This document shows positions 1 through 64,000 of a stretch of DNA of 64,000 bases, piece after piece; within the stretch, counting starts at the first letter, position 1; each line of letters begins with the position of its first letter. The DNA comes from Candidatus Aenigmatarchaeota archaeon. GTDB taxonomy: Archaea > Aenigmatarchaeota > Aenigmatarchaeia > PWEA01. The notes under the pieces are model-generated. The model had not been told where the DNA came from. It worked only from the letters and a program-made list of their open reading frames with translations, and made no database searches. Both the position numbers and the translations under genes were made by a program. The DNA lies in NCBI GenBank assembly GCA_046539305.1, contig JBKHHE010000003.1, positions 1,369 to 65,368 of the forward strand. Reading direction: 5' to 3'.

Positions 1-588
1 ATAATGAACTTCCCTAGCCAGGAGTTCTACGACGGTGAGCTGAAGGCGGCCGAAGGCGTCGCCGGTCACAAGCTCCAGGTTTCAGGAGAGCCGTCGGACG
101 AACTTATGGGGAAAGTTCTGAACCCAGAGAACATTGTAGTATTCCTGGACAGCAGGGGCGAGTGGCCCGAGAGGAGCAGGGAAGGGTCCACGTCCAAGGA
201 AAACAGAAAGGAGGCTGAGATGGTTGAGAAGGTGGTGAGGGAGTGTATAGACAGAGGCGTCCCTCCGGAGGAAATAGGAGTAATTTCGCCCTACGACGAT
301 CAGGTCGATCTGTTGAACAGCAAAATGGACGCAGAAGGTCTGGAAATAAAAACGGTGGACGGCTTCCAGGGAAGGGAGAAGGAGGTCATAGTTCTCTCCT
401 TCGTGCGCTCCAACGAGAACGGAGAGATAGGCTTTCTCAAGGACCTGAGAAGACTCAACGTATCGATAACCAGAGCAAGGAAAAAACTCATCATGGTCGG
501 GGATTCAGAGACGCTGGAGGAACATCCCACATACAAGAGACTTCTGAACTACGTGGAAGAAATAGGAAAGGTTTTAAAGGCCAATTAA
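1..588 (+). CDS. Superfamily-1 (Upf1/DNA2-like) helicase, C-terminal fragment; the gene starts upstream of the window
   Basis: SF1 helicase C-terminal motifs are present: 'VDGFQGREKEVIVLSFVRSN' and 'RRLNVSITRARKKLIMVGD'. The frame is open to position 1. Confidence 0.8.
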   Translation: MMNFPSQEFYDGELKAAEGVAGHKLQVSGEPSDELMGKVLNPENIVVFLDSRGEWPERSREGSTSKENRKEAEMVEKVVRECIDRGVPPEEIGVISPYDDQVDLLNSKMDAEGLEIKTVDGFQGREKEVIVLSFVRSNENGEIGFLKDLRRLNVSITRARKKLIMVGDSETLEEHPTYKRLLNYVEEIGKVLKAN

Positions 589-645
589 TCGGAACCACTG
601 GACGTTTATCAGAAAATAAAAAAGAAAAAGAGATTAGGGTTTTCC

Positions 646-1221
646 CTAAGGTGTCGGCATTTCCGGTTCTTCAACCTCTGCGTCTTCAGGCGGGACGAAG
701 AGATCGTCTCCGAGCGATGGATTCAAATCAACCTCAACCTCCATGGATTCTTCTCCGTAGTTGACATCGTGTGTTCCCTCGCCAAAGTTTTCCGCCCAAC
801 CTTCAGAGGTTGTGACCATGTCTTCCATGCTATCCTTGCCCATCGTCTCTACAATGCTTCCTGTGGCCTTTGTCCACGTTTCATCTCCTGCCTGTGTGAT
901 GTACATTGCACTTTCGTCGCTATTGTAAATAACTACATAGTCTTCGTCTGGGTCTGCTGATTCTATTCGCCAGTCGTAGTCTTCTGTGTCCATGTTTCTG
1001 GCCCTGATTCTAACTCCACCGTCAAACTCTTCCCCCTCGTAACCTATCCACTCTGCATCGATGCTTGAGATCTCTGTAGGGACGTCTTCTCCGCCGTTTA
1101 CTTCACCACCGTTCGTTTCCTCTCCGTTTCCGTCTGGTGCTCCGTTGCCTGTACAGCCTGCAACGATGGCCACTGCGAAGATTACTAAAACAGGAACAAC
1201 AGCCCGTGATTTATTTTTCAA
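646..1221 (-). CDS. Acidic secreted lipoprotein, function unknown
   Basis: N-terminal signal peptide with a lipobox-like 'AIVAGC'. The mature part is very D/E-rich. I recognise no family. Confidence 0.55.
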   Translation of the reverse strand: MKNKSRAVVPVLVIFAVAIVAGCTGNGAPDGNGEETNGGEVNGGEDVPTEISSIDAEWIGYEGEEFDGGVRIRARNMDTEDYDWRIESADPDEDYVVIYNSDESAMYITQAGDETWTKATGSIVETMGKDSMEDMVTTSEGWAENFGEGTHDVNYGEESMEVEVDLNPSLGDDLFVPPEDAEVEEPEMPTP

Positions 1222-1278
1222 GTTTTCTCACCTCCCAATTCGAGTATTTTTAATACCTGACATTATAAACTTTCCGCC

Positions 1279-2319
1279 TTATTTTATTAGGGTACTCGGC
1301 CTGTCCATGTGAGCCCCACCGGACATCTTCTCTCCGAGCCACAGGAACGGCGCCCTGAGGAAGAACGGGAGCTTGTACGTCTTCCTTATTTTGTCCCCAA
1401 GTTTTATCTCCTTGCCAAGCTCTTCTCTCCACCTCTTCTCGTATTTTTCTACCGTACTCGCGTCTTCCGGGTCTATGGTCTCTGCGGCTATCTCCGCCGC
1501 CGTAAGTCCATAGATTACTCCGCCCCCGGAGAACGGTTTTACCTGTCCCGCTGCGTCGCCACAGAGGAACAGCCTTTCCTCTGTAACCTTTTTTGGAGGT
1601 AGGATTGGAACAAGCCCTGAGTATATACCGCCGATTTTAAAGCCCTCTTCTTCGGAGAACTCTTCCAAAAGGCTCCTGGAGTCGTTTCCCAGCTCCGTGC
1701 AGAGTCCGTACTCCGTTTTTCCCTTCCTTGGCACCTTCCAGCCGAAGAAGTCATCACTGGCGCCCAGAAAGACCTCGACGAAACTTTGTTCTGCTGGTTC
1801 ATCTACCAGGGTAAAAATCCCCTGAAGAAAGAGCCCGGGCCTTTCCAGCCCTGCAGCTAGCCTCACGTCCGAGAGAGGTCCGTCGCAGCCGGCTAGCATC
1901 CTGGTTTCATAAGTTCCTTCGTAGGTTTTTATTTCAAGGTTCGATCCCTTGTTTTCGTAGTCCAGGAACTTTTCATAACGTAGATCGACGCCGGCTTCCT
2001 CCGCTCTCTTGGCCATGAATACATCGAACTTCGGTCTGTTTATCACGTAAGAAGTATGGTGGTCTCTTCCGAAGGAAAAAGAAGAGCCGTTGTTGTGCAC
2101 CACGGCACCGTGGATCTCCCTCTCCACAAAGCTTTCATCCTTCGGGACGTGTTCGAACAGGTCCGTGGATATATGGCCCGTTCCCTTCAAAGGTTTTCCT
2201 ACTTCGCCTTTCTCAAGCAGCAGGACGTCCCGTCCCTTCTCCGCGAACTCCCTGGCCAGGTGTGAGCCCACGGGACCGGCGCCCACGACGACAAGGTCGT
2301 ACATAGGGAAACATTCCAC
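1279..2319 (-). CDS. Geranylgeranyl reductase family FAD-dependent oxidoreductase (archaeal lipid saturation)
   Basis: Rossmann FAD motif 'DLVVVGAGPVGSHLAREFAEKGRDVLLLEK'. Length and the C-terminal 'LCGDAAGQVKPFSGGG' are typical of GGR. The start may be the second Met at 2304. Confidence 0.8.
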   Translation of the reverse strand: MECFPMYDLVVVGAGPVGSHLAREFAEKGRDVLLLEKGEVGKPLKGTGHISTDLFEHVPKDESFVEREIHGAVVHNNGSSFSFGRDHHTSYVINRPKFDVFMAKRAEEAGVDLRYEKFLDYENKGSNLEIKTYEGTYETRMLAGCDGPLSDVRLAAGLERPGLFLQGIFTLVDEPAEQSFVEVFLGASDDFFGWKVPRKGKTEYGLCTELGNDSRSLLEEFSEEEGFKIGGIYSGLVPILPPKKVTEERLFLCGDAAGQVKPFSGGGVIYGLTAAEIAAETIDPEDASTVEKYEKRWREELGKEIKLGDKIRKTYKLPFFLRAPFLWLGEKMSGGAHMDRPSTLIK

Positions 2320-2434
2320 CTGAAAGAATTTAAGACTGTTGCCTGAATCTTTAGGAATTGATAATAGAAGGGGACATAAGGTAAGTATTTATATGGTCAA
2401 ACACAAAGTCCTAAGAGTGTTGTGGGGCGTTTAA

Positions 2435-3016
2435 ATGGCTGAAAATCCACTAAAAGACAATAATTTTCTAGGATTCAGGCGTACCCTTCTTTTACTCCTT
2501 CCTCTTGTCCTCTTAGTTGTTATGTCGACGGGAGTGGCCGCGGAAAGCGGTTACAACGTAACGTTGAACGTTACACATAACGATACCGGAGATCCCATTG
2601 AAAACGCAACGGTACTTCTAGTTCAGGAGGAAGAAGGAGAACCGAACTTCCAGTTTAACAACACTACCTCGGAAGGTCTTGCCTCTTTTTCTGGACAGTC
2701 TGAAGGGAACTATACGTATCAGGCAAATAAACTGGGCTTCAGTGACGTGTTCAACAAGACAGAACTCACCGGCAACCTTACCCTGAACATCAGCCTGGCA
2801 AGAGCAAACCACAACATAACCTTTAATGTCACAAAGGAGGACGGAAGTCCGGCTGAAGGAGCGATGATGATGCTGACCGAGGAGGAAGGCAACGGTGACC
2901 CCGACCTGGGTGTGGATACTTCTGGTTCTGGTGGCTGTAGTAGTGGCGGTGAGTGCGACAGTGTACTACTTCCGCGAAAGGGAGCAGTTATAGACCCGGC
3001 CTTACTATTTCTTTAA
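2435..3016 (+). CDS. Signal-peptide surface protein with dense N-glycosylation sequons; the 3' end appears frameshifted
   Basis: Hydrophobic N-terminus 'LLLLLPLVLLVVMSTGVAA'. About 11 N-x-S/T sequons occur in roughly 130 aa. A perfect C-terminal TM anchor is encoded in the +1 frame (see finding). Confidence 0.6.
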   Translation: MAENPLKDNNFLGFRRTLLLLLPLVLLVVMSTGVAAESGYNVTLNVTHNDTGDPIENATVLLVQEEEGEPNFQFNNTTSEGLASFSGQSEGNYTYQANKLGFSDVFNKTELTGNLTLNISLARANHNITFNVTKEDGSPAEGAMMMLTEEEGNGDPDLGVDTSGSGGCSSGGECDSVLLPRKGAVIDPALLFL

Positions 3017-3063
3017 TCCAAATTACTTAACTTTTAAAGCGTTGGGAGATAAAAGAGGTTAGT

Positions 3064-3960
3064 ATGTTTGAGGGCACAATAAAGAGACTGCAGGACTGGT
3101 ACAGTAGCGCGGACAAGAGGATGCTTTTCTCCGTATCCCTGGTCCTCCTTATAGCTTCCTGTGGATTCCTCTACTATAATATGGGAAGGACAAGGGGAGC
3201 AAAGGAGGAGGGTGAGTGGTTTCTGAAAGGTCTGACCCTCCGCGGGGGAAACCAGCTGACTGCGGAGATACCCGTGGACCTTGAAGTGGATGTGAGGAAG
3301 GTGGAGGATTTGTTCGCGGAGGAAGGTATAGAATCGAGAGTAAGGGCGGCGAGGTCCGCAACTGAGAGAAGGGTGGAGGTGAGGACGGGCACCGATACGA
3401 CGGAGGAAAAGATCCTTGAGGTTCTGGGGAAGGAAGGGATAGAGGTTAAAGACCACAGCTTCAATACCGTGGATCCTGCCCTGGCAGAAGGGTTTTGGGA
3501 GCAGTCGCGCCTGGCCCTTATAGCGGCATTCTTCTTCATGGGGATCGTTGTGCTGTTCGTCTTCAGAGACTTCGTTCCGTTCGTGGCTATACTTTACGCG
3601 GTGACCATGGACATGATAGTGGTAATCACAATGATGCAGGTATTCCAGATTCCACTTACTCTCGCGTCCTTTGCGGGACTGCTACTGGTGATCGGTTACT
3701 CCGTGGACTCCGACGTGGTCCTGGTGACGCGCATACTCAAGAGAAGAGAGGGCACCGTCACCGAGAGGGCTTTCTCGGCGATGAAGACCAACATGGCGAT
3801 GATGCTTACCACACTTTCGGCCCTCGTAGTTCTATACCTCACCACAACTGCGAAGGCCCTCAGGGAAATAGCTGCCGTTCTGATTATAGCCCTGCTGATA
3901 GACTTCGTGTCGACGTGGTTCGGCAACGCTTCCGTAATAAGATGGTGGGTGGAAAGATGA
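3064..3960 (+). CDS. secF: Protein-export membrane protein SecF
   Basis: One N-terminal TM, a periplasmic-type domain and a C-terminal 5-6 TM SecD/F block ('LLLVIGYSVDSDVVL'). It lies directly upstream of secD with an ATGA overlap. Confidence 0.85.
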   Translation: MFEGTIKRLQDWYSSADKRMLFSVSLVLLIASCGFLYYNMGRTRGAKEEGEWFLKGLTLRGGNQLTAEIPVDLEVDVRKVEDLFAEEGIESRVRAARSATERRVEVRTGTDTTEEKILEVLGKEGIEVKDHSFNTVDPALAEGFWEQSRLALIAAFFFMGIVVLFVFRDFVPFVAILYAVTMDMIVVITMMQVFQIPLTLASFAGLLLVIGYSVDSDVVLVTRILKRREGTVTERAFSAMKTNMAMMLTTLSALVVLYLTTTAKALREIAAVLIIALLIDFVSTWFGNASVIRWWVER

Positions 3961-5693
3961 TTGAAACTGTAAAGAACCTGCTGGACGAGTGGAGAATCTG
4001 GGTGCTGATCGTAGCTGTCGCCCTCTCCCTTGTCGCTTTTTTCCATAACCCCTTCGCCGAGGGAGCGGTGATTCAAAATATAGAGGATGGTTCACCCTTC
4101 AGTGGGAAGGTCCGTGGGGGCGACAGGTTAGTAAGTATAAACGGGGAGTCTATAAAGTCACCGCAGGACCTCATGGAGTTCGATAACTATGAGGGAACGA
4201 TGAACGTGCAGACCGCGGACGAGGGTCTGGTTATAATACAGTCGGACGGCGAAGGTCTCGGGATAGATGTGGAGGAGACCAGGCTCATAGACCTCAACTT
4301 CGGTATAGACCTCGTGGGAGGCACACGCGTCCTTCTTGAGCCACAGTTTGGTGAGGAGCACGCGGATTTGAACCGGACGGAAAGGGACAGACTCCTGGAT
4401 GAAACTATAACCACCCTCGAGACCAGGCTGAACGTCTTCGGGCTTGAGGAGATGGAGTTTGAAAAGTTGGGTGGTGGGGGCGGCGAATACATCCAGATAG
4501 AGGCCGCCGGCGTCGGAAGAGACGTTGTACGTGAGCTTCTCGAGCGGGCGGGAAAGTTCGAGGCCTACATACCGAGGGTAATGAACTTCCGGAAAAACGA
4601 GACAAGGGATGTTACGATTGACGGCGAGACCTACAGTTTCGGGCGTACGGAGGAAGGTTACACGTATGATGGCGAACTTCTCAAGGTCAACGATACGGTC
4701 CAGCTGGGCGATATAACCTTCGAAGTGTGGAACTTCACCGAGACGAGGGATCACGTCTACGAGGAAACGAACGACGAGGGATCTGTGGCGGACGCGTGGG
4801 ACCATCCCGACGACAGCCTCGCCCTGGGAGGAAAGATATACGATTCCGAGGACATAAAACTCGTGTACAAGACCGGATCCGACGCACGGGTCGATCAGCC
4901 AAATGAAGATCTCTATAGATTCCGTTTCAGAGTTCGTATATCGGAGAGAGGCGCCAAGAGGTTTGCCTCCCTCACCCAAGATCAAGACAACCCGATAATA
5001 CACCTTTTCCTGGATCGGGAGCCGGTCACGCAGCTGACAATAGACGACACCCTGACAGGAGAAGAAAATCAGGAGCCCGTAATAACCGGGACCAGGAGTA
5101 CAGAGGAGGACGCCCAAGAGGAGATGAGCAGGTTGCAGTCGGTCCTGGACAGCGGCGAGCTTCCCGTTGAGGTCAAGCGGGTTCAGATGGACCTGATAAG
5201 CCCCAGACTGGGGGAGGAGATGCTGCGCTCGTCCTTGCTGGCGGGTCTGGGGGCCCTGATAGCTGTAGCGGCTTTGGTCTCTATCATATACCGGAAAAAG
5301 AAGATAGTGGTGCCAGTCCTCATAACATCCTTCTCCGAAGTTACTATGATACTCGGGGTCGCGTCCCTAATCGGCTGGACCATAGACCTTGCAGCCATAG
5401 GCGGAATAATCGCCGCCATAGGTTCTTCCGTGGACGATCAGATAGTTATAACCTCGGAGACTCTGAGGGAGGAGGATAGAGAGAAAAGCAAGTATTCGAT
5501 GAAAAGGAGGATAAAGCGGGCTTTCTTCATAGTTTTCACGGCTGCAGCGACCACCATAATGGCCATGACTGTGCTGGGCCTCGTAGGTATAGGGATGATG
5601 AAAGGTTTCGCGATAACCACGATAATAGGCGTCCTCGTCGGAGTCCTGATATCGAGGCCCGCCTACGGGAAGATACTGGAAGAAGTTCTATGA
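3957..5693 (+). CDS. secD: Protein-export membrane protein SecD
   Basis: The start was chosen at the ATG overlapping the secF stop ('MIETVKNLLDEWRIWVLIVAVAL'). The C-terminal SecD/F TM block contains 'AIGSSVDDQIVI'. The track ORF 3495-5693 carries a spurious basic N-terminal extension. Confidence 0.85.
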   Translation: MIETVKNLLDEWRIWVLIVAVALSLVAFFHNPFAEGAVIQNIEDGSPFSGKVRGGDRLVSINGESIKSPQDLMEFDNYEGTMNVQTADEGLVIIQSDGEGLGIDVEETRLIDLNFGIDLVGGTRVLLEPQFGEEHADLNRTERDRLLDETITTLETRLNVFGLEEMEFEKLGGGGGEYIQIEAAGVGRDVVRELLERAGKFEAYIPRVMNFRKNETRDVTIDGETYSFGRTEEGYTYDGELLKVNDTVQLGDITFEVWNFTETRDHVYEETNDEGSVADAWDHPDDSLALGGKIYDSEDIKLVYKTGSDARVDQPNEDLYRFRFRVRISERGAKRFASLTQDQDNPIIHLFLDREPVTQLTIDDTLTGEENQEPVITGTRSTEEDAQEEMSRLQSVLDSGELPVEVKRVQMDLISPRLGEEMLRSSLLAGLGALIAVAALVSIIYRKKKIVVPVLITSFSEVTMILGVASLIGWTIDLAAIGGIIAAIGSSVDDQIVITSETLREEDREKSKYSMKRRIKRAFFIVFTAAATTIMAMTVLGLVGIGMMKGFAITTIIGVLVGVLISRPAYGKILEEVL

Positions 5694-5745
5694 TCTCTCA
5701 GGCCAGCTTCTAAATTTTTATATCAACCCCACCAATTAATACCTT

Positions 5746-6675
5746 ATGAAGGGGGAGATATTGGTCACGGGGGGCGCAGGTTTTATAGGATCAAATCTGG
5801 TTGAAAACCTTGTCAAAGAAGGTCATGAAGTCACAGTTCTCGACAACCTTCACACAGGCTCAGTGGATAACCTTAAGGGTGTAGAGGAGAACGTAGATTT
5901 TTACGAGGGTCCCGTCGCCGATATATTTTCCTTGGAATGTGACCCCGGCAAGATATTTCACTTCGGTATACCCTCGAGCTCGCCGATGTACAAGGAGGAC
6001 CACATTTTGGTGGGACAGGCCATAAACGACTTTATCCGCGTCTTGGACTTCGCAAAAAAGAACGACTCTGACCTAGTCTTCGCATCTACGTCTTCTATGT
6101 ACGGCCCGAAGGAGCCTCCCCACAGAGAAAACATGGAATTCGAACCGTTTGACTACTACACTGAGGCGAGGCTTGAAATGGAAAGGCTGGCAGAGATGTA
6201 CAACAGTTTGTACGGGGTAAACTCGGTTGGTATGAGGTTCTTCTCCGTTTACGGGCCCAAGGAGAAGGCCAAGGAAAACTACGCAAATGTTATCTCTCAG
6301 TTCTGCTGGAGTATACTGCAGGATGAAAGACCCGTAATATACGGCGACGGAAGCCAGACAAGGGATTTTGTTTACGTTGAGGACGTCGTTGAGGCCGTCC
6401 TTCGCGCGGCCAGAAGGGCCGAATCCATTGGATATGAGGCAGTTAACGTGGGCAGGGGTGTGGAAACGTCTTTCAATGAAGTCGTCGAGATGCTTAACTC
6501 CACACTTGGAAAAAATATAGATCCCAAGCACATCGAGAACCCGATAGACAACTACGTCGAAAGAACCAAAGCCGACACAAGCAAGGCGGAGGAACTTCTA
6601 GATTTTGAACACAAGGTCCCAGTCGAAGAGGGCATAAATAAGACGGCTGAGCATTACCAGAAAGTTATGGATTAA
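5746..6675 (+). CDS. NAD-dependent sugar-nucleotide epimerase/dehydratase (SDR family)
   Basis: 'VTGGAGFIGSNLV' Rossmann motif and the catalytic 'YxxxK'-type region 'YTEARLEMERL'. About 310 aa, typical of GalE-like enzymes. Confidence 0.85.
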   Translation: MKGEILVTGGAGFIGSNLVENLVKEGHEVTVLDNLHTGSVDNLKGVEENVDFYEGPVADIFSLECDPGKIFHFGIPSSSPMYKEDHILVGQAINDFIRVLDFAKKNDSDLVFASTSSMYGPKEPPHRENMEFEPFDYYTEARLEMERLAEMYNSLYGVNSVGMRFFSVYGPKEKAKENYANVISQFCWSILQDERPVIYGDGSQTRDFVYVEDVVEAVLRAARRAESIGYEAVNVGRGVETSFNEVVEMLNSTLGKNIDPKHIENPIDNYVERTKADTSKAEELLDFEHKVPVEEGINKTAEHYQKVMD

Positions 6676-6680
6676 ATTTT

Positions 6681-9041
6681 TCATAGAAATTCAGTTATTA
6701 CTGGAAGGCTATCCCAGATCTCCTCCAGAGGTGTTTCTCTCTCAAATACTTGTCCTGTTATCTCTTCCTTGGTGCTGCTTCCTGCCTCTTGCCCCTTCAA
6801 TTCAGAAGTCCGGTTATTTTCATTCTGTACAAAAATTTCCCGGGTGAAATCCTTTCTCCCTTCCTCATTTTCAACTCTCACTCTGAATGAATAGTTTCCA
6901 GACTCAACGTCCTTCTGAATTCTGTTTACGAATTCTATGGATTTTTTCTCGTTTCCTTGGACCTCGACGAACTCTTCATTTCCCGTCCACCCACCCTCGT
7001 TGAGGACACTCCTGTTTTTGTAGACGTAGGACCTCACCGTGAAGTTAACAGGTTCATCACGCTCGTTCCAAATCAAGAAAAGCGACTTGAGCCTTCCTCC
7101 TGCCTTCACCTCTTCATCGTATTCGAAGAGCTCGAACCTCTCACCAACCCTTTCTTCCTCGGTCTCACCTTCGACTTCTTCATCTCCGCCTCCTTCAACA
7201 ACTTCGATTGTTTGAGTCAAGTCTTCTTCATCCCCCGCCCTTATTCGAAAGCTGTAGTTGCCTGCTTCTACCTCCTCCTTCAGAGTATTTTGGAAGGAGA
7301 GGACTTCCAGCCCTTCTTCATCTACCGTCGCTTCCTTTTCGTCGCCCGTCCACCCACCTTCATTCACAGGCGTGCTTCCATTATAGATGTAGGATCTGGC
7401 TGTGAATTTATTTTCCTCGCCACGGTTCCAGATAAGGAGCTCTGATTCTACATCTTCTCCTGGACGGACCTCTTCATCATATCCGACGAGTTCAAATTTA
7501 GTTCCTTTCTTCTCTCCATCCTTCTCGTCTTCCTCCTCGTCCCCACAGGCCGGCTTTCCCAGACTCCACCCTCCATCCTCAGGAGGAACTACGTAGGCCT
7601 TTCCCTCCTCGATGATATCCTTTACTCTTCCCTTGTCCAGTCCTTCGACCTCCGTTAGCTGGGACAGCGCTTTGAAATCATCACAGTTTTCTTTAATCCA
7701 CTCCGCTCTTTCCTCCCCGATATGTTTTATCTCCGTCAGCTCCTCCACACCGGCCTCGTTTATGTTTATCCTTTCTGTTTCGTCCTCGTTTTCCCTACCT
7801 TCCTCCTCATCCCCTTCTCCACCGTCATCCTCATCCTCCTTTCCACCCTTAACCACTAGAAGTTCTTTGACGTAGTGATTTTCTTCGTTTGAATCATTGC
7901 AGTATGTTTCTGTTAACTCCGCCCTTACCCAGAAGACCTCCCGTCCGGAGTCTATATTCGGAGTCCATTGCCTGTCAAGCTTGCAGTCGGAGTAATTTCC
8001 TGAGTGCTCATAGTCAACTTCTCCTTCCAGGTCCTCCATCCAGTAGTGTAATTCGTAGAGGTCTTCGTCGCCGACGCAGGCCTCTCCCTCAGAGTCATTT
8101 ACAACTATCTCGTATTCCAGAGTCTCGCCGTCCTCTAGGACATGTTCAACACCGGCCAGTTCCACGGAAAGATTGCATTCAGGGACTCCGTCTCCATTTC
8201 CTTCTTTCTCCTCAAGAACTACCTTTTCTTCTACATCACCGTCAATTATCTCTACTTCACCCTCAACGGTTTCGTAACCGTCTTTACTAATTTCGTAGTT
8301 ATACTCACCTGGCTCCAGGTCTTCAAAGGTAACTTTACCGTTTTTACCAGTTTTCTTTTCTCCAATGTTTTCTAGAATTACTGAGACACCCTCCAAAGCT
8401 CCATTGTCATCGCACTCGGTTACTATATTCAAGTTATATGTTTCCTCAATAGACTCTAATTCGTGCACAAACATGTCATCCCAGTAGATATGAGTACCGT
8501 CCTCGCCTTCATACTTGGATTCAACCTTTAACTGAACATACTCAGCTTCTTGGGGCGCTGTTTTATTGACTTTGTGTTCTTCCCATTCTTCAAGAACAGT
8601 GAAATCACGAAAGTTTTCAGTCGTATTAATTTCCTTTTTACTTTCATTGAGCCAAATGACCCTTAAAACTCTTCTAAAGCTTTCTGCAGGATCTTCTTCA
8701 TTCTTTCTTAAACTTGACCAACCGCCAAATTCATACTCTTCACCACCTTTGATCCCCACTGGATCGGATATAAAATACCGGCCGTATCTGCCTGTTATTC
8801 CGACTTGTTTAATTGACCAACTGCCGTTTCGTCTCCGTTCGTTTACACGTGTAGCTGCCACGTTTTCCGATTCGTTGAGAGGATTTGTGTCGTCCTGCTC
8901 CCATAAGGATGCATTTTCCTCATCACCGTCTTCAAAACCAGGATTGAGGAGAAGGTTTTCCGGTTCTGAATCGGCCTCCGCCGGAGAAGAGATGCAAATA
9001 AGCACAGCTACAAAGATTGCCGCTACCACACCCCTCTTCAT
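6681..9041 (-). CDS. Large acidic secreted multidomain protein: CBM4/9-like jelly roll, CarboxypepD_reg-like domain, Cys-containing domain, ComEA-type HhH domain and 2 tandem ~105-aa repeats
   Basis: Signal peptide 'MKRGVVAAIFVAVLICISSPAEA'. 'NLLLNPGFEDG...' resembles a CBM_4_9 N-terminus. 'ININEAGVEELTEIKHIGEERAEWI...VEGLDKGRVKDI' resembles ComEA HHH_3. Two clearly homologous C-terminal repeats are present. Confidence 0.7.
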   Translation of the reverse strand: MKRGVVAAIFVAVLICISSPAEADSEPENLLLNPGFEDGDEENASLWEQDDTNPLNESENVAATRVNERRRNGSWSIKQVGITGRYGRYFISDPVGIKGGEEYEFGGWSSLRKNEEDPAESFRRVLRVIWLNESKKEINTTENFRDFTVLEEWEEHKVNKTAPQEAEYVQLKVESKYEGEDGTHIYWDDMFVHELESIEETYNLNIVTECDDNGALEGVSVILENIGEKKTGKNGKVTFEDLEPGEYNYEISKDGYETVEGEVEIIDGDVEEKVVLEEKEGNGDGVPECNLSVELAGVEHVLEDGETLEYEIVVNDSEGEACVGDEDLYELHYWMEDLEGEVDYEHSGNYSDCKLDRQWTPNIDSGREVFWVRAELTETYCNDSNEENHYVKELLVVKGGKEDEDDGGEGDEEEGRENEDETERININEAGVEELTEIKHIGEERAEWIKENCDDFKALSQLTEVEGLDKGRVKDIIEEGKAYVVPPEDGGWSLGKPACGDEEEDEKDGEKKGTKFELVGYDEEVRPGEDVESELLIWNRGEENKFTARSYIYNGSTPVNEGGWTGDEKEATVDEEGLEVLSFQNTLKEEVEAGNYSFRIRAGDEEDLTQTIEVVEGGGDEEVEGETEEERVGERFELFEYDEEVKAGGRLKSLFLIWNERDEPVNFTVRSYVYKNRSVLNEGGWTGNEEFVEVQGNEKKSIEFVNRIQKDVESGNYSFRVRVENEEGRKDFTREIFVQNENNRTSELKGQEAGSSTKEEITGQVFERETPLEEIWDSLPVITEFL
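6822..7496 (-). repeat. Tandem duplication of a ~105-aa domain inside the 786-aa secreted protein (repeat 1 at 7191-7496, repeat 2 at 6822-7136)
   Basis: 'FELVGYDEEV..LLIWNRGEE..F.ARSYIYNGS..VNEGGWTGDE...GNYSFRIR' aligns with 'FELFEYDEEV..FLIWNERDE..FTVRSYVYKNRSVLNEGGWTGNE...GNYSFRVR'. Confidence 0.75.
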
Positions 9042-9089
9042 GGGTTTAGTTGGGTTGCCAAGAAATTTAAAATTTGGATTCGGGACGCT

Positions 9090-11087
9090 TCATCGGTTGT
9101 ATCCAGGTATGTCCTGCGGGCCTTCGTATCCTACCTCCTCCGCAATCTTCTTCAGACAGTCCGGGTTCTTCGCGGTTCGCATGTCGCCGAGCTCCTCGTC
9201 CTCCAGCAGCGAACGCAGGAACCTTCTTATCACTTTACCGGACTCCGTCTCCGGAAGGCTCTCTACGAAGTATATTTCGCCCGGCGTCGCCACGGGCCCT
9301 ACCTCCCTCCTGACAGATTTTACTATATCCTTCTTAAGGTCTTGTGAGGGTTCTGCACCTTCGACAAGTATGGTGAACAGTGCCGGAACCTCCCCCTTGA
9401 TGTCGTGGGGCTTTCCGACGACGGCGACTTCCGCGACCCCGTCCACGGTCTGAACTGCGTCCTCTATCTCCGCCGTTCCGAGACGATGGCCCGCCACCTC
9501 CATCAGATCGTCCATCCTTCCGACTATCTTGAAGAGCTTCTCACCGTTCACCTCATAGTTAGTCTTTATACCTTCGTCTCCGGAGAAATATATTTCGTCC
9601 CCGTACCGGCTCCAGTACTCCTCCCTGTACTTGTCCGGATTCTTGTAGACCCCCCTGAGCATGCCGGGTGAGAACGGATCCTTCACCACTACGGCTCCCT
9701 TGTCCGTGGGCTCACCTTCCTTGTCCAGGATGTCGTAGTTCACGGGCGGCAGGGGAGCCCCTGCGACGCCCGGGACGAAGGGACCCATACCCGGGAGGGA
9801 TGTCAGAAGTATCCCGCCAGTTTCCGTTTGCCAGTAGGTATCAACTATCGGGCACCTTCCACCACCGACCTCCTCGAAGTACCATTCCCATGTCTCCGGG
9901 TCTATAGGTTCGCCGACGGAGCCAAGTACACGGAGAGAGGAGAGATCGTGTTTCCCAGGAAGATCTCTCCCTTCCTTTATCAGCATACGGAGGGCCGTGG
10001 GTGCGGTGTAGAACTGTGTCGGTTCGTATTCCTCTATTATATCCCACCATCTGTCCATGTCCGGGTAGTCAGGCGAGCCCTCGTACCACAGTGTCGTCCC
10101 GCCGTGCATAAGCGGTCCGTAGAGCGTATATGTATGCCCCGTTATCCAGCCTATATCCGCCGTGGAGAAGAAGAGGTCGTCCTCGTGGAAGTCGAAGACC
10201 CATTTCATCGTGAGGGCGGCCTGCACCATATATCCACCTGTAGAATGTTTTATGCCCTTTGGCTTTCCTGTGGTTCCGGAGGTGTATAGTAGGAAAGCCG
10301 TGTTCTCCGCATCGAGCTCCTCCGGCTCACATATGTCGTCGACTTCTCCCTCCAGGTCATCAAGAAAGTGGTCCCTTCCTTCCTCCATCTCCGGCTCCGC
10401 ATCCGCCCGGTTCACCACGAGGCATTTGTCAGCCCCCACTTCCTCAAGCGCATCGTTTATCCTGTCCTTGAGCTCTATGACCTTTCCACGTCTGTAGAAT
10501 CCATCCGCGGTTATAAGTATGTCGGAGCCGGCATCGTCCATCCTCTTCCTCACCGCCTCCGGGGAAAAGGCCGTGTACACAATGGAGTGCCAGGCATCTA
10601 TCCTCTGACATGCAAGAGCTGCGATGGCCGTCTCGGGAATCATGGGCATCCAAAAAGTAACGGCGTCGCCCTTTTCGACACCCAGCTCCTTAAGAACGTT
10701 AGCGAACTTCTGCACTTTCCGGTGCAGATCACCGTAGGTGAGGACCCTCTTCTCCTCGTCCACGGGCTCCGGCTCCCAGATTATCGCGGGCTTGTCCCTT
10801 TTGTCCTCCAGATGCCTGTCCACGCAGTTGTACGACAGGTTGGTCTTCGCGCCCTTGAACCACTTGAAAAAAGGTGGTTCCCACTTCTGCACGTAGTCCC
10901 AGTCGGGGTCGAACCAGTCTATCAGTTCCTCCGCCTTCTCCGCCCAGAACTCCTTCGGATTTTCCTTCGCCTTTTTATATATTTCCGGATCGGATAGGTG
11001 CGCCTTCTCCTTCATCTCTTCAGAAGGCCAGTAAACACCGTCCTTTTCCACGACCCAGTTGGTTCCTTTCTCCGACATATCACTCAA
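9090..11087 (-). CDS. acs: Acetyl-CoA synthetase (AMP-forming)
   Basis: 665 aa. AMP-binding signature 'YTSGTTGKPKG', 'WWQTETGG'-like 'YWQTETGG', and a C-terminal 'ESLPETESGKVIRR'. Confidence 0.95.
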   Translation of the reverse strand: MSDMSEKGTNWVVEKDGVYWPSEEMKEKAHLSDPEIYKKAKENPKEFWAEKAEELIDWFDPDWDYVQKWEPPFFKWFKGAKTNLSYNCVDRHLEDKRDKPAIIWEPEPVDEEKRVLTYGDLHRKVQKFANVLKELGVEKGDAVTFWMPMIPETAIAALACQRIDAWHSIVYTAFSPEAVRKRMDDAGSDILITADGFYRRGKVIELKDRINDALEEVGADKCLVVNRADAEPEMEEGRDHFLDDLEGEVDDICEPEELDAENTAFLLYTSGTTGKPKGIKHSTGGYMVQAALTMKWVFDFHEDDLFFSTADIGWITGHTYTLYGPLMHGGTTLWYEGSPDYPDMDRWWDIIEEYEPTQFYTAPTALRMLIKEGRDLPGKHDLSSLRVLGSVGEPIDPETWEWYFEEVGGGRCPIVDTYWQTETGGILLTSLPGMGPFVPGVAGAPLPPVNYDILDKEGEPTDKGAVVVKDPFSPGMLRGVYKNPDKYREEYWSRYGDEIYFSGDEGIKTNYEVNGEKLFKIVGRMDDLMEVAGHRLGTAEIEDAVQTVDGVAEVAVVGKPHDIKGEVPALFTILVEGAEPSQDLKKDIVKSVRREVGPVATPGEIYFVESLPETESGKVIRRFLRSLLEDEELGDMRTAKNPDCLKKIAEEVGYEGPQDIPGYNR

Positions 11088-11160
11088 AAGTTGGTAAGGT
11101 GCGTTTAAAAATTTTGCTATGCTTGAGCCCAGACTTATAAGACTTGGGAAGAAAGGGAAT

Positions 11161-11229
11161 ACGGGGCAATGAGCGCACCGCCCCAGTCCGACCTTCGGGA
11201 TGAGGACAAGGGTAGCTAGTGAGCCCCCT
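11161..11229 (+). ncRNA. Candidate box C/D sRNA (2'-O-methylation guide)
   Basis: Terminal stem GGGGC/GCCCC. Box order is C-like AUGAGCG, a 12-nt spacer, D'-like CCGA, a loop, C'-like AUGAGGA, a 12-nt spacer, then D-like GUGA. Tandem G.A pairs are preserved. TTATAA lies about 25 nt upstream. The D' guide is complementary to the LSU P-loop sequence. Confidence 0.55.
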
Positions 11230-11291
11230 ATTCTCTCTGCTCCAACGTTAGAGTTTTAAATCAGAGGGACGAATTGAGTTTGGGGTGAAAA

Positions 11292-11525
11292 ATGGTAGAT
11301 TTTGAAACTCTCGAAGGGACCGAGGTGACGTTCGGGGGCAACGACTTCATACAGGTTGCCAGAAAGAAGGCAGTGGACGAGGACAGTGAGAACGTCTTCC
11401 TTTCATTATCCAAGGGATTTTTTGGCGACAACGACGAGAGGATTTGGCAGAAGAACTTCTCAATCCCGGACGACGAGGAGGTCCTCGACGAGATTATTGA
11501 GGCACTGAAGAAGTTGAGAAAGTAG
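11292..11525 (+). CDS. Small acidic protein, possibly PC4/YdbC-like (tentative)
   Basis: 77 aa. The pattern '..FIQVARKK......FLSLSKGFF.....W.K.FSIP.DEE.L.EIIEAL' is reminiscent of PC4/YdbC-type ssDNA-binding proteins. The similarity is weak. Confidence 0.45.
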   Translation: MVDFETLEGTEVTFGGNDFIQVARKKAVDEDSENVFLSLSKGFFGDNDERIWQKNFSIPDDEEVLDEIIEALKKLRK

Positions 11526-11530
11526 ACAAG

Positions 11531-11695
11531 GGGGCCATAGTGTAGCCAGGCCTAGCACAGCGGACTCCAGATTTTTGGAGTTTTGACCAGGAGTACATGC
11601 TTTTCCGCGGATCTTCTGGGATGATAGAAAGTTGGATGTATGGCTATATGCCAAGGTGACATCCGCAGCCCCCGGTTCAAATCCGGGTGGCCCCA
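11531..11695 (+). tRNA. tRNA-Trp (anticodon CCA) with a 90-nt intron at the canonical 37/38 position (intron 11571-11660)
   Basis: Acceptor GGGGCCA/TGGCCCC, anticodon stem GCGGA/TCCGC, loop CTCCAG|A, T arm CCCGG-TTCAAAT-CCGGG, discriminator A. The splice sites sit in 3-nt bulges (AG|A and AC|A) around a 4-bp helix with one U.U. Confidence 0.9.
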
Positions 11696-13366
11696 CTATT
11701 TCTCTTCCAGCCCTTCCAGATCCTCTTTCAGTTCTCCGAGGAGATCTTTCCTCATCCTCTTGGTCATTTCCCTGTCTCCGTATATTGCCTCTTCCACGTA
11801 GTCGACTAGTTGCTCCGATGCGAGCAGGTCGGGGACTATCACGTAGTCCACCCCCTGATCCAGGAGCTCCGCAGCGTCTTCAAACCTGTTCGACCTGACT
11901 ACCTTTCTGGCGTCCGTGTCGAGAGACAGCACCTTTTCGGAGATGTTTTTCTGAGGTGCAGTGGATATTATGAGATCCGCTTCCTTGCAGTTTGCCTTCT
12001 CCCACGACTCGTCCTCCATCGCACTTTTGAATATGTAGTTCTCCAGTTCTTCGGCCTCCTCGAGCCTTTCCGGGTTTATCTCTATAACCACGAAGTCCAC
12101 CCCCTTCTGGAGCAGATACTCCCCCAGCCTGCTGCCCTGGACGTCGTATCCTACTATTATTATGTGGTCCTCTAAATGGGTGTCGATTTGCGTATGAAAC
12201 CTCTGTATGTCTCCGGGAGTGTCGACCGGAAGGATCTCTGATAACCAGGAGTAAATCTTGTCCGAGTAGCTGTCGGTGTAGGCAGTAGTGACCATTGTAA
12301 CAATCGTGGCCAGTATGATTCCCTGGAAAACGAAGTCGGTTATCATCCCTACGAGATAGGCCTGTATTACAATTATGAGTACGAACTCGCTGACCTGGTC
12401 CAGGGTCAGTCCGCAGCGGTAGGCCGTTCTTTTATCGTAGCCGTAGTACATAAGTGAGAAGGCGGTGAGTAGGGGTTTCACCATAACCGTCACCAGTATT
12501 ATCATGGCGGCTACACCAAGGGAGGCGATGTTGGGAAATGCCAGGAGTGCACCCAGTGAAAAGAAGAATATCGCCGCGAAGAAGTCTTTCAATGACTCCA
12601 TACTCTCCACAAGCTCCACGTTGTATGGGAAGTAGGAGAAGGCTATACCCGCGAAGAATGCGCCCACTACGACGGAGATTCCTGCTATCTCCGAAATGTA
12701 TATCATCAGTGCAAGCATGGAGACTCCGGAGAGCATCATTAGTTCTTCCGAGGAGTCACAGAGGTCGAACAGCCAAGGGAAGAGGAACTTTCTGAAGATC
12801 AGTGAGACCGCCAGCATGCCCCCACCCACGGCCAGGGCGTATCCCATACTCACGCCGAACAGCACGGGACTCAGGAGCAGTATGAGAAGCACTGCAAGCA
12901 TATCATGTATCAGGTCCGTGGCCTCCGCAAGCCTGCCGTAAAGTAGCTCTACAGTCGCGTATTTTTCCGAGAGCTCCGTTCCTGTCAGGGAGGAGCTGAA
13001 GACCAGGGCAGCGCTTATATAGATGGAATCGAGCATCCCGAAGCCTGTGAAGTAGTGTATTCCGAAGAAACCTATTCCCAGCCCGGTTATGTGGGCGCCC
13101 ACGCTTAACACGCTTGCGTTTATCCCGTGTTTCAGTCTTCCTGGCTCGAGTTTGGCGCCGAAAAGGAAAACAACGAAGGCCACGCCCCACTGAAGCAGTT
13201 CCAGGAGGCCTTCCTCTGCTATGAACAGTCCCCCGATAACCCCTGCTATTATATACGCCGGAATCTTGGGGTTGGAGGTTTTTTTGAATAAAAGCAGGAC
13301 TGCGGCCGAGGAAACGAAAATTATTCCCAGGATGTATGTTATCTCTATCATAGTCTCGCCTCCCAA
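11696..13366 (-). CDS. CPA2-family cation:proton antiporter with a C-terminal RCK/TrkA-N domain (Kef-type)
   Basis: About 380 aa of polytopic Na_H_exchanger-like TM region, then 'HIIIVGYDVQGSRLGEYLLQKGVDFVVIE' (Rossmann RCK). The stop abuts the tRNA-Trp 3' end. Confidence 0.85.
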   Translation of the reverse strand: MGGETMIEITYILGIIFVSSAAVLLLFKKTSNPKIPAYIIAGVIGGLFIAEEGLLELLQWGVAFVVFLFGAKLEPGRLKHGINASVLSVGAHITGLGIGFFGIHYFTGFGMLDSIYISAALVFSSSLTGTELSEKYATVELLYGRLAEATDLIHDMLAVLLILLLSPVLFGVSMGYALAVGGGMLAVSLIFRKFLFPWLFDLCDSSEELMMLSGVSMLALMIYISEIAGISVVVGAFFAGIAFSYFPYNVELVESMESLKDFFAAIFFFSLGALLAFPNIASLGVAAMIILVTVMVKPLLTAFSLMYYGYDKRTAYRCGLTLDQVSEFVLIIVIQAYLVGMITDFVFQGIILATIVTMVTTAYTDSYSDKIYSWLSEILPVDTPGDIQRFHTQIDTHLEDHIIIVGYDVQGSRLGEYLLQKGVDFVVIEINPERLEEAEELENYIFKSAMEDESWEKANCKEADLIISTAPQKNISEKVLSLDTDARKVVRSNRFEDAAELLDQGVDYVIVPDLLASEQLVDYVEEAIYGDREMTKRMRKDLLGELKEDLEGLEEK

Positions 13367-15042
13367 TGTATTACCTGTTTGTCGCCTTCTATTATTTCAT
13401 CAAATACATCAGGGCTTTCTAGGAAGTTCTCTATATACTCGGTCATCTTGTCTGCCGCGAGCATTCTTTTGATTATCACGAAGTCCGCACCGAGGTCGTA
13501 CAACTCCGCCGCCTCTTCTCTGTCCTTCGCCCTGAGGAAGACAAAGGCCTCCTCCTTGACTTCCTCCAGGATTCTCCGGTTGACTGCCTCTTCCGCTGTC
13601 AGGCTGATGGCCAGGTCCGCCTTCCCGAGTCCGATGGACCTTCTCATCTCCCCGTGTTTCATGTCACCAAAGACGGACTCTACGTCCAACTCCTTCAGGG
13701 TCTTCACGTGCTTCGGGTCCCTGTCTATGACCACGACGTCTTCGTACCTCTCCTTCAGGACGGGAGCCAGGCGCCTGGTGACCTCGTTGTACCCGACTAT
13801 CACCGCATGGTTGTTCAAGGTCTTGATCTCAATATCCGTTTTCTCCTCGGATTCAAGGAACTCCAGATAAGGTTTTAGTCTCTGGTACAGCTCATCGTTG
13901 AACTTTATAAGGTAGGTAGAAGCCGCCATCGTGATAACCACGGTCAGACTCAGGTATCCGAGTATGCCCTGATCCACCAGACCAGAACTCACTGAGACCG
14001 CGCCAACTACCAGAGCGAACTCGCTGCACTGGGTCATATTTATACTTCCCTTGAAGGACGTTTCCGGGGAGAACCTTTCTCTGTCTATCAGCCAGAACAT
14101 TATGAGGAAGCTCACGGGCATCAGCACGGCGGAAGAGATCAGCGCTTCCTTCCAGTAGGCGAGCAGACTCTCCCTTGTCAGCTGAAGGCCTATAGAGGTG
14201 AAGAAGAGAACTATAAAGAAGTCGGTCAGAGGCCTCATCTGCTCCTTCATCTCGTCGCTGAAGGGTGTCTGTGCGAGTCCGAGACCCGCTATGAACGCCC
14301 CGACTTCTATAGATACACCGAGGTAGCTGGAGACAGCTATGAACAGGAAGGCCCAGGCAGCGCCGTTTATCAGGAGGATGTGTTTGTTTTTCCCTATCTC
14401 CTCGACTATTTTTGGAACTAGGTATCTCGATACGGAGTAGGAAAACATTGAAAAGACGGCGAGGATGCCCATTACCTGTAAGAAGTTTACTGCTATCGGT
14501 ATAGGTCCACTGAGGTTTGGAGAGGAGAGTAAGGTTAGAACCACGACCACGAATATGTCCTGGATAAGCAGAACACCAACATCTATTTTTCCCGGAAGTG
14601 TGGCGGCTTCGCCCTTGTCCACTAGCGTTTTGACCACTACGGCCGTGGAGGCGTAGATCGTGGCGAGGCTTATGACCAGTATCTCCACCCCCTGAAAACC
14701 TAAAAAGTACGCGAGAAACACAGAAAACAATGCGTGTATGCTTATCTGCAGCGCACCGATCCTCATCACGGGTTTCAGTATGTTCTTTATCGACTCGAAT
14801 TTCAGTTCAAGTCCGAGAAGAAAAAGCAGAAGCGCCAGACCCATCTCCGACACCAGCTCTATAAGGTTCCCGTGGGATACCACACCCAGAAACACCGGTC
14901 CGAGGACTATCCCCGCAACTAGGTACGCGACCAGGTTCGGCTGGTAGGTCCTGTGTGCGAGAAAACCGAGGAAGGTAGCAGTGACTATCAGTATGACGAA
15001 GTCCTGGGTTATGAATAGGCCTTCGGCGGCTATATCAAACAT
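13348..15042 (-). CDS. CPA2-family cation:proton antiporter with a C-terminal RCK/TrkA-N domain (tandem paralog)
   Basis: Same architecture as the downstream gene ('HAVIVGYNEVTRRLAPVLKERYEDVVVID'). It overlaps that gene by 19 nt. Confidence 0.85.
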   Translation of the reverse strand: MFDIAAEGLFITQDFVILIVTATFLGFLAHRTYQPNLVAYLVAGIVLGPVFLGVVSHGNLIELVSEMGLALLLFLLGLELKFESIKNILKPVMRIGALQISIHALFSVFLAYFLGFQGVEILVISLATIYASTAVVVKTLVDKGEAATLPGKIDVGVLLIQDIFVVVVLTLLSSPNLSGPIPIAVNFLQVMGILAVFSMFSYSVSRYLVPKIVEEIGKNKHILLINGAAWAFLFIAVSSYLGVSIEVGAFIAGLGLAQTPFSDEMKEQMRPLTDFFIVLFFTSIGLQLTRESLLAYWKEALISSAVLMPVSFLIMFWLIDRERFSPETSFKGSINMTQCSEFALVVGAVSVSSGLVDQGILGYLSLTVVITMAASTYLIKFNDELYQRLKPYLEFLESEEKTDIEIKTLNNHAVIVGYNEVTRRLAPVLKERYEDVVVIDRDPKHVKTLKELDVESVFGDMKHGEMRRSIGLGKADLAISLTAEEAVNRRILEEVKEEAFVFLRAKDREEAAELYDLGADFVIIKRMLAADKMTEYIENFLESPDVFDEIIEGDKQVIHWEARL

Positions 15043-15105
15043 GGTGATCCCGTTTCAGGGCCTGGACCCTAAATTTATTTAACTGTTCCATTTAAATATG
15101 CTTAT

Positions 15106-15684
15106 ATGCCCGGCGAATGTCCCTTCTGCAAGATAGTCAGGGGTGAGGAGGACTCAGAAAGGGTCTACGAGAACGATGGCTTTCTTGCCATCCTTGATAT
15201 AAATCCATCCACACCGGGTCATACATTGGTTATACCCAAGGAGCACGTGGCCACCTTTCCCGAACTTTCCGCGGAAACCACTGGAGCTCTTTTCGACGCG
15301 GTGCAGGAGGTTATGAAAAGACTGGAAGGGGGGTTGGAACCAGATGGGTTTAATGTGGGTTGGAACCACGGAAAAGCGGGCGGCCAGGCCGTCCCACATT
15401 TGCATCTGCACGTTTTGCCGAGGTTCGAGGGAGACAAAGGTGGTCCGGTACAGGCCGTGGTGAGGAACGAGCCGGAAGAGGACATTTCCACGGTAGCAAG
15501 GAGAATAAGCGGCGGCGGTTCACCTCCCAAACAGGGACTGGAGGTATCTGACCCTTCGGCGGAGGTTCCGTCCGAAGAGGAAGAGTGTGAAGAAGAAGAG
15601 GAAGATGAAGAAGAGGATGAGGAGGACCAAATAAATAAAAGTGCCAGGGAGAAATGGAAAGAGATGAAGAAAGGACGGTATTAG
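15106..15684 (+). CDS. HIT-family (histidine triad) nucleotide hydrolase/transferase with a poly-acidic C-terminal tail
   Basis: 'CPFCKIV' N-terminus and the histidine triad 'VPHLHLHVLPR'. The tail reads 'EEEECEEEEEDEEEDEED'. Confidence 0.9.
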   Translation: MPGECPFCKIVRGEEDSERVYENDGFLAILDINPSTPGHTLVIPKEHVATFPELSAETTGALFDAVQEVMKRLEGGLEPDGFNVGWNHGKAGGQAVPHLHLHVLPRFEGDKGGPVQAVVRNEPEEDISTVARRISGGGSPPKQGLEVSDPSAEVPSEEEECEEEEEDEEEDEEDQINKSAREKWKEMKKGRY

Positions 15685-15727
15685 GAAAAACGAACGTACG
15701 TGGACCGAAGTCCACGCCATTATCCGT

Positions 15728-15844
15728 GCGGCCGTGGTCTAGTGGCTAGGACTCGAGCCTTCCATGGGCACGCCCGGTAAATCTTTGGTCGGGCGCGCAG
15801 TCCGGAGCCAGCTCGCAACCCGGGTTCAAATCCCGGCGGCCGCA
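15728..15844 (+). tRNA. tRNA-Gly (anticodon UCC) with a 45-nt intron at 37/38 (intron 15765-15809)
   Basis: Acceptor GCGGCCG/CGGCCGC, D arm GTCT-AGTGGCTA-GGAC, anticodon stem CGAGC/GCTCG, loop CTTCCA|A, T arm CCGGG-TTCAAAT-CCCGG. A canonical hBHBh' motif is present, with central helix CUUC/GGAG and bulges CA|U and CC|A. Confidence 0.85.
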
Positions 15845-17127
15845 TCTTCTTTTTGTTCTTCGTATAATCCTCCTTCCCTTTCTACTGTGTACCATTCTCC
15901 CTCGTGGCTGAGCAGGTATTCAAAGACCCCCTTTAGCCTCACAAATGCCAGTATCACTCCGGCGAAGAAGGTCAGTACGGAAGCAATGCCGATGAAGGCC
16001 GTTTTGTCCCGGTCCCTGTAGGAGAGGAGCAGCGTCGGTATTGCCGCGATAAGGACAGGTCCGAGGTAAACAAGTTCTACGCCAAGAAGAAGAAGCACGG
16101 TTATCTTCGATAGAAGGCCTATCAAAAATGCGGGTGCAAAGACGCCGAGAATTGCTGCAACCGTAGAAATTATAGCTCTTGGGCTTCCGTTGGTCCAATA
16201 TCCTCTGTGAAGTGCTTTGGAAATTATCTCCACACCTCCCATACTCCACCTCTTTCTTTGTCCCCAGAAATCTTCCAAAGAGTGAGGGGCCTCCATGGTG
16301 TTTGTCACTCTTTTATCAACCTTCACCTTTACCTCCTCCCTGTAACATTTGTGGGTAAAGTCCATGTCCTCGGTTAGCATATCTTCGTATCCGCCTACCT
16401 TTTCCCAGACTTCCCTTGTGATAACTGTGGAGGAGCTTTTCACATATTTGAACCCCAAAATTTCCATGGGTTTAGAGAAGGCATGGTTCAAAACCCTCTC
16501 ACAGTATGCGAGCTTTTCAACCCAGCCTTCAGGAATGGGCACCCTTCTTCCTTGGAAGGCTTCGTAACCTTCCTCGAGGTATCCGACTGCGTTCGGTATA
16601 AAGTTGGGATTGATCAGCTCGTCCGCGTCAAAGAGCGCGTAGTAGTCCACCTCGATGGTATTGAAAGCGGTGTTTAGGGCCTCTGCCTTTGAGCCCGGAT
16701 TCTGATTCATCACGACCTTGCAGGGAAGTTTTCCCGCCTCGTTTATTGTTTCCTCGTCGTCCGGCTCACACACTACGTATATTTCTAAGTCCTCGTAGTT
16801 TGAATCGACAAGACTCGAGACCGTGTCACCGAGACTCTCCGCATCTTTGTATGCCGGGATGACTGCAGCTACTTCGGGGCCGTCTGTTACATTGGGGATA
16901 GGTTTTCTTGAGTAGATCTCCCTGGTCAGAAGTGCTGTGGAGAAAAGAGTTGACAAGGAGAAGATGAGACTGGAGTAGACCGCGTTGAGGATGGTGATAT
17001 GGCCTGCAATGAAAAAGAACTTGAAGACAATACCGCTCATGTTCAGGCCCCGGAAGAAGTTGACCCCGAAAATAACAGAGGCTACCAAAACTACGGCAAG
17101 GAATTCGAGCCTCCGAATCCAGTCCAT
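15826..17127 (-). CDS. Membrane-integrated family-2 glycosyltransferase with a processive-synthase signature
   Basis: GT2 motifs 'FDADE', 'TEDMDF' and 'QRKRW' (Q-x-x-R-W), flanked by N- and C-terminal TM helices. The last 19 nt overlap the tRNA-Gly 3' end antisense. Confidence 0.8.
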   Translation of the reverse strand: MDWIRRLEFLAVVLVASVIFGVNFFRGLNMSGIVFKFFFIAGHITILNAVYSSLIFSLSTLFSTALLTREIYSRKPIPNVTDGPEVAAVIPAYKDAESLGDTVSSLVDSNYEDLEIYVVCEPDDEETINEAGKLPCKVVMNQNPGSKAEALNTAFNTIEVDYYALFDADELINPNFIPNAVGYLEEGYEAFQGRRVPIPEGWVEKLAYCERVLNHAFSKPMEILGFKYVKSSSTVITREVWEKVGGYEDMLTEDMDFTHKCYREEVKVKVDKRVTNTMEAPHSLEDFWGQRKRWSMGGVEIISKALHRGYWTNGSPRAIISTVAAILGVFAPAFLIGLLSKITVLLLLGVELVYLGPVLIAAIPTLLLSYRDRDKTAFIGIASVLTFFAGVILAFVRLKGVFEYLLSHEGEWYTVEREGGLYEEQKEDAAAGI

Positions 17128-17219
17128 ATGACATTTAAACGGACCGGAGCTTTAAAATACTCAGCTATTGAGGTTTGCAAGCTGTGATTTTTTAATCCTG
17201 ATTCCCAAGTATTCAGTAG

Positions 17220-19904
17220 ATGTCCTGGCACGACAAGACCGTTGAGGAAGTTTTCTCCGAGCTTGGAACGTCCGAAGATGGACTGAATAATGGGGAGGCG
17301 AAGAAGAGACTGGAAGAGGAGGGTGAGAACAGGATCGAGAGCGGTCAGAGCACTTCTGCGTTCCAGATTCTTGTGAACCAGTTCAAGGACAACCTGATAT
17401 ACCTCCTTATGGCTGCAGCCCTTCTTTCCGTGTTGGTCGGATTTCTTCCAGGGCACGAGTCAAGGTATATGGAGTCCTTTATAATACTGGTCATACTTCT
17501 GGCCAACGGGCTCTTCGGTTTCTTCCAGGACTACAGGGCCGAGAAATCCATAGAGGCCCTGAAAGAGATGTCGACCTCCAAAACCAAAGTCATAAGAAGT
17601 GGGGAGGTGACGGTGGTCGATTCAAAGGACGTGGTTCCTGGAGATGTAATACAGCTGGAGCAGGGGGATGCGGTGCCTGCCGATGGAAGGCTGATAGAGA
17701 CCGAATCCTTGGCTACGGACGAGTCCAGTCTGACCGGTGAAAGCGTCAACGTTTCGAAGACCGTTTCACTTATCAAGGGCGATGCTCCCATAGCCGAGAG
17801 GGAGAATATGGTATTCAAGAACACTCACGTTGTAAAGGGCAGAGGTAAGGCCGTAGTAGTTGATACAGGGATGGACACGGAGATGGGAAACATGGCCAGG
17901 GAGATAGAGGAGGTCGAGGAGCGGGAGACGCCGTTCCAGGTGGAAGTCGATGAGATGGGGAGGAAGATAGGCTATATAGTTATAGGCATAGTAGCTATGG
18001 TCGCTCTTTTTCAGTTCCTTTTGACCGGGGCTTCACCCATAACTATATTTCTCATGGCCATAAGCCTGGCTGTCGCTGCGATACCTGAGTCACTCCCCGC
18101 GATAGTTACCTTCACCCTCGCGGTCGGTTCGAGGAAGATGCTGAAGAAGGACGCCCTTGTAAGAAGGCTGCCGGTGGTGGAGGCCCTGGGGTCCGTTAAC
18201 TATGTGGTTACTGATAAGACAGGGACCCTGACCGAGGGGATGATGACAGTCGAGAAACTTTATTTTGAGGGAGAGGAGTACGACGTGACGGGAAGGGGAA
18301 CCGAAACGGAGGGAAGGTTTCTCAGTGAGGACGGCGTCGTCGAGACTTCGAAGTTAAAACCTTTGCTGGAATGTGGTCTTTACTGCAACAATGCCGGGAC
18401 TACGGGAAAAGATTCTGACAAGGACTTCCATGGCAGTCCGACGGAAGTGGCCCTCCTCGTTTCCGGAATGAAGGCCGGTCTGGAAAGGGACAAGGAAAGG
18501 ATAAGAAGTGTACCCTTTTCTTCTCAGAGGAAGCGTATGACTGTAGTCACCGAGGAGGGGACGGCCTACATGAAGGGTGCTCCTGAGGTCGTCCTCAAGA
18601 GGTGCGACAGAGTTCTTGAGGACGGGGAAGTTAAGGAAATGACTGATGAGAGGAGAGAGGAAATAATGGAGAAGAACCATGAGTTCGCCAGGGACGCACT
18701 GAGAGTTCTGGCCTTCGCGAGAAAGGAGGTGGAAAATATTGGCGCTGAGGACGACGAGCTGGAAAGCAGGATGGTTTTCCTTGGTCTCCAGGGGATGATA
18801 GACCCTCCGAGAAAGGAGGTTGAGGAAGCTGTGGAAGAATGCAGGGACGCGGGTATAGAAGTCATCATGGCGACTGGTGATAACCTCGAGACGGCGAGGG
18901 CAGTTGGTAAGGAGCTTGGCTTTAACCCGGAGAACGCCCTCACCGGCGAGGAGCTTGATACCCTGAGCGATGAAGAGTTGAAGGATAAGCTGAGGAATGT
19001 AGAAATATTTGCCAGAGTTTCGCCGGAGCACAAGGTAAGATTGCTCGATGCTCTCCAGGAAGAAGGCTACAACGTCGCGATGACCGGGGACGGTGTCAAT
19101 GATGCGCCAGCTTTGAAGGACTCCGACGTCGGGATAGCCATGGGTATAAGGGGGACGGACGTGGCTAAGAAGAGCAGTGATATGATACTTCAGGACGACA
19201 ACTTCGTGACTATAAGGGACGCTATTTCCGAGGGACGGCACATATTCGACAACATAAGGAAGGTTACGAATCAGTTGCTTTCGACTAACTCCGGTGAAGT
19301 CATGTTCGTGTTTCTCGGAACGATAATAGGAGGCCTGTTCTTCCACGAGTACTTCACAGGGCCGAATCCCGTCGTCCTCACCGCGGTCATGATCCTCTGG
19401 GTGAACTTCGCCAGCGACGGACCACCGGCGATGGCACTTGGCGAGGACCCGAAGACTGAAGGGATAATGGAGAGACAGCCTAGGGGTAAAGATGAATCTA
19501 TAATCGACAAAAAAATACTTGCTATGATACTTGTCACGGGACCACTTGCGGCTCTGACAATGCTACCGCTCTTCTTCCTCCACATCGAGAACTTCATCCT
19601 TGCGCAGACCATGCTTTTCGTATCCCTCGCCCTTTTTGAGATCCTCATGTTTTACGTCATAAGGAGGGATTACAACCTTTCGCTTTTCTGCAACAGGTAC
19701 CTACTTTTTGGGATAGGATTTGCCTTTATTTCACACCTTGTGGTCCTCTACTCACCCGTCTCCAACTACTTCGGCGTGGTGCCCCTTGGACTTGAGCACT
19801 GGGGTTACATTGCCACCGGTCTCGGAGTATTTATGGTTCTTGAGATAGTTTTCACCAGGTTCCTTTACAGGAGATACGGGAGAAGGGTTTGCGGTGAAGG
19901 ATAG
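17220..19904 (+). CDS. P-type (P2, Ca2+/cation-transporting) ATPase
   Basis: 894 aa. Phosphorylation motif 'DKTGTLT', 'TGES', 'MATGDN' and 'TGDGVNDAPAL', with 10-TM topology. Confidence 0.9.
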   Translation: MSWHDKTVEEVFSELGTSEDGLNNGEAKKRLEEEGENRIESGQSTSAFQILVNQFKDNLIYLLMAAALLSVLVGFLPGHESRYMESFIILVILLANGLFGFFQDYRAEKSIEALKEMSTSKTKVIRSGEVTVVDSKDVVPGDVIQLEQGDAVPADGRLIETESLATDESSLTGESVNVSKTVSLIKGDAPIAERENMVFKNTHVVKGRGKAVVVDTGMDTEMGNMAREIEEVEERETPFQVEVDEMGRKIGYIVIGIVAMVALFQFLLTGASPITIFLMAISLAVAAIPESLPAIVTFTLAVGSRKMLKKDALVRRLPVVEALGSVNYVVTDKTGTLTEGMMTVEKLYFEGEEYDVTGRGTETEGRFLSEDGVVETSKLKPLLECGLYCNNAGTTGKDSDKDFHGSPTEVALLVSGMKAGLERDKERIRSVPFSSQRKRMTVVTEEGTAYMKGAPEVVLKRCDRVLEDGEVKEMTDERREEIMEKNHEFARDALRVLAFARKEVENIGAEDDELESRMVFLGLQGMIDPPRKEVEEAVEECRDAGIEVIMATGDNLETARAVGKELGFNPENALTGEELDTLSDEELKDKLRNVEIFARVSPEHKVRLLDALQEEGYNVAMTGDGVNDAPALKDSDVGIAMGIRGTDVAKKSSDMILQDDNFVTIRDAISEGRHIFDNIRKVTNQLLSTNSGEVMFVFLGTIIGGLFFHEYFTGPNPVVLTAVMILWVNFASDGPPAMALGEDPKTEGIMERQPRGKDESIIDKKILAMILVTGPLAALTMLPLFFLHIENFILAQTMLFVSLALFEILMFYVIRRDYNLSLFCNRYLLFGIGFAFISHLVVLYSPVSNYFGVVPLGLEHWGYIATGLGVFMVLEIVFTRFLYRRYGRRVCGEG

Positions 19905-19920
19905 TTCGGGGCGGACCGAA
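19905..19920 (+). terminator. Hairpin immediately after the ATPase stop (possible terminator or RNA end structure)
   Basis: TTCGG-GGCGGA-CCGAA forms a 5-bp stem followed by an A/T-rich tract. The function is inferred only. Confidence 0.3.
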
Positions 19921-19952
19921 TATATAAATTTCCGGAAGGAAGGGTTGATTGC

Positions 19953-20255
19953 ATGAAACCGAAATGGCAGAAGGACATCGCGAGAGAGAGGATAGGGATA
20001 CTGTTCCAGGAGGCCGGGGAAGCCTTTCCGAAGCACAAGGATCGCGCCGACAGGTACGTGGAGCTGGCGAGGAAGATAGCGATGCGGTACAGGGTGAAGA
20101 TACCGAAGGAACTAAAGAAAAAAATCTGCGAGAGCTGCTACAGCTACATAAAGCCCGGCGTGAACTGTGAAACGGAAGTGGACAGTGAAGAGAAGACTGT
20201 GAAGTGGAGATGCGAGGAATGCGGGCACGTGAAAAGGTATCCCTACGAGGGATAG
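19953..20255 (+). CDS. rnp4: RNase P protein component 4 (Rpp21/Rpr2)
   Basis: 'ARERIGILFQEA...ADRYVELARKIAMRYRVKIPKELKKKICESCYSYIKPG...WRCEECGH' matches the Rpr2 helical N-terminus plus zinc ribbon. Confidence 0.8.
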   Translation: MKPKWQKDIARERIGILFQEAGEAFPKHKDRADRYVELARKIAMRYRVKIPKELKKKICESCYSYIKPGVNCETEVDSEEKTVKWRCEECGHVKRYPYEG

Positions 20256-20341
20256 TTTAAGCTTTAAAAACCTTAACGTTGTATTAAAGTCAGTGGAATC
20301 CTGGGAACAGGCTTTCCAAGTTCAAGCGAGGTTTTGAAACT

Positions 20342-20761
20342 ATGGTTACAGTTTACGATGTAAGACCCAATCAGCTCATAGAGGCAGTTGCAGAAGAGTT
20401 AAAACAAAAGGAAGAGGTGGAGCAGCCGGACTGGAGCCGGTTCGTCAAAACTTCCGCCGCCAAGGAAAGACCTCCGGAGCGGGAGGACTGGTGGTACAGA
20501 AGAGCTGCTTCCCTGCTGCGCAAGCTATACGTAAAAGGGCCCCTGGGCGTCAATCGCCTTCGCGAGGAGTACAGTGACAGGCGCGACCGCGGACATAAAC
20601 CGGATCACTCGTACCCCGCAGGAGGAAAGATAATAAGGGTCGCACTCCAGCAGCTGGAGGAAGCTGGCTTCCTGGAGAAGAATGAGGGTGAAGGTAGGAA
20701 AATAACCCCGGAGGGACGGTCCTTCCTGGACGGTATCGCCGAAAACGTTAAGGAGGGGTAG
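20342..20761 (+). CDS. rps19e: 30S ribosomal protein S19e
   Basis: 'VTVYDV.PNQLIEAVAEELK', 'PDWSRFVKTSAAKERPP..DWWYRRAASLLRKLY'. Confidence 0.9.
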   Translation: MVTVYDVRPNQLIEAVAEELKQKEEVEQPDWSRFVKTSAAKERPPEREDWWYRRAASLLRKLYVKGPLGVNRLREEYSDRRDRGHKPDHSYPAGGKIIRVALQQLEEAGFLEKNEGEGRKITPEGRSFLDGIAENVKEG

Positions 20762-20762
20762 G

Positions 20763-21095
20763 ATGGACGAAGACGAGATAAAAAAGATAAAGGAGCAGAA
20801 AAAAAGGGATTTACAGGAGAGACAGGGGGCGGAGGAACAGAGGAAGGAGATGGAGAAGAAGCTCGAGCAGAAGAGGAAACAGGCCCTGAAGAAAGTCCTT
20901 ACCAAGGACGCAAGGGAGAGGCTCAACAGGGTCAGGCTGGCGGACGAGCAGGTCGCCCAGCAGCTTGAAACCTATCTGATTAGACTGGGCCAGTCCGGTC
21001 AGGTCAGGGAAAAGGTGGACGAGGACAAGTTAAAGAAAATACTCAAGTCCCTGAAGGACGAAACAAAAAAGGATTGGAACATAAAGAGGAAATGA
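20763..21095 (+). CDS. PDCD5/TFAR19-like DNA-binding protein
   Basis: A K/E-rich helical ~110-aa protein ('LTKDARERLNRVRLADEQVAQQLETYLIRL') in the conserved position between S19e and L39e. Confidence 0.75.
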   Translation: MDEDEIKKIKEQKKRDLQERQGAEEQRKEMEKKLEQKRKQALKKVLTKDARERLNRVRLADEQVAQQLETYLIRLGQSGQVREKVDEDKLKKILKSLKDETKKDWNIKRK

Positions 21096-21096
21096 T

Positions 21097-21248
21097 ATGT
21101 CTTCGAGAAAGACGAAAGGCAAGAAAAAGAAGCTAGTTAAGAAGGGCAGTCTCGGCGATGCGCCCGTCTGGGCCTCTATAAGGAAGTACGGAATGAAGAG
21201 AAGCAGGACCAGAAGAATTCGTGTCAACAAGGGCAAGCACTGGAGAGA

Positions 21249-21252
<4 letters not shown>
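21097..21252 (+). CDS. rpl39e: 50S ribosomal protein L39e (not in the ORF track; below 60 aa)
   Basis: My translation is MSSRKTKGKKKKLVKKGSLGDAPVWASIRKYGMKRSRTRRIRVNKGKHWRE. It sits in the conserved position upstream of L31e. Confidence 0.85.
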
Positions 21253-21896
<644 letters not shown>

Positions 21897-21912
21897 TGGT
21901 TCTACAGATATT

Positions 21913-22584
21913 ATGACAGATATAAAGAGGACGAACTTTGACGGAGATCCAAATCTAGGTTTGCACGCGGAAACAACGGATGAATTCTGTATAATGGATC
22001 CTGGACTTTCCGAGGGTTGCTACCGACCTGTGGAGGAAGTTCTTGAGGTGGGTGTGGTTAAGACTGCGGTTTCTGGATCAAGCATGCCCGGGATATTCTG
22101 CGCTGCCAACTCCAAGGGGATCGCTTTACCTAGAAACGTTGAGGAGGTGGAGAAAGAGAGGTTGGAGGAGCTGGGATTGGACTATAAGGTAATAAAATCA
22201 AGACAGACCGCACTGGGAAACCTAATTCTTGTCAACGACGATGTATGTTTCATTTCCGAAAGGTTAGAGGATGTAAAGGAGGATCTGGAGAATCTTTTCG
22301 GGGTTCCCGTTTACTCGGGGACAGTTGCAGGCACCGACCTTATGGGAAGCAGTTCCGTGGTCACTAACCAGGGACTTCTTTGCCACAGGGACGTTACGGA
22401 CGGAGAGATGGATCTTCTCGAGGAAAAGTTTGGTCTGGAGTGCGGGAGGGGGACGGTAAACTTTGGAGTTCCGTTTGTCGGCGCCTGTATAATTGCGAAC
22501 AGCAAGGGTGTCCTGGTGAGCGAGGGCACAACGGGGCCGGAGCTTGGCAGGATAGAACAAGCTTTAATACTGCAGTCAGGATAA
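21913..22584 (+). CDS. eif6: Translation initiation factor 6 (aIF6)
   Basis: 223 aa with pentein repeat pattern ('GDPNLGLHAETTDEF', 'GSSMPGIFCAANSKG', 'TALGNLILVNDD'). It follows L31e as in other archaea. Confidence 0.9.
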   Translation: MTDIKRTNFDGDPNLGLHAETTDEFCIMDPGLSEGCYRPVEEVLEVGVVKTAVSGSSMPGIFCAANSKGIALPRNVEEVEKERLEELGLDYKVIKSRQTALGNLILVNDDVCFISERLEDVKEDLENLFGVPVYSGTVAGTDLMGSSSVVTNQGLLCHRDVTDGEMDLLEEKFGLECGRGTVNFGVPFVGACIIANSKGVLVSEGTTGPELGRIEQALILQSG

Positions 22585-22598
22585 CTTTAAGGGGTAGC

Positions 22599-23501
22599 AT
22601 GTTCTCCAAGTTCAAGGATAAAGTTGGGAACGCTCTGAATAGGGCTGAGAAGGAAATCACGGAGAAGGAGATAGGTGATGAGGAGCTGGAGGAAGTTCTT
22701 GATGAGCTGAAGGTCTCCCTTCTTCAATCGGATGTTGCACTGGAGACAGCGGAGGATATATGCAGAGATTTGAGGGACAAACTTGTAGGTCAGGAAGTGA
22801 AGAGGACGAAGGTCAAAGACGTTGTAAAGGAGAGCTTCCGGTATACTGTCAAGGACGTACTTTCACAGGAGAGGTTTAACCTGGTGGAGGAAATAAAAAA
22901 AGAGGACGGCCCCTCTCTGGTTTTGTTTTTAGGATTCAATGGCAGCGGCAAGACATCGACCCTGGTTAAATTTGCTTCCATGCTTAAGGAGGAAGGTATG
23001 AGCCCCGTGCTCGCTGCCGGTGACACGTATCGCGCGGCTTCGATCGAGCAGCTAGAGGAGCACGGTAGAAAGCTTGGAATGAAAGTCATAAAACATGACT
23101 ACGGCTCGGACGCAGCAGCGGTCATATACGACGCAGTGGAACATGCTGAGGCCGAAGGCAAGGAGGTGGTGCTTGCGGATACCGCGGGAAGATCGCATTC
23201 CGATGCGAACCTTATGGACGAGCTGAGGAAGATATGCAGGGTTAACGATCCGGACTGGAGGGTTCTGGTGATAGACTCCCTAACCGGCAACGACGCCGTG
23301 GATCAGGCCAAGGAGTTTGAAGAGGCTGTGGGTATAGACGGCGTGGTCCTTACGAAGATGGACGTCAACGAGAAGGGAGGAGCGGCCCTCTCCGTCGCAC
23401 ACACCCTGAACAAACCCATCCTCTATATAGGTGTGGGGCAGGAGTACGAGGACCTTGAAAGTTTCGATCCCGGGAAAATTTCACAGAGGATTCTGGACTG
23501 A
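22599..23501 (+). CDS. ftsY: Signal recognition particle receptor FtsY
   Basis: The start was chosen at 'MFSKFKDKVGNAL'. The SRP GTPase NG domain has 'FLGFNGSGKTST', 'DTAGR', 'LTKMD' and 'GVGQEYEDL'. The upstream part of track ORF 22380-23501 overlaps aIF6 and looks non-coding. Confidence 0.9.
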   Translation: MFSKFKDKVGNALNRAEKEITEKEIGDEELEEVLDELKVSLLQSDVALETAEDICRDLRDKLVGQEVKRTKVKDVVKESFRYTVKDVLSQERFNLVEEIKKEDGPSLVLFLGFNGSGKTSTLVKFASMLKEEGMSPVLAAGDTYRAASIEQLEEHGRKLGMKVIKHDYGSDAAAVIYDAVEHAEAEGKEVVLADTAGRSHSDANLMDELRKICRVNDPDWRVLVIDSLTGNDAVDQAKEFEEAVGIDGVVLTKMDVNEKGGAALSVAHTLNKPILYIGVGQEYEDLESFDPGKISQRILD

Positions 23502-23537
23502 GACATTTTTTTATTCTTTCGAATCTAAAGCTTAGGC

Positions 23538-24857
23538 ATGTCAGTATTCAGGAAGTACGACTTCAGAGGAATTTATCCTTCGGAGCTTGACGAGAAGAAG
23601 GCAAAAAAGATAGCAAAGGCGTTCGTTGAAGTCAAGGGGCTCCCGGGGAAAAGAATCGCAGTTGGAAGGGATATTCGGAGAAGCTCCCCCAAAATTTCCG
23701 AAGCTGTGGTAGAAGGTATCAGGGAACAAGGCTGTGACGTGGTAGATATAGGGGAGACTGCGACACCCGTTCTTTACTACGAGGTCGTCGAAGATAATCT
23801 TGACGGTGGTGCCATGGTGACCGCTTCACACAATCCAAAGGAATATACTGGTGTAAGATTTTGTGAAGAAAAAGGCTTGGACCTGACCTATGAAGCAGGT
23901 ATAAAAGAAATGGAGGAGGTCCATGACTCGGATTTCGTCTCCAGAGAAAGGGGAAGCCTTGCAGAAAAAGATGTTCATGAAGGATTTCTAGAAAAAGTAG
24001 CCTCTTCTGTGAGTCTGGAAAAGGAATTCAAGGTGGTTCTGGACCCGGGCAATGGATCCGCCAGTCTCTTCGCCGAGGGAGCCTTTGAGAGGTTGGGGTG
24101 CAAAGTGGAGATGATAAATTCCAAGGTAGACGGAACCTTTCCTGCGCGAGGGCCCGATCCTGTCGAGAATATAGGTGAATTAGGAGACGTGGTTGTAGAT
24201 AAAGACGCAGATCTGGGCATAGCTTTCGACGGGGACGGTGACAGAGGTGTTTTTGTTGACGAGGAAGGAAAAAGGGTTGAAAATGATATTCTTCTCGCTC
24301 TTTTTGTGAAAAATTTCGCAGGGGAGAACGATGTGATAGTTCACGACGTCAAGTCCTCTAAGGTGGTGGAGGATATAATAAATGAGATTAATGCCCAGGA
24401 CGTTTCGTACAGGGTAGGGATGAGCTATATAAAGAGGGAGATGGTCGAGCGCGGAGCTGAACTGGGCGGTGAATACACAGGCCACTTCTTCTTCAGGGAC
24501 AACGACTACTACGATGATCCCTTTTACGCGGCGGCGAAGCTCCTCGAGGTAATGGACGAAAAGGGAAAGCTCTCGGAGATTGTGAAGGAACTTCCAGAAT
24601 ACCACTCATCTCCCGAGATAAGACTCGCCTGTTCAAACAAGGAGCAAGTTCCCCAGAAGCTTAAAGAGGAGTTCTCCGAGCAAAGGATAGTTTCGATAGA
24701 TGGAGCAAAGATTTACTTTGAGGACGGGTGGGCGCTTGTGAGACCCTCTGGCACCGAGGACAAGATTTCCCTGCGCTTCGAGGCGGAGACAGAAGAGAAG
24801 CTGAAGGAGATAAAAGAGAATGTAATGGATAAAGTAGAGGATTACATCAAGGATTAA
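23538..24857 (+). CDS. Phosphoglucomutase/phosphomannomutase family (candidate phosphoglucosamine mutase)
   Basis: Active-site 'TASHNP', Mg site 'FDGDGDR', 'GGEYTGH' and C-terminal 'RPSGTE'. Confidence 0.85.
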   Translation: MSVFRKYDFRGIYPSELDEKKAKKIAKAFVEVKGLPGKRIAVGRDIRRSSPKISEAVVEGIREQGCDVVDIGETATPVLYYEVVEDNLDGGAMVTASHNPKEYTGVRFCEEKGLDLTYEAGIKEMEEVHDSDFVSRERGSLAEKDVHEGFLEKVASSVSLEKEFKVVLDPGNGSASLFAEGAFERLGCKVEMINSKVDGTFPARGPDPVENIGELGDVVVDKDADLGIAFDGDGDRGVFVDEEGKRVENDILLALFVKNFAGENDVIVHDVKSSKVVEDIINEINAQDVSYRVGMSYIKREMVERGAELGGEYTGHFFFRDNDYYDDPFYAAAKLLEVMDEKGKLSEIVKELPEYHSSPEIRLACSNKEQVPQKLKEEFSEQRIVSIDGAKIYFEDGWALVRPSGTEDKISLRFEAETEEKLKEIKENVMDKVEDYIKD

Positions 24858-24929
24858 GAATTCCCGAAAATTTAAATAGGACAGGAAACTAAGTGTATAG
24901 GGCTTTTTCTCCTCCTCCTGGAGGATAGA

Positions 24930-25316
24930 ATGGAACTTCCCAATAGAGCCGAGAATACGGACGGAGAAAACTACTTCGGCAGAGTTGACCTCGAGGTAAC
25001 AGTCGGAGACGATGGAGGGTACGAGATAAAGAATGACCACTTCAACAGAGCTTATTCTTTGACCCCGGGATCCCTGCTGTTCGAGTACAGGAACAATATG
25101 GAAGGAAGGCACGTGGTCTTTGCTAGAAGGGCTAGAGAGAACGGCAATGAGAAGGAACTACTTGGGATCGAGGCGGGCGAAGTTGTAAGGGACAGTTCGG
25201 GAAATGGAGAAATGATAGAATACGAGGTCTTGGACTATTTTCCGGGCCTGGATCTCTACGAAGTCAGGAAGAATCCTGAGAGCTACCTCGAAAAAATCCT
25301 GCCGAAGCTGGATTGA
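24930..25316 (+). CDS. Hypothetical protein (no recognisable family)
   Basis: A 128-aa ORF in its own intergenic context. Codon and amino-acid usage resemble the neighbours. Confidence 0.4.
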   Translation: MELPNRAENTDGENYFGRVDLEVTVGDDGGYEIKNDHFNRAYSLTPGSLLFEYRNNMEGRHVVFARRARENGNEKELLGIEAGEVVRDSSGNGEMIEYEVLDYFPGLDLYEVRKNPESYLEKILPKLD

Positions 25317-25404
25317 AAGTGCGACCTGAAGGAGCACTTTAGACGTTATTCTTTTCTATTAACTTCCAGGAACATTTTTAATCTTCGCTTACAAAACTCT
25401 AGCT

Positions 25405-26436
25405 ATGGATCTGGAGGAGAAAAAGAAGCTGATATTTAGGAAGCCTGTGGACGAAGTCGTCACTGAGGAGGAGCTTGAAGAAATTCTCGAAAAGGATGAG
25501 CCCAGCGCTTACATAGGATACGCTCCCACAGGAGAGATGCATATAGGTCACTTCACCACCGTCAGGAAGATAGCCGATTTTCTCCGTGCAGGGTTTAAAT
25601 TTAAAGTCCTCGTCGCTGACATACATGCTGAGCTGGACGTTGAAAAGACCCCCAAGGAGCTGCTTTACGCGAGAACTGAGTGGTACACGGAAGCGATGAA
25701 AGGCATGATAGAGGCGGCAGGAGCCGAACTCGATAAAGTTGAGATCGTCAAAGGTAGCGATTTCCAGCACGAAAAGGACTATCAGAAGGGTTACATGCAT
25801 CTCATGGAAAACGCGACCGTGAATCGGGCACAAAGAGCTTCCAGTGAGGTCGTCAGGCATGAGGAGAGTATTAAAGCGTCTGGGGTGTTATACCCCTTCA
25901 TGCAGATAATGGACTGTGTGGCCCTCGACGTCGACATCGCCTATTCCGGCACAGATCAGAGAAGGATATATATGCTTGGAAGGGAGACTCTGCCCAAGGT
26001 AGGAGAGGAAAAAATAACCTGCGTCTTCTCTGAGATGCTTCCTGGACTTGAAGGTGGAAAGATGAGCTCTTCGGAAAAAGGTTCGAAGGTGGCGGTGACG
26101 GACTCACCAGAAGTGATAAAGGAAAGGATAGAAAACGCTTACTGTCCTGAGGGAAAGGTGGAGGGAAACACAGTTCTTCAGTACGTTGATAACCTTTTGT
26201 TTCCACTTCTCCACGATAGGGATGAGAAGTTCCATATAGAAAGGCCCAAAAAGTACGGCGGCAATGTGGAGTATAGTAACTATAGGGGACTTGAGGAGGA
26301 TTTCGAGAGAGGAGATCTTCATCCACAGGATCTGAAACTCGCGCTAGCCGAAAAGCTGGCCGAAATCCTTAAGCCTGTAAGAGACCGCTTTGAAGGTAAG
26401 AAGGGCCTGGCTGAGAAAGCCTTTCCTGACGAATAG
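25405..26436 (+). CDS. tyrS: Tyrosyl-tRNA synthetase (archaeal type)
   Basis: Class I motifs 'GYAPTGEMHIGH' (HIGH) and 'KMSSS'. Size and 'QIMD' are typical of archaeal TyrRS. Confidence 0.85.
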   Translation: MDLEEKKKLIFRKPVDEVVTEEELEEILEKDEPSAYIGYAPTGEMHIGHFTTVRKIADFLRAGFKFKVLVADIHAELDVEKTPKELLYARTEWYTEAMKGMIEAAGAELDKVEIVKGSDFQHEKDYQKGYMHLMENATVNRAQRASSEVVRHEESIKASGVLYPFMQIMDCVALDVDIAYSGTDQRRIYMLGRETLPKVGEEKITCVFSEMLPGLEGGKMSSSEKGSKVAVTDSPEVIKERIENAYCPEGKVEGNTVLQYVDNLLFPLLHDRDEKFHIERPKKYGGNVEYSNYRGLEEDFERGDLHPQDLKLALAEKLAEILKPVRDRFEGKKGLAEKAFPDE

Positions 26437-37389: not shown

Positions 37390-37893
37390 TTACTTGTTTT
37401 TACTTTTATATATCTTTCTGCAGTGTTCCACGAGTTTTTCGGCTCTCTCCGCATCGAGGCGGCCTTCGACCTCCACGTCTCTGTCTTTCCACTGCGCCAT
37501 TTCCAGGATAAACCTTTCTATCTCCGCTAACGTGTCCCTTTCCAGGTCCTTCGGACCCTTGGCATCTTCGAAGTCGGGATCCTTGACAGGGACCACTATA
37601 ACCTTGTCGTCCCTTATCGCCTCGCTCTCCGTTCTAATTACAGAAACGGGCCTCACCTTGAGGAAGGACCCCGGTATTAAAGATCCATCCGTTATCACAA
37701 AACCATCCAGCGCCTCACCCGTCTCACAGGCCGTGTTTGAAACCGTTCCGTAGTCTTCCGGATACACCAAGGCCCTTGGAAGGATCTCTTCTAATTTTAG
37801 GATACCCTCCTTATAACTGTACATGTTCCTGCTCCCCTCGGAGGCCTTCACCAGGAAGTAAAACCCTTTCCTGGAATCATTTTCCTTGGTCAT
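37390..37893 (-). CDS. Family I inorganic pyrophosphatase homolog with a degenerate active site
   Basis: The fold pattern is recognisable ('YPEDYG', 'DDKVIVVPVKDPDFED'). However, the signature D-x-D-x-x-D reads 'TGEALD', and the 'EIPxGSxxKYE' block reads 'KASEGSRNMYS'. Confidence 0.65.
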   Translation of the reverse strand: MTKENDSRKGFYFLVKASEGSRNMYSYKEGILKLEEILPRALVYPEDYGTVSNTACETGEALDGFVITDGSLIPGSFLKVRPVSVIRTESEAIRDDKVIVVPVKDPDFEDAKGPKDLERDTLAEIERFILEMAQWKDRDVEVEGRLDAERAEKLVEHCRKIYKSKNK

Positions 37894-38255
37894 TTTACAT
37901 CCCCCTCAAGTTCCACGTGGTCCTCCGTGCGCACGTATACTGTGGGCACGGACCTCTTTCTAAACTGTTTTCGCAGGTTTTTATCATTTGTGGCCACCAC
38001 GGGATTCTCGATATCCCTTGCAAGCTCAACTATCGATGCATCCCCAGTTTTATTTTTGGTCTCCGCTACCTCTACCCCCCTTCTTTCCGTAAGCATGAGA
38101 GCTATCCTCGCAGCTTTGGCCTCCTCCCCTCTTCCCTTCGAGAGTTTTTGTAGCTCCTTCTTCACGGGCGCAGGGGTCAGAAGCTTGTAGTCTCCGTCGA
38201 GTACTCTTTCCAGTTCCTCGAAGACGTCCACACCCACCTCCCCGGGCGCCATCAA
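37890..38255 (-). CDS. PIN-domain (Fcf1/Utp24-like) nuclease; the true start is probably upstream near 38285
   Basis: 'VATNDKNLRKQFRKRSVPTVYVR' is a C-terminal PIN motif. The conserved N-terminal strand 'VVLDTNFL' is encoded in-frame just upstream of the track start TTG (see finding). Confidence 0.7.
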   Translation of the reverse strand: MMAPGEVGVDVFEELERVLDGDYKLLTPAPVKKELQKLSKGRGEEAKAARIALMLTERRGVEVAETKNKTGDASIVELARDIENPVVATNDKNLRKQFRKRSVPTVYVRTEDHVELEGDVK

Positions 38256-38293
38256 GAAGTTGGTATCAAGGACTACGGATAGGATATTTCCAC

Positions 38294-38566
38294 CTACTCC
38301 GGTAGTTTCTCGTCTGACAGGTTGAAGTCCTCGGTCCCCCTTCCTTTACTTTGTCTATTCTGATCCCTTTTCTTCGCCTTTTCTTTTTTCTTGTTCTGTA
38401 TATTTTCCACCAGTTTCTCAACGTCCACTCCCATATCCTCCAGAGCCTTTGAATGTTTTTCCACAAGCGAGTTTACTATCTGAAGAAGGCGCGCAAGCTC
38501 CGCTCTCTCGTTGAGGAGGGCTTCAAGGGCTCCTTTGTGATATCCCAGTTTTTCTTTGTCAGTCAT
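38294..38566 (-). CDS. Small coiled-coil/basic-tail hypothetical protein
   Basis: 90 aa, helical heptad-like N-terminal half, K/R-rich C-terminus. I recognise no family. Confidence 0.4.
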   Translation of the reverse strand: MTDKEKLGYHKGALEALLNERAELARLLQIVNSLVEKHSKALEDMGVDVEKLVENIQNKKKEKAKKRDQNRQSKGRGTEDFNLSDEKLPE

Positions 38567-38606
38567 GCCTTAAGTTTTGTTCAGAGCCTTTTAAAAGATT
38601 GGAGGA

Positions 38607-40340
38607 TTACCGGACCGTTACCGATTTTGCAAGGTTCCTGGGCTTGTCTATAGGGAGGTCTTTTTTTCTTGCTGTCCAGTATGTAAGGAGGAACCCGATC
38701 ACGGTCGAGAAGAAAGCGAAGTCGCCGTCCGTTCTCTGTGGAAGCTTGAACCTACCACAGAAAGGCGAAATTTTTATGGAGTTCGCGCCCCGTGCCTCTA
38801 CCTCCTCTACGTTTGAAACTATCCCCGAACCTTCTCTGGGTATCAACGAAATCACGGGAGTACCGTCCTCGATCAGGGCAAGGGTTCCATGTTTAAGTTC
38901 ACCGCCCATCATCCCCTCCGCGTGGATGTAGGCTATCTCCTTCAACTTGAGCGCTATTTCCCTTGCCACAGGATAGGTCTCACCCTTTCCTATCACGTAA
39001 ATATCTTCTTTATCCTTCAGCTCCTCCGCGAGTTTTTTGACCTTCCCTTCATTTTCCTGGACAACAGTTCCCACTTCCTCGGGAAGGGTTGGAGATATTT
39101 CGGGCCCATCAAGGGCTTCCAAAATCTTCAGGAATGTGTAGAGCTGGTTTGTGAAAGTCTTGGTCGCCGCAACGCAGACCTCCTGGCCCGCCTTTATCCT
39201 CAGGTTCACGTCCGATTTCCTCTCTATTGTAGAGTGGGGAACGTTCGTTATCGAGGCTATTTCCGCACCTTTACTCCTCGAGTGTTCTATCACCTCCAGT
39301 ACGTCCTTGGTCTCTCCGGACTGAGAGACAGGAACAACCAGCGTGTTTTCATCCACCCTCTCGTAGTTCTTGAACTCGGAGGCTATTAGGGTCTGTGCTT
39401 CTATATCCACTTTCTGTAGAAAGTAAACACCAAGGAGAGATGCATGGTAACTGGTCCCAGAAGCGGTGAAGATTACTCTGTCGCTGTCGGCCAGTTTCCC
39501 TGCAAAGTTCTCAACCCTTTCCTTCTGCTCTCCTTTCAGAGACCTGTCAAGGTTTTTCAGGGGACGTGGGATTTCCTTCACCTCCTTGAGCATGTAGTGT
39601 TCGAACTCCTTCCTGTCGGATTCCTCCTGTTCCCAGCTGAACTCCTCGGGACTTTTGTCTACCACAGCTCCCTCCTTGTCCTTGAAGACATAGTTTTTGG
39701 CGTCTATGACGGCGTACTCGTCGTCCTCAAAGAAAACGGCTTGATTGGTGTAGGGTGAGAAAGCGTACAGATCGGAGCCAAGGTATAGTTCGCCGTCTCC
39801 CACGCCCAGGGCGAGGGGTGAACCCCTCTTGAAGGCGTAGATCTTCTCTTCATCCGAGTCAAGCAAGGAAACAGCGAAGCTCCCCTTCGCCACCTCCAGA
39901 AACTTCTGGATTGCCTCCTCCACTTCTCTGTTCTTGGCCTCCTCCTCTATGAAGTGCGCTATAACTTCCGAGTCCGTCTCTGAAGTGAAGTGGTGCCCTT
40001 CCATGCCCCCTTTCAACTCCTCCCAGTTCTGTATTATCCCGTTGTGAACTAGGGCGAACCGTCCATCACAGGATTTATGTGGATGCGCGTTCTCCCTTGT
40101 CACTTCTCCGTGGGTTCCCCAGCGGCAGTGGCCTATTGCAATATCACCTCCCATTTCTTCTAGATTAATTTTTTTGTTTATCTCATCAACCTCTCCAACA
40201 TCCTTCCTCACCTCTAGCCCCGGATTTGAAAGAACAGCTATACCAGCGGAGTCGTAGCCTCTGTACTCCAGCCGCTTCAAAGACTCCATCAGTATTTCTC
40301 CTGCGTTCCCTTCACCGAAGTAAGCTGTTATTCCGCACAT
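38607..40340 (-). CDS. glmS: Glutamine--fructose-6-phosphate aminotransferase
   Basis: The start was placed at Met-Cys ('MCGITAYFG', Ntn nucleophile Cys). Two SIS domains are present, and the C-terminus 'DKPRNLAKSVTVR' is typical. Confidence 0.95.
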   Translation of the reverse strand: MCGITAYFGEGNAGEILMESLKRLEYRGYDSAGIAVLSNPGLEVRKDVGEVDEINKKINLEEMGGDIAIGHCRWGTHGEVTRENAHPHKSCDGRFALVHNGIIQNWEELKGGMEGHHFTSETDSEVIAHFIEEEAKNREVEEAIQKFLEVAKGSFAVSLLDSDEEKIYAFKRGSPLALGVGDGELYLGSDLYAFSPYTNQAVFFEDDEYAVIDAKNYVFKDKEGAVVDKSPEEFSWEQEESDRKEFEHYMLKEVKEIPRPLKNLDRSLKGEQKERVENFAGKLADSDRVIFTASGTSYHASLLGVYFLQKVDIEAQTLIASEFKNYERVDENTLVVPVSQSGETKDVLEVIEHSRSKGAEIASITNVPHSTIERKSDVNLRIKAGQEVCVAATKTFTNQLYTFLKILEALDGPEISPTLPEEVGTVVQENEGKVKKLAEELKDKEDIYVIGKGETYPVAREIALKLKEIAYIHAEGMMGGELKHGTLALIEDGTPVISLIPREGSGIVSNVEEVEARGANSIKISPFCGRFKLPQRTDGDFAFFSTVIGFLLTYWTARKKDLPIDKPRNLAKSVTVR

Positions 40341-41089
40341 ATTTTCCCCCACAGCTCATCTATTTGTTCCTTCCTTCCGGGGAAGGCGGATTTCATCATT
40401 TCCTTCCCAGCTTTTCTATTTTCCCTTCCGCGAAGGATCCTGAAGGGTTTCAAACTTTCGACGGCTTCTGCCCCAGGATGGGTAAAGGAGTAGGGCCCCA
40501 CCACGACACCCTGGTATAGCTTGGTGTCTATACCGGTCTTCACACAGTCGCCCACGATCGCACCGAGCTTTCGCCTCCCCGTATCCACTTCTTTCCTTCC
40601 CATTTTTACCTCTATACCTGCCTCGTCGTGCCTGAGGTTCGCTGTCTTCGTCCCCGCGGCGAAATTTACCTGGGATCCTACCACGGAGTCTCCCACGTAG
40701 GAGAGGTGAGGAACCTTTGTATCCCTCTGGAATATAGAGTTCTTTACCTCAACCGAGTGGCCTATCTTGCAGTTTTCTCCTATAGATCCTGTCCTTATCA
40801 GTGCGCCGGGCCCTATCTTGCAGTTACGTCCTATCCACGCAGGCCCTCTGATCTCCGAACCCCTGACTTTCACGTTGTCTCCGAGGTGAACCGGCCCCCC
40901 GGATTCATCTATCTTACTTTCCTCCATTTCCACCTCTTCGCCTCTGTAGCTCTCGAAGTCGGGCTTGATATCTAGAAGTTCCCAGGGATAGTTCACATCC
41001 TTTCCGTCTATCCTTTTTCCATAGACTTTGACAGGAACCCTCTCAGTTCTCGTGTATTTAAACGGGATCTTTCCGTACATTTTAACCAT
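40328..41089 (-). CDS. Left-handed beta-helix acetyltransferase (C-terminal half of an archaeal GlmU-like enzyme, encoded separately)
   Basis: Hexapeptide repeats ('IGRNCKIGPGALIRTGSIGENCKIGHSVEVKNS'). The N-terminal ~55 aa resemble the linker that normally follows the nucleotidyltransferase domain. Confidence 0.8.
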   Translation of the reverse strand: MVKMYGKIPFKYTRTERVPVKVYGKRIDGKDVNYPWELLDIKPDFESYRGEEVEMEESKIDESGGPVHLGDNVKVRGSEIRGPAWIGRNCKIGPGALIRTGSIGENCKIGHSVEVKNSIFQRDTKVPHLSYVGDSVVGSQVNFAAGTKTANLRHDEAGIEVKMGRKEVDTGRRKLGAIVGDCVKTGIDTKLYQGVVVGPYSFTHPGAEAVESLKPFRILRGRENRKAGKEMMKSAFPGRKEQIDELWGKICAE

Positions 41090-41768
41090 CTACATTTCTG
41101 GCCCTTTCCAGGTCTTCCCTCCTGCCGACGTCCACCCAGTATTTCTTGAAGGGTGTATGGGTCACGGCGTGACCGTCCTGAATCATGAGCTGGATGGAAT
41201 CGGTTATCTCGTACTCCCCTCGCTCGGACATTCCCGTCCTCTCTATGTAGTCGTAGATCAGCGGCTTGAACAGGTAGACACCGGTGTTTATGAGGTTGGA
41301 GGGAGGGTTGTCTGGCTTCTCCTCTATACCTTTGACCACGCCGTTTTCCACCTCCAAGACCCCGAACTCCTCCGGGCTCTCCACCTCTTTGCTCCCGATC
41401 ACCGCCTCGGGTCGGTTCTCCTCGAAGCTTCGGATAACCCTCTCCAGGTTTTCGGGGTGGATGTATACGTCCCCGTTAACGACCAGGAAGGGGTCCTTGA
41501 AGCTCGAAGTCCCAACGGCGTGGGCTGTTCCGAGCTGTTCCTCCTGCTCAAGGAAGTCAAGGTCCTCGAAGTCCTTGAGGTTCGCTTCCAGCTTGTCTCC
41601 AAGGTAACCTTTTATTACGGAGATTTCCTCCACGCCCAGAGATCTTAGTTCCTCTACGAGGTGTCTGATAAGGGCCTCTCCCTTCACCTCGACCAGCGCC
41701 TTTGGCTTCTGGTTTGTCAGGGGCCGCAGGCGCGTTCCCTTGCCCGCAGCGGGTATAAGTGCCTTCAT
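41082..41768 (-). CDS. Sugar-1-phosphate nucleotidyltransferase (N-terminal half of the GlmU-like enzyme)
   Basis: 'MKALIPAAGKGTRLRPLT..KPKALV' signature. 228 aa. It overlaps the LbH gene by 8 nt. Confidence 0.85.
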   Translation of the reverse strand: MKALIPAAGKGTRLRPLTNQKPKALVEVKGEALIRHLVEELRSLGVEEISVIKGYLGDKLEANLKDFEDLDFLEQEEQLGTAHAVGTSSFKDPFLVVNGDVYIHPENLERVIRSFEENRPEAVIGSKEVESPEEFGVLEVENGVVKGIEEKPDNPPSNLINTGVYLFKPLIYDYIERTGMSERGEYEITDSIQLMIQDGHAVTHTPFKKYWVDVGRREDLERARNVDG

Positions 41769-41790
41769 ACCAGGTAGTTTGAGGCCCCAC

Positions 41791-41803
41791 CTATATAAAA
41801 ATT
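41791..41803 (-). promoter_or_regulatory. TATA-like box for the nucleotidyltransferase-LbH-glmS operon
   Basis: The minus strand reads AATTTTTATATAG, centred about 29 nt upstream of the ATG at 41768. This suggests a leaderless or short-leader mRNA. Confidence 0.4.
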
Positions 41804-41828
41804 GTTAAAACAAATTCTTGATTATTGT

Positions 41829-41842
41829 AAAAATATTTAAAG
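41829..41842 (+). promoter_or_regulatory. TATA-like box for the wHTH gene
   Basis: AAAAATATTTAAAG is centred about 28 nt upstream of the ATG at 41864. Confidence 0.4.
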
Positions 41843-41863
41843 TAGAAGCTGCAGGTTACATAT

Positions 41864-42787
41864 ATGTCCGAAAAACTACTCAAAGAGGAGGACGGGACCC
41901 GATGGGTAAAGCAGATTAAGCTTCTGGACAGGGACAAGCTAAGGAACCTCTCTCCCAAGACCTTGGAGATCTTCGAGGAGATCAGCAGGCGGAAGACCTA
42001 TCCCAAAGAAATCGCCGAGACCATGGACCTCCACGAGCAGAAGGTCTACTACCATATCCGGAAGCTTGAAAGCCTGGGCCTCGTGGAGGTATGGAAGAAG
42101 GAGAGGAAGGGAGGCGCCCTCTGCAAATACTACAGACCTGTGGCGGAGGCTTTCGGATTCAATCTGTCGGGAAGCTGGAGCAAGGCCGGACGTCAGGATA
42201 TAGACCTCCCCGAAAAGCTCCTATCCTTCTTCTCTGAATTCATCCAGGACGGGACCTTCCAGGGTTCCATAGTCGTGGGATCTCCCAAGGAGCACGGTCC
42301 TTTCATGACCGCGGCCAGGGATGGACACTACGCGGTGCAGCTGGGCGTGTTCCTTGGTGGTTTTTGCGACCTTGAGGAAAGGTTCATCATAAAACTGGAC
42401 ACCGAGGTAAAGGCAGAGGAGGCCTTGGACAGAAACCTCATTCTTGTTGGAGGTCCCATCACCAATACCGTTTCCAGGGATCTAAACGAAAAGCTGGATG
42501 TCCGCTTCGACTGGGAGAAGACATGGAAGATAGTCTCGGAAAAAACAGGAAACACATATTCGGACGAAAACCTGGGCCTCGTGGCGAAAATAGAGGACAG
42601 GGGCAACGCAAGGATACTTCTCTCGGGGCTGGATTTCAAGGGCACAAAATCCTGTGTAATAGCCGTGACCCAGCATCTGGAAGAGGTTCTGGGAGATTAC
42701 AGACAGGGAGAAGAATTTTACAGAGTTATCCGAGGGCTTGACAGGGACGGAGACGGAAAGACGGACGATATAGAAATAATGGAATAG
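41864..42787 (+). CDS. Winged-helix (ArsR-like) protein with a large C-terminal domain of unknown function
   Basis: wHTH 'YPKEIAETMDLHEQKVYYHIRKLESLGLVEV'. The C-terminal ~200 aa contain 'RNLILVGGPITNTV', reminiscent of archaeal S-layer-type domains. Confidence 0.6.
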   Translation: MSEKLLKEEDGTRWVKQIKLLDRDKLRNLSPKTLEIFEEISRRKTYPKEIAETMDLHEQKVYYHIRKLESLGLVEVWKKERKGGALCKYYRPVAEAFGFNLSGSWSKAGRQDIDLPEKLLSFFSEFIQDGTFQGSIVVGSPKEHGPFMTAARDGHYAVQLGVFLGGFCDLEERFIIKLDTEVKAEEALDRNLILVGGPITNTVSRDLNEKLDVRFDWEKTWKIVSEKTGNTYSDENLGLVAKIEDRGNARILLSGLDFKGTKSCVIAVTQHLEEVLGDYRQGEEFYRVIRGLDRDGDGKTDDIEIME

Positions 42788-43642
42788 TTACCTCTCTACC
42801 TTCCACCAGCCCCTGTCACCTTCCTTCAGTTCCTTCAGCTGAGGATTCTTGTCGGAAAGCGTCGGTTTCCTGTTCTTGTAAAGGACCCCCACAGGAATCT
42901 TCCCATCTTCGAGGTTATAGTCCCATTCTCTGGCTTTCTCCATCGCTTCTTCTCTGTCTTCTGGGTTGTGGTCGGTATCCTCCAGCTTGTACATCCTTTC
43001 CTCCAGGAACTGCTCGGGGTCGTGGTAGACCAGGCAGGGCAGAGCAACGTCCACGAGTGCAAACCCATCCCATTCTATGGCCTCCTTGAGAACTTCTACC
43101 ATGTGTTCCATTTTCTTTGGATAAACCCGGGCTACGAAGCTCGCGCCCGCAGATATGGCTATTTTCAGAGGATTTAATGGTTCGTGCTCGAGTCCGAAGG
43201 GTTGAGCTTTGGATTCAAATCCTTTCTCTGAGACCGGAGTGGCCTGTCCCGTCGTCAGGGCGAATACCTGGTTGTTGTGAACCACCATCGTCATATCGGC
43301 GTTGAATCTGGAAGCATGTATGAAATGTGCCACCCCTTCAGAGTAGGTGTCGCCGTCTCCGCCGAACCCTATAACGGTCTGGCTCGGATTACCTATCTTC
43401 ATACCCATACATGTCGGAAGTACTCTTCCATGGAGCGAATAGACTCCTCCGACGTTGAGGTAGTCGAACATTTTACCGTGACATCCGATACCCGTGGACA
43501 TGGAAATCTTATCGTGCTCCACATTCCCTTCCTCAACTTCCCCTTTCAGTGCCTTCTTGACCGACTCGAGGATCATGAAGTTATGACATCCAGGGCACCA
43601 TGTGGCTTCTGCTCCGGTCGCGAAGTCTTCTTTGTCCATCAT
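42788..43642 (-). CDS. 2-oxoacid:ferredoxin oxidoreductase, beta (TPP-binding) subunit
   Basis: 'TWCPGCHNF' and 'GFGGDGDTYSEG' (TPP motif). 284 aa. Confidence 0.9.
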   Translation of the reverse strand: MMDKEDFATGAEATWCPGCHNFMILESVKKALKGEVEEGNVEHDKISMSTGIGCHGKMFDYLNVGGVYSLHGRVLPTCMGMKIGNPSQTVIGFGGDGDTYSEGVAHFIHASRFNADMTMVVHNNQVFALTTGQATPVSEKGFESKAQPFGLEHEPLNPLKIAISAGASFVARVYPKKMEHMVEVLKEAIEWDGFALVDVALPCLVYHDPEQFLEERMYKLEDTDHNPEDREEAMEKAREWDYNLEDGKIPVGVLYKNRKPTLSDKNPQLKELKEGDRGWWKVER

Positions 43643-45243
43643 ATCACCTTTTTAATTTTTTCTCTGAGTTTGTCACGGTGGAAGGGCCTACCATCGTATT
43701 TCAGTATCTTTTTATCTATTACATGGCCTGTATTCTCGGTTATCAGGTCTCCAAGAAGGCCCGTAGAATTGTTCTCCACCAGAACTGTCCTCTCGGCATC
43801 CTCAAGTATATCGGTTACTTCTTCCGGGAAGGGCTCAAGGTAGATTATCTGTAGGAACTTTATGCCCATCCCTGATATAGCATCCTTTATAGCTCCCTTG
43901 GTGGATCCCCATCCAACGACTACGGTGTCGGAATCCTCGTCCCCGTGAACCTTGTGCTGCGTGAACTCCTTTGCCCTTTCTCTTATCTTTTCTCCTTTCC
44001 TTTTTCTCTTGTCCGTCATCGCATTGATGGTTTCCTCGTCCTCTATAGTTATCCCGTACTCGTCGTGTTCATAGGAAGTGGATTTCGTCACGTTCAGGCC
44101 TGGAACACTTCTGGGACTGTTCCCATCTTCGGTGACCTTGTAGTTCCTGTATTCCCCTCCCCTTTCCGACTGGTCTATGTTTCTCCCCACGTCGACGATG
44201 TCCATGTCTTCGTCCATCGAGAAGTCCGATTCCGCTACGTGTTTGTCGCCGAGGAGTATAGAGAGAGCTCTGAAGTTCTCCGCGAAGTAGAAGGCCTGGT
44301 TAGTTGCTTCTACCGATTCGACTGCGTCACCAGGAGCAATGACCACCCTTGGAGCCTCGCCGTGGCTTCCGTGGACTGCTATTTCCAGGTCGCCCTGAGC
44401 TGTATAGGTCGGTATTCCTGACCCTGCCCCCGCTCTCTGTGATAGGTAAACTACGAGGGGAATTTCTGATATCCCCTGCATCGACATGGCCTCCTGCATT
44501 AGGTCATAACCACCGCCCGAGGATCCGACCATAGTTTTCGCGCCGGTATGCGCTGCTCCCAGTCCGGCGTTCACCACGGAGAGTTCGTTTTCAGGCTGAA
44601 GCACAGCGATATCGTCCTCCCTTTGCCTCCCGGCCAGCAGATGGAGTACAGGGGTCGCGGGGGTCATAGGATACGCGAGGTAGACATCTATCCCGGACCT
44701 CACTGCGCCTTCCGCTATCCCCTGACTTCCCGACATAACCTCTATTTTGTCCTCCCTATCTTCAATATCTCTGACCTTTTCTGCATGGCTGTATGCTTCG
44801 TCCGCGGCCTGTATATTTTTATCCACGACTTCTTCTTTCCCTTCAAAGGTCCTTTCTATCACCTTTTGAAGTTTGTCCTTACTTACGCCCATGGTTTTCG
44901 CCACGGCACCGAGGAGTAACATGTTGAAGGATATTCCGTATTCCGACTCCGTCCCGATCTCCTTCGCATTTATGATAAACCCATCGTCCTTTAGCCTGTC
45001 CTTGTGTTTCTCTACGGTCTTGTCGTCCAGGGCCAGGATTCCGTCCAGGGCGTAGCTGTGGGAGGCTATTGGTTCGTCCGAGACGGACAGTACATCAAAG
45101 GAATGACCTCCCTTTATCAAGGACCCGTAATCTCTGTACTTGAATATGTAGTATCCCATGTCAGAAAATAGATCTCCGGCCATCGAGGCTACTTTGTCTA
45201 TGCCCTGTCCCTGATCACCACCGAAAACTATGTCTAGCTGCAT
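43639..45243 (-). CDS. 2-oxoacid:ferredoxin oxidoreductase, alpha (fused gamma+alpha) subunit
   Basis: The N-terminal gamma-like domain ('FGGDQGQGID') is followed by the alpha domain ('YPMTPATP'). It has a 4-nt overlap with the beta gene, giving the two-subunit OFOR layout. Confidence 0.9.
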   Translation of the reverse strand: MQLDIVFGGDQGQGIDKVASMAGDLFSDMGYYIFKYRDYGSLIKGGHSFDVLSVSDEPIASHSYALDGILALDDKTVEKHKDRLKDDGFIINAKEIGTESEYGISFNMLLLGAVAKTMGVSKDKLQKVIERTFEGKEEVVDKNIQAADEAYSHAEKVRDIEDREDKIEVMSGSQGIAEGAVRSGIDVYLAYPMTPATPVLHLLAGRQREDDIAVLQPENELSVVNAGLGAAHTGAKTMVGSSGGGYDLMQEAMSMQGISEIPLVVYLSQRAGAGSGIPTYTAQGDLEIAVHGSHGEAPRVVIAPGDAVESVEATNQAFYFAENFRALSILLGDKHVAESDFSMDEDMDIVDVGRNIDQSERGGEYRNYKVTEDGNSPRSVPGLNVTKSTSYEHDEYGITIEDEETINAMTDKRKRKGEKIRERAKEFTQHKVHGDEDSDTVVVGWGSTKGAIKDAISGMGIKFLQIIYLEPFPEEVTDILEDAERTVLVENNSTGLLGDLITENTGHVIDKKILKYDGRPFHRDKLREKIKKVI

Positions 45244-45289
45244 AAGAATCCTGATGACTATAGTATTTTGTTTTGGCCCTTTTTAAGAT

Positions 45290-45529
45290 TTACTGGGAAT
45301 AGTTTTTATCCAGCCATTTCTGATGGTATTCTTCCTTCTTGCCGTTGTTTGCTTCGATAACGTCCGGGACACGGAGGGGTTCCAGACCAATCGAGCATAT
45401 ACCGCATCCGTCTTCGATATCTATGTTTTCGTCAAGAGGATAGGCCTCCCCACAGTTACCACAGTAAACCCCGGAGGTTCCAGATCCATCACCTTCCGGG
45501 GGGCCGTCTACGTTCATAGTATTTATCAT
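45290..45529 (-). CDS. Small zinc-ribbon-like hypothetical protein
   Basis: 79 aa with 'CGNCG...CGICS' (C-x2-C ... C-x2-C). I recognise no family. Confidence 0.4.
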   Translation of the reverse strand: MINTMNVDGPPEGDGSGTSGVYCGNCGEAYPLDENIDIEDGCGICSIGLEPLRVPDVIEANNGKKEEYHQKWLDKNYSQ

Positions 45530-45671
45530 CTTATTCGACGATTATTTAAAGGTATGCTCGTTGTTTGACGAAAGTTAGTGTCTGACGGACCGGAAAGTTT
45601 CATTTTTAAATATTTCGAAGGGAATTCTACTGTGGGAATGAACTCCGTTATCTGTGAAAGGGGTGTCGGAA

Positions 45672-48600
45672 ATGCCGGAAAGGAGAAGACAGCCGATAAT
45701 ATCGGTACTGGGACACGTGGATGCAGGGAAGTGTGTGGCACCAGATACACGTATCCAGCTCGCGAACGGTTCCACGGAAAGGGCAGAAGACATCTTCAGG
45801 AAGTGGAAGAAGAGAGGAGAGTTGAAGGAAACGGAGGAAGGTGAGGTCTATGAGCTTGAGAAGGGACCGGAAACATTCGGCCTTTCGGGAAATGAAATCC
45901 AGAGATGTGAAATAACGCACCTCTGGAAGCTCCAGAAGGACAGGCTTTTTAATTTCTCTTTGAGGGATGGTTCCTCCATCAAAGCAACCCCAGAACATCC
46001 GTTCCTCATCGTTGAAGGCGGCGAATTCAAGTTTAAAGAAGCCATAGAGCTGAAGGAAGGAGATTTCGTAGCTATACCCGAGAAGGTTCCGGTTAAGGAG
46101 TTGACGATAGATGAGGTTAAGTCGGAGGTTCTGAAGAAACTGGGCGAAGATGAACATATGCTTGCCTTTCTAGAGTCTGATTTCGCAGAAGAACTCTACG
46201 AAAACGGGAAAGATATCCGGAATGAACTCCTGACGAATCATCTCTACAGCTGCAAGGAAGACCTAAGGTACAGAATTAAGGACGTAGTCAGAATATGCAA
46301 GAACTCCGAAATCTCTTTGGATAGAGCCTATGATAGGATAGAAAAAGTTAAACAGGGAACTCTGAAGTGGAGAGCTGGGAAGACCAGTAAGAAAGTATCT
46401 TTACCAAGAAATGTAGAGGAATTTAAAGAACTAGCGTATGCCACTGGTCTCCTTCTCGGAGACGGGAACGCTGAAGCCAGTAAACTTTCAAACAACTCTG
46501 AGGAGATAAGGGAGGAGTTCCGAGGAGCTCTTGAAACCTCTCTTAGCATTCACACAGAGGTAAAGTTAGAGGATCAGAGAGTTGACCGAGTAGAAATATC
46601 TTGCGGCAAAACGTTCTGGAGGTTGCTTCACTGCCTTTTCGATTATCCCCGGGAAAAGAAGTCTCACAGAATTAGGCTAAGTAAATTTACTCTCAAACTT
46701 CCTAAAGCCATCCTTTCGAATCTGATTTCTGGCTACTTCGATGCAGATGGCTACGTAAATAAGAGAGGAGAAGTAAAGGTTACTTCCGCAAGCGAGGAAA
46801 TGGTTACCTCTTTGAAAACAGCTCTCAAAAGGTTTGGAATCCATCCCAAGCTGACAGAAAAGGAAGGGTTTCATAAACTTGTAGTTTCAGGCCGGTACAG
46901 TCTTCAGAATTTCAAGGAAATCGGCTTCAGAAAAGACGATAAAAAAAGGAGGTTTAAGATAGGTCTGAAAAATGCAAGCACGAATTCCTTGACAGACCTC
47001 GTTCCTGTGACTGGTCAGGAAATAAGGAAAGCTAGGATGGAACTGGGAGCGAGCCATACAGAGATAGATGTTTCCTTTCAGAAAAAATACGAGGGATATG
47101 AAAATATTTCAAAAAGCTATCTAAAAAAATTCACTCGGGCCTGCAGAGACCTCCAGGGAAAGGATTCCTTTCGAGATAATATAAGAGAGAAGAGGACCAT
47201 ACTAGATAGTTTGAAGGATTCAGGGAAGTCCCGGGAGGAAATATACAGCCAGTCCACAATCTCCCACCCCAGGTTGATGAACCATCTAAAGTCTCTCTCC
47301 TCGGAGAATTTGATCCAAGCCAAGAGCAATCCCGGTTTCATTATCACTGATAATGGTTTAAAACAACTTGAAGATTGGGAGGAAAAACCTGAAATTATCG
47401 GAAAACTTTCTCAAGTGGCTGAATCGGATCTGAGGTTTGTCAAAGTTGAAGATATAGAAGAGGAAAACGGGGGAACTGTTTACGATTTTACTACAGAGCT
47501 GGAGACTTTCATTGCAGAAGACTTGGTGGTACATAACACGACGATACTTGACCGTATACGAGAGACTAAAGTAGCGACGGAGGAGTCCGGCGGCATAACA
47601 CAGCATATAGGAGCGACCGAAATCTCTCTTGACGTGATAAAGAACCTCTGTGGCCACCTTCTCCCCGCTGGAAAAATAAGGGTACCTGGACTTCTCTTCA
47701 TAGACACGCCCGGACATGAGGCCTTCACCACTCTGCGCAAGAGGGGCGGTTCGGTCTCCGACCTCGCGATCCTCGTGGTCGACGTAAATGAGGGGTTTGA
47801 GCCCCAGACCGATGAGTCCCTTCAGTTTCTCAAGAATTTTAGTACGCCGTTTGTGGTTGCCGCGACAAAGATAGATAGACTCAAAGGCTGGAACAGCAAC
47901 GAAGGGGCCTGTTTCTCCGAGACCTACCAGAAACAGAGGGAGAAGGTAAGGGACCGGATGGACGAGAAGATATACGAGATAATCGGGGACCTTTCCGAGA
48001 GGGGGTTCACGGCGGACCGTTTTGACAGAGTGGATGACTTTAAAAACAAGATAGGCGTTGTTCCCGTGTCAGGAGAAACGGGTGAAGGTACACCGGACCT
48101 CCTTTCCGTTCTTGTAGGCCTTTCACAGAAGTTTCTTGAGGAGGAGCTGGAGCTCAAGTCCGAAGAAGGCAGAGGTACGGTCCTTGAGGTCAAGGAGACG
48201 AAAGGCCTCGGCACTACTATAGATGTGATACTATACGAGGGAGAGATAAGGAAAAATGATAGGCTTGTAGTCGGGGGCGAGGATCCCGTGATTACAAAGG
48301 TCAAGGCCCTGCTGAAGCCAAGGGAGCTGAAAGAGCTTAGGACAGAGAGAAAGTTCGAGAGGGTCCAGGAGGTCAGGGCGGCCTCGGGTATTAAGGTGTC
48401 TGCGCCTGACCTTGAGGACGTGGTAGCTGGCTCTCCGTTACGGAGCCTGAGGCCCAGAGAAGACGTGGAAAAGGCGAAGGAGGAATTGGAGGAGGCCGCG
48501 GCGGACGTCGAGATAAAGTCGGAGGGCGAAGGTATTACCCTCAAGGCAGACACGCTGGGTAGCCTGGAAGGGTTGATAAACATGCTGGAGGACAAGGATA

Positions 48601-49211
48601 TTCCCGTAAAGAAGGCCGCAATAGGCGACGTTACTAGGAAGGACATAATGGAGGAGAGTTCAGTCGAAGATCCGCTAAAGAGGGCGATATTTGCTTTCAA
48701 TGTGGACGTCACGGAGACGGCGAGCCGCTGCGAGGAGGATGTCAAAGTCTTCAAGAGCTCCATTATATACGAGATACTGGAGGAATACGAGGAGTGGAAG
48801 GAACAGAAAAGGGAGGAGATAAGGAAGCGGAAGCTGGAAGAGGTTACTCGGCCCGGGAAGATAAAATTGCTCCCCGGCTACGTGTTCAGGCAGAGGAAGC
48901 CTGCCGTAGTAGGCTGCGAGGTGGTTGGAGGTGTGATAAAATCTGGCTACGACCTCGTGAAGGGTGGGAAGAGAGTGGGAAGGATACAGGAGATCCAGGA
49001 CGAGGGAGTAACTATAGACGAAGCGAAAACCGGCGACAAGGTCGCGGTCTCTATAAGCAAGGTTACCGTGGGTAGACAGGTGGAGGAGGGCGACGTTTTG
49101 TACAGTCTACTCTCCGACAAGGACATACGGAAGCTGGAAGAGCTACAGGAGTTTCTTTCAGAGGACGAGAAACGCGTGCTGGAAGAGGTCAAGGAGGAGA
49201 AATTTGGATGA
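45672..49211 (+). CDS. infB: Translation initiation factor aIF5B (IF-2) interrupted by an intein in the P-loop
   Basis: Extein sequence 'ISVLGHVDAGK|...|TTILDRIR', 'DTPGHEAF' and 'ATKIDR'. The extein sum is about 577 aa. The start was chosen at the ATG 8 nt after an AGGGGTG SD-like motif; the track GTG at 45654 is also possible. Confidence 0.9.
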   Translation: MPERRRQPIISVLGHVDAGKCVAPDTRIQLANGSTERAEDIFRKWKKRGELKETEEGEVYELEKGPETFGLSGNEIQRCEITHLWKLQKDRLFNFSLRDGSSIKATPEHPFLIVEGGEFKFKEAIELKEGDFVAIPEKVPVKELTIDEVKSEVLKKLGEDEHMLAFLESDFAEELYENGKDIRNELLTNHLYSCKEDLRYRIKDVVRICKNSEISLDRAYDRIEKVKQGTLKWRAGKTSKKVSLPRNVEEFKELAYATGLLLGDGNAEASKLSNNSEEIREEFRGALETSLSIHTEVKLEDQRVDRVEISCGKTFWRLLHCLFDYPREKKSHRIRLSKFTLKLPKAILSNLISGYFDADGYVNKRGEVKVTSASEEMVTSLKTALKRFGIHPKLTEKEGFHKLVVSGRYSLQNFKEIGFRKDDKKRRFKIGLKNASTNSLTDLVPVTGQEIRKARMELGASHTEIDVSFQKKYEGYENISKSYLKKFTRACRDLQGKDSFRDNIREKRTILDSLKDSGKSREEIYSQSTISHPRLMNHLKSLSSENLIQAKSNPGFIITDNGLKQLEDWEEKPEIIGKLSQVAESDLRFVKVEDIEEENGGTVYDFTTELETFIAEDLVVHNTTILDRIRETKVATEESGGITQHIGATEISLDVIKNLCGHLLPAGKIRVPGLLFIDTPGHEAFTTLRKRGGSVSDLAILVVDVNEGFEPQTDESLQFLKNFSTPFVVAATKIDRLKGWNSNEGACFSETYQKQREKVRDRMDEKIYEIIGDLSERGFTADRFDRVDDFKNKIGVVPVSGETGEGTPDLLSVLVGLSQKFLEEELELKSEEGRGTVLEVKETKGLGTTIDVILYEGEIRKNDRLVVGGEDPVITKVKALLKPRELKELRTERKFERVQEVRAASGIKVSAPDLEDVVAGSPLRSLRPREDVEKAKEELEEAAADVEIKSEGEGITLKADTLGSLEGLINMLEDKDIPVKKAAIGDVTRKDIMEESSVEDPLKRAIFAFNVDVTETASRCEEDVKVFKSSIIYEILEEYEEWKEQKREEIRKRKLEEVTRPGKIKLLPGYVFRQRKPAVVGCEVVGGVIKSGYDLVKGGKRVGRIQEIQDEGVTIDEAKTGDKVAVSISKVTVGRQVEEGDVLYSLLSDKDIRKLEELQEFLSEDEKRVLEEVKEEKFG
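45732..47537 (+). mobile_element. Intein (602 aa) with a LAGLIDADG homing-endonuclease domain, inserted between GK and T of the aIF5B P-loop
   Basis: It starts 'CVAPDTRIQL' (Cys1), has block B 'TPEHPF' and LAGLIDADG motifs 'LLLGDGN' and 'ISGYFDADGYV', and ends 'LVVHN' followed by Thr(+1). Confidence 0.85.
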
Positions 49212-49254
49212 CGTTAATTATTTAAAGGATAAGTTGTAATTATTAGGTGGTAAC

Positions 49255-49542
49255 ATGGTTGGGAAAGGCACTACTCCCATACTCAATAAGTTCATAGAAG
49301 ACCCGTCTATTAAACCCTCGGATTTGAAAAAGTCTACCCCACATTGGATAGAGGAACAAATAGAAGCTGGTTGTCCAAACCCGTCTAATCCCTTCCAAGA
49401 AAATGAATCAGAAGAGAGAGATTATTGTAGTGATATCGATAGGTATGCAGAAGACCCGAATTTAGAGGAAAAATATTTTCCCATTTTAAGAAAGATTTAT
49501 ACTTATTCTGGTCAGAAGGAAATAAACCATTTCTTAGAGTGA
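49255..49542 (+). CDS. Hypothetical protein (orphan; locally more A+T-rich by eye)
   Basis: A 95-aa ORF between aIF5B and S6e. I recognise no family, so coding status is uncertain. Confidence 0.35.
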   Translation: MVGKGTTPILNKFIEDPSIKPSDLKKSTPHWIEEQIEAGCPNPSNPFQENESEERDYCSDIDRYAEDPNLEEKYFPILRKIYTYSGQKEINHFLE

Positions 49543-49635
49543 AGGGCCATAATCTTTAAATATTTTCTTCCAGAGTTTCTCATGGCCCGGACATGTTTCC
49601 ATGTTGTTTGTGGGAACTGACCTGGGCGAGGTGAT

Positions 49636-50112
49636 TTGATGGCTTTCAAAATTTCGGTTTCTGATCCCGAGGAAGGAAAGGCTTGGCAGGTGGAAAAAGA
49701 GGCGACACCGCTCATTGGGACAGCGATTGGAGAAGAGTTCAACGGTTCTCTGATAGGTCTTGAGGACTACACGCTCAAGGTCACCGGTGGAAGCGACGAG
49801 GAAGGCTTTCCAATGAGGAGAGGAGTTCAGGGCACTGGGCGCAGAAAAGTTCTGATGAAAGGAGGCTCAGGATACAGGTCGGAGGAAGAGGGGACCAAGA
49901 AAAGGAGATCTGTCAGAGGAGAGAGCATTTCCGAGGAGATAGTCCAGGTAAATACGAAGGTTGTCGACAGAGAGAGTGACGCCGAGGAGATACCTGAGCT
50001 TCTGGGAGTGGCTTCTGAGGAACCAGAAGAAGGCGGTGAAGAGGAAGGGACAGAGGAGGAAGAGGAGGAGAGCGGCGGAGAGGAAGATCAGGAACCTGAG
50101 AAGGAAGAATAG
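49636..50112 (+). CDS. rps6e: 30S ribosomal protein S6e with an acidic C-terminal tail
   Basis: 'FKISVSDPEEGKAWQVE', 'LKVTGGSDEEGFPMRRGV'. The tail reads 'EEPEEGGEEEGTEEEEEESGGEEDQEPEKEE'. Confidence 0.9.
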   Translation: MMAFKISVSDPEEGKAWQVEKEATPLIGTAIGEEFNGSLIGLEDYTLKVTGGSDEEGFPMRRGVQGTGRRKVLMKGGSGYRSEEEGTKKRRSVRGESISEEIVQVNTKVVDRESDAEEIPELLGVASEEPEEGGEEEGTEEEEEESGGEEDQEPEKEE

Positions 50113-50125
50113 ACAAGGTGAAAGA

Positions 50126-51367
50126 ATGGCGGAAAGAGATGAAAGACTGATACCAAAGGTGAATATAGGATTGATGGGCCATGTGGACCATGGCAAGAGC
50201 ACGTTAGCCCAAGCCATATCAGGTAAATGGGCCGATACGCACTCCGAAGAAATACAGCGCGGGATAACCATAAGGCTGGGATACGCGGATGCAACCATAT
50301 ATAAATGTGATGAGTGTGACGAGCCCAACTGCTACTGTACCACGGATAAATGTCCCACCTGCTTCGGTGACACAGAGCCTCAGAGGACCATATCCCTTGT
50401 AGATGTCCCTGGACATAAGACGCTGATGGGAACAGTACTCTCTGGAGCGGCATTGATGGATGGCTGTATTTTCGTCATATCTGCTGACGAGCCCTGTCCA
50501 CAGCCCCAGACGGCTGAGCATCTCAAGACACTTGATATAGCGGGTATTGATAATATAGTTATAGCTCAAAACAAAGTGGACAAGGTATCGGACGAGAGGG
50601 CGAGGGAAAATTATGAACAGATAAAGGACTTTGTGAAGGGGACAGTGGCTGAGGATGCACCTGTAATCCCTATTTCCGCTCTGCAGAGGGTGAACGTCGA
50701 CGCGGTAATACAGGGCATCGAGGAGGAAATACCTATCCCCGAGAGAGATTCTGAAGCGAGTCCAAGAATGATGACCGCAAGGTCTTTTGATGTCAACAAA
50801 CCCGGGGCGCCCATAGAAAATCTCAGCGGAGGCGTGGTTGGGGGAAGTCTTTTGGAGGGCGAGCTAGAAGTGGGCGATGAAATCGAGATAGAGCCAGGCG
50901 TGAGGAGGGATGGGACTATGCAGCCGGTGACGACAAAGGTTCTTGGTTTGGAAAAGGTGGGCAAGAGTTTGGAAAAAGCGGGTCCCGGTGGACTTCTCGG
51001 TGTACAGACCGAACTGGATCCTGCCCTGACAAAGAGCGATAATTTGGCCGGGAGTGTAGCAGGCTACCCGGGCGAGCTGCCCCCGATGCTTGAGGAAACT
51101 ACTCTTGAAATCCACACATTTGATAAGGTCGCGGGAATTAAAGGTGAAAGAAAAGTTGAAGATATAAAGACCAACGAACCTCTTATGCTCACCGCTGGGA
51201 CTGCGAAGACCGCAGGTGTAGTGACTTCAGCCAGAGAGGTAGATGGTAAAATGGAGGCTGAAGTCAAACTCAAACTTCCAATCTGTTCCAGTTCAGGGGA
51301 CAGAGTCGCCATCTCCAGACAGATAGAAAACAAATGGCGCCTCATAGGTTATGGCTTGATTCAGTGA
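50126..51367 (+). CDS. eif2g: Translation initiation factor 2 subunit gamma (aIF2-gamma)
   Basis: The start was chosen at 'MAERDERLIPKVNIGLMGHVDHGKSTL'. A zinc knuckle 'CDECDEP..C..C' is present, with 'DVPGH' and 'QNKVD'. The upstream part of track ORF 49961-51367 overlaps S6e. Confidence 0.9.
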   Translation: MAERDERLIPKVNIGLMGHVDHGKSTLAQAISGKWADTHSEEIQRGITIRLGYADATIYKCDECDEPNCYCTTDKCPTCFGDTEPQRTISLVDVPGHKTLMGTVLSGAALMDGCIFVISADEPCPQPQTAEHLKTLDIAGIDNIVIAQNKVDKVSDERARENYEQIKDFVKGTVAEDAPVIPISALQRVNVDAVIQGIEEEIPIPERDSEASPRMMTARSFDVNKPGAPIENLSGGVVGGSLLEGELEVGDEIEIEPGVRRDGTMQPVTTKVLGLEKVGKSLEKAGPGGLLGVQTELDPALTKSDNLAGSVAGYPGELPPMLEETTLEIHTFDKVAGIKGERKVEDIKTNEPLMLTAGTAKTAGVVTSAREVDGKMEAEVKLKLPICSSSGDRVAISRQIENKWRLIGYGLIQ

Positions 51368-51445
51368 TTTGTACGTCATTTGTTCTACACATGTTAATAT
51401 TATTGTCGAAAATTTTTTAAGCTTCGAAAACATAGGTGGAACCGT

Positions 51446-52675
51446 ATGGATGAAAGAGTCGCAGTAATAGGTGTTGGGCATACCGAGTTTGGAGAGCTCT
51501 GGGACCGGTCCTGGGTGGAGTTGGTGGAAGAGGCTGGCCTCAAGGCACTGGAAGACGCGCGGATAAGGAAGAAGCAAATTCAGAAGTTTTTCCTGGGGAA
51601 CATGTCCCTCGGAATGTTCGGAGGGCAGGAACATACAGCTTCCAAGGTTTTTTCCGAGATTTTTAATAGCGGTCCCGAGTCGGAGATCCTGGGGAGAAGA
51701 ATAGAAGGAGCTTGTTCCTCGGGAGGTCTGGCGCTTGAGGCTTCTTATAATGATGTGCTTGCGGGAATACAGGAAGGGGAAGACAGGATAATAATGGTTG
51801 GTGGATTTGAAAAGATGACCGACAAACCAACGGAGAAGGCGACAAAAATTCTTAGCGCCGCCTCCGACATGGGAAAGGAAATAGGTTTTACCTTCCCGTC
51901 GCTCTATGGTATGCTAAAAGACAGATACCTGGAGGAAACGGACGCAAAAGAACAGGATTTCGACTACATAGCCGTCAAGAGCCATAAAAATGCCTCTTTG
52001 AATCCCAAGGCACAGTATCCTTTTGAGGTCTCTCAGGAGCAGGTAGAGGATTCCTTCAAGGTCGCGAGTCCCACCAAACTCCTCAACTCCTCGGGTATAG
52101 CGGATGGCGCTGCCTCGGTTATAATAACTACAGAGAGCAAGGCGAAGGAGCTTGGATCCGACTACGTTATACTGGAAGGAGTTGAAGGTGCTAACGATTC
52201 AATAGCCCTCTTTGAGAGGGAAGAGATCTTGAGTCTCGTGTCGACTCAGAAGGCCGCGAAGCGGGTTTACGAGGCCACAGGAATCCAGCCTGAGGACGTG
52301 GATGTGGCGGAGGTGCACGACTGTTTTTCTATAGCAGAAGCCCTCGCGCTTGAGGATTTAGGTTTCTCTCCCAAGAAAGAGGCTTGGAAATGGATAAGGA
52401 AAAGCCTTTCTGACTGTGAGGAAAAGGAAGCTCCGATTCCCTACACACTCCCGAAAAATGAAAGTCTGTTCGTCAATACCTCCGGTGGGCTTAAGGCCAA
52501 GGGCCATCCTGTTGGGGCGACGGGAGTAGCACAGGTCGTTGAAGTGGTAAAACAGCTTAGGGGTGAAGCGGATGAAAGGCAAGTGCCGGATGCGGAGGTA
52601 GGATTAACCCATAACGTCGGGGGAAGCGGAGGAACCGCTGTTGTAAGTCTATTCAAAAAACCCAAGATAACATGA
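51446..52675 (+). CDS. Acetyl-CoA acetyltransferase (archaeal SCP2-type thiolase)
   Basis: 'VAVIGVGHTEFG', catalytic Cys region 'EGACSSGGLAL', and C-terminal 'GHPVGATG' and 'NVGGSGG'. Confidence 0.85.
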   Translation: MDERVAVIGVGHTEFGELWDRSWVELVEEAGLKALEDARIRKKQIQKFFLGNMSLGMFGGQEHTASKVFSEIFNSGPESEILGRRIEGACSSGGLALEASYNDVLAGIQEGEDRIIMVGGFEKMTDKPTEKATKILSAASDMGKEIGFTFPSLYGMLKDRYLEETDAKEQDFDYIAVKSHKNASLNPKAQYPFEVSQEQVEDSFKVASPTKLLNSSGIADGAASVIITTESKAKELGSDYVILEGVEGANDSIALFEREEILSLVSTQKAAKRVYEATGIQPEDVDVAEVHDCFSIAEALALEDLGFSPKKEAWKWIRKSLSDCEEKEAPIPYTLPKNESLFVNTSGGLKAKGHPVGATGVAQVVEVVKQLRGEADERQVPDAEVGLTHNVGGSGGTAVVSLFKKPKIT

Positions 52676-54138
52676 AATGGACAGGTCCCGAATACAGGAG
52701 AACTCTAGATCTGAGGTATCTGAGGGGGAAAAAGTGTGAAAGATGTGGAAAAATATACCTTTCCTCAAGAAATTTCTGCAGTGATTGTGGAAGAGAGGGC
52801 AACCTTTCAAAGGTAAACCTTCCAAAAAGGGGCGAGGTTTACTCCTCCTCACTTATCAGGAAATCCACGAGCGACTTTGGACTGGACTCGAAAATACCTT
52901 ACGCCGTTGGTCTGATGGATCTTGAAGGTGTGGATTTCAAAGCTCCCGGTATAATTGAGTCCGAAGAAAGAATTACAGGTGAAAAAGTAGAGGCGGAGAT
53001 TGGTCTTTTGGGAGAATCAAATGAGATAAAGTTCTACACCTACATCTGGAGAAAGCCCCATGAATACCACGAACCAGAGCCTTCTTCTGGAACCTGTAGC
53101 ACGGAAAAGGGTGTAGGGATAGTTGATTACGGTGTGTACGTTCCGAGGAAAAGGATAAGTTCGGAAAAGATAGCAGAGGTTTGGGGAGAGGAGATGGAGG
53201 GTCTGGTCAAGAGCTTTCCAGGCAAGTGGGATGATGCCGGGGCGTACGCCATGAACTCTGCTCTGAACTCCCTTAAAAATAACGAGGTTGACCCTGCGGA
53301 TATAGACAAGATAATGGTCGGGTCGGAATCACATCCTTACGCGGTTAACCCTACCTCCTCCATAGTCGCGGAGTTGATAGGTGCCGATAAACAGTGTGTG
53401 GATTTTGAATTCGCATGTAAGGCGGGAACACAGGCAATTATTGAGGCGTACGACTCTATCAAAGCCGGAATGTCGGACTATGCGCTGGCCATAGGCATGG
53501 ACTCGGCCCAGGCCGAGCCCGGAGGTGCGCTTGAGTACACAGCTGGTGATGGAGGAGCGTGTCTGCTTATGGGCTCCGAAAAACCTATAGTGGTTATAAA
53601 TGCCTATGAGTCCTTTTCGACGGATACACCGGACTTCTTGAGAGGGGAAGCAAGGGAGTTCCCCGTTCACTTTGGAAGGTTTACAGGGGAACCTGCCTAC
53701 TTCAAGCATATAGAGACCGCCGCGAATAGACTTATGGAGGCACGGAGTACTCAACCAGAGGACTACGACTACGCCGTCTTCCACCAGCCTAACAGCAAGT
53801 TTCCTCGTAAAGTTGGCAAACGTCTTGGCTTCGAGGAGGATCAGATTGAGCCTGCTATAGTTGTTGATTGGATAGGAAATACTTATTCGGCCTGTGTCCC
53901 ACTTGGGCTCTGTAGGGTCTTGGACCAGGCTTCACCCGGCGAAAGAATATTTGTAACTTCATATGGATCCGGGGCAGGTTCGGACGCCTTTGATATGACG
54001 GTTACTGAGAGAATAAAGGAAAAGCAGAAACAGAAAAGGAGGAGCATAGACTCTTGGATAGGGAAGGAGGATGAAGAACTACTTGAGTTTGAGTCTTACG
54101 GTAAGTACGCAAAGAACAAAGGCCTTTTAAGAGGCTAG
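52672..54138 (+). CDS. DUF35 (zinc-ribbon + OB-fold) fused N-terminally to HMG-CoA synthase
   Basis: The N-terminal ~140 aa carry 'CERCGKIYLSSRNFCSDCG' plus an OB-like segment. These are followed by 'VGIVDYGVYVPRKRISSEKIAEVWG...' and the catalytic 'EFACKAGTQA' of archaeal HMGCS. It has an ATGA overlap with the thiolase gene. Confidence 0.85.
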   Translation: MKWTGPEYRRTLDLRYLRGKKCERCGKIYLSSRNFCSDCGREGNLSKVNLPKRGEVYSSSLIRKSTSDFGLDSKIPYAVGLMDLEGVDFKAPGIIESEERITGEKVEAEIGLLGESNEIKFYTYIWRKPHEYHEPEPSSGTCSTEKGVGIVDYGVYVPRKRISSEKIAEVWGEEMEGLVKSFPGKWDDAGAYAMNSALNSLKNNEVDPADIDKIMVGSESHPYAVNPTSSIVAELIGADKQCVDFEFACKAGTQAIIEAYDSIKAGMSDYALAIGMDSAQAEPGGALEYTAGDGGACLLMGSEKPIVVINAYESFSTDTPDFLRGEAREFPVHFGRFTGEPAYFKHIETAANRLMEARSTQPEDYDYAVFHQPNSKFPRKVGKRLGFEEDQIEPAIVVDWIGNTYSACVPLGLCRVLDQASPGERIFVTSYGSGAGSDAFDMTVTERIKEKQKQKRRSIDSWIGKEDEELLEFESYGKYAKNKGLLRG

Positions 54139-54785
54139 GAAACCAGTCCCTTCTCCCTCAGTTTTTCCATTATCTTATCCACCATCTCCTCTACAGGCGG
54201 TGAGACGCGCTTACATTCTAGGACCACAAAAGGTAGCTCTCCTTCGAAATAATCTAGAACGGGTTCAGACTTCTTCTCGTAGGTTTCTATTCTATCTTTT
54301 ATTACTTCAGGTTTATCGTCATCTCTCTGATACAGCTCCCCACCACATTTATCACATACACCTTGCTTTTCGGGCTTCAAGAAAAGCTTGTTGTACACTT
54401 CGCCACAGTTCTTGCACACCCTTCTTGAGGAAAGCCTTTCGATTAGTATTTCGTCCTCTACATCCAGAGATATGAGCACATCCAGGTTGGTAATTCCGTC
54501 CAGGAATTTCGCCTGTTCGACCGTCCTCGGGTAACCGTCAAGTATGAAGTTGTTCATGCCTATTTCTTCTAGCTTCCGTTTCACAACATCGTTAATAATT
54601 TCATCAGGGACCAGCTTTCCTTTGTTGACGTATTCACCAATCCTTTCGCCAAGCTCGTTGTTTTTCTCCATCATTTCTCGCACTATATCACCGGTCTCTA
54701 TATGCTCCACGTCTATTCTTTCTTCAATTCTTGAGGAATATGTTCCTTTGCCGGACCCAGGCGGCCCAAATATAAGAAGCCTCAT
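54135..54785 (-). CDS. adk: Adenylate kinase (bacterial-type, zinc-lid)
   Basis: 'MRLLIFGPPGSGKGT'. The lid is 'CKNCGEVYN...CDKCGGEL'. Confidence 0.9.
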   Translation of the reverse strand: MRLLIFGPPGSGKGTYSSRIEERIDVEHIETGDIVREMMEKNNELGERIGEYVNKGKLVPDEIINDVVKRKLEEIGMNNFILDGYPRTVEQAKFLDGITNLDVLISLDVEDEILIERLSSRRVCKNCGEVYNKLFLKPEKQGVCDKCGGELYQRDDDKPEVIKDRIETYEKKSEPVLDYFEGELPFVVLECKRVSPPVEEMVDKIMEKLREKGLVS

Positions 54786-54788
54786 GTC

Positions 54789-54944
54789 CTATTGCACCCA
54801 GTTCGTATTCCTTGACTCCCTGCCAAGCTTCAGGTGGTTTTTCTCGCACTTTGAGGAACAGTAGAAGAAGCTTTCACCCGTCTTCTTTACAAAAATCTTA
54901 CCTTCTCCCTTCTCGATTTTTTTACCACAGAAACTACATTCCAT
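54789..54944 (-). CDS. rpl24e: 50S ribosomal protein L24e (not in the ORF track; 51 aa)
   Basis: My translation is MECSFCGKKIEKGEGKIFVKKTGESFFYCSSKCEKNHLKLGRESRNTNWVQ. It sits in the conserved position after S28e. Confidence 0.85.
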   Translation of the reverse strand: MECSFCGKKIEKGEGKIFVKKTGESFFYCSSKCEKNHLKLGRESRNTNWVQ

Positions 54945-54948
54945 CCTA

Positions 54949-55155
54949 TCACTTCTGTATTTTACCCCCTGACTCCATTTCCGTCTCTCTCAGCATAAGG
55001 ACATCACCTTTTTTTACGGGTCCCATGACGTTTCTGACCAGAACTTTACCTTCGTCCCTTCCTTCAAGAACTTTACATCTGACTCTGGTCACATCTCCAA
55101 CTCCACTTCTTCCCAGGATCTGGACTACCTTTCCAGGGACCGCTTCTTCAGTCAT
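54949..55155 (-). CDS. rps28e: 30S ribosomal protein S28e
   Basis: '[50 protein letters not shown]'. Confidence 0.9.
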
Positions 55156-55161
55156 GCCATA

Positions 55162-55536
55162 TCATTTGCTTCCTGTTTTTAAAGTTTTTATCTCGTCCAC
55201 GACCTCGTCCACGAGGTCCTCTGCATCACCAAGCTCGGTTATCGCCGTTGAAGCCGCTTGAACTGTTATGCCGCAGGCCCTTCCGAGCTCTTCTTTCTTC
55301 CCTACGTATGTGTAGGGGACTGATTTCTCCTCACAGATTGCGGGAAGGTGCATCACGACTTCGGGTGGTTCCACGTCTTCCGCTATTACCACAAGTTCTG
55401 CGTTACCTCTTTCCACAGCCTTTGTAACTTCGTTTGTACCAATGTTCAGCTTACCGGTGGCTCTGGCCGTTTCTACGGCTTCGAGCGTGGTGTCTTCAAG
55501 CTCTTCCGAAACGTCAAACTTCACGTAATCGGTCAT
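55162..55536 (-). CDS. rpl7ae: 50S ribosomal protein L7Ae (K-turn binding; also a C/D, H/ACA and RNase P component)
   Basis: 'GKLNIGTNEVTKAVERGNAELVVIAEDVEPPEVVMHLPAICEEKSVPYTYV'. A strong GAGGTGAT SD lies upstream. Confidence 0.9.
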   Translation of the reverse strand: MTDYVKFDVSEELEDTTLEAVETARATGKLNIGTNEVTKAVERGNAELVVIAEDVEPPEVVMHLPAICEEKSVPYTYVGKKEELGRACGITVQAASTAITELGDAEDLVDEVVDEIKTLKTGSK

Positions 55537-55658
55537 CCAATCACCTCATTTGTTTTTGTCAGTGATTTTCATCTTTTTGAAACCCATGTTTCAAATATTT
55601 GAGAGGTATGCTCTCAAAACGAACTAACATTCCTACTCCGCTTAAATATTTAAAAGTT

Positions 55659-55675
55659 CGGAGGGTCAGCCTCCG
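55659..55675 (-). terminator. Hairpin just downstream of the gltX stop, followed by a T-run on the minus strand
   Basis: CGGAGG-GTCAG-CCTCCG forms a 6-bp stem. The minus strand continues AACTTTTAAATATTT. The function is inferred. Confidence 0.3.
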
Positions 55676-55679
55676 ATAA

Positions 55680-57356
55680 CTACCTGTGCGTGAACCAGAA
55701 TTCCGCCGCCTTTCCGGTCTTTCTGTCCAAGCGCACGAAACCAAACCTCTCAAACTGCAGGACTTCACCCCGATCCTCCTCCAAGACATTCTTCTCCACA
55801 GGTCCCTTCACCTTTTCCCCGTCCGGCATCATAATCTCTGCATCCGTAGTTTCATTCCCTTCCCCTGGCAGCCAGTGTACCTTCGGCATTTCCTGAACTA
55901 TATCATTTCCGCTGTACTTGCACACGTTCCCTTTCTCAGGTATTTTTATATTGTACAGACCTTTCAGCCGTATGACCTTCCCTCGGTTTGTTTCAAGGTC
56001 CTTTTCCTCTATATAAAAGCTCTTTCCGGCCTCCAGCTCCCTCGTGTCCTTTTTTTCGGGATGGATTCGAAGTTCTACCTTCTTCTTCTTACCGTTCTCC
56101 ACCTCCACTTTCACGGGGCTTTCTACGAAGAAATACCTGTTGGCTTCCGCATCCACAACCTTCCTGTTAATACTCGTGAACTCTTCCATGGACACCTCAG
56201 CATTGGCATTTTTTGGGCCGAACTTCCTGATTATCTTATGGAACGTCTCGGGCTTGAAACCCCTCCTCTTGAAAGCTCTGATAGTTCCAAGTCGGGGGTC
56301 GTCCCATCCTATAAATTTCCCTGATTCTATCCCTTTCCTCATCTTGCTTGTAGAAAGGATGGTGCCCTTTAGGGAGAGGAATCCATGGTGGATGGTGGTT
56401 GGGTATTCCCACCCGAAGTGCTCGTAGAGGTCTTTCTGGTTTTCCGTGTTGGTGGAGTGTTCCTTGGCTCGGAATATATGGGTAATGTTGAGCTCGTAGT
56501 CGTCTATCGCGGAGGCAAAATTGTATAGGGGCCACACCACGTAATCTTCCGAGACATATGGATGATCGTGGTCCTTTAGTATCCTTAGCGCGGGCCAGTC
56601 CCTCCGTGCGGGATTGTCGTGCTCTATATCCGTCTTTATCCTTACCACGGCTTCCCCTTCTTCGTAGCTTCCGTCCTGCATCTTCTGCCATCTATCCTCG
56701 TGCTTCTTTACACTCAGATTTCTGCAAGGACATGGTTTCTTATCATCCCTCAGACCTTTCCACTCCTTGGGATCGCACGTACACACGTAGGCTTTGCCGC
56801 TCACGATTAGATCGTAGGCGAACTCGTAGTACACGTCAAGCCTTTCAGAGGCTCTTACGACAAGGTCCGGCTTGCATCCTAGCCACTCCAGGTCTTCCTC
56901 TATCCACCTGTAAAATTTTTTCTTTGGTGATTTTTCGGGGGTTGAGGGATCGGTATCGTCAAACCTCAACACAAAACGGCCGTCGTTCCTCTCTGCGTAA
57001 AGGTATGAAAGGATATTTGCCCTTGAATTCCCCAGGTGGAAGGGTCCGTTTGGGTTAGGTGCGGCCCTCGTTATGACCTCTCCCCCTTCCTGAGGGATTT
57101 CCGGCAGGCTACCGTCTTCTCTTTCCCCTTTCAGTTTTATTCCCAGTTCTTCAGCTTCCTGTTTCTGGTCCTCCAGAGGAAGGTCGTTTATATCATCCAC
57201 GACATCTTGAATCCCGTCAATTATATTCTTGGGTTCCAGCTCGCCGTGGTCGGACATCACGCCCCCTAGGACGGCCTCAACCTCCGCCTCGCCATCGTGC
57301 TGAATCGCGTTCTTTAGGGCGTGCCGTCGGGCGGAATTTTCCACGTCTTCTTTCAT
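55680..57356 (-). CDS. gltX: Glutamyl-tRNA synthetase (archaeal type)
   Basis: 'APNPNGPFHLGNSRANILSY' (HIGH-like) and 'LSTSKMRK' (KMSKS-like). 558 aa. Confidence 0.9.
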   Translation of the reverse strand: MKEDVENSARRHALKNAIQHDGEAEVEAVLGGVMSDHGELEPKNIIDGIQDVVDDINDLPLEDQKQEAEELGIKLKGEREDGSLPEIPQEGGEVITRAAPNPNGPFHLGNSRANILSYLYAERNDGRFVLRFDDTDPSTPEKSPKKKFYRWIEEDLEWLGCKPDLVVRASERLDVYYEFAYDLIVSGKAYVCTCDPKEWKGLRDDKKPCPCRNLSVKKHEDRWQKMQDGSYEEGEAVVRIKTDIEHDNPARRDWPALRILKDHDHPYVSEDYVVWPLYNFASAIDDYELNITHIFRAKEHSTNTENQKDLYEHFGWEYPTTIHHGFLSLKGTILSTSKMRKGIESGKFIGWDDPRLGTIRAFKRRGFKPETFHKIIRKFGPKNANAEVSMEEFTSINRKVVDAEANRYFFVESPVKVEVENGKKKKVELRIHPEKKDTRELEAGKSFYIEEKDLETNRGKVIRLKGLYNIKIPEKGNVCKYSGNDIVQEMPKVHWLPGEGNETTDAEIMMPDGEKVKGPVEKNVLEEDRGEVLQFERFGFVRLDRKTGKAAEFWFTHR

Positions 57357-57361
57357 TCAAA

Positions 57362-58147
57362 TCACTCCAGTACTATCGCACAGTATCCGACTATCGAGTT
57401 CTCATTTTTTGAGACCTCGTAGGACGTCGAGTAGTCAATCAGCTCTCCACTCGAACCCTCATCCTTGAGGTAGTACAGCAGGGCAACTATTGGCCCTGTG
57501 CCGCATATAGTTGTATCGTATCTTTCAACAACGTCCATGAACGTCTCTGGTGATAGTTTTTCCACGGCCGCTGCGGCCTCCTTGTCTACTTTTTCGATAT
57601 AGTTCAACTTCTTGTTGATCCCTCCTGATACGGGTCGATATCCGTAGGAAACGCCGAAATGTGTGAAGTCCGAAGAGGCCAGGACGACAAATTTTTCGTC
57701 TACGTCGTCCTTTGCATCTCTTATAGCTTCTCCTATGTCCTGACCCTTTCTCAAGCTCTGCTCGCTCATTGATATCGGCACGAAGTTGAAGGTGCCGTAT
57801 TTTCTCTGGAGCCAGGGAAGTTGAACCTCTATCGAATGTTCTTGGTTGTGGGCGTTGTAGTCATCCTCCAGGTACTCCGAGTTTTCAAGTATGGAGTTCG
57901 CAAGCTCCGAATCTATTCTCGCGTTGCCCATGGGTGTTTTCCACATTCCGGATGTCATTATGGCCTCTGAAGCTCCCGTATTGGTGTGGTTGGGTCCAAG
58001 AATCACAAACGTGTTCAGATCCTCCAAAAGCGACCCATAAACGTGTGCCTGGGTTTCCCCACAGTACATGTAGCCTGCGTGGGGCGTGACTGCACCTAGA
58101 ACATCCCTTTGGTCTGCACTGGCCCTCCTTGAAAATTTATCCAGCAT
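57362..58147 (-). CDS. Memo-like / AmmeMemoRadiSam system protein B; the true start is probably upstream near 58207-58213
   Basis: 'AVTPHAGYMYCG' and 'GPNHT' are characteristic. The family-typical N-terminal 'IRNAVAAGQFYP' is encoded in-frame upstream of the first ATG (see finding). Confidence 0.75.
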   Translation of the reverse strand: MLDKFSRRASADQRDVLGAVTPHAGYMYCGETQAHVYGSLLEDLNTFVILGPNHTNTGASEAIMTSGMWKTPMGNARIDSELANSILENSEYLEDDYNAHNQEHSIEVQLPWLQRKYGTFNFVPISMSEQSLRKGQDIGEAIRDAKDDVDEKFVVLASSDFTHFGVSYGYRPVSGGINKKLNYIEKVDKEAAAAVEKLSPETFMDVVERYDTTICGTGPIVALLYYLKDEGSSGELIDYSTSYEVSKNENSIVGYCAIVLE

Positions 58148-58266
58148 CGACTCTATATCACCGGAGCTTCTGGGATAAAACTGCCCGGCTGCAACTGCAT
58201 TTCTTATTATAATACTGTCACACCCGGTTGAAAGTTTTCTTCTCAGGATTAATAAATATAGATCAG

Positions 58267-58860
58267 TTATTCTATCTCTTCGCCTGTGAAATCAGAAAGT
58301 TCGTATTCGAAGTCGCCCTCTCCGTCTATCTCACCTTTCTTTTTCAGCGTTTCCCTTGCCAGCAGGTAGAATATAGTGCCCAAGCTCTTTTGTCCTTTGT
58401 TGTTTCCGGGGATTATGAGGTCCACGTAATCCAGGTTCGTGTAACTATCACAGACCGCGACTATTGGAATCCCCTTCTTTATGGCCTCGGATATAGCCTG
58501 CTCATCTATCAGTGGATCGGAAGCCACAAGTATATCGGGCTCGAAGTAGTCGGAGAAAGAAGGGTTGGTAAGTGTGCCTGGCATGAACCTCTCAGCTATA
58601 ACATGGAAGTCCGTGGCCTCATCAAGAACCTCAAGGACCGGGGCTGCGCTTTCTTTCCTCCCGACAAAAAGTATATCATCAAACCTGCTGAGAAATGAAG
58701 AAGCTACATTTATCCTCTCATCTATTTTTTCGATATCTATTATGGAAAGACCATCCGGTCTGGTCTGGAATATGAAAGACTCCATTTCCTTCGACTTCTT
58801 CCTCATTCCCAAGTGTACTCCCGAGTTGACGTATTGCTCCCTTTCCATGAGTTCCGTCAT
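58267..58860 (-). CDS. rps2: 30S ribosomal protein S2
   Basis: 'YVNSGVHLGMRKKSKEMESFIF.TRPDGLSIIDIEK', 'PIVAVCDS'. Confidence 0.9.
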   Translation of the reverse strand: MTELMEREQYVNSGVHLGMRKKSKEMESFIFQTRPDGLSIIDIEKIDERINVASSFLSRFDDILFVGRKESAAPVLEVLDEATDFHVIAERFMPGTLTNPSFSDYFEPDILVASDPLIDEQAISEAIKKGIPIVAVCDSYTNLDYVDLIIPGNNKGQKSLGTIFYLLARETLKKKGEIDGEGDFEYELSDFTGEEIE

Positions 58861-58916
58861 AGTATCCCTTGGTTATTCAAGGACTAAATTTAAATATATT
58901 GCGCACGATGGCCGGT

Positions 58917-59120
58917 TCATTCTTTTTTTGCTGGTTTCTTGCTCTTTACGGACAGCGGTACTACGTCTTTCTCGAACTCCTCCCTCGCGGTCTTTATCGG
59001 GTCCAAGTCCTTTCCTCTATCGATCAGTGGAGGTGCTCCCATAGCTATCTGCAGAGCCCTCGCCGAGATTATTCTTGCCCTCTCAAATCTTGTCATCTTG
59101 TCCAGATCTATGAAACGCAT
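58917..59120 (-). CDS. rpoK: DNA-directed RNA polymerase subunit K (Rpo6)
   Basis: '[25 protein letters not shown]'. Confidence 0.85.
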
Positions 59121-59130
59121 ATTTCACCAC

Positions 59131-59934
59131 CTAGCCTATATATCTCAGTTTTTCCTCTTCGGCAGCGCCCCCCGCTCCCTTCATCTCCTCCATGGCCTTC
59201 TTTTGTACGTTTTCGAGCTTCTTTAGGAAATCTTCCATTTCTCCTACCTTTTCCTCTATATCGTCCAGGGGCACTTCAATTTCTAGGATGTCTGAAAGCG
59301 CCCTCACCACACTTTCTGCTGATTTTGGGTCAGTAAGAAGAGGGAAGCCAGCGGTTTCACTCATAATTGAAAGACCCTCCATCCCCCTCTTCTTTGCCAT
59401 TCCCAGGAGCAGTCCAGTTCCCCCAACTATCATTCCAATCTTTGAATCCGTATCTTCAAAGTTTATATTATATTCCTCGTACTCGTCTACAAGTCTGCTG
59501 TTTGTTACAGCTCCAAGGACATCGGGCTCTCCTTCTACCTCATCTTCTAGGTCTCCTGTGCCGTAACCACCAAGCGTTATTATCCTTTCCACTCCCATTT
59601 CTTCGGCAAAGTCAATCACCTTTTTCGCTATCTCAAAGTGACCTTTACTTCCATCCTTACCGGCTTGTGTATCTCCTATTAGAAAGATGATATCGTTTCC
59701 GTCACTGTTTTTCCAGTAGTAGAACTTGAACTTGAGGAGGGAAATTTCATCGTCGTGTATAAGGACTATTGGCATGAAATAAGGCGAATAAAGTTCCGCG
59801 AACTTCTTTGCATCTAGGTGTTTTATCAAATACTCGGCTGCTATCCTTCCGACGTTTCCTATTCCCGGCAAGCCTTCTACAAGTACTGGGTTTTCAAGGT
59901 CGGGTTCTTCTATTATCTTTAATTCAGTTTCCAT
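59131..59934 (-). CDS. PAC2-family proteasome assembly chaperone
   Basis: 'LVEGLPGIGNVGRIAAEYLIKHL' and the C-terminal helical tail ending in 'LRYIG' are typical of the archaeal PAC2/DUF75 family. Confidence 0.75.
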   Translation of the reverse strand: METELKIIEEPDLENPVLVEGLPGIGNVGRIAAEYLIKHLDAKKFAELYSPYFMPIVLIHDDEISLLKFKFYYWKNSDGNDIIFLIGDTQAGKDGSKGHFEIAKKVIDFAEEMGVERIITLGGYGTGDLEDEVEGEPDVLGAVTNSRLVDEYEEYNINFEDTDSKIGMIVGGTGLLLGMAKKRGMEGLSIMSETAGFPLLTDPKSAESVVRALSDILEIEVPLDDIEEKVGEMEDFLKKLENVQKKAMEEMKGAGGAAEEEKLRYIG

Positions 59935-59948
59935 GTTATCTCCTCTAA

Positions 59949-60113
59949 TTAAACTTTACACATCTTTTTAAGTTTTTCCTTTCTTCTGTATTCTCCATGC
60001 TTGTCCTCAGGTGAGAAGGGCCCAGGATTCGGGTTGACCGCTTTGCCTCCACACTCAGGACACTCGGTTTCGAGGGTGTATCTTCCACAGGATTTGCATT
60101 TCTTCATCTCCAT
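59949..60113 (-). CDS. nop10: H/ACA RNP protein Nop10 (not in the ORF track; 54 aa)
   Basis: My translation is MEMKKCKSCGRYTLETECPECGGKAVNPNPGPFSPEDKHGEYRRKEKLKKMCKV, a zinc ribbon plus 'P.RFSPED.Y..YR'-like motif. Confidence 0.85.
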   Translation of the reverse strand: MEMKKCKSCGRYTLETECPECGGKAVNPNPGPFSPEDKHGEYRRKEKLKKMCKV

Positions 60114-60148
60114 ACCAAGAGTTCTTTTGGGACAAAGAATTTAAAGCT

Positions 60149-60838
60149 TTATACATTCCTCAGCTCACAGCTCTTTACATACTTCCCAGCAATCTGTTTA
60201 AACTTCTCAAGCTTCTCAATGGGCAGTTTATCTATTCCCTCATATTTTTCGTCGAGTGTATTCTTTGGCTCGAACTGCTGAAGGAAAAACCTCTCCGCCC
60301 CTTCAATTGTCCTGGCTATACTTTCGACTGCTTCCTCATCTATCAAACCTGGAACGGCCGTGGTCCTGAACTCGTAATTCTCCATCCCATCCATTATCAG
60401 TTCTATGCTCTCCTTGATTTTTTCCGTCTTCACGTCCACGCCGCCGGCTTTGTCGTATCCATCAAGTGGCGCCTTCACGTCCATCGCGATGTAGTCCACG
60501 AGATTTTTCTCGATGACCTCTTCCAGGGCCTCAGGGATGCTTCCGTTGGTGTCCAGCTTCACTGAATAGCCCAGTTCTTTGACCTTCTCCAGGAAGTCCA
60601 CGAGGTCGCTCTGAATGGTTGGCTCGCCGCCCGTGACCACGACCCCGTCTAGCTTTCCCTTCCTCTCTCCCAGAAAATTTAGGACCTTCTCCTCTGGCAT
60701 CCCTTCTGCTCCCTCCAGGACGAGCTGTCTATTGTGACAGAACGGACATCGAAAGTTGCAGCCCGTAGTGAAAACTATACAGGCTACCTTTCCGGGGTAG
60801 TCCGTAACTGTGAACTTCTGAAGTCCGCCTATTTTCAT
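60149..60838 (-). CDS. nrdG: Anaerobic ribonucleoside-triphosphate reductase activating protein (radical SAM)
   Basis: 'GCNFRCPFCHN' (CxxxCxxC) and 'VVVTGGEP'. It has a 4-nt overlap with nrdD. Confidence 0.85.
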   Translation of the reverse strand: MKIGGLQKFTVTDYPGKVACIVFTTGCNFRCPFCHNRQLVLEGAEGMPEEKVLNFLGERKGKLDGVVVTGGEPTIQSDLVDFLEKVKELGYSVKLDTNGSIPEALEEVIEKNLVDYIAMDVKAPLDGYDKAGGVDVKTEKIKESIELIMDGMENYEFRTTAVPGLIDEEAVESIARTIEGAERFFLQQFEPKNTLDEKYEGIDKLPIEKLEKFKQIAGKYVKSCELRNV

Positions 60839-62973
60839 CGGGATACCTCAGCTTTAGGCATTGCCTTCTTCGAGAAGTCCGCTCTGTCATCGAACTCTTC
60901 TTGTTTCCCTGGATTCCACTGCTCCGTTGGCCGGAGATATCCGACGATCCTTGAGTACACTTCACACTTGGTTCTTTCACCTTCTTCTTTGCATTTCGGA
61001 CAGAACTCTTCCTCACCTTCAAGATATCCATGATTCGGGCAGACTGAGAAGCTCGGTGTCAGCGTGTAGTATGGAAGTTCGTACTCCTTCGATATCTTTT
61101 TCACGAGCTTCTTTGTCGACTCGATGGAGGGCATTCTTTCACCCAGCCAGGAGTGGAAGACCGTCCCTCCTGTGTATTTGGTCTGTAGGGGTTCCTGGAT
61201 TTCAAGGGCCTCAAAGAGGTCCTCTGTGTATCCGAATGGAAGCTGCGTGGAATTTGTGTATATAGGTTCGGAGTCGCTGAGCTTCGAGGTGTTGTATATC
61301 TTGAGGTCAGGGAAATCCTTCTTGTCCTTCCTGGCGAGTCTGTAACTTGAACCCTCAGCCGGAGTCGCCTCCAGATTGAAGATATCACCAGTTTCCTGCT
61401 GGAAGTCCGCAAGCTTCTCTCTCATGAATTCAAGGGTCTTTTCCGCGAACTTCTGGCCTTCTTCCGTCCCTATATTCGTGTCCTTTAGGTTCAGAAGCGC
61501 CTCGTTCATGCCGATGAGGCCAATAGTTGAGAAGTGATTCTTCCAGTAGGTCCCTTCTGATTCTTTTATGTTTCTGAGGTAGAACCTTGAGTAAGGGTAT
61601 AGACCTTTCTCCGTAAATTTCTCGAGGACCTCTCTCTTTATCACCAGGCTCTTCTTCGCGAGCTCCATCAGATCTTCAATCCTTTCGAAGAACTCTTCTC
61701 CCGAGTCCGATATGTAGGCTACTCTGGGAAGGTTTATCGTGACTACGCCTATCGAACCGGTTAGGGGGTTCGCGCCGAAGAGTCCACCTCCTCTCTTCTT
61801 CAGCTCGCGGTTATCCAGGCGGAGCCTGCAGCACATGGATCTAGCGTCTTCGGGGTCTATGTCCGCGTTCATGAAGTTGGAGAAGTAAGGGATGCCGTAC
61901 TTTGCTGTCATCTCCCACACAGGATCCAATACGTCCTTGTCCCAGCTGAAGTCGTCTGTTATATTGTAGGTGGGTATCGGGAAGGTGAAAGGCCTGCCCT
62001 TCTCATCCCCCTCCATCATCACTTCGGCGAAAGCTTTGTTAAGCGTATCCATCTCTTCCTGGAACTCTCCGTAGGTCTTGTCTTTCTGCTCACCGCCCAC
62101 TATAGCAGGTTCGTCTTTCATCATCTCCGGAACCTCGAGGTCCATCGTAAGGTTCGTGAACGGCGTCTGGAATCCTACCCTGGTTGGCACGTTCATGTTG
62201 TACAGGAACTTCTGCATCGCCTGCTTCACTTCCTCGTAGCTAAGATCGTCGTAGTGGATGAAGGGCGCAAGATACGTGTCGAAGTTTGAGAGGGCCTGCG
62301 CCCCGGCGGCTTCACCTTGAAGCGTGTAGAGGAAGTTGACTATCTGGAGAAGCGCCACGTCGAAGTGTTTCGCGGGTCCGGACTGTATTTTACCTCTTAC
62401 GCCTTTGAAGCCACTGACCAGTAAATCCTTCAGGTCCCAGCCAACGCAGTAAGGACCCAGAGTTCCAAGGTCATGTATATGAAAGTATCCCTCATTGTGC
62501 TTCTTCCTTATTTCTGGCGGGTAAATCTTCTGGAGCCAGTACTTCCTTATTATCTTGTCCGTTACGTGTACGTTCAGCCCCTGGAGCGAGTAGCTCATGT
62601 TGGAGTTCTCCTTCACTCGCCAGTCGTTCTCCTTGATGTAGTTTTCTACAAGAGAAACGTTGCTCATGAGCTCGTGGAACTTTCTGAGTTCTTCATGTTG
62701 ACTCCTGTAAAGTATGTAGGCTTTGCCGGTTTTGTAGTGGCCGTTCTCCACCAGGACCTTTTCCACCGTATCCTGTACCTGTTCCACCGTGGGTATTTCA
62801 TTTTCAGCCAGGTCCTCTTCTAACTTTTCAACTACTTCATCGGATAGCTTCTTGGAGAGATCTTTGTTCGTGCCTCCTACGGACTGTGCCGCCTCCCATA
62901 TAGCTTCAGTGATTTTGTTTTGGTCGAATTTTTCAACGGTTCCATCACGTTTTTTTATCTTTTCGAAATCCAT
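60835..62973 (-). CDS. nrdD: Anaerobic (class III) ribonucleoside-triphosphate reductase
   Basis: N-terminal ATP-cone ('KIKKRDGTVEKFDQNKI'), a C-terminal Zn site 'CPNHG...CPKC', and the glycyl-radical motif 'SRIVGYLRP'. Confidence 0.95.
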   Translation of the reverse strand: MDFEKIKKRDGTVEKFDQNKITEAIWEAAQSVGGTNKDLSKKLSDEVVEKLEEDLAENEIPTVEQVQDTVEKVLVENGHYKTGKAYILYRSQHEELRKFHELMSNVSLVENYIKENDWRVKENSNMSYSLQGLNVHVTDKIIRKYWLQKIYPPEIRKKHNEGYFHIHDLGTLGPYCVGWDLKDLLVSGFKGVRGKIQSGPAKHFDVALLQIVNFLYTLQGEAAGAQALSNFDTYLAPFIHYDDLSYEEVKQAMQKFLYNMNVPTRVGFQTPFTNLTMDLEVPEMMKDEPAIVGGEQKDKTYGEFQEEMDTLNKAFAEVMMEGDEKGRPFTFPIPTYNITDDFSWDKDVLDPVWEMTAKYGIPYFSNFMNADIDPEDARSMCCRLRLDNRELKKRGGGLFGANPLTGSIGVVTINLPRVAYISDSGEEFFERIEDLMELAKKSLVIKREVLEKFTEKGLYPYSRFYLRNIKESEGTYWKNHFSTIGLIGMNEALLNLKDTNIGTEEGQKFAEKTLEFMREKLADFQQETGDIFNLEATPAEGSSYRLARKDKKDFPDLKIYNTSKLSDSEPIYTNSTQLPFGYTEDLFEALEIQEPLQTKYTGGTVFHSWLGERMPSIESTKKLVKKISKEYELPYYTLTPSFSVCPNHGYLEGEEEFCPKCKEEGERTKCEVYSRIVGYLRPTEQWNPGKQEEFDDRADFSKKAMPKAEVSR

Positions 62974-62977
62974 CGAG

Positions 62978-63418
62978 TCACCCTTTTATTGTTTTTATTT
63001 CTTTTTCCAGACTTTCTAGATCAAATGATTTGTAGACCGAGGCAAAACGTATATAGGCTACTTTGTCCAGCTCCTTCAGGCCTTTCATCACAAGCCTGCC
63101 TATATCCTCGGATTGCACCTCGTTTACACCCTTTCTCCTTATCTTCTGCACTACTTCTCTCACCAGCTCCTCTATCTCTTCGTCGGAAACCGGTCTCTTT
63201 TCGCACGCCCTCATAATCCCCTCTTTCACCTTTTCTTCCTGGAATTCCTCCCTGGAGCCGTCTCTTTTCACAACTCTGACCCGCAACTCCGGCCTCTCAT
63301 AGGTCGTGAACCTGTGTTTACACTGCTTGCATTCCCTTCTCCGTCGAACTGCTGTTGAATCCGATATTTCTCTTGATTCGATGACCTTCGTTTCCGAAGA
63401 ACAGGTCGGACATCTCAT
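62978..63418 (-). CDS. nrdR: Transcriptional repressor NrdR (zinc ribbon + ATP-cone)
   Basis: The start was chosen at 'MRCPTCSSETKVIESR...RRRRECKQCKHRFTTYE', followed by an ATP-cone ('VVKRDGSREEFQEEKV'). The upstream part of the track ORF (TTG at 63511) covers the operator region. Confidence 0.85.
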   Translation of the reverse strand: MRCPTCSSETKVIESREISDSTAVRRRRECKQCKHRFTTYERPELRVRVVKRDGSREEFQEEKVKEGIMRACEKRPVSDEEIEELVREVVQKIRRKGVNEVQSEDIGRLVMKGLKELDKVAYIRFASVYKSFDLESLEKEIKTIKG

Positions 63419-63455
63419 TTTATCGGCGTGCTTTTCATTTACTATTGGCGCGTAA

Positions 63456-63502
63456 CTACTATATGTTGAGGTTTTTAGTTTAAAGACCCCCATATATGGG
63501 GG
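63456..63502. promoter_or_regulatory. Two NrdR-box-like 16-bp palindromes upstream of nrdR
   Basis: CCCCCATATATGGGGG (63487-63502) is a perfect palindrome. CTACTATATGTTGAGG (63456-63471) is the second box. Their centres are 31 bp apart, and both share the C.AtATaT.G core of the bacterial NrdR box. Confidence 0.5.
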
Positions 63503-63584
63503 TCCTACCAAAACCTGGTTCTGATCCTATTTAAATTTTTTTGTAGGAGAAAACATATTTTAGGAAATAAGTTTTCGGGAAACA

Positions 63585-64000
63585 CTACCTGAAGTGAGAT
63601 TCTATTTCTGCGTCCTTTCCTTCAAACTTCCGTCTCAATTCCTCTATAGATTCTTCCAGGACCTCTTCGCCCCTTTTCAGATCTTTTACTTCTTTGACAA
63701 TTTCGTATTCAGGGGCCGAGATGTATTTGAAATCCACACCGCTCTTTTCCTCCACGTCCAGCAACGACTTTCTGATCAGTTCTATACCATCAGGTTCCCA
63801 GGTCCTTAATGTGAACCGTCCCTTGACCTCCTCCATTTTTATTTTCAAGTTCTTTTCTCCTGTTTTCTTCAGTTCCTCGGCCCATTCTTGGTCCAAACCC
63901 CTTTTTTCGAGCTCCTCCACTCCCTTTCTAACTGCAATTTCGAAGGGCTCCAGCATGTCCTTGAAGTTTTCCTGGAGGCTGAACCCAATTTCTTCGTAAA
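63585..64000 (-). CDS. eif2a: Translation initiation factor 2 subunit alpha (aIF2-alpha), C-terminal part; the gene continues past the window end
   Basis: The frame is open to position 64000. The domain-3 pattern 'VDFKYISAPEYEIVKEV' matches the family motif '..Y.GAP.Y.I'. The helical domain-2 segment precedes it. Confidence 0.75.
   Translation of the reverse strand, partial: YEEIGFSLQENFKDMLEPFEIAVRKGVEELEKRGLDQEWAEELKKTGEKNLKIKMEEVKGRFTLRTWEPDGIELIRKSLLDVEEKSGVDFKYISAPEYEIVKEVKDLKRGEEVLEESIEELRRKFEGKDAEIESHFR

Follow-up and report, generated by a model that had tools for sequence, protein, structure and literature searches.

Does an archaeon display a ComEA-type DNA-binding module outside its cytoplasm, and what would such a module do there? 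The question is raised by a 786-residue open reading frame (positions 6681–9041, minus strand) in the window, the 64,000-nucleotide stretch of DNA that we analysed, in which a first-pass annotation had singled out 60 residues (residues 425–484, translated from 7590–7769 on the minus strand) as a ComEA/HHH_3 segment of an exported protein and had proposed a role in the capture of extracellular DNA (eDNA). The reading that we favour, and to which we give about an even chance, is that the protein is a surface receptor capturing DNA for nucleotide scavenging and not for bacterial-type competence. The features of the locus, in the order in which they are transcribed, are as follows.

9063–9074, minus strand: TATA-box-like element AATTTTAAATTT, at −33 to −22 from the ATG
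8970–9041, minus strand: predicted Sec-type signal peptide, residues 1–24 (MKRG, then VVAAIFVAVLICISS, then PAEA with cleavage before D), from hydropathy, n-h-c layout and conservation
8454–8969, minus strand: jelly-roll, CBM_4_9-like N-terminal domain (type NA), residues 25–196, from Pfam and AlphaFold2
8187–8444, minus strand: CarboxypepD_reg/PEGA-type Ig-like domain, residues ~200–285 (PF13620 at 35.1 bits, cut-off 32.3, E = 1.8e-8)
7827–8186, minus strand: insert with four cysteines (C289, C322, C353, C381), residues 286–405, specific to the window orthologue
7773–7826, minus strand: acidic linker rich in Glu and Asp, residues 406–423, read from the sequence
7590–7772, minus strand: ComEA-type double helix-hairpin-helix (HhH) module (HHH_3), residues 424–484, from profile searches, ending EEGKAYV; within it HhH1 is LTEIKHIGEERAEWI and HhH2 is LTEVEGLDKGRVKDI
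7545–7589, minus strand: conserved extension VPPEDGGWSLGKPAC, residues 485–499, ending in the invariant C499, from the family alignment
7176–7511, minus strand: first C-terminal beta-sandwich repeat (Crep), residues 511–622, from a local HMM and AlphaFold2
6816–7157, minus strand: second Crep, residues 629–742, from the same two sources
6684–6764, minus strand: sequon-rich linker end and amphipathic C-terminal peptide (ending TGQVFERETPLEEIWDSLPVITEFL), residues 760–786

Profile searches returned significant matches of the segment to HHH_3 and of its family to ComEA. The Pfam HHH_3 (PF12836) match spans residues 422–472 and scored 24.7 bits (E = 2.5e-5) in an hmmscan of the whole protein, just below the gathering cut-off of 27, and 29.4 bits, above that cut-off, in a six-frame search of the genome. 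The six to seven orthologous copies all exceeded the cut-off with 33–45 bits (best E = 6.5e-12), and HHH_3 matched four of four aligned family members (best E = 2.6e-9); by these scores the window copy is borderline when taken alone and secure through its family. When the PDB was searched with a profile of four family members, the ComEA structure 8DFK was the top match (E = 9e-6), followed by EEPD1, ComEA 8DSS and 2DUY; a 20-module profile that included the window copy matched EEPD1 (2.9e-13), 2DUY (1.1e-12), 8DFK (1.2e-12) and 8DSS (1.5e-11). Family profiles were required for these matches, ComEA not being significant (E = 0.1) in a phmmer search of the PDB with a single module. By tblastn, about 55 residues of the module align with Oceanobacillus ComEA at 46–49% identity, and at 52% identity the module matches the HhH tail of an MBL-fold hydrolase encoded by a Spirochaetaceae MAG that comes from the same sediment. 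The curated ComEA models were not reached (TIGR01259, 23.7 bits against a cut-off of 152.35; TIGR00426, 22.0 against 53.1). Together, these matches bear out the original assignment: the segment is, as judged from its profiles, a genuine ComEA-type double HhH (HHH_3) module.

AlphaFold2 predicted four to five helices at the expected module positions with a pLDDT below 50; pLDDT was 44 for the full protein (from a four-sequence alignment) and 46 for the 83-residue module. Foldseek with the module model gave non-significant matches only, ComEA 8DSS coming first at E = 2.2. At such low pLDDT the models do not confirm the module at the level of the fold.

The export claimed for the protein is supported. 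The predicted signal is its sole hydrophobic segment (19-residue KD mean of 2.19, compared to a maximum of 0.54 elsewhere), and a hydrophobic N-terminal signal is found in 10 of the 10 family representatives listed, one of them called from an internal Met. All orthologues have small residues at −3 and −1 (AxA cleavage motifs) before a conserved ENLL that opens the first domain, and the signal has neither a twin-arginine motif nor a lipobox. The module would therefore lie outside the cytoplasm behind a signal, as ComEA lies behind a signal or anchor; the window copy has an n-h-c signal with an AEA cleavage site before D, and all orthologues keep a signal. The protein also carries 16 N-x-S/T sequons, a 3.5-fold excess over shuffled sequences (4.6 ± 2.0), and most orthologues are similarly enriched. 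At the other end, the amphipathic C-terminal peptide is kept in 10 of 10 family representatives and was modelled by AlphaFold2 as a helix at residues 771–785; hydropathy excludes a transmembrane helix, and the peptide is a probable means of anchoring the protein to the cell surface. We also considered this peptide as a shared sorting signal and rejected the idea, as an HMM of the peptide matched no other ORF of the genome. Taken together, these features point to a Sec-exported, N-glycosylated and highly acidic protein, for which retention at the cell surface is a prediction.

The remaining architecture largely agrees with the first-pass annotation, which had listed a signal peptide, a CBM4/9-like domain, a CarboxypepD_reg-like domain, a cysteine-containing domain and two novel repeats. 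The head domain falls short of the CBM_4_9 (PF02018) cut-off of 25.9 (23 bits, E = 1.1e-4), matched no PDB sequence and was modelled as all-beta with a pLDDT of 50–78; it resembles CBM_4_9 at the level of the jelly-roll fold only. The CarboxypepD_reg domain exceeds its threshold and is carried by some orthologues only, and the four-cysteine insert, which has no Pfam match, has no counterpart in the other three aligned members of the family. Every orthologue has an acidic linker ahead of the module. The local Crep HMM found two copies in the window protein and one in orthologues, with the region modelled as all-beta (pLDDT 50–68). The repeats are not entirely novel: proteins built of Crep match Pfam NPCBM_assoc, CARDB and DUF11, which ties the repeats to CARDB/NPCBM_assoc-type Ig domains. 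No catalytic domain was recognizable in the protein.

The family was found in one DPANN genus only, from hypersaline soda-lake sediments, where the gene is present in eight of eight genomes, a count that includes an eighth copy cut by a contig end. Literature searches returned no published description of the family. The locus is constant, the gene always being flanked by secDF and acs, with an epimerase gene also beside it. The TATA-like box lies at the same distance from the ATG in all five further orthologous loci examined, one of them with the variant TTATAAAAGTTT; at −33 to −22 it points to a transcript with a very short leader or none, and its conservation supports the archaeal origin that had been proposed. 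In the sister genus, the syntenic gene encodes a lamin-tail domain instead. The local Crep HMM did not detect the repeat in the truncated sister-genus protein, for which we claim the lamin-tail domain alone.

At this fixed locus the HhH protein is, by sequence comparison, fast-evolving: the flanking genes are 63–84% identical, compared to 36–44% for the HhH protein, which can be aligned over part of its length only. On a conserved chassis, the head domains have been swapped among the orthologues of different species: the jelly-roll is of type NA or NB, and CarboxypepD_reg or Flg_new_2 is present in some and absent from others. Swapped heads and rapid change are typical of host-facing surface proteins, and DPANN archaea are typically episymbionts (PMC9563170), so the protein might instead be an adhesin or matrix tether, with the head recognizing host or matrix glycans and the HhH module binding matrix eDNA as an anchor and not as food. 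Foldseek with the full low-confidence model matched the C-terminal Ig pair alone, to the biofilm scaffold RbmA and to a transglutaminase, a resemblance that we treat as a lead only. We consider a role in adhesion rather unlikely. The sequence does not point to glycan binding, the head having a sub-threshold CBM_4_9 score and no PDB sequence match, and it is the HhH module, not the head, that is best conserved (57–60% identity across the family, compared to 17–39% for the N-domain and 38–49% for the C-terminal repeat). Adhesion also overlaps with DNA capture for scavenging, and the two are not mutually exclusive.

A different alternative is that the module has lost DNA binding and persists as a compact helical spacer or protein–protein unit. 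PsbU, the 12-kDa extrinsic protein of photosystem II (PF06514, HHH_3-like fold), is an extracytoplasmic double-HhH member of the HHH_3 family that binds protein and not DNA. It appeared among the weaker profile matches of related modules and cautions against equating the fold with DNA binding. Family-invariant residues of the archaeal module include I425, N428, A430, L435, I441, G442 and A446, so that the INxA cap and, in the first hairpin (IKHIGEERA), the second glycine (G442) and A446 are retained throughout, which argues against such a loss; the first glycine position of that hairpin is H or N across the family, which would fit it. The second hairpin (VEGLDKGRV) reads G-L-D in the window copy, D469 replacing the second glycine; most orthologues have G-L-G and two have D-L-G and D-L-A. 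This degeneracy favours lost binding, and D469 makes the DNA-binding case weaker for the window orthologue.

In Vibrio cholerae ComEA, K63 is the main DNA contact, K62 and K63 form a DNA-contacting basic pair after hairpin 1, and replacing a glycine of that hairpin by Glu destroys function (PMC3879209). Aligned to this protein, the window copy keeps the K63 position as R445 and loses the K62 position to E444. The loss at K62 speaks against DNA capture by the window copy. Against a loss of DNA binding, every orthologue is basic at or just past the K63 equivalent, with R at +3 or, where +3 is Ile, K/R at +5 or +6. The net charge of the module (−9, pI 4.5) could be read as favouring lost binding; the acidity is, however, genome-wide (median pI of about 5.0 for ORFs of at least 200 residues) and is expected of a proteome of the salt-in halophile type. 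As the nearest relatives in tblastn are also true ComEA proteins, together with MBL-fold hydrolases that end in an HhH tail, we regard lost binding as distinctly unlikely. The extension that follows the module has P486, P487, W492, L494 and C499 as family invariants, with C453 a possible disulphide partner of C499.

That the protein is a true competence receptor, passing intact DNA to pilus-driven import for transformation as ComEA does, is highly improbable: the genome encodes two to three T2SSE type-IV-filament ATPases, and import of DNA by pili has been suggested for DPANN archaea (PMC7414124, PMC9563170), but the ~90% complete genome gave no match to ComEC (PF03772; 10 of 14 control genomes were positive) and none to DprA (PF02481), so bacterial-type competence is not supported, the gene sits away from pilus genes between secDF, the epimerase gene and acs, and the module scores 23.7 bits against the TIGR01259 cut-off of 152.

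Of the eDNA capture first proposed, the version involving a bacterial-type uptake machine is thus not supported and the nutrient-scavenging version fits the genome. PurE was found in none of the eight genus genomes and PyrF in one of eight, the window genome lacking it, compared to 14 of 14 control genomes. The window genome encodes a membrane-anchored or secreted SNase nuclease, an SNase with an N-terminal anchor being present in six of the eight genus genomes, and in profile searches the gene for the RuBisCO-III large subunit adjoins that for AMP phosphorylase in all eight. No DNA or nucleotide transporter was identified in the genome. The related Nanohaloarchaeota have been proposed to ferment nucleotides that come from eDNA (PMC9563170). 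The metabolic argument is circumstantial, and nucleotide supply from a host would fit equally well. Separately, a weak second HHH_3 match next to the SNase gene of a sister genome is unrelated, as it lies in the tail of a radical-SAM-like protein of the cytoplasm.

If the protein is a DNA-capturing receptor for scavenging, its chain would run from a variable distal jelly-roll head, with or without Ig inserts, through the acidic linker to the HhH module and its extension, and on through one or two CARDB-like Ig domains to the amphipathic C-terminal peptide as a putative surface anchor. By analogy with ComEA, the module would bind the phosphate backbone of extracellular double-stranded DNA with no sequence preference, through the hairpin amides (G442) and the basic R445 at the position of V. 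cholerae K63. DNA held at the surface could then be cut by the organism's anchored SNase, and the products would supply a cell without de novo purine and pyrimidine synthesis and feed the RuBisCO-III/AMP-phosphorylase pathway of nucleotide degradation. Meanwhile, the head may attach the cell to a surface that bears glycans, such as that of a host or matrix.

Like ComEA, the archaeal protein has a double HhH in an extracytoplasmic position. It retains the INxA cap, the glycine of hairpin 1 and the invariant Ala and, by alignment, is basic where V. cholerae ComEA has K63. ComEA carries its module at the C terminus of a 100–200-residue protein, whereas the archaeal module lies mid-chain in a 786-residue, five-domain predicted glycoprotein of an archaeal halophile with no ComEC or DprA partner. 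It further differs in its hairpins (H-I-G and G-L-D) and in its extra EGxAYVxPP…C extension, and its two HhH motifs are joined by a link that, like the one in Thermus 2DUY, lacks three residues relative to Gram-positive ComEA. A functional parallel in archaea is Hvo_1477 of Haloferax volcanii, a surface lipoprotein nuclease with SNase and lamin-tail domains that is needed for growth on eDNA (PMC3929857). It is likewise a halophilic, surface-exposed component of eDNA use; it is an enzyme without an HhH module, the window genome having its own anchored SNase, and its type of lamin-tail domain is shared with the syntenic protein of the sister genus.

The closest relatives of the module are tandem arrays of the same subtype in ultra-small CPR bacteria, at up to 50–52% identity. 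These CPR/Patescibacteria proteins share the EGxAYVxPPxxC ending, the I.HIGE.RAE variant, the jelly-roll types NA and NB (30–34% identity, E = 1e-24) and an N-terminal anchor or signal. More than 3000 related sequences were found. Among the best 150 representative matches, 26 proteins pair at least one HhH module with a jelly-roll of type NA or NB, and the C-terminal domain of P0017, which has three HhH modules, matches the head of the window protein at 34% identity (E = 1e-24). CPR examples are MDD5606607.1 (P0020, Ca. Paceibacterota, annotated "helix-hairpin-helix domain-containing protein") and the JGI "competence ComEA-like" proteins P0047 and P0056; P0047 scores 26.1 bits for CBM_4_9. Lamin-tail and PLD-type domains also occur among the HhH/jelly-roll relatives. 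The CPR proteins have two to seven tandem modules and a C-terminal jelly-roll and are rich in lysine, whereas the archaeal family has a single module, an N-terminal jelly-roll, CARDB-like repeats and a special C-terminal peptide and is strongly acidic. We know of no CPR/Patescibacteria tandem-HhH surface protein that has been characterized.

A broader proposal, which we put forward tentatively and think doubtful as a whole, is that the HhH module and jelly-roll form a portable cassette for extracellular DNA capture, probably transferred horizontally between two groups of ultra-small symbionts, the CPR bacteria and the DPANN archaea. In the soda-lake genus it would be the front end of a nucleic-acid-eating lifestyle, leading from DNA receptor to anchored SNase, NMPs, the RuBisCO-III/AMP-phosphorylase pathway and acetate, and in the sister genus, where locus and chassis are the same, a lamin-tail domain would perform this task.

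Both DPANN archaea and CPR bacteria rely on external nucleotides, and the proposal that they feed on eDNA has so far drawn on metabolic genes only. To our knowledge, very little has been established about how archaea bind or process extracellular DNA: Hvo_1477 is the one component with genetic support, and a receptor that binds the DNA has yet to be identified. The HhH protein offers a specific candidate for the receptor step of archaeal eDNA use, small enough to handle and expressible, in a lineage that also encodes a nuclease and a nucleotide-catabolic pathway, and its module subtype and partner jelly-roll are common to bacterial and archaeal ultra-small organisms. Should the cassette proposal be correct, it would identify the missing DNA-binding factor of archaeal eDNA utilization and give prokaryotic lamin-tail domains a DNA-related role. 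Binding of DNA by the module at multimolar salt and high pH, if it occurs, would also make it a useful model for DNA recognition that resists salt and is not electrostatic.

The first-pass annotation placed a ComEA-type helix-hairpin-helix (HhH) domain inside a secreted archaeal protein, and the segment it quoted is identical to the translation of the corresponding minus-strand stretch. The protein and its surroundings comprise the following features.

6681–9041, minus strand: 786-aa frame of the surface protein, from the ORF listing of the window
7827–8186, minus strand: four-Cys insert of 120 residues
7590–7769, minus strand: HhH module, residues 425–484
6816–7511, minus strand: two C-terminal beta-sandwich repeats
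6684–6764, minus strand: amphipathic C-terminal peptide
5746–6675, plus strand: NAD-dependent epimerase/dehydratase gene

Taken alone, the window copy is, by sequence score, at the threshold of the HHH_3 family: Pfam hmmscan of the whole protein matched residues 422–472 (E = 2.5e-5, 24.7 bits; gathering cut-off 27 bits), and the ComEA models of NCBIfam gave weak matches only (TIGR01259, 23.7 bits for a cut-off of 152 bits; TIGR00426, 22 bits for a cut-off of 53 bits). The identity of this borderline copy is settled because family members and family profiles match. All four aligned members hit HHH_3 (best E = 2.6e-9), and a six-frame search covering all eight genus genomes scored the window copy at 29.4 bits and six other copies at 33–45 bits. 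Searching the PDB with a profile of four family modules returned ComEA 8DFK at the top (E = 9e-6), followed by EEPD1, ComEA 8DSS and 2DUY, a ComEA-related protein of Thermus; a 20-module profile including the window copy matched EEPD1 (2.9e-13), 2DUY (1.1e-12), 8DFK (1.2e-12) and 8DSS (1.5e-11). With ComEA structures among the matches, the original assignment is secure through the family: the module is an HHH_3 member, predicted to be most like the ComEA DNA-binding domain in its working.

Export, also claimed at first pass, is supported by sequence features. The N terminus, MKRG-VVAAIFVAVLICISS-PAEA/D, is a classical Sec signal and the sole hydrophobic stretch of the protein (19-residue KD mean of 2.19 versus at most 0.54 elsewhere), and every orthologue has an equivalent signal that ends in small residues directly before the conserved 'ENLL' of the first domain. 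The protein has 16 N-x-S/T sequons, a 3.5-fold enrichment over shuffled sequences (4.6 ± 2.0), and most orthologues are similarly enriched, as would be expected of an archaeal surface glycoprotein. With a pI of 4.2 and a net charge of −126, the protein is extremely acidic; acidity is also general in the proteome. Upstream of the ATG, at −33 to −22, is a TATA-like box, AATTTTAAATTT, which is kept in orthologous loci, so the gene has its own promoter.

The domain order agrees with that first described: the signal peptide is followed by a CBM_4_9-like jelly-roll (sub-threshold), a CarboxypepD_reg domain (over threshold), the four-Cys insert and an acidic linker, and then by the HhH module, its conserved extension ('VPPE..W.L…C'), two beta-sandwich repeats, a sequon-rich linker and the C-terminal peptide. 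The four-Cys insert, which is poorly modelled and has no Pfam match, occurs only in the window orthologue. The two repeats were found as described, but they are not wholly novel, being tied to the CARDB/NPCBM_assoc/DUF11 Ig families via relatives with 4–10 such repeats; similar repeats occur together with lamin-tail domains in the relatives P0043 and P0110, and a Foldseek search with a low-confidence model of the repeats pointed to the RbmA biofilm scaffold. The C-terminal peptide (…TG..F/Y…PLE.I…FL) is conserved in all family members, is not a transmembrane helix and was found in no other protein of the same genome; a role as a signal for surface anchoring or docking is possible.

Orthologous contigs are labelled 'Candidatus Aenigmatarchaeota archaeon T1Sed10_…/B1Sed10_…' or 'Nanobdellati archaeon' and belong to DPANN MAGs recovered from sediments of hypersaline soda lakes. 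A search with the module profile found a single copy in seven of the eight genus genomes and no copy in 53 further genomes from the class. In the eighth, the gene is present at L043 2744–3436 (+) (genome G007, end of contig C1), where it is truncated by the end of the contig just past the head domain, so the true count is eight of eight. Weak second HHH_3 matches in the genus are explained by a radical-SAM-like protein with a single C-terminal HhH (L038 2–1183 (+), G007 contig C6), which looks cytoplasmic and is encoded beside an SNase gene. The surface-protein gene always lies between secF/secD and acs. Only in the window's genome does the epimerase/dehydratase gene intervene between secD and the surface-protein gene, with which it is convergent across a 5-nt gap.

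Between species, flanking genes are 63–84% identical and the surface protein 36–44% over only part of its length. The head varies (jelly-roll type NA or NB, with or without CarboxypepD_reg or Flg_new_2), and no part of this fast-evolving protein is as well conserved as the HhH module, which has 57–60% identity versus 17–39% for the head and 38–49% for the repeat. At the same locus in the sister genus, a lamin-tail head stands in place of jelly-roll and HhH: in the product of the syntenic gene downstream of acs (L044 3–926 (−), G008 contig C9), the signal peptide leads into a lamin-tail domain (55.5 bits), which is followed by an acidic linker and beta-rich regions before the contig end cuts the gene.

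Compared with Vibrio cholerae ComEA (PMC3879209), the hairpin-1 glycine G60 corresponds to invariant G442 and the main DNA contact K63 to R445, whereas K62 is replaced by E444. Where Ile stands in the place of K63, the orthologue has a K or an R two to three residues further on. Counting against DNA binding are the G-L-D second hairpin of the window copy, the module's net charge of −9, PsbU, in which the same fold serves without DNA, and structure prediction, which gave no confident model of protein or module. HhH hairpins can contact phosphates via backbone amides and bound monovalent cations, as in polymerase beta, a mode that would suit multimolar salt.

Searching exhaustively through 1.84 billion representative proteins with a profile yielded 3034 matches, the best outside the family having an N-terminal anchor and 2–7 tandem modules of the same HhH subtype (consensus 'IEINSA..EL..I.GIG...A..I...RPFCSL..L..V.GIG..T...IK.EG.AYV.PPE.C'); some copies have the window's 'I.HIGE.RAE' variant and are 50–52% identical to its module. 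Among the best 150 of the 3034, classified with local HMMs, 76 proteins had tandem HhH modules only, 26 had at least one HhH module followed by a C-terminal jelly-roll of type NA or NB, and about 11 belonged to the family itself, a census that favours two-domain proteins, since both domains were in the query. The window head matches the tail domain of three-module protein P0017 (34% identity, E = 1e-24), and the NB head of P0005 the tail of P0015 (30%, E = 2e-24). The few matches with a named source trace to CPR bacteria (Paceibacterota, Nealsonbacteria) or bear JGI labels, 'competence ComEA-like' among them; tblastn also matched Saccharibacteria, bona fide ComEA of Oceanobacillus (46–49% identity) and the HhH tail of an MBL-fold hydrolase in a Spirochaetaceae MAG from the same sediment (52%). 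Lamin-tail domains and a PLD-type domain recur among the relatives. The uncharacterised, mostly CPR-type public representatives P0011, P0014–P0018 and P0020 carry 4–7 tandem ComEA-like modules. Subfamilies of tandem-module proteins have specific cysteine pairs (RPFC…PPxxC, or QGCAYV with an upstream C), which suggest disulphide-stapled extracellular DNA-binding arrays.

The idea that the module serves extracellular DNA (eDNA) scavenging or uptake stood in part. The window's genome (696 kb, 17 contigs, about 90% complete) encodes type-IV-filament ATPases, in keeping with the pilus genes suggested at first pass, but neither the suggested ComEC-like channel nor DprA was found in it, and bacterial-type competence is not supported. 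The protein is accordingly not a ComEA, as its scores lie below the family cut-offs and its architecture differs. Genome content fits nucleic-acid scavenging. PurE was absent from all eight genus genomes and PyrF from seven, and both were present in all 14 control genomes. An SNase (46 bits) whose N terminus forms a hydrophobic anchor and whose C-terminal region is OB-fold-like is encoded near a contig end outside the window (C5:51188–52126), its gene occurring in six of the eight genomes. Adjacent genes, also outside the window (C1:129819–132423), encode RuBisCO large subunit (306 bits) and an AMP phosphorylase that passes the equivalog cut-off of TIGR03327 with 538 bits; both occur in all eight genomes and adjoin in this and several others. 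These two enzymes make up the core of archaeal nucleotide degradation (the pentose bisphosphate pathway), which has been reported as the hallmark of proposed nucleotide-fermenting Nanohaloarchaeota, for which eDNA use has been suggested (PMC9563170). In role the SNase resembles the Haloferax volcanii eDNA nuclease Hvo_1477, a surface protein with SNase and lamin-tail domains on which that species depends to grow on eDNA, a process with no known DNA-binding factor (PMC3929857).

The PurE and PyrF absences, the SNase, the RuBisCO/AMP phosphorylase pair and the cited work on eDNA use lead us to propose that, at the cell surface, the HhH module would catch dsDNA and so supply the nuclease; the head might tether the cell to a glycan surface. 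No description of an architecture combining jelly-roll, single HhH module, CARDB-like repeats and special tail was found in the literature searched. The protein points to an HhH/jelly-roll pair common to CPR bacteria and DPANN archaea, and offers a candidate, open to testing, for the DNA-binding step missing from the picture of archaeal eDNA use.

Follow-up and report, generated by a model that had tools for sequence, protein, structure and literature searches.

Positions 11163-11227 (plus strand) of the 64,000-nucleotide stretch of archaeal DNA analysed herein, which we call the window, very probably encode a box C/D sRNA of ~65 nt that has two guides and is transcribed independently. One of its guides is complementary to the P-loop in helix 80 of 23S rRNA, and the other is predicted to pair with helix 74 of the same molecule. 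As far as sequence can tell, the decisive evidence that this is a real RNA is its conservation and covariation in relatives.

The host belongs to the phylum Aenigmatarchaeota of the DPANN group (Nanobdellati in taxonomy), and its assembly comprises 696 kb in 17 contigs with 49% G+C, at ~90% completeness. The window corresponds to C3:1369-65368 of this assembly. On one side of the candidate RNA, at 9090-11087 on the minus strand, lies a gene for an acetyl-CoA synthetase of the AMP-forming type, with the Pfam domains AMP-binding, AMP-binding_C and ACAS_N; on the opposite side is an ORF of 77 aa (11292-11525) without a Pfam match. An earlier note, made by reading the letters of the window, had already delineated a box C/D architecture at this location, and on re-reading of the plus strand all of its motif coordinates were exact to the base. 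The elements of the locus are as follows.

11135-11140, plus strand: TTATAA, putative TATA box of the sRNA gene
11163-11167, plus strand: GGGGC, 5′ strand of the terminal stem, pairing with 11223-11227
11169-11175, plus strand: AUGAGCG, box C, invariant across the genus
11176-11187, plus strand: CACCGCCCCAGU, D′ guide of 12 nt, complementary to the helix 80 P-loop of 23S rRNA
11188-11191, plus strand: CCGA, box D′, pairing with positions 5-6 of box C′ (G-C, G-C)
11192-11199, plus strand: CCUUCGGG, D′-C′ linker of 8 nt, which can form a two-base-pair stem with a UUCG cap
11200-11206, plus strand: AUGAGGA, box C′, invariant across the genus and co-varying with box D′
11207-11218, plus strand: CAAGGGUAGCUA, D guide of 12 nt, of which positions 2-9 pair with 23S AGCUACCC in helix 74
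11219-11222, plus strand: GUGA, box D, co-varying with box C
11223-11227, plus strand: GCCCC, 3′ strand of the terminal stem, partner of 11163-11167
11229-11238, plus strand: UAUUCUCUCU, pyrimidine-rich tract and probable termination region

The terminal boxes depart from the consensus RUGAUGA/CUGA at three of seven positions in box C and at one of four in box D. Nevertheless, they retain the features needed for a K-turn, in that G3 and A4 of box C engage box D in the tandem sheared pairs, a G5.U2 wobble and a C6-G1 pair follow, the UGA of box C and the GA of box D are invariant, and the pair between position 6 of box C and position 1 of box D is always Watson-Crick. Internal D′ and C′ boxes are likewise present, and the guides are 12 and 12 nt in length, although the D spacer extends to 13 nt in three congeners. 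Most known archaeal sRNAs carry near-canonical RUGAUGA/CUGA boxes, unlike the RNA described here. A longer outer helix proposed by RNAfold (GGGAAUA/UAUUCUC, 11155-61 with 11229-35) was rejected because congeners do not conserve it, and because it is upstream of where transcription is likely to start.

Conservation of the box and spacer architecture in relatives had been set beforehand as a test of the assignment, and this architecture proved to be widespread. A BLAST search showed that the seven other genomes in the genus all carry the locus, with 73-94% identity. In the resulting alignment of eight genomes no change is seen in the four boxes, ACCGCCCCA or GGGUAGCUA, whereas the D′-C′ linker, the outer flanks and the sequence near the promoter drift. 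A covariance model built from nine sequences (R1) matched 87 of 301 Aenigmatarchaeia genomes, representing 46 of 151 genera, with exactly one full-length match in each. A second model built from 31 sequences (R2) matched 126 of 201 genomes in the class of a Micrarchaeia metagenome-assembled genome (G061), again once per genome except for one genome that also carries a second, partial match. These counts are lower bounds because the large searches were run under stricter Infernal filters. Model R2 also gave weak matches (28-33 bits) in nine of 201 Thermoproteota genomes, and these have only the P-loop guide in common with the candidate RNA.

In the 31-sequence alignment, 87% of cells are standard pairs, compared with 64% in shuffled alignments and 33-41% after displacement of the partners by 1-3 columns; the alignments used (A4 to A6) were fitted to the model structure, which favours that structure, although their register is set by the invariant UGA and GA. 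Changes on both sides are seen in nine of the ten pairs. Position 6 of box C and position 1 of box D form AU in 11 sequences, CG in 11 and GC in 9, such that none of the 31 is unpaired, and the corresponding contact between position 1 of box D′ and position 6 of box C′ is GC in 13, CG in 11, AU in 2, UA in 1 and other combinations in 4. The terminal stem behaves in the same way, as in column 3:94 (UA 13, GC 12, CG 5, AU 1, none unpaired among 31) and in the variants GAUGGC/GCCAUC, GGUAAC/GUUACC and GGGCAC/GUGCCC. The proposal in the earlier note that the deviations in the boxes are mutually compensatory can therefore be recast as true covariation, wherein the structure of the motif is kept and its letters are not. 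On the strength of these alignments, the box definition of the family is RUGA-n-n-n together with n-n-GA, with position 6 of the former pairing with position 1 of the latter.

The D′-C′ linker varies in length. Its 8 nt are replaced in congeners by hairpins of ~25-30 nt with CUCU, GUGA or GCGA loops, and by ~40 nt in one homologue (L119). Such latitude in length is consistent with the linker being dispensable and serving to close the internal K-turn. The longer linkers, found in L096, L100-L102 and L119, turn what would be an internal K-loop into a stem-closed K-turn.

The D′ guide matches its proposed target in the host's own rRNA. The 23S rRNA gene (C2:31210-34210) reads GACUGGGGCGGUAC at its own positions 2310-2323, and the complementarity to the P-loop suggested in the earlier note was borne out there over 11 contiguous pairs, comprising positions 1-11 counted from box D′, with a mismatch only at position 12. 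The duplex energy is -23.7 kcal/mol, and the chance that a fixed-register 11-mer matches anywhere in 4.47 kb of rRNA is ~1e-3 (4471/4^11). Application of the N+5 rule selects the host's G2315, which is the second G of the GGGG run and is equivalent to E. coli G2251 (Dennis et al. 2015, PMC4644070), again as had been predicted. Changes in this guide among relatives are mostly C to U facing G. In two relatives (G018 and G011) the pairing moves from positions 1-11 to positions 3-12, and the register that places G2251 at N+5 is retained. In the Thermoproteota matches the guide, which has the near-identical sequence GCCGUCCCAG, starts with G rather than A, and its position 11 co-varies with a U or C in 23S rRNA; GCGGC is found at the corresponding site of the P-loop in five Thermoproteota 23S sequences (Pca, Tte, Sac, Mka and Iho; PMC4644070).

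Two further observations concern this guide. Position 11180, which lies opposite P-loop nucleotide G2253, is a C in this genus and would form a full Watson-Crick pair; the homologous column is U in nearly all Aenigmatarchaeia, Micrarchaeia and Thermoproteota homologues, which gives a G.U wobble that is odd inside a guide-target duplex. In addition, strings antisense to the P-loop were encountered in contig C6 of G055 (L056) and in a Bathyarchaeia contig (L086), and both were set aside since they lack proper C′ and D boxes. The former is a 16-nt copy at about 49982-50005 that is preceded by AUGAACG and followed by CAGA, and it is probably due to chance. The true homologue in G055 is located at C8:146587-146663.

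The P-loop is a known target of archaeal guide RNAs. Of the seven archaea studied by Dennis et al. (2015, PMC4644070), three are predicted to methylate G2251 by means of a C/D guide, and the dual-guide sRNAs assigned to this site are Thermoproteus tenax sR7, Pyrobaculum calidifontis sR36 and Methanopyrus kandleri sR13. According to a 2024 review (PMC11542601), Gm2251 is conserved in all three domains, and its equivalent in H. marismortui, Gm1950, is attributed to aFib plus an sRNA. The candidate RNA shares with these archaeal sRNAs the predicted target (alignment position G2520), the type of RNP, spacers of ~12 nt and the N+5 rule. The same universally conserved ribose is methylated in eukaryotes under the guidance of C/D snoRNAs that work with Nop56/Nop58 and Snu13 (yeast 25S Gm2619, human 28S Gm4196 and Arabidopsis 25S Gm2620), whereas bacteria employ a protein-only SPOUT enzyme, which is RlmB in E. 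coli (PMC11542601). One difference between the candidate and its archaeal counterparts resides in the second guide: T. tenax sR7 couples G2520 with U2544, whereas the RNA described here would couple the equivalents of G2251 and U2438.

The earlier note had left the target of the D guide unplaced, and we propose that this target is U2504 in helix 74. The best site for the guide in the host's own rRNAs is AGCUACCC at LSU 2501-2508, which pairs with guide positions 2-9 through only eight Watson-Crick pairs (duplex energy -15.1 kcal/mol) and is located directly 5′ of the peptidyl-transferase sequence GGGGAUAA. The N+5 rule points to the host's U2504, which corresponds to E. coli U2438 by a hand alignment in which A2517 was set to E. 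coli A2451 (E. coli line of PMC4644070 supplement 2). Both guides thus have an rRNA complement with a plausible N+5 nucleotide, and both targets are in domain V, ~190 nt apart. Eight base pairs alone would make a weak case, and covariation between guide and target adds strength to it. Specifically, a compensatory change from G-C to A-U is found in G018, G011 and G074, where the guide AGGU accompanies ACCU in 23S rRNA. Two other relatives (G169 and G022) have CCU in 23S rRNA with a guide that still reads GGG, yielding a G.U pair, and the combination of an AGG guide with a CCC target is absent from the sampled genomes with a readable 23S gene. In Micrarchaeia the D guides are GGAGUAGCU or GAGGUAGCU, which fit the CUCC and CCUC variants known for 23S rRNA, and CGGAGUAGCUU or CGAGGUAGCUU are perfect 11-mers against these variants as seen in the 23S rRNAs of other archaea. 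Guide position 2 is U in three congeners and faces an unchanged C in the one that has a readable 23S gene (G007). Since 23S genes were recovered for nine of 22 queried relatives and a few others (G005, G007 and G061), this covariation rests on about a dozen genomes.

Precedent for the helix 74 target comes from another DPANN archaeon. Nanoarchaeum equitans sR14 (Randau 2012; sequence in PMC4644070 supplement 1) has a D guide, AAGGAGUAGCUG, that forms 9 bp with N. equitans 23S AGCUACUCC and points to the U that the candidate D guide also selects (E. coli U2438); the guide segment GGAGUAGC on 23S GCUACUCC leads to this U as well. Moreover, the labels 'N14' and 'S128' are marked in PMC4644070 where the alignment block with the U2438 site begins. 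The two RNAs differ in that the D′ guide of sR14, GAAAGCACAAU, is not a P-loop guide; no N. equitans sRNA is assigned to G2251 in PMC4644070, which assigns that site to three other species. The boxes of sR14 include a canonical C′ (GUGAUGA), the others being AUGAAGA, CUGA and CAGA. In the table of eukaryotic sites in PMC11542601 we saw no Nm at the equivalent of U2438.

Given the limited pairing of the D guide, we considered whether the locus might encode a real C/D sRNA of which only the P-loop guide is functional, with the D guide being an orphan or serving 23S 2831-2837 (UAGCUAC), a tRNA or an mRNA. The 8-bp match is consistent with such an arrangement, as are a 7-bp alternative at LSU 2831, a 10-bp match outside rRNA at C1(-)168370, of a kind of which about one is expected by chance, and an A.C mismatch at guide position 7 in a Norongarragalinales genome of the Micrarchaeia (L079), where positions 1-6 and 8-12 do pair. 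Other targets were rejected: the LSU 2831 site offers only 7 bp, a 16S site ('AUUAGAUACCC') has a mismatch adjoining the N+5 position, and no match was found among 11 tRNAs identified by ARAGORN without intron search. Against this rival, the core of the D guide, GGGUAGCU, equals the P-loop guide in its conservation across two phyla, and it co-varies with helix 74 (AGG with CCU, and GGAG with CUCC). The pairing in Micrarchaeia would reach ~11 bp on the CUCC and CCUC variants, and N. equitans sR14 directs 9 bp to the same U, with its label N14 in that alignment block. For these reasons, assignment of the D guide to helix 74 is strengthened by the compensatory change, the Micrarchaeia variants and sR14, and we regard a single functional guide as unlikely.

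The genome encodes the three core proteins that an archaeal C/D RNP would need. A gene for the K-turn-binding protein L7Ae (124 aa; PF01248, 103.5 bits) lies in the window itself at 55162-55536 on the minus strand, and the genes for fibrillarin (PF01269, 288.5 bits) and Nop5 (PF01798, 204.4 bits) are adjacent at C9:15221-16493, also on the minus strand. We envisage a mechanism in which AUGAGCG/GUGA (C/D) and AUGAGGA/CCGA (C′/D′) would each fold into a K-turn, L7Ae would bind each K-turn, and a Nop5-fibrillarin dimer would then assemble on the complex. Pairing of the D′ guide with the helix 80 P-loop would place the equivalent of G2251 in the active site of fibrillarin for 2′-O-methylation, and pairing of the D guide with helix 74, on the 3′ strand and adjoining the 5′ side of GGGGAUAA, would present the equivalent of U2438 in the same manner. 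Because both targets are in domain V around the peptidyl-transferase centre, the RNA may add a folding role, for example by holding both segments while this centre assembles.

Taken to its extreme, such a role could be the sole function of the RNA, which would then act as an assembly chaperone on two segments of domain V, or as a scaffold bound by L7Ae, without catalysing methylation. The degenerate boxes, the G.U wobble opposite G2253 that is conserved in most lineages, and the placement of two targets flanking the peptidyl-transferase centre could all be read in this way, and PMC4644070 ascribes a role in the folding and stabilisation of rRNA to the methylations in question. Against this, G2251 stays at N+5 when the pairing shifts from 1-11 to 3-12, as in the two relatives noted above. 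Furthermore, the Gm2251 modification is present in all three domains (PMC11542601), and fibrillarin has been retained in a genome of 0.7 Mb. We judge a function wholly independent of methylation to be quite improbable, and favour a methylation guide with two targets.

The sequences surrounding the RNA suggest that it is transcribed on its own. The TTATAA that the earlier note had placed about 25 nt upstream starts 27 nt ahead of position 11162, where the model begins, and it is kept as CTTATAAG (CTTTTAAG in one) in eight of eight genomes of the genus. A simple pattern search found a TATA-like hexamer between -42 and -14 in 40 of 50 homologues, mostly 25-28 nt upstream. At the other end, the site of UAUUCUCUCU is occupied in congeners by AUUUUUCC or AUUUCUCC 3′ of the stem, the tract being pyrimidine-rich or oligo-U. 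We take these elements to be a putative promoter and a putative termination region.

This arrangement bears on the idea that the element acts in cis as a K-turn in the 5′ leader of the 77-aa ORF, for example as an L7Ae-responsive regulator, with no guide function in trans. The RNA is indeed on the same strand as the ORF and 65 nt upstream of its start. However, a second conserved TATA-like element, GTTTTAAA (11253-11260), separates the RNA from the ORF and speaks for the latter being a transcription unit of its own, and the pyrimidine tract follows the RNA. There is also no reason for a leader to keep two 12-mers antisense to rRNA in N+5 register across two phyla, and we consider a cis-acting leader to be very improbable. 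Finally, conservation effectively excludes a chance pattern, which leaves the dual-guide sRNA as the reading we adopt.

The RNA has no counterpart in Rfam. A scan of the whole window at gathering thresholds gave no match at the candidate, and a search of the locus in E-value mode returned only noise: mir-555 scored 14 bits, and sR36 reached 9.3 bits with an E-value of 6, whereas its gathering score is 55. Accordingly, the RNA matches no existing Rfam C/D family such as snoPyro_CD or the sR families. The degenerate but co-varying grammar of its boxes explains why standard C/D finders miss the family.

We also scanned the genome for other guides of this kind. A pattern for the full architecture (a stem of at least 4 bp, AUGA, 10-13 nt, nnGA, linker, nUGA, 10-13 nt, nnGA, with both box pairs pairable) gave two matches in 696 kb, namely the candidate RNA and one weak match with a GU stem, compared with none in the reversed genome and 0, 1, 0, 0 and 0 in five shuffles, a result that sets the candidate above chance. 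A scan for canonical RUGAUGA...CUGA in the genome produced one unconvincing locus. Relaxed versions of the architecture yielded 42 matches versus 29 in decoys and 32 versus 17, with the candidate locus alone being credible. A guide-first scan, in which 10-mers antisense to rRNA were sought between TGAnnn and nnGA, showed no excess (71 real versus 96 decoy), and again the candidate alone was convincing. Four scanners of rising laxity, all of them crude, showed no excess over decoys and revealed no second convincing stand-alone guide locus in this ~90% complete genome. The repertoire of stand-alone guides may be very small, an idea that we hold provisionally because of the crude scanners and the completeness of the assembly.

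Several other RNAs came to light during this work. A stretch of 86 nt on contig C5 (minus strand, 19407-19492) is free of ORFs and has an 8-bp terminal stem around AUGA...GUGA with no complementarity to rRNA; this stretch may represent a further K-turn RNA. At 11531-11695 (plus strand), 300 nt downstream of the sRNA, there is a tRNA that contains an intron of ~90 nt, and its anticodon is CCA (Trp) by our own reading. Its Rfam tRNA score of 43.4 bits was obtained in E-value mode on a short region only, and it was missed both by the whole-window scan at gathering thresholds and by ARAGORN. A second intron-containing tRNA is found at 15728-15844 (plus strand; 117 nt; Rfam 53.7 bits). Given that ARAGORN without intron search found only 11 tRNAs in 696 kb, many tRNAs of this organism may carry introns or be atypical.

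Box C/D sRNAs as a kind, and guides to the P-loop in several archaea, were known already. What is new here is the pairing of a helix 80 guide with a helix 74 guide, its occurrence as a single-copy family across two DPANN phyla, and the absence from Rfam of what is in effect a new family. In the open-access library that we searched, no paper mentions both 'C/D box sRNA' and 'DPANN' in its full text.

In practical terms, the finding adds a missing non-coding gene to the annotation of many DPANN genomes (87 of 301 and 126 of 201 sampled in two classes), and it provides a ready covariance model for a family that has no Rfam entry. The homologues also constitute a natural mutational series through the sequence space of the K-turn, in which positions 5-7 of box C, and likewise 1-2 of box D, are free to vary provided that position 6 pairs with position 1. 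Such variation is relevant to the recognition of guides by L7Ae and Nop5, and to the reasons why consensus-based C/D finders overlook these RNAs.

With regard to the biology of these organisms, ribose methylation of the P-loop is predicted to be RNA-guided even in archaea with genomes of ~0.7 Mb, which would make them a natural system in which to study indispensable rRNA methylations. More speculatively, we suggest as a tentative possibility that reduced DPANN genomes keep L7Ae, Nop5 and fibrillarin for essentially one stand-alone guide plus the tRNA-Trp intron. Gm2251 and Um2438 might then represent the irreducible core of archaeal RNA-guided methylation, and an RNA that binds helix 74 and helix 80 at once might be a required factor in the assembly of the peptidyl-transferase centre.

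Follow-up and report, generated by a model that had tools for sequence, protein, structure and literature searches.

The window, i.e. the whole stretch of 64,000 nucleotides that was analysed, belongs to a 0.70-Mb assembly of about 90% completeness from an organism known from a MAG only. Related MAGs were obtained from hot-spring sediments. On its forward strand lies a tRNA-Trp(CCA) gene with a long intron, which carries a predicted K-turn and two stretches complementary to the precursor itself. The features of the gene are the following.

11531-11695, + strand: tRNA-Trp(CCA) gene with exons 11531-11570 and 11661-11695, according to the Rfam tRNA model, ARAGORN and a cloverleaf drawn by hand.
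11571-11660, + strand: intron of 90 nt at the canonical 37/38 position, according to Rfam, ARAGORN and homologous introns in eight relatives.
11574-11582, + strand: putative guide arm 1, UUUGGAGUU, pairing with tRNA nucleotides 31-37; G11578 faces C34, five bases upstream of box D'.
11583-11586, + strand: box D', UUGA (among homologues UUGA in 17/26, CUGA in 8/26 and AUGA in 1/26); the same box occurs in an sRNA of the rRNA spacer in this genome and in its relatives.
11587-11619, + strand: canonical stem of the K-turn in the predicted fold, 11587-93 with 11613-19, 7 bp including one G.U.
11594-11612, + strand: apical loop of this stem, including GCGGAU and the palindrome UCCGCGGA.
11620-11627, + strand: bulge GAU (11620-22) and box C' AUGAUAG (11621-27), read from the sequence.
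11628-11639, + strand: spacer of 12 nt after box C', the last 7 nt of which are guide arm 2.
11633-11639, + strand: putative guide arm 2, UGGAUGU, pairing with ACAUCCG at 11659-65, i.e. the last two intron bases and tRNA nucleotides 38-42; A11636 faces U39.
11640-11654, + strand: the unpaired purine A11640, the hairpin UGGC/GCCA (11641-44 with 11650-53) and A11654, at the site where a box D would be expected.
11655-11658, + strand: GGUG, which forms the 3' side of the central bulge-helix-bulge helix by pairing with C32-C35, U33.U being mismatched.
11659-11660, + strand: AC, the 3' bulge of the splicing motif, which also pairs with guide arm 2.

The Rfam tRNA model matched 11531-11695 end to end with 43.4 bits and an insertion of 94 nt in the anticodon loop. 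ARAGORN with introns allowed returned tRNA-Trp(cca) with an intron of 90 nt; its default run returned no tRNA in the window, and the intron option was required. Both tools therefore bear out the 90-nt intron at position 37/38 that had been proposed in a preliminary description of this DNA. Read by hand, the acceptor stem pairs GGGGCCA with UGGCCCC and the D stem GUGU with GCAC. The anticodon stem consists of GCGGA (11560-64) and UCCGC (11662-66), and the loop between them reads CUCCAG, the intron and then A. Since 11571 and 11661 are both A, a shift of the intron boundary by one base gives an identical mature tRNA. The 3' end of the intron follows the pattern GG(U/A)GA(N) among the homologues. 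An Rfam search of the tRNA-Trp region with E values up to 10 gave no match to a C/D family, and no Rfam family exists for an intron guide of this kind.

The intron carries a predicted K-turn of the C'/D' type, with a canonical stem, a 3-nt bulge and tandem sheared pairs that open a non-canonical stem. The sheared pairs are G11623.A11586 and A11624.G11585, and U11625.U11584, A11626-U11583, G11627.U11582 and A11628-U11581 follow. The intron has a compensated A-U pair where canonical boxes carry G-C. Every base of this K-turn lies where the preliminary description had placed it, including UUGA, the GAU bulge, GAUAGA and the sheared pairs. Its C-stem also exists, with 7 bp (11587-93 with 11613-19) in place of the 4 bp (CUGG/CCAG) that had been assigned to it; the predicted fold, which had been named as a check, includes this 7-bp stem. 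Furthermore, the preliminary description had made the K-turn hinge on covariation in related tRNA-Trp introns, and this covariation is present. In 26 distinct sequences the stem abutting the boxes has a mean of 3.5 bp, compared to 0.7 bp in shuffled loops and a maximum of 1.31 in 1000 shuffles, and at least eight different stem sequences occur among the homologues. The stem is thus kept with differing sequences, and the apical loop is conserved in neither length nor sequence. Box C' is conserved across the class as (G/A)AUGAUA(G/A/U).

Upstream of box D', UUUGGAGU (11574-81) is complementary to ACUCCAGA. Two bases separate GGAG (11577-80) from the UUGA that follows it, so that G11578 is the fifth base from the box and stands opposite C34. 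The intron therefore has, beside D', the antisense element of a C/D guide with its target C34 at the fifth pair, and as in known intron guides it is the 37/38 intron of tRNA-Trp that targets C34 via a D' guide. The N+5 register on C34 had been recognized in the preliminary description, and it is kept in the relatives found by BLAST (see below). Of 26 homologues, 24 have guide position 7 paired with A36 and 23 have position 8 paired with G37, both positions having been free in our search pattern. Guide position 2 covaries with nucleotide 31 (U:A in six, C:G in nine). The hairpin that arm 1 forms in cis has a predicted energy of -9.5 kcal/mol with a z score of -3.4. The duplex is short, always with 6 Watson-Crick or G.U pairs and with 7-9 at most; canonical C/D guides form a duplex of about 10 bp. 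Box D' follows the 5' splice site by 12 nt in most of the genus and by 13-36 nt elsewhere; we considered the 12-nt distance as a ruler and rejected it, as it is restricted to this genus. Judged from its sequence, the intron likely guides Cm34 formation on the unspliced pre-tRNA-Trp.

We asked whether this arrangement exceeds chance. Within the window, the bare motif had 2 matches against 0.41 expected, and since 6 of 100 shuffles reached 2, it is not significant alone. A BLAST search with the whole gene, which is independent of the motif, found a homologous gene in seven genomes of the same genus and in one sister genus. All of these keep GGAG-NN-UUGA, a stem and (G/A)AUGA(U/C)A(G/U/A), with a varying 2-nt linker (UU, UA, AA, CG) and a stem that varies freely in sequence and length. 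Finally, a pattern anchored on the Trp anticodon loop matched 36 of the 371 genomes of the class (Aenigmatarchaeota), which fall into 21 of 170 genera. The reversed pattern gave 4 matches in the class genomes, and an N+4 register control, with the box one base nearer, also gave 4, none of them tRNA-like. As GGAG and the spacing were fixed in the pattern of this class-wide scan, independent tests of the register come only from the BLAST-found set and the N+4 control. The arrangement exceeds chance, and the comparison across genomes is what decides it.

The genome encodes all three C/D core proteins, i.e. L7Ae, Nop5 and fibrillarin. Nop5 (204.4 bits) and fibrillarin (288.5 bits) are located side by side on contig 9 (G000:C9:15221-16493), and the gene of the K-turn-binding protein lies in the window.

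55162-55536, - strand: L7Ae gene, K-turn-binding core protein (NCBIfam TIGR03677, 170.7 bits with a cut-off of 134.6; Pfam PF01248, 103.5 bits).

The predicted K-turn of the intron would be bound by this protein. Strict and relaxed regular expressions for canonical C/D sRNAs (RUGAUGA ... CUGA) found no excess over the shuffled genome; the C/D boxes of this lineage are degenerate. A scan for K-turn units identified a dual-guide C/D sRNA in the 16S-23S spacer (G000:C2:31044-31131). Its outer parts are a 7-bp terminal stem (GGGGAAC/GUUCCCU), box C AUGAAGA and box D AGGA, and its inner parts are D' UUGA, the stem UCCC-GAGA-GGGA and C' AUGAUAG, with both spacers 12 nt long. Both guides match the downstream 23S rRNA, and one of them places the U of the hairpin GGGU-GUUC-ACCC at N+5. 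We take this hairpin to be the A-loop and the targeted U to be U2552 of the E. coli sequence. Three relatives have kept this sRNA; among them the stems covary and the guides are unchanged.

In both the intron and this sRNA, D' reads UUGA and C' reads AUGAUAG, a stem closes the internal K-turn, and C' is followed by a spacer of 12 nt. The sRNA additionally possesses a box C, a box D and a 7-bp terminal stem, whereas the intron has none of the three. Since the same box pair is used in a genuine rRNA guide, the stem-closed UUGA/AUGAUAG unit is the normal internal K-turn of this lineage. The intron thus holds the predicted internal K-turn half of a C/D sRNA, without the other half. The tRNA-Met(CAU) intron of the same genome is built in a similar way, as UAUGAGCU-UUGA-UCCGC...GCGGA-GAU-GAAAA, and forms 7/7 pairs with its own nucleotides 31-37 with C34 in the N+5 register. 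None of the other intron-containing tRNAs of the genome passed the test for a self-targeting K-turn guide that tRNA-Met passed. One of them, tRNA-Gly(UCC) at 15728-15844, was rejected as a candidate, its intron of 45-47 nt lacking both a K-turn and a self-targeting guide.

We looked for the missing half of the C/D structure at both ends of the intron. There is no box C upstream of arm 1, which starts 3 nt past the 5' splice site, and no box D after arm 2, where a plain hairpin occupies the place. A terminal C/D K-turn with a terminal stem was not found, as no GA-containing box lies 5' of arm 1 or 3' of arm 2. Three candidates were rejected. First, the best of them, a second K-turn built from the hairpin 11641-53 and G11658/A11659, needs A.U in place of A.G, and its key adenine, A11640, is G in 4/11 homologues. 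Second, a box D at GUGA (11656-59) lacks a partner box C, and the base opposite its N+5 position would be the last of the intron, not U39. Third, if the anticodon stem were to close a C/D K-turn as its terminal stem, the GA dinucleotides would have to lie next to it, and they do not. The doubts about a terminal C/D pair in the preliminary description were justified, since none is present in this genome or its genus. Without box C and box D, the symmetric two-K-turn canonical sRNP cannot form on a single RNA. As it has only one K-turn and lacks both boxes, the intron appears to be a natural "half-mer" C/D guide.

Guide arm 2 lies at a constant offset from box C'. The spacer after C' is exactly 12 nt in 11/11 long-form introns, which come from this family and one other, with two genera in each; archaeal C/D sRNAs usually have spacers of about this length. 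At this offset, arm 2 forms 7/7 pairs in nine introns and 6/7 in two, with six different target sequences, and 5/7 pairs have compensatory changes across the 11 homologues. Taking the helices of arm 2 and of the hairpin together, compensatory changes on both sides occur in 7/11 pairs. In these helices 96.7% of the cells are paired, compared to 79.8% after shuffling (reached in 0/500 shuffles) and 28-55% with slid partners. The pair with the last intron base varies as well (G-C in six, U-A in three, A-U in two). Because arm 2 covaries with a base that is lost on splicing, its partner must be unspliced RNA. Most families of the class have a short form of the intron, in which C' is directly followed by 5-9 nt that end the intron, without arm 2.

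A different second guide had been suggested, namely GCGGAU. This sequence is located at 11607-12 as described, and we rejected it as a guide: it falls into the hypervariable apical loop and is absent from the closest relatives (82-84% identical), which have unrelated sequence there. In the homologues compared, the second antisense element proper is UGGAUGU at 11633-39.

We propose that the intron is a box C/D-type guide with a single K-turn (a "half-mer"), embedded in the RNA that it targets, and assign to this reading a probability of roughly 0.7. Before splicing, UUGA and AUGAUAG of the pre-tRNA-Trp would make the K-turn together with the 7-bp stem that closes them, and L7Ae and then Nop5-fibrillarin would assemble onto it. 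The arm of 7-8 nt 5' of UUGA would pair with nucleotides 31-37 and place C34 at the fifth pair from D' for methylation to Cm34. Arm 2 would pair with the last two intron bases and nucleotides 38-42, and would thereby unzip the anticodon stem and free the loop for arm 1. The helix of arm 2 would also hide the 3' splice site. Methylation would thus precede splicing, and refolding to the cloverleaf and the bulge-helix-bulge would then allow the endonuclease to cut. We infer in this scheme the binding of L7Ae, the methylation itself, the order of events, the action in cis or between two pre-tRNAs, and any methylation of nucleotide 39.

Constrained folding of the 165-nt precursor agrees with such an order. 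The guide fold, with both arms paired in cis, has a predicted energy of -63.4 kcal/mol at 37 C and -22.6 kcal/mol at 70 C, compared to -55.1 and -16.3 kcal/mol for the cloverleaf with the splicing motif. The guide fold is thus predicted to be more stable by 8 kcal/mol at 37 C and 6 kcal/mol at 70 C, and the transcript would be expected to fold first into the guide form. For euryarchaeal pre-tRNA-Trp, Bortolin and colleagues reportedly described in 2003 a guide fold and a splicing fold that are mutually exclusive, with the targets in the splicing motif. The folds predicted here follow the same logic.

A first alternative is an extension of the half-mer reading, as it adds to Cm34 guidance and does not replace it. 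Arm 2 would also methylate nucleotide 39 (U39 here, C39 in some relatives), making the intron a full dual guide as in Haloferax, where Um39 is intron-guided (PMC4090602). The hairpin would then replace a lost box D K-turn, or a second RNA on the Nop5 dimer would supply the K-turn. The exact 12-nt spacer after C' in the 11 long-form introns is like that of the genuine sRNA of this genome, which fits such a dual guide. If the purine that follows arm 2 is counted, the fifth base before the hairpin is the one opposite nucleotide 39, so that nucleotide 39 stands at N+5 of arm 2 only if the hairpin is taken as the box. In addition, one genome (G050, L024) has G-UUGA-UUAGU-GAAAU at the site of the hairpin, a possible second K-loop whose D box would put nucleotide 39 at N+5; an ancestral second motif may therefore have decayed to a hairpin in this family. 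However, the hairpin itself, which covaries (U-A in 5/11, C-G in 6/11), is not a K-turn: there are no GA.AG pairs at this site in this genome and its genus, and the flanking purine, the would-be key adenine, is G in 4/11 homologues. Moreover, no known mechanism positions fibrillarin without a D-box K-turn, and arm 2 is absent from most families of the class. We therefore consider methylation of nucleotide 39 by arm 2 to be possible, and somewhat doubtful.

An improbable alternative is that the excised intron acts as a circle, i.e. as a circularly permuted C/D RNA that works in trans on other tRNA-Trp molecules. In the circle, the 3' GUGAC would be joined to the 5' AU, giving GUGACAU, a sequence like box C, 10 nt ahead of arm 1. 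GUGA(U/C/A), followed by A across the junction, is widely conserved at the intron 3' end, and opposite U33, where an A would pair, the introns retain a U. The tRNA-Trp introns of Haloferax and Sulfolobus are stable circles (PMC3326292), and Nanoarchaeum has a permuted, circular C/D sRNA (PMC3491384). However, such a box C has no partner D box, and GGUG is already accounted for as a strand of the splicing helix. Furthermore, arm 2 pairs and covaries with the last two intron bases, which makes unspliced RNA and not mature tRNA the target. Very unlikely, and the least likely of all, is that the K-turn and the two arms serve folding or splicing control only, with L7Ae and the alternative fold timing splicing without any methylation: the guide fold does hide the 3' splice site and is predicted to be the more stable one, and L7Ae binds many K-turns unrelated to methylation (PMC5539422), but this leaves unexplained the strict N+5 register on C34 (36 genomes vs 4 for N+4), the same register on C34 of tRNA-Met and a box pair identical to that of the genuine rRNA guide.

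Guidance of Cm34 and Um39 of tRNA-Trp by the intron is known from Euryarchaeota, where it is carried out by a complete two-K-turn C/D RNA. In Haloferax the tRNA-Trp intron guides both modifications (PMC4090602, PMC11408192), and measurements on tRNA-Trp from Haloferax, Thermococcus and Sulfolobus have shown Cm34 (PMC7668247). The latter study suggests that Cm34 prevents C34 from mispairing with a third-position A, so that UGA is not read as Trp (PMC7668247). The intron described here shares with the intron guide of Haloferax volcanii and Pyrococcus (sR50) the tRNA-Trp host, the 37/38 position and C34 at N+5 of D' (PMC4090602, PMC11408192, PMC7994747), as well as a second antisense element over nucleotide 39. 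In the preliminary description the intron had been said to match the Haloferax paradigm. It is indeed akin to the Haloferax and Pyrococcus guides in general terms, but with only one K-turn and no terminal C/D pair it is not a full match to the two-K-turn paradigm. Compared by description, the classical introns are complete C/D RNAs with K-turns at C/D and C'/D', whereas here only the C'/D' K-turn is present. Between the 5' splice site and arm 1 there are 3 nt and no box C, and arm 2 is followed by a hairpin and not by a box D. Again compared by description, the boxes here are variants (UUGA, AUGAUAG), and the K-turn is closed by a stem in place of the K-loop of the classical introns.

Three further systems resemble the intron in part. 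The elongator tRNA-Met intron of Nanoarchaeum equitans, also a DPANN archaeon, likewise has C/D-like boxes in an intron of a tRNA with C34 as a known methylation site (PMC3491384), and its intron RNA is stable (Randau 2012, PMC3491384). The other three N. equitans introns are considerably shorter, and the paper reports no C/D RNA in them (PMC3491384). The N. equitans host is tRNA-Met and not tRNA-Trp; the tRNA-Met intron of the genome analysed here has the same single-K-turn device as its tRNA-Trp intron. The circular tRNA-Trp intron of Sulfolobus solfataricus carries no consensus C/D boxes and has two complementarities of 7 bp, one to the region of nucleotide 34 and one to that of nucleotide 39 (Danan 2012, PMC3326292). 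There are thus no recognisable boxes in Sulfolobus, as opposed to one clear K-turn conserved across the class here; the likeness suggests that one function has survived across phyla in degenerate forms.

Half-mers are also known as laboratory constructs, and those of one Methanocaldococcus sRNA were reportedly found by Tran and colleagues in 2003 to be poorly active in vitro. From half-mer C/D RNAs and the core proteins, RNPs have been assembled and also crystallised in complex with target RNA (PMC6239191). The engineered half-mers of Pyrococcus and Sulfolobus share with the intron one K-turn and one guide, with two RNAs per Nop5 dimer (PMC6239191). Unlike these constructs, the intron would be a natural half-mer that is covalently joined to its substrate and carries an extra 3' arm. 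As engineered half-mers assemble and bind their target, a natural half-mer is plausible, perhaps with two precursors per Nop5 dimer. In the literature that we searched, nothing describes for Aenigmatarchaeota an intron with one K-turn and a second arm that covaries and lacks a box. C/D guides in the tRNA-Trp intron are known as a kind, and what is new is the layout, not the type of system.

This lineage has the full protein machinery and a two-K-turn rRNA guide, yet it would use one-K-turn guides embedded in their targets for tRNA-Trp and tRNA-Met. Whether C/D RNPs require C/D and C'/D' motifs in juxtaposition can thus be asked here in a natural setting. The pairing of arm 2 across the 3' splice junction provides direct sequence evidence that the guide acts on unspliced RNA, with modification and splicing coupled via alternative folds. 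We tentatively suggest that half-mer C/D RNPs may be the normal route to Cm34 in these reduced archaea, with arm 2 as a strand-displacement clamp and pre-splicing methylation checkpoint, or alternatively as a means of box-D-independent methylation of nucleotide 39. One Nop5 dimer might serve two pre-tRNAs. If the half-mer reading is true, the two-K-turn symmetry that is thought to be necessary for efficient archaeal C/D activity would be dispensable in vivo.

The single-K-turn device of the tRNA-Trp intron, in which a D' box (UUGA) and a C' box of the AUGAUAG type flank a stem, also occurs in a second tRNA gene of the window's own genome (G000). The tRNA-Met(CAU) intron carries it as UAUGAGCU-UUGA-UCCGC..GCGGA-GAU-GAAAA, directed at C34 of that same tRNA in register N+5. 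A K-turn and a self-targeting guide were also sought in the tRNA-Gly(UCC) intron of the window, and neither was present.

tRNA genes searched for the device
G000, contig C13, 8503-8667 (L062), complement: tRNA-Met(CAU), 92-nt intron, device present
Window 15728-15844: tRNA-Gly(UCC), GC-rich intron of 45-47 nt at the canonical position

Among the tRNA-Trp genes of other genomes, those of four congeners are interrupted once more, between A26 and nucleotide 27, by an intron some 21-22 nt long, e.g. GCAUCUGUUGGUGCGCUGAAG (loci L015, L016, L007 and L008 of genomes G003, G006, G001 and G005, respectively). The window gene lacks this additional intron. In the 3' part of another intron (L024, contig C37 of G050), the sequence G-UUGA-UUAGU-GAAAU occupies the place of the long-form hairpin. 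It is a possible second K-loop, and the D box so provided would have nucleotide 39 at N+5.

In the window's tRNA-Trp intron, the K-turn hairpin has an 8-nt palindrome, UCCGCGGA (11604-11611), in its apical loop. Both anticodon-stem strands are repeated in this palindrome, which also includes GCGGAU, the second guide proposed in the preliminary description. The palindrome is peculiar to G000, and may reflect chance or a possible dimerisation site.

Outside the window, the 16S-23S spacer of G000 encodes a complete dual-guide C/D sRNA with degenerate boxes (C AUGAAGA, D' UUGA, C' AUGAUAG, D AGGA) and 12-nt spacers. Both guides match the 23S rRNA immediately downstream, and for one of them the nucleotide at N+5 is the U in a hairpin loop, UGUUC; we take this U to be, probably, the equivalent of A-loop U2552. 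The sRNA is kept in three other genomes (G005, G010 and G011), and its stems covary. Separately, an RNase P RNA follows the 23S rRNA at a distance of about 150 nt downstream.

RNA genes at the rRNA locus (L061) on contig C2 of G000
31044-31131 (L061 2545-2632): C/D sRNA
about 34357-34787 (L061 5858-6288), same strand as 23S rRNA: archaeal RNase P RNA, 92 bits

Across the whole G000 genome, introns are present in over half of the ARAGORN-predicted tRNA genes. Some calls appear spurious, e.g. two additional 'tRNA-Trp' on C2. Many introns are long (Ser-CGA 135 nt, Met 92, Trp 90, Ala 87 and Glu 81). Many tRNA introns that are otherwise unrelated share a hairpin at their 5' end, (A)GAAACUUUU-loop-AAAAGUUUC, after which comes AUCAAAA.

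tRNAs with the recurring intron hairpin (G000 contigs, unless stated)
C7, 7643-7765: Cys
C9, 4205-4316: Thr
C13, 9981-10141: Ala
C2, 97256-97473: Ser-CGA
C12, 2-125: Glu
L009/L036, genome G008: tRNA-Trp intron

Such a hairpin might represent an intron module that is shared or mobile; alternatively, it might bind a protein.
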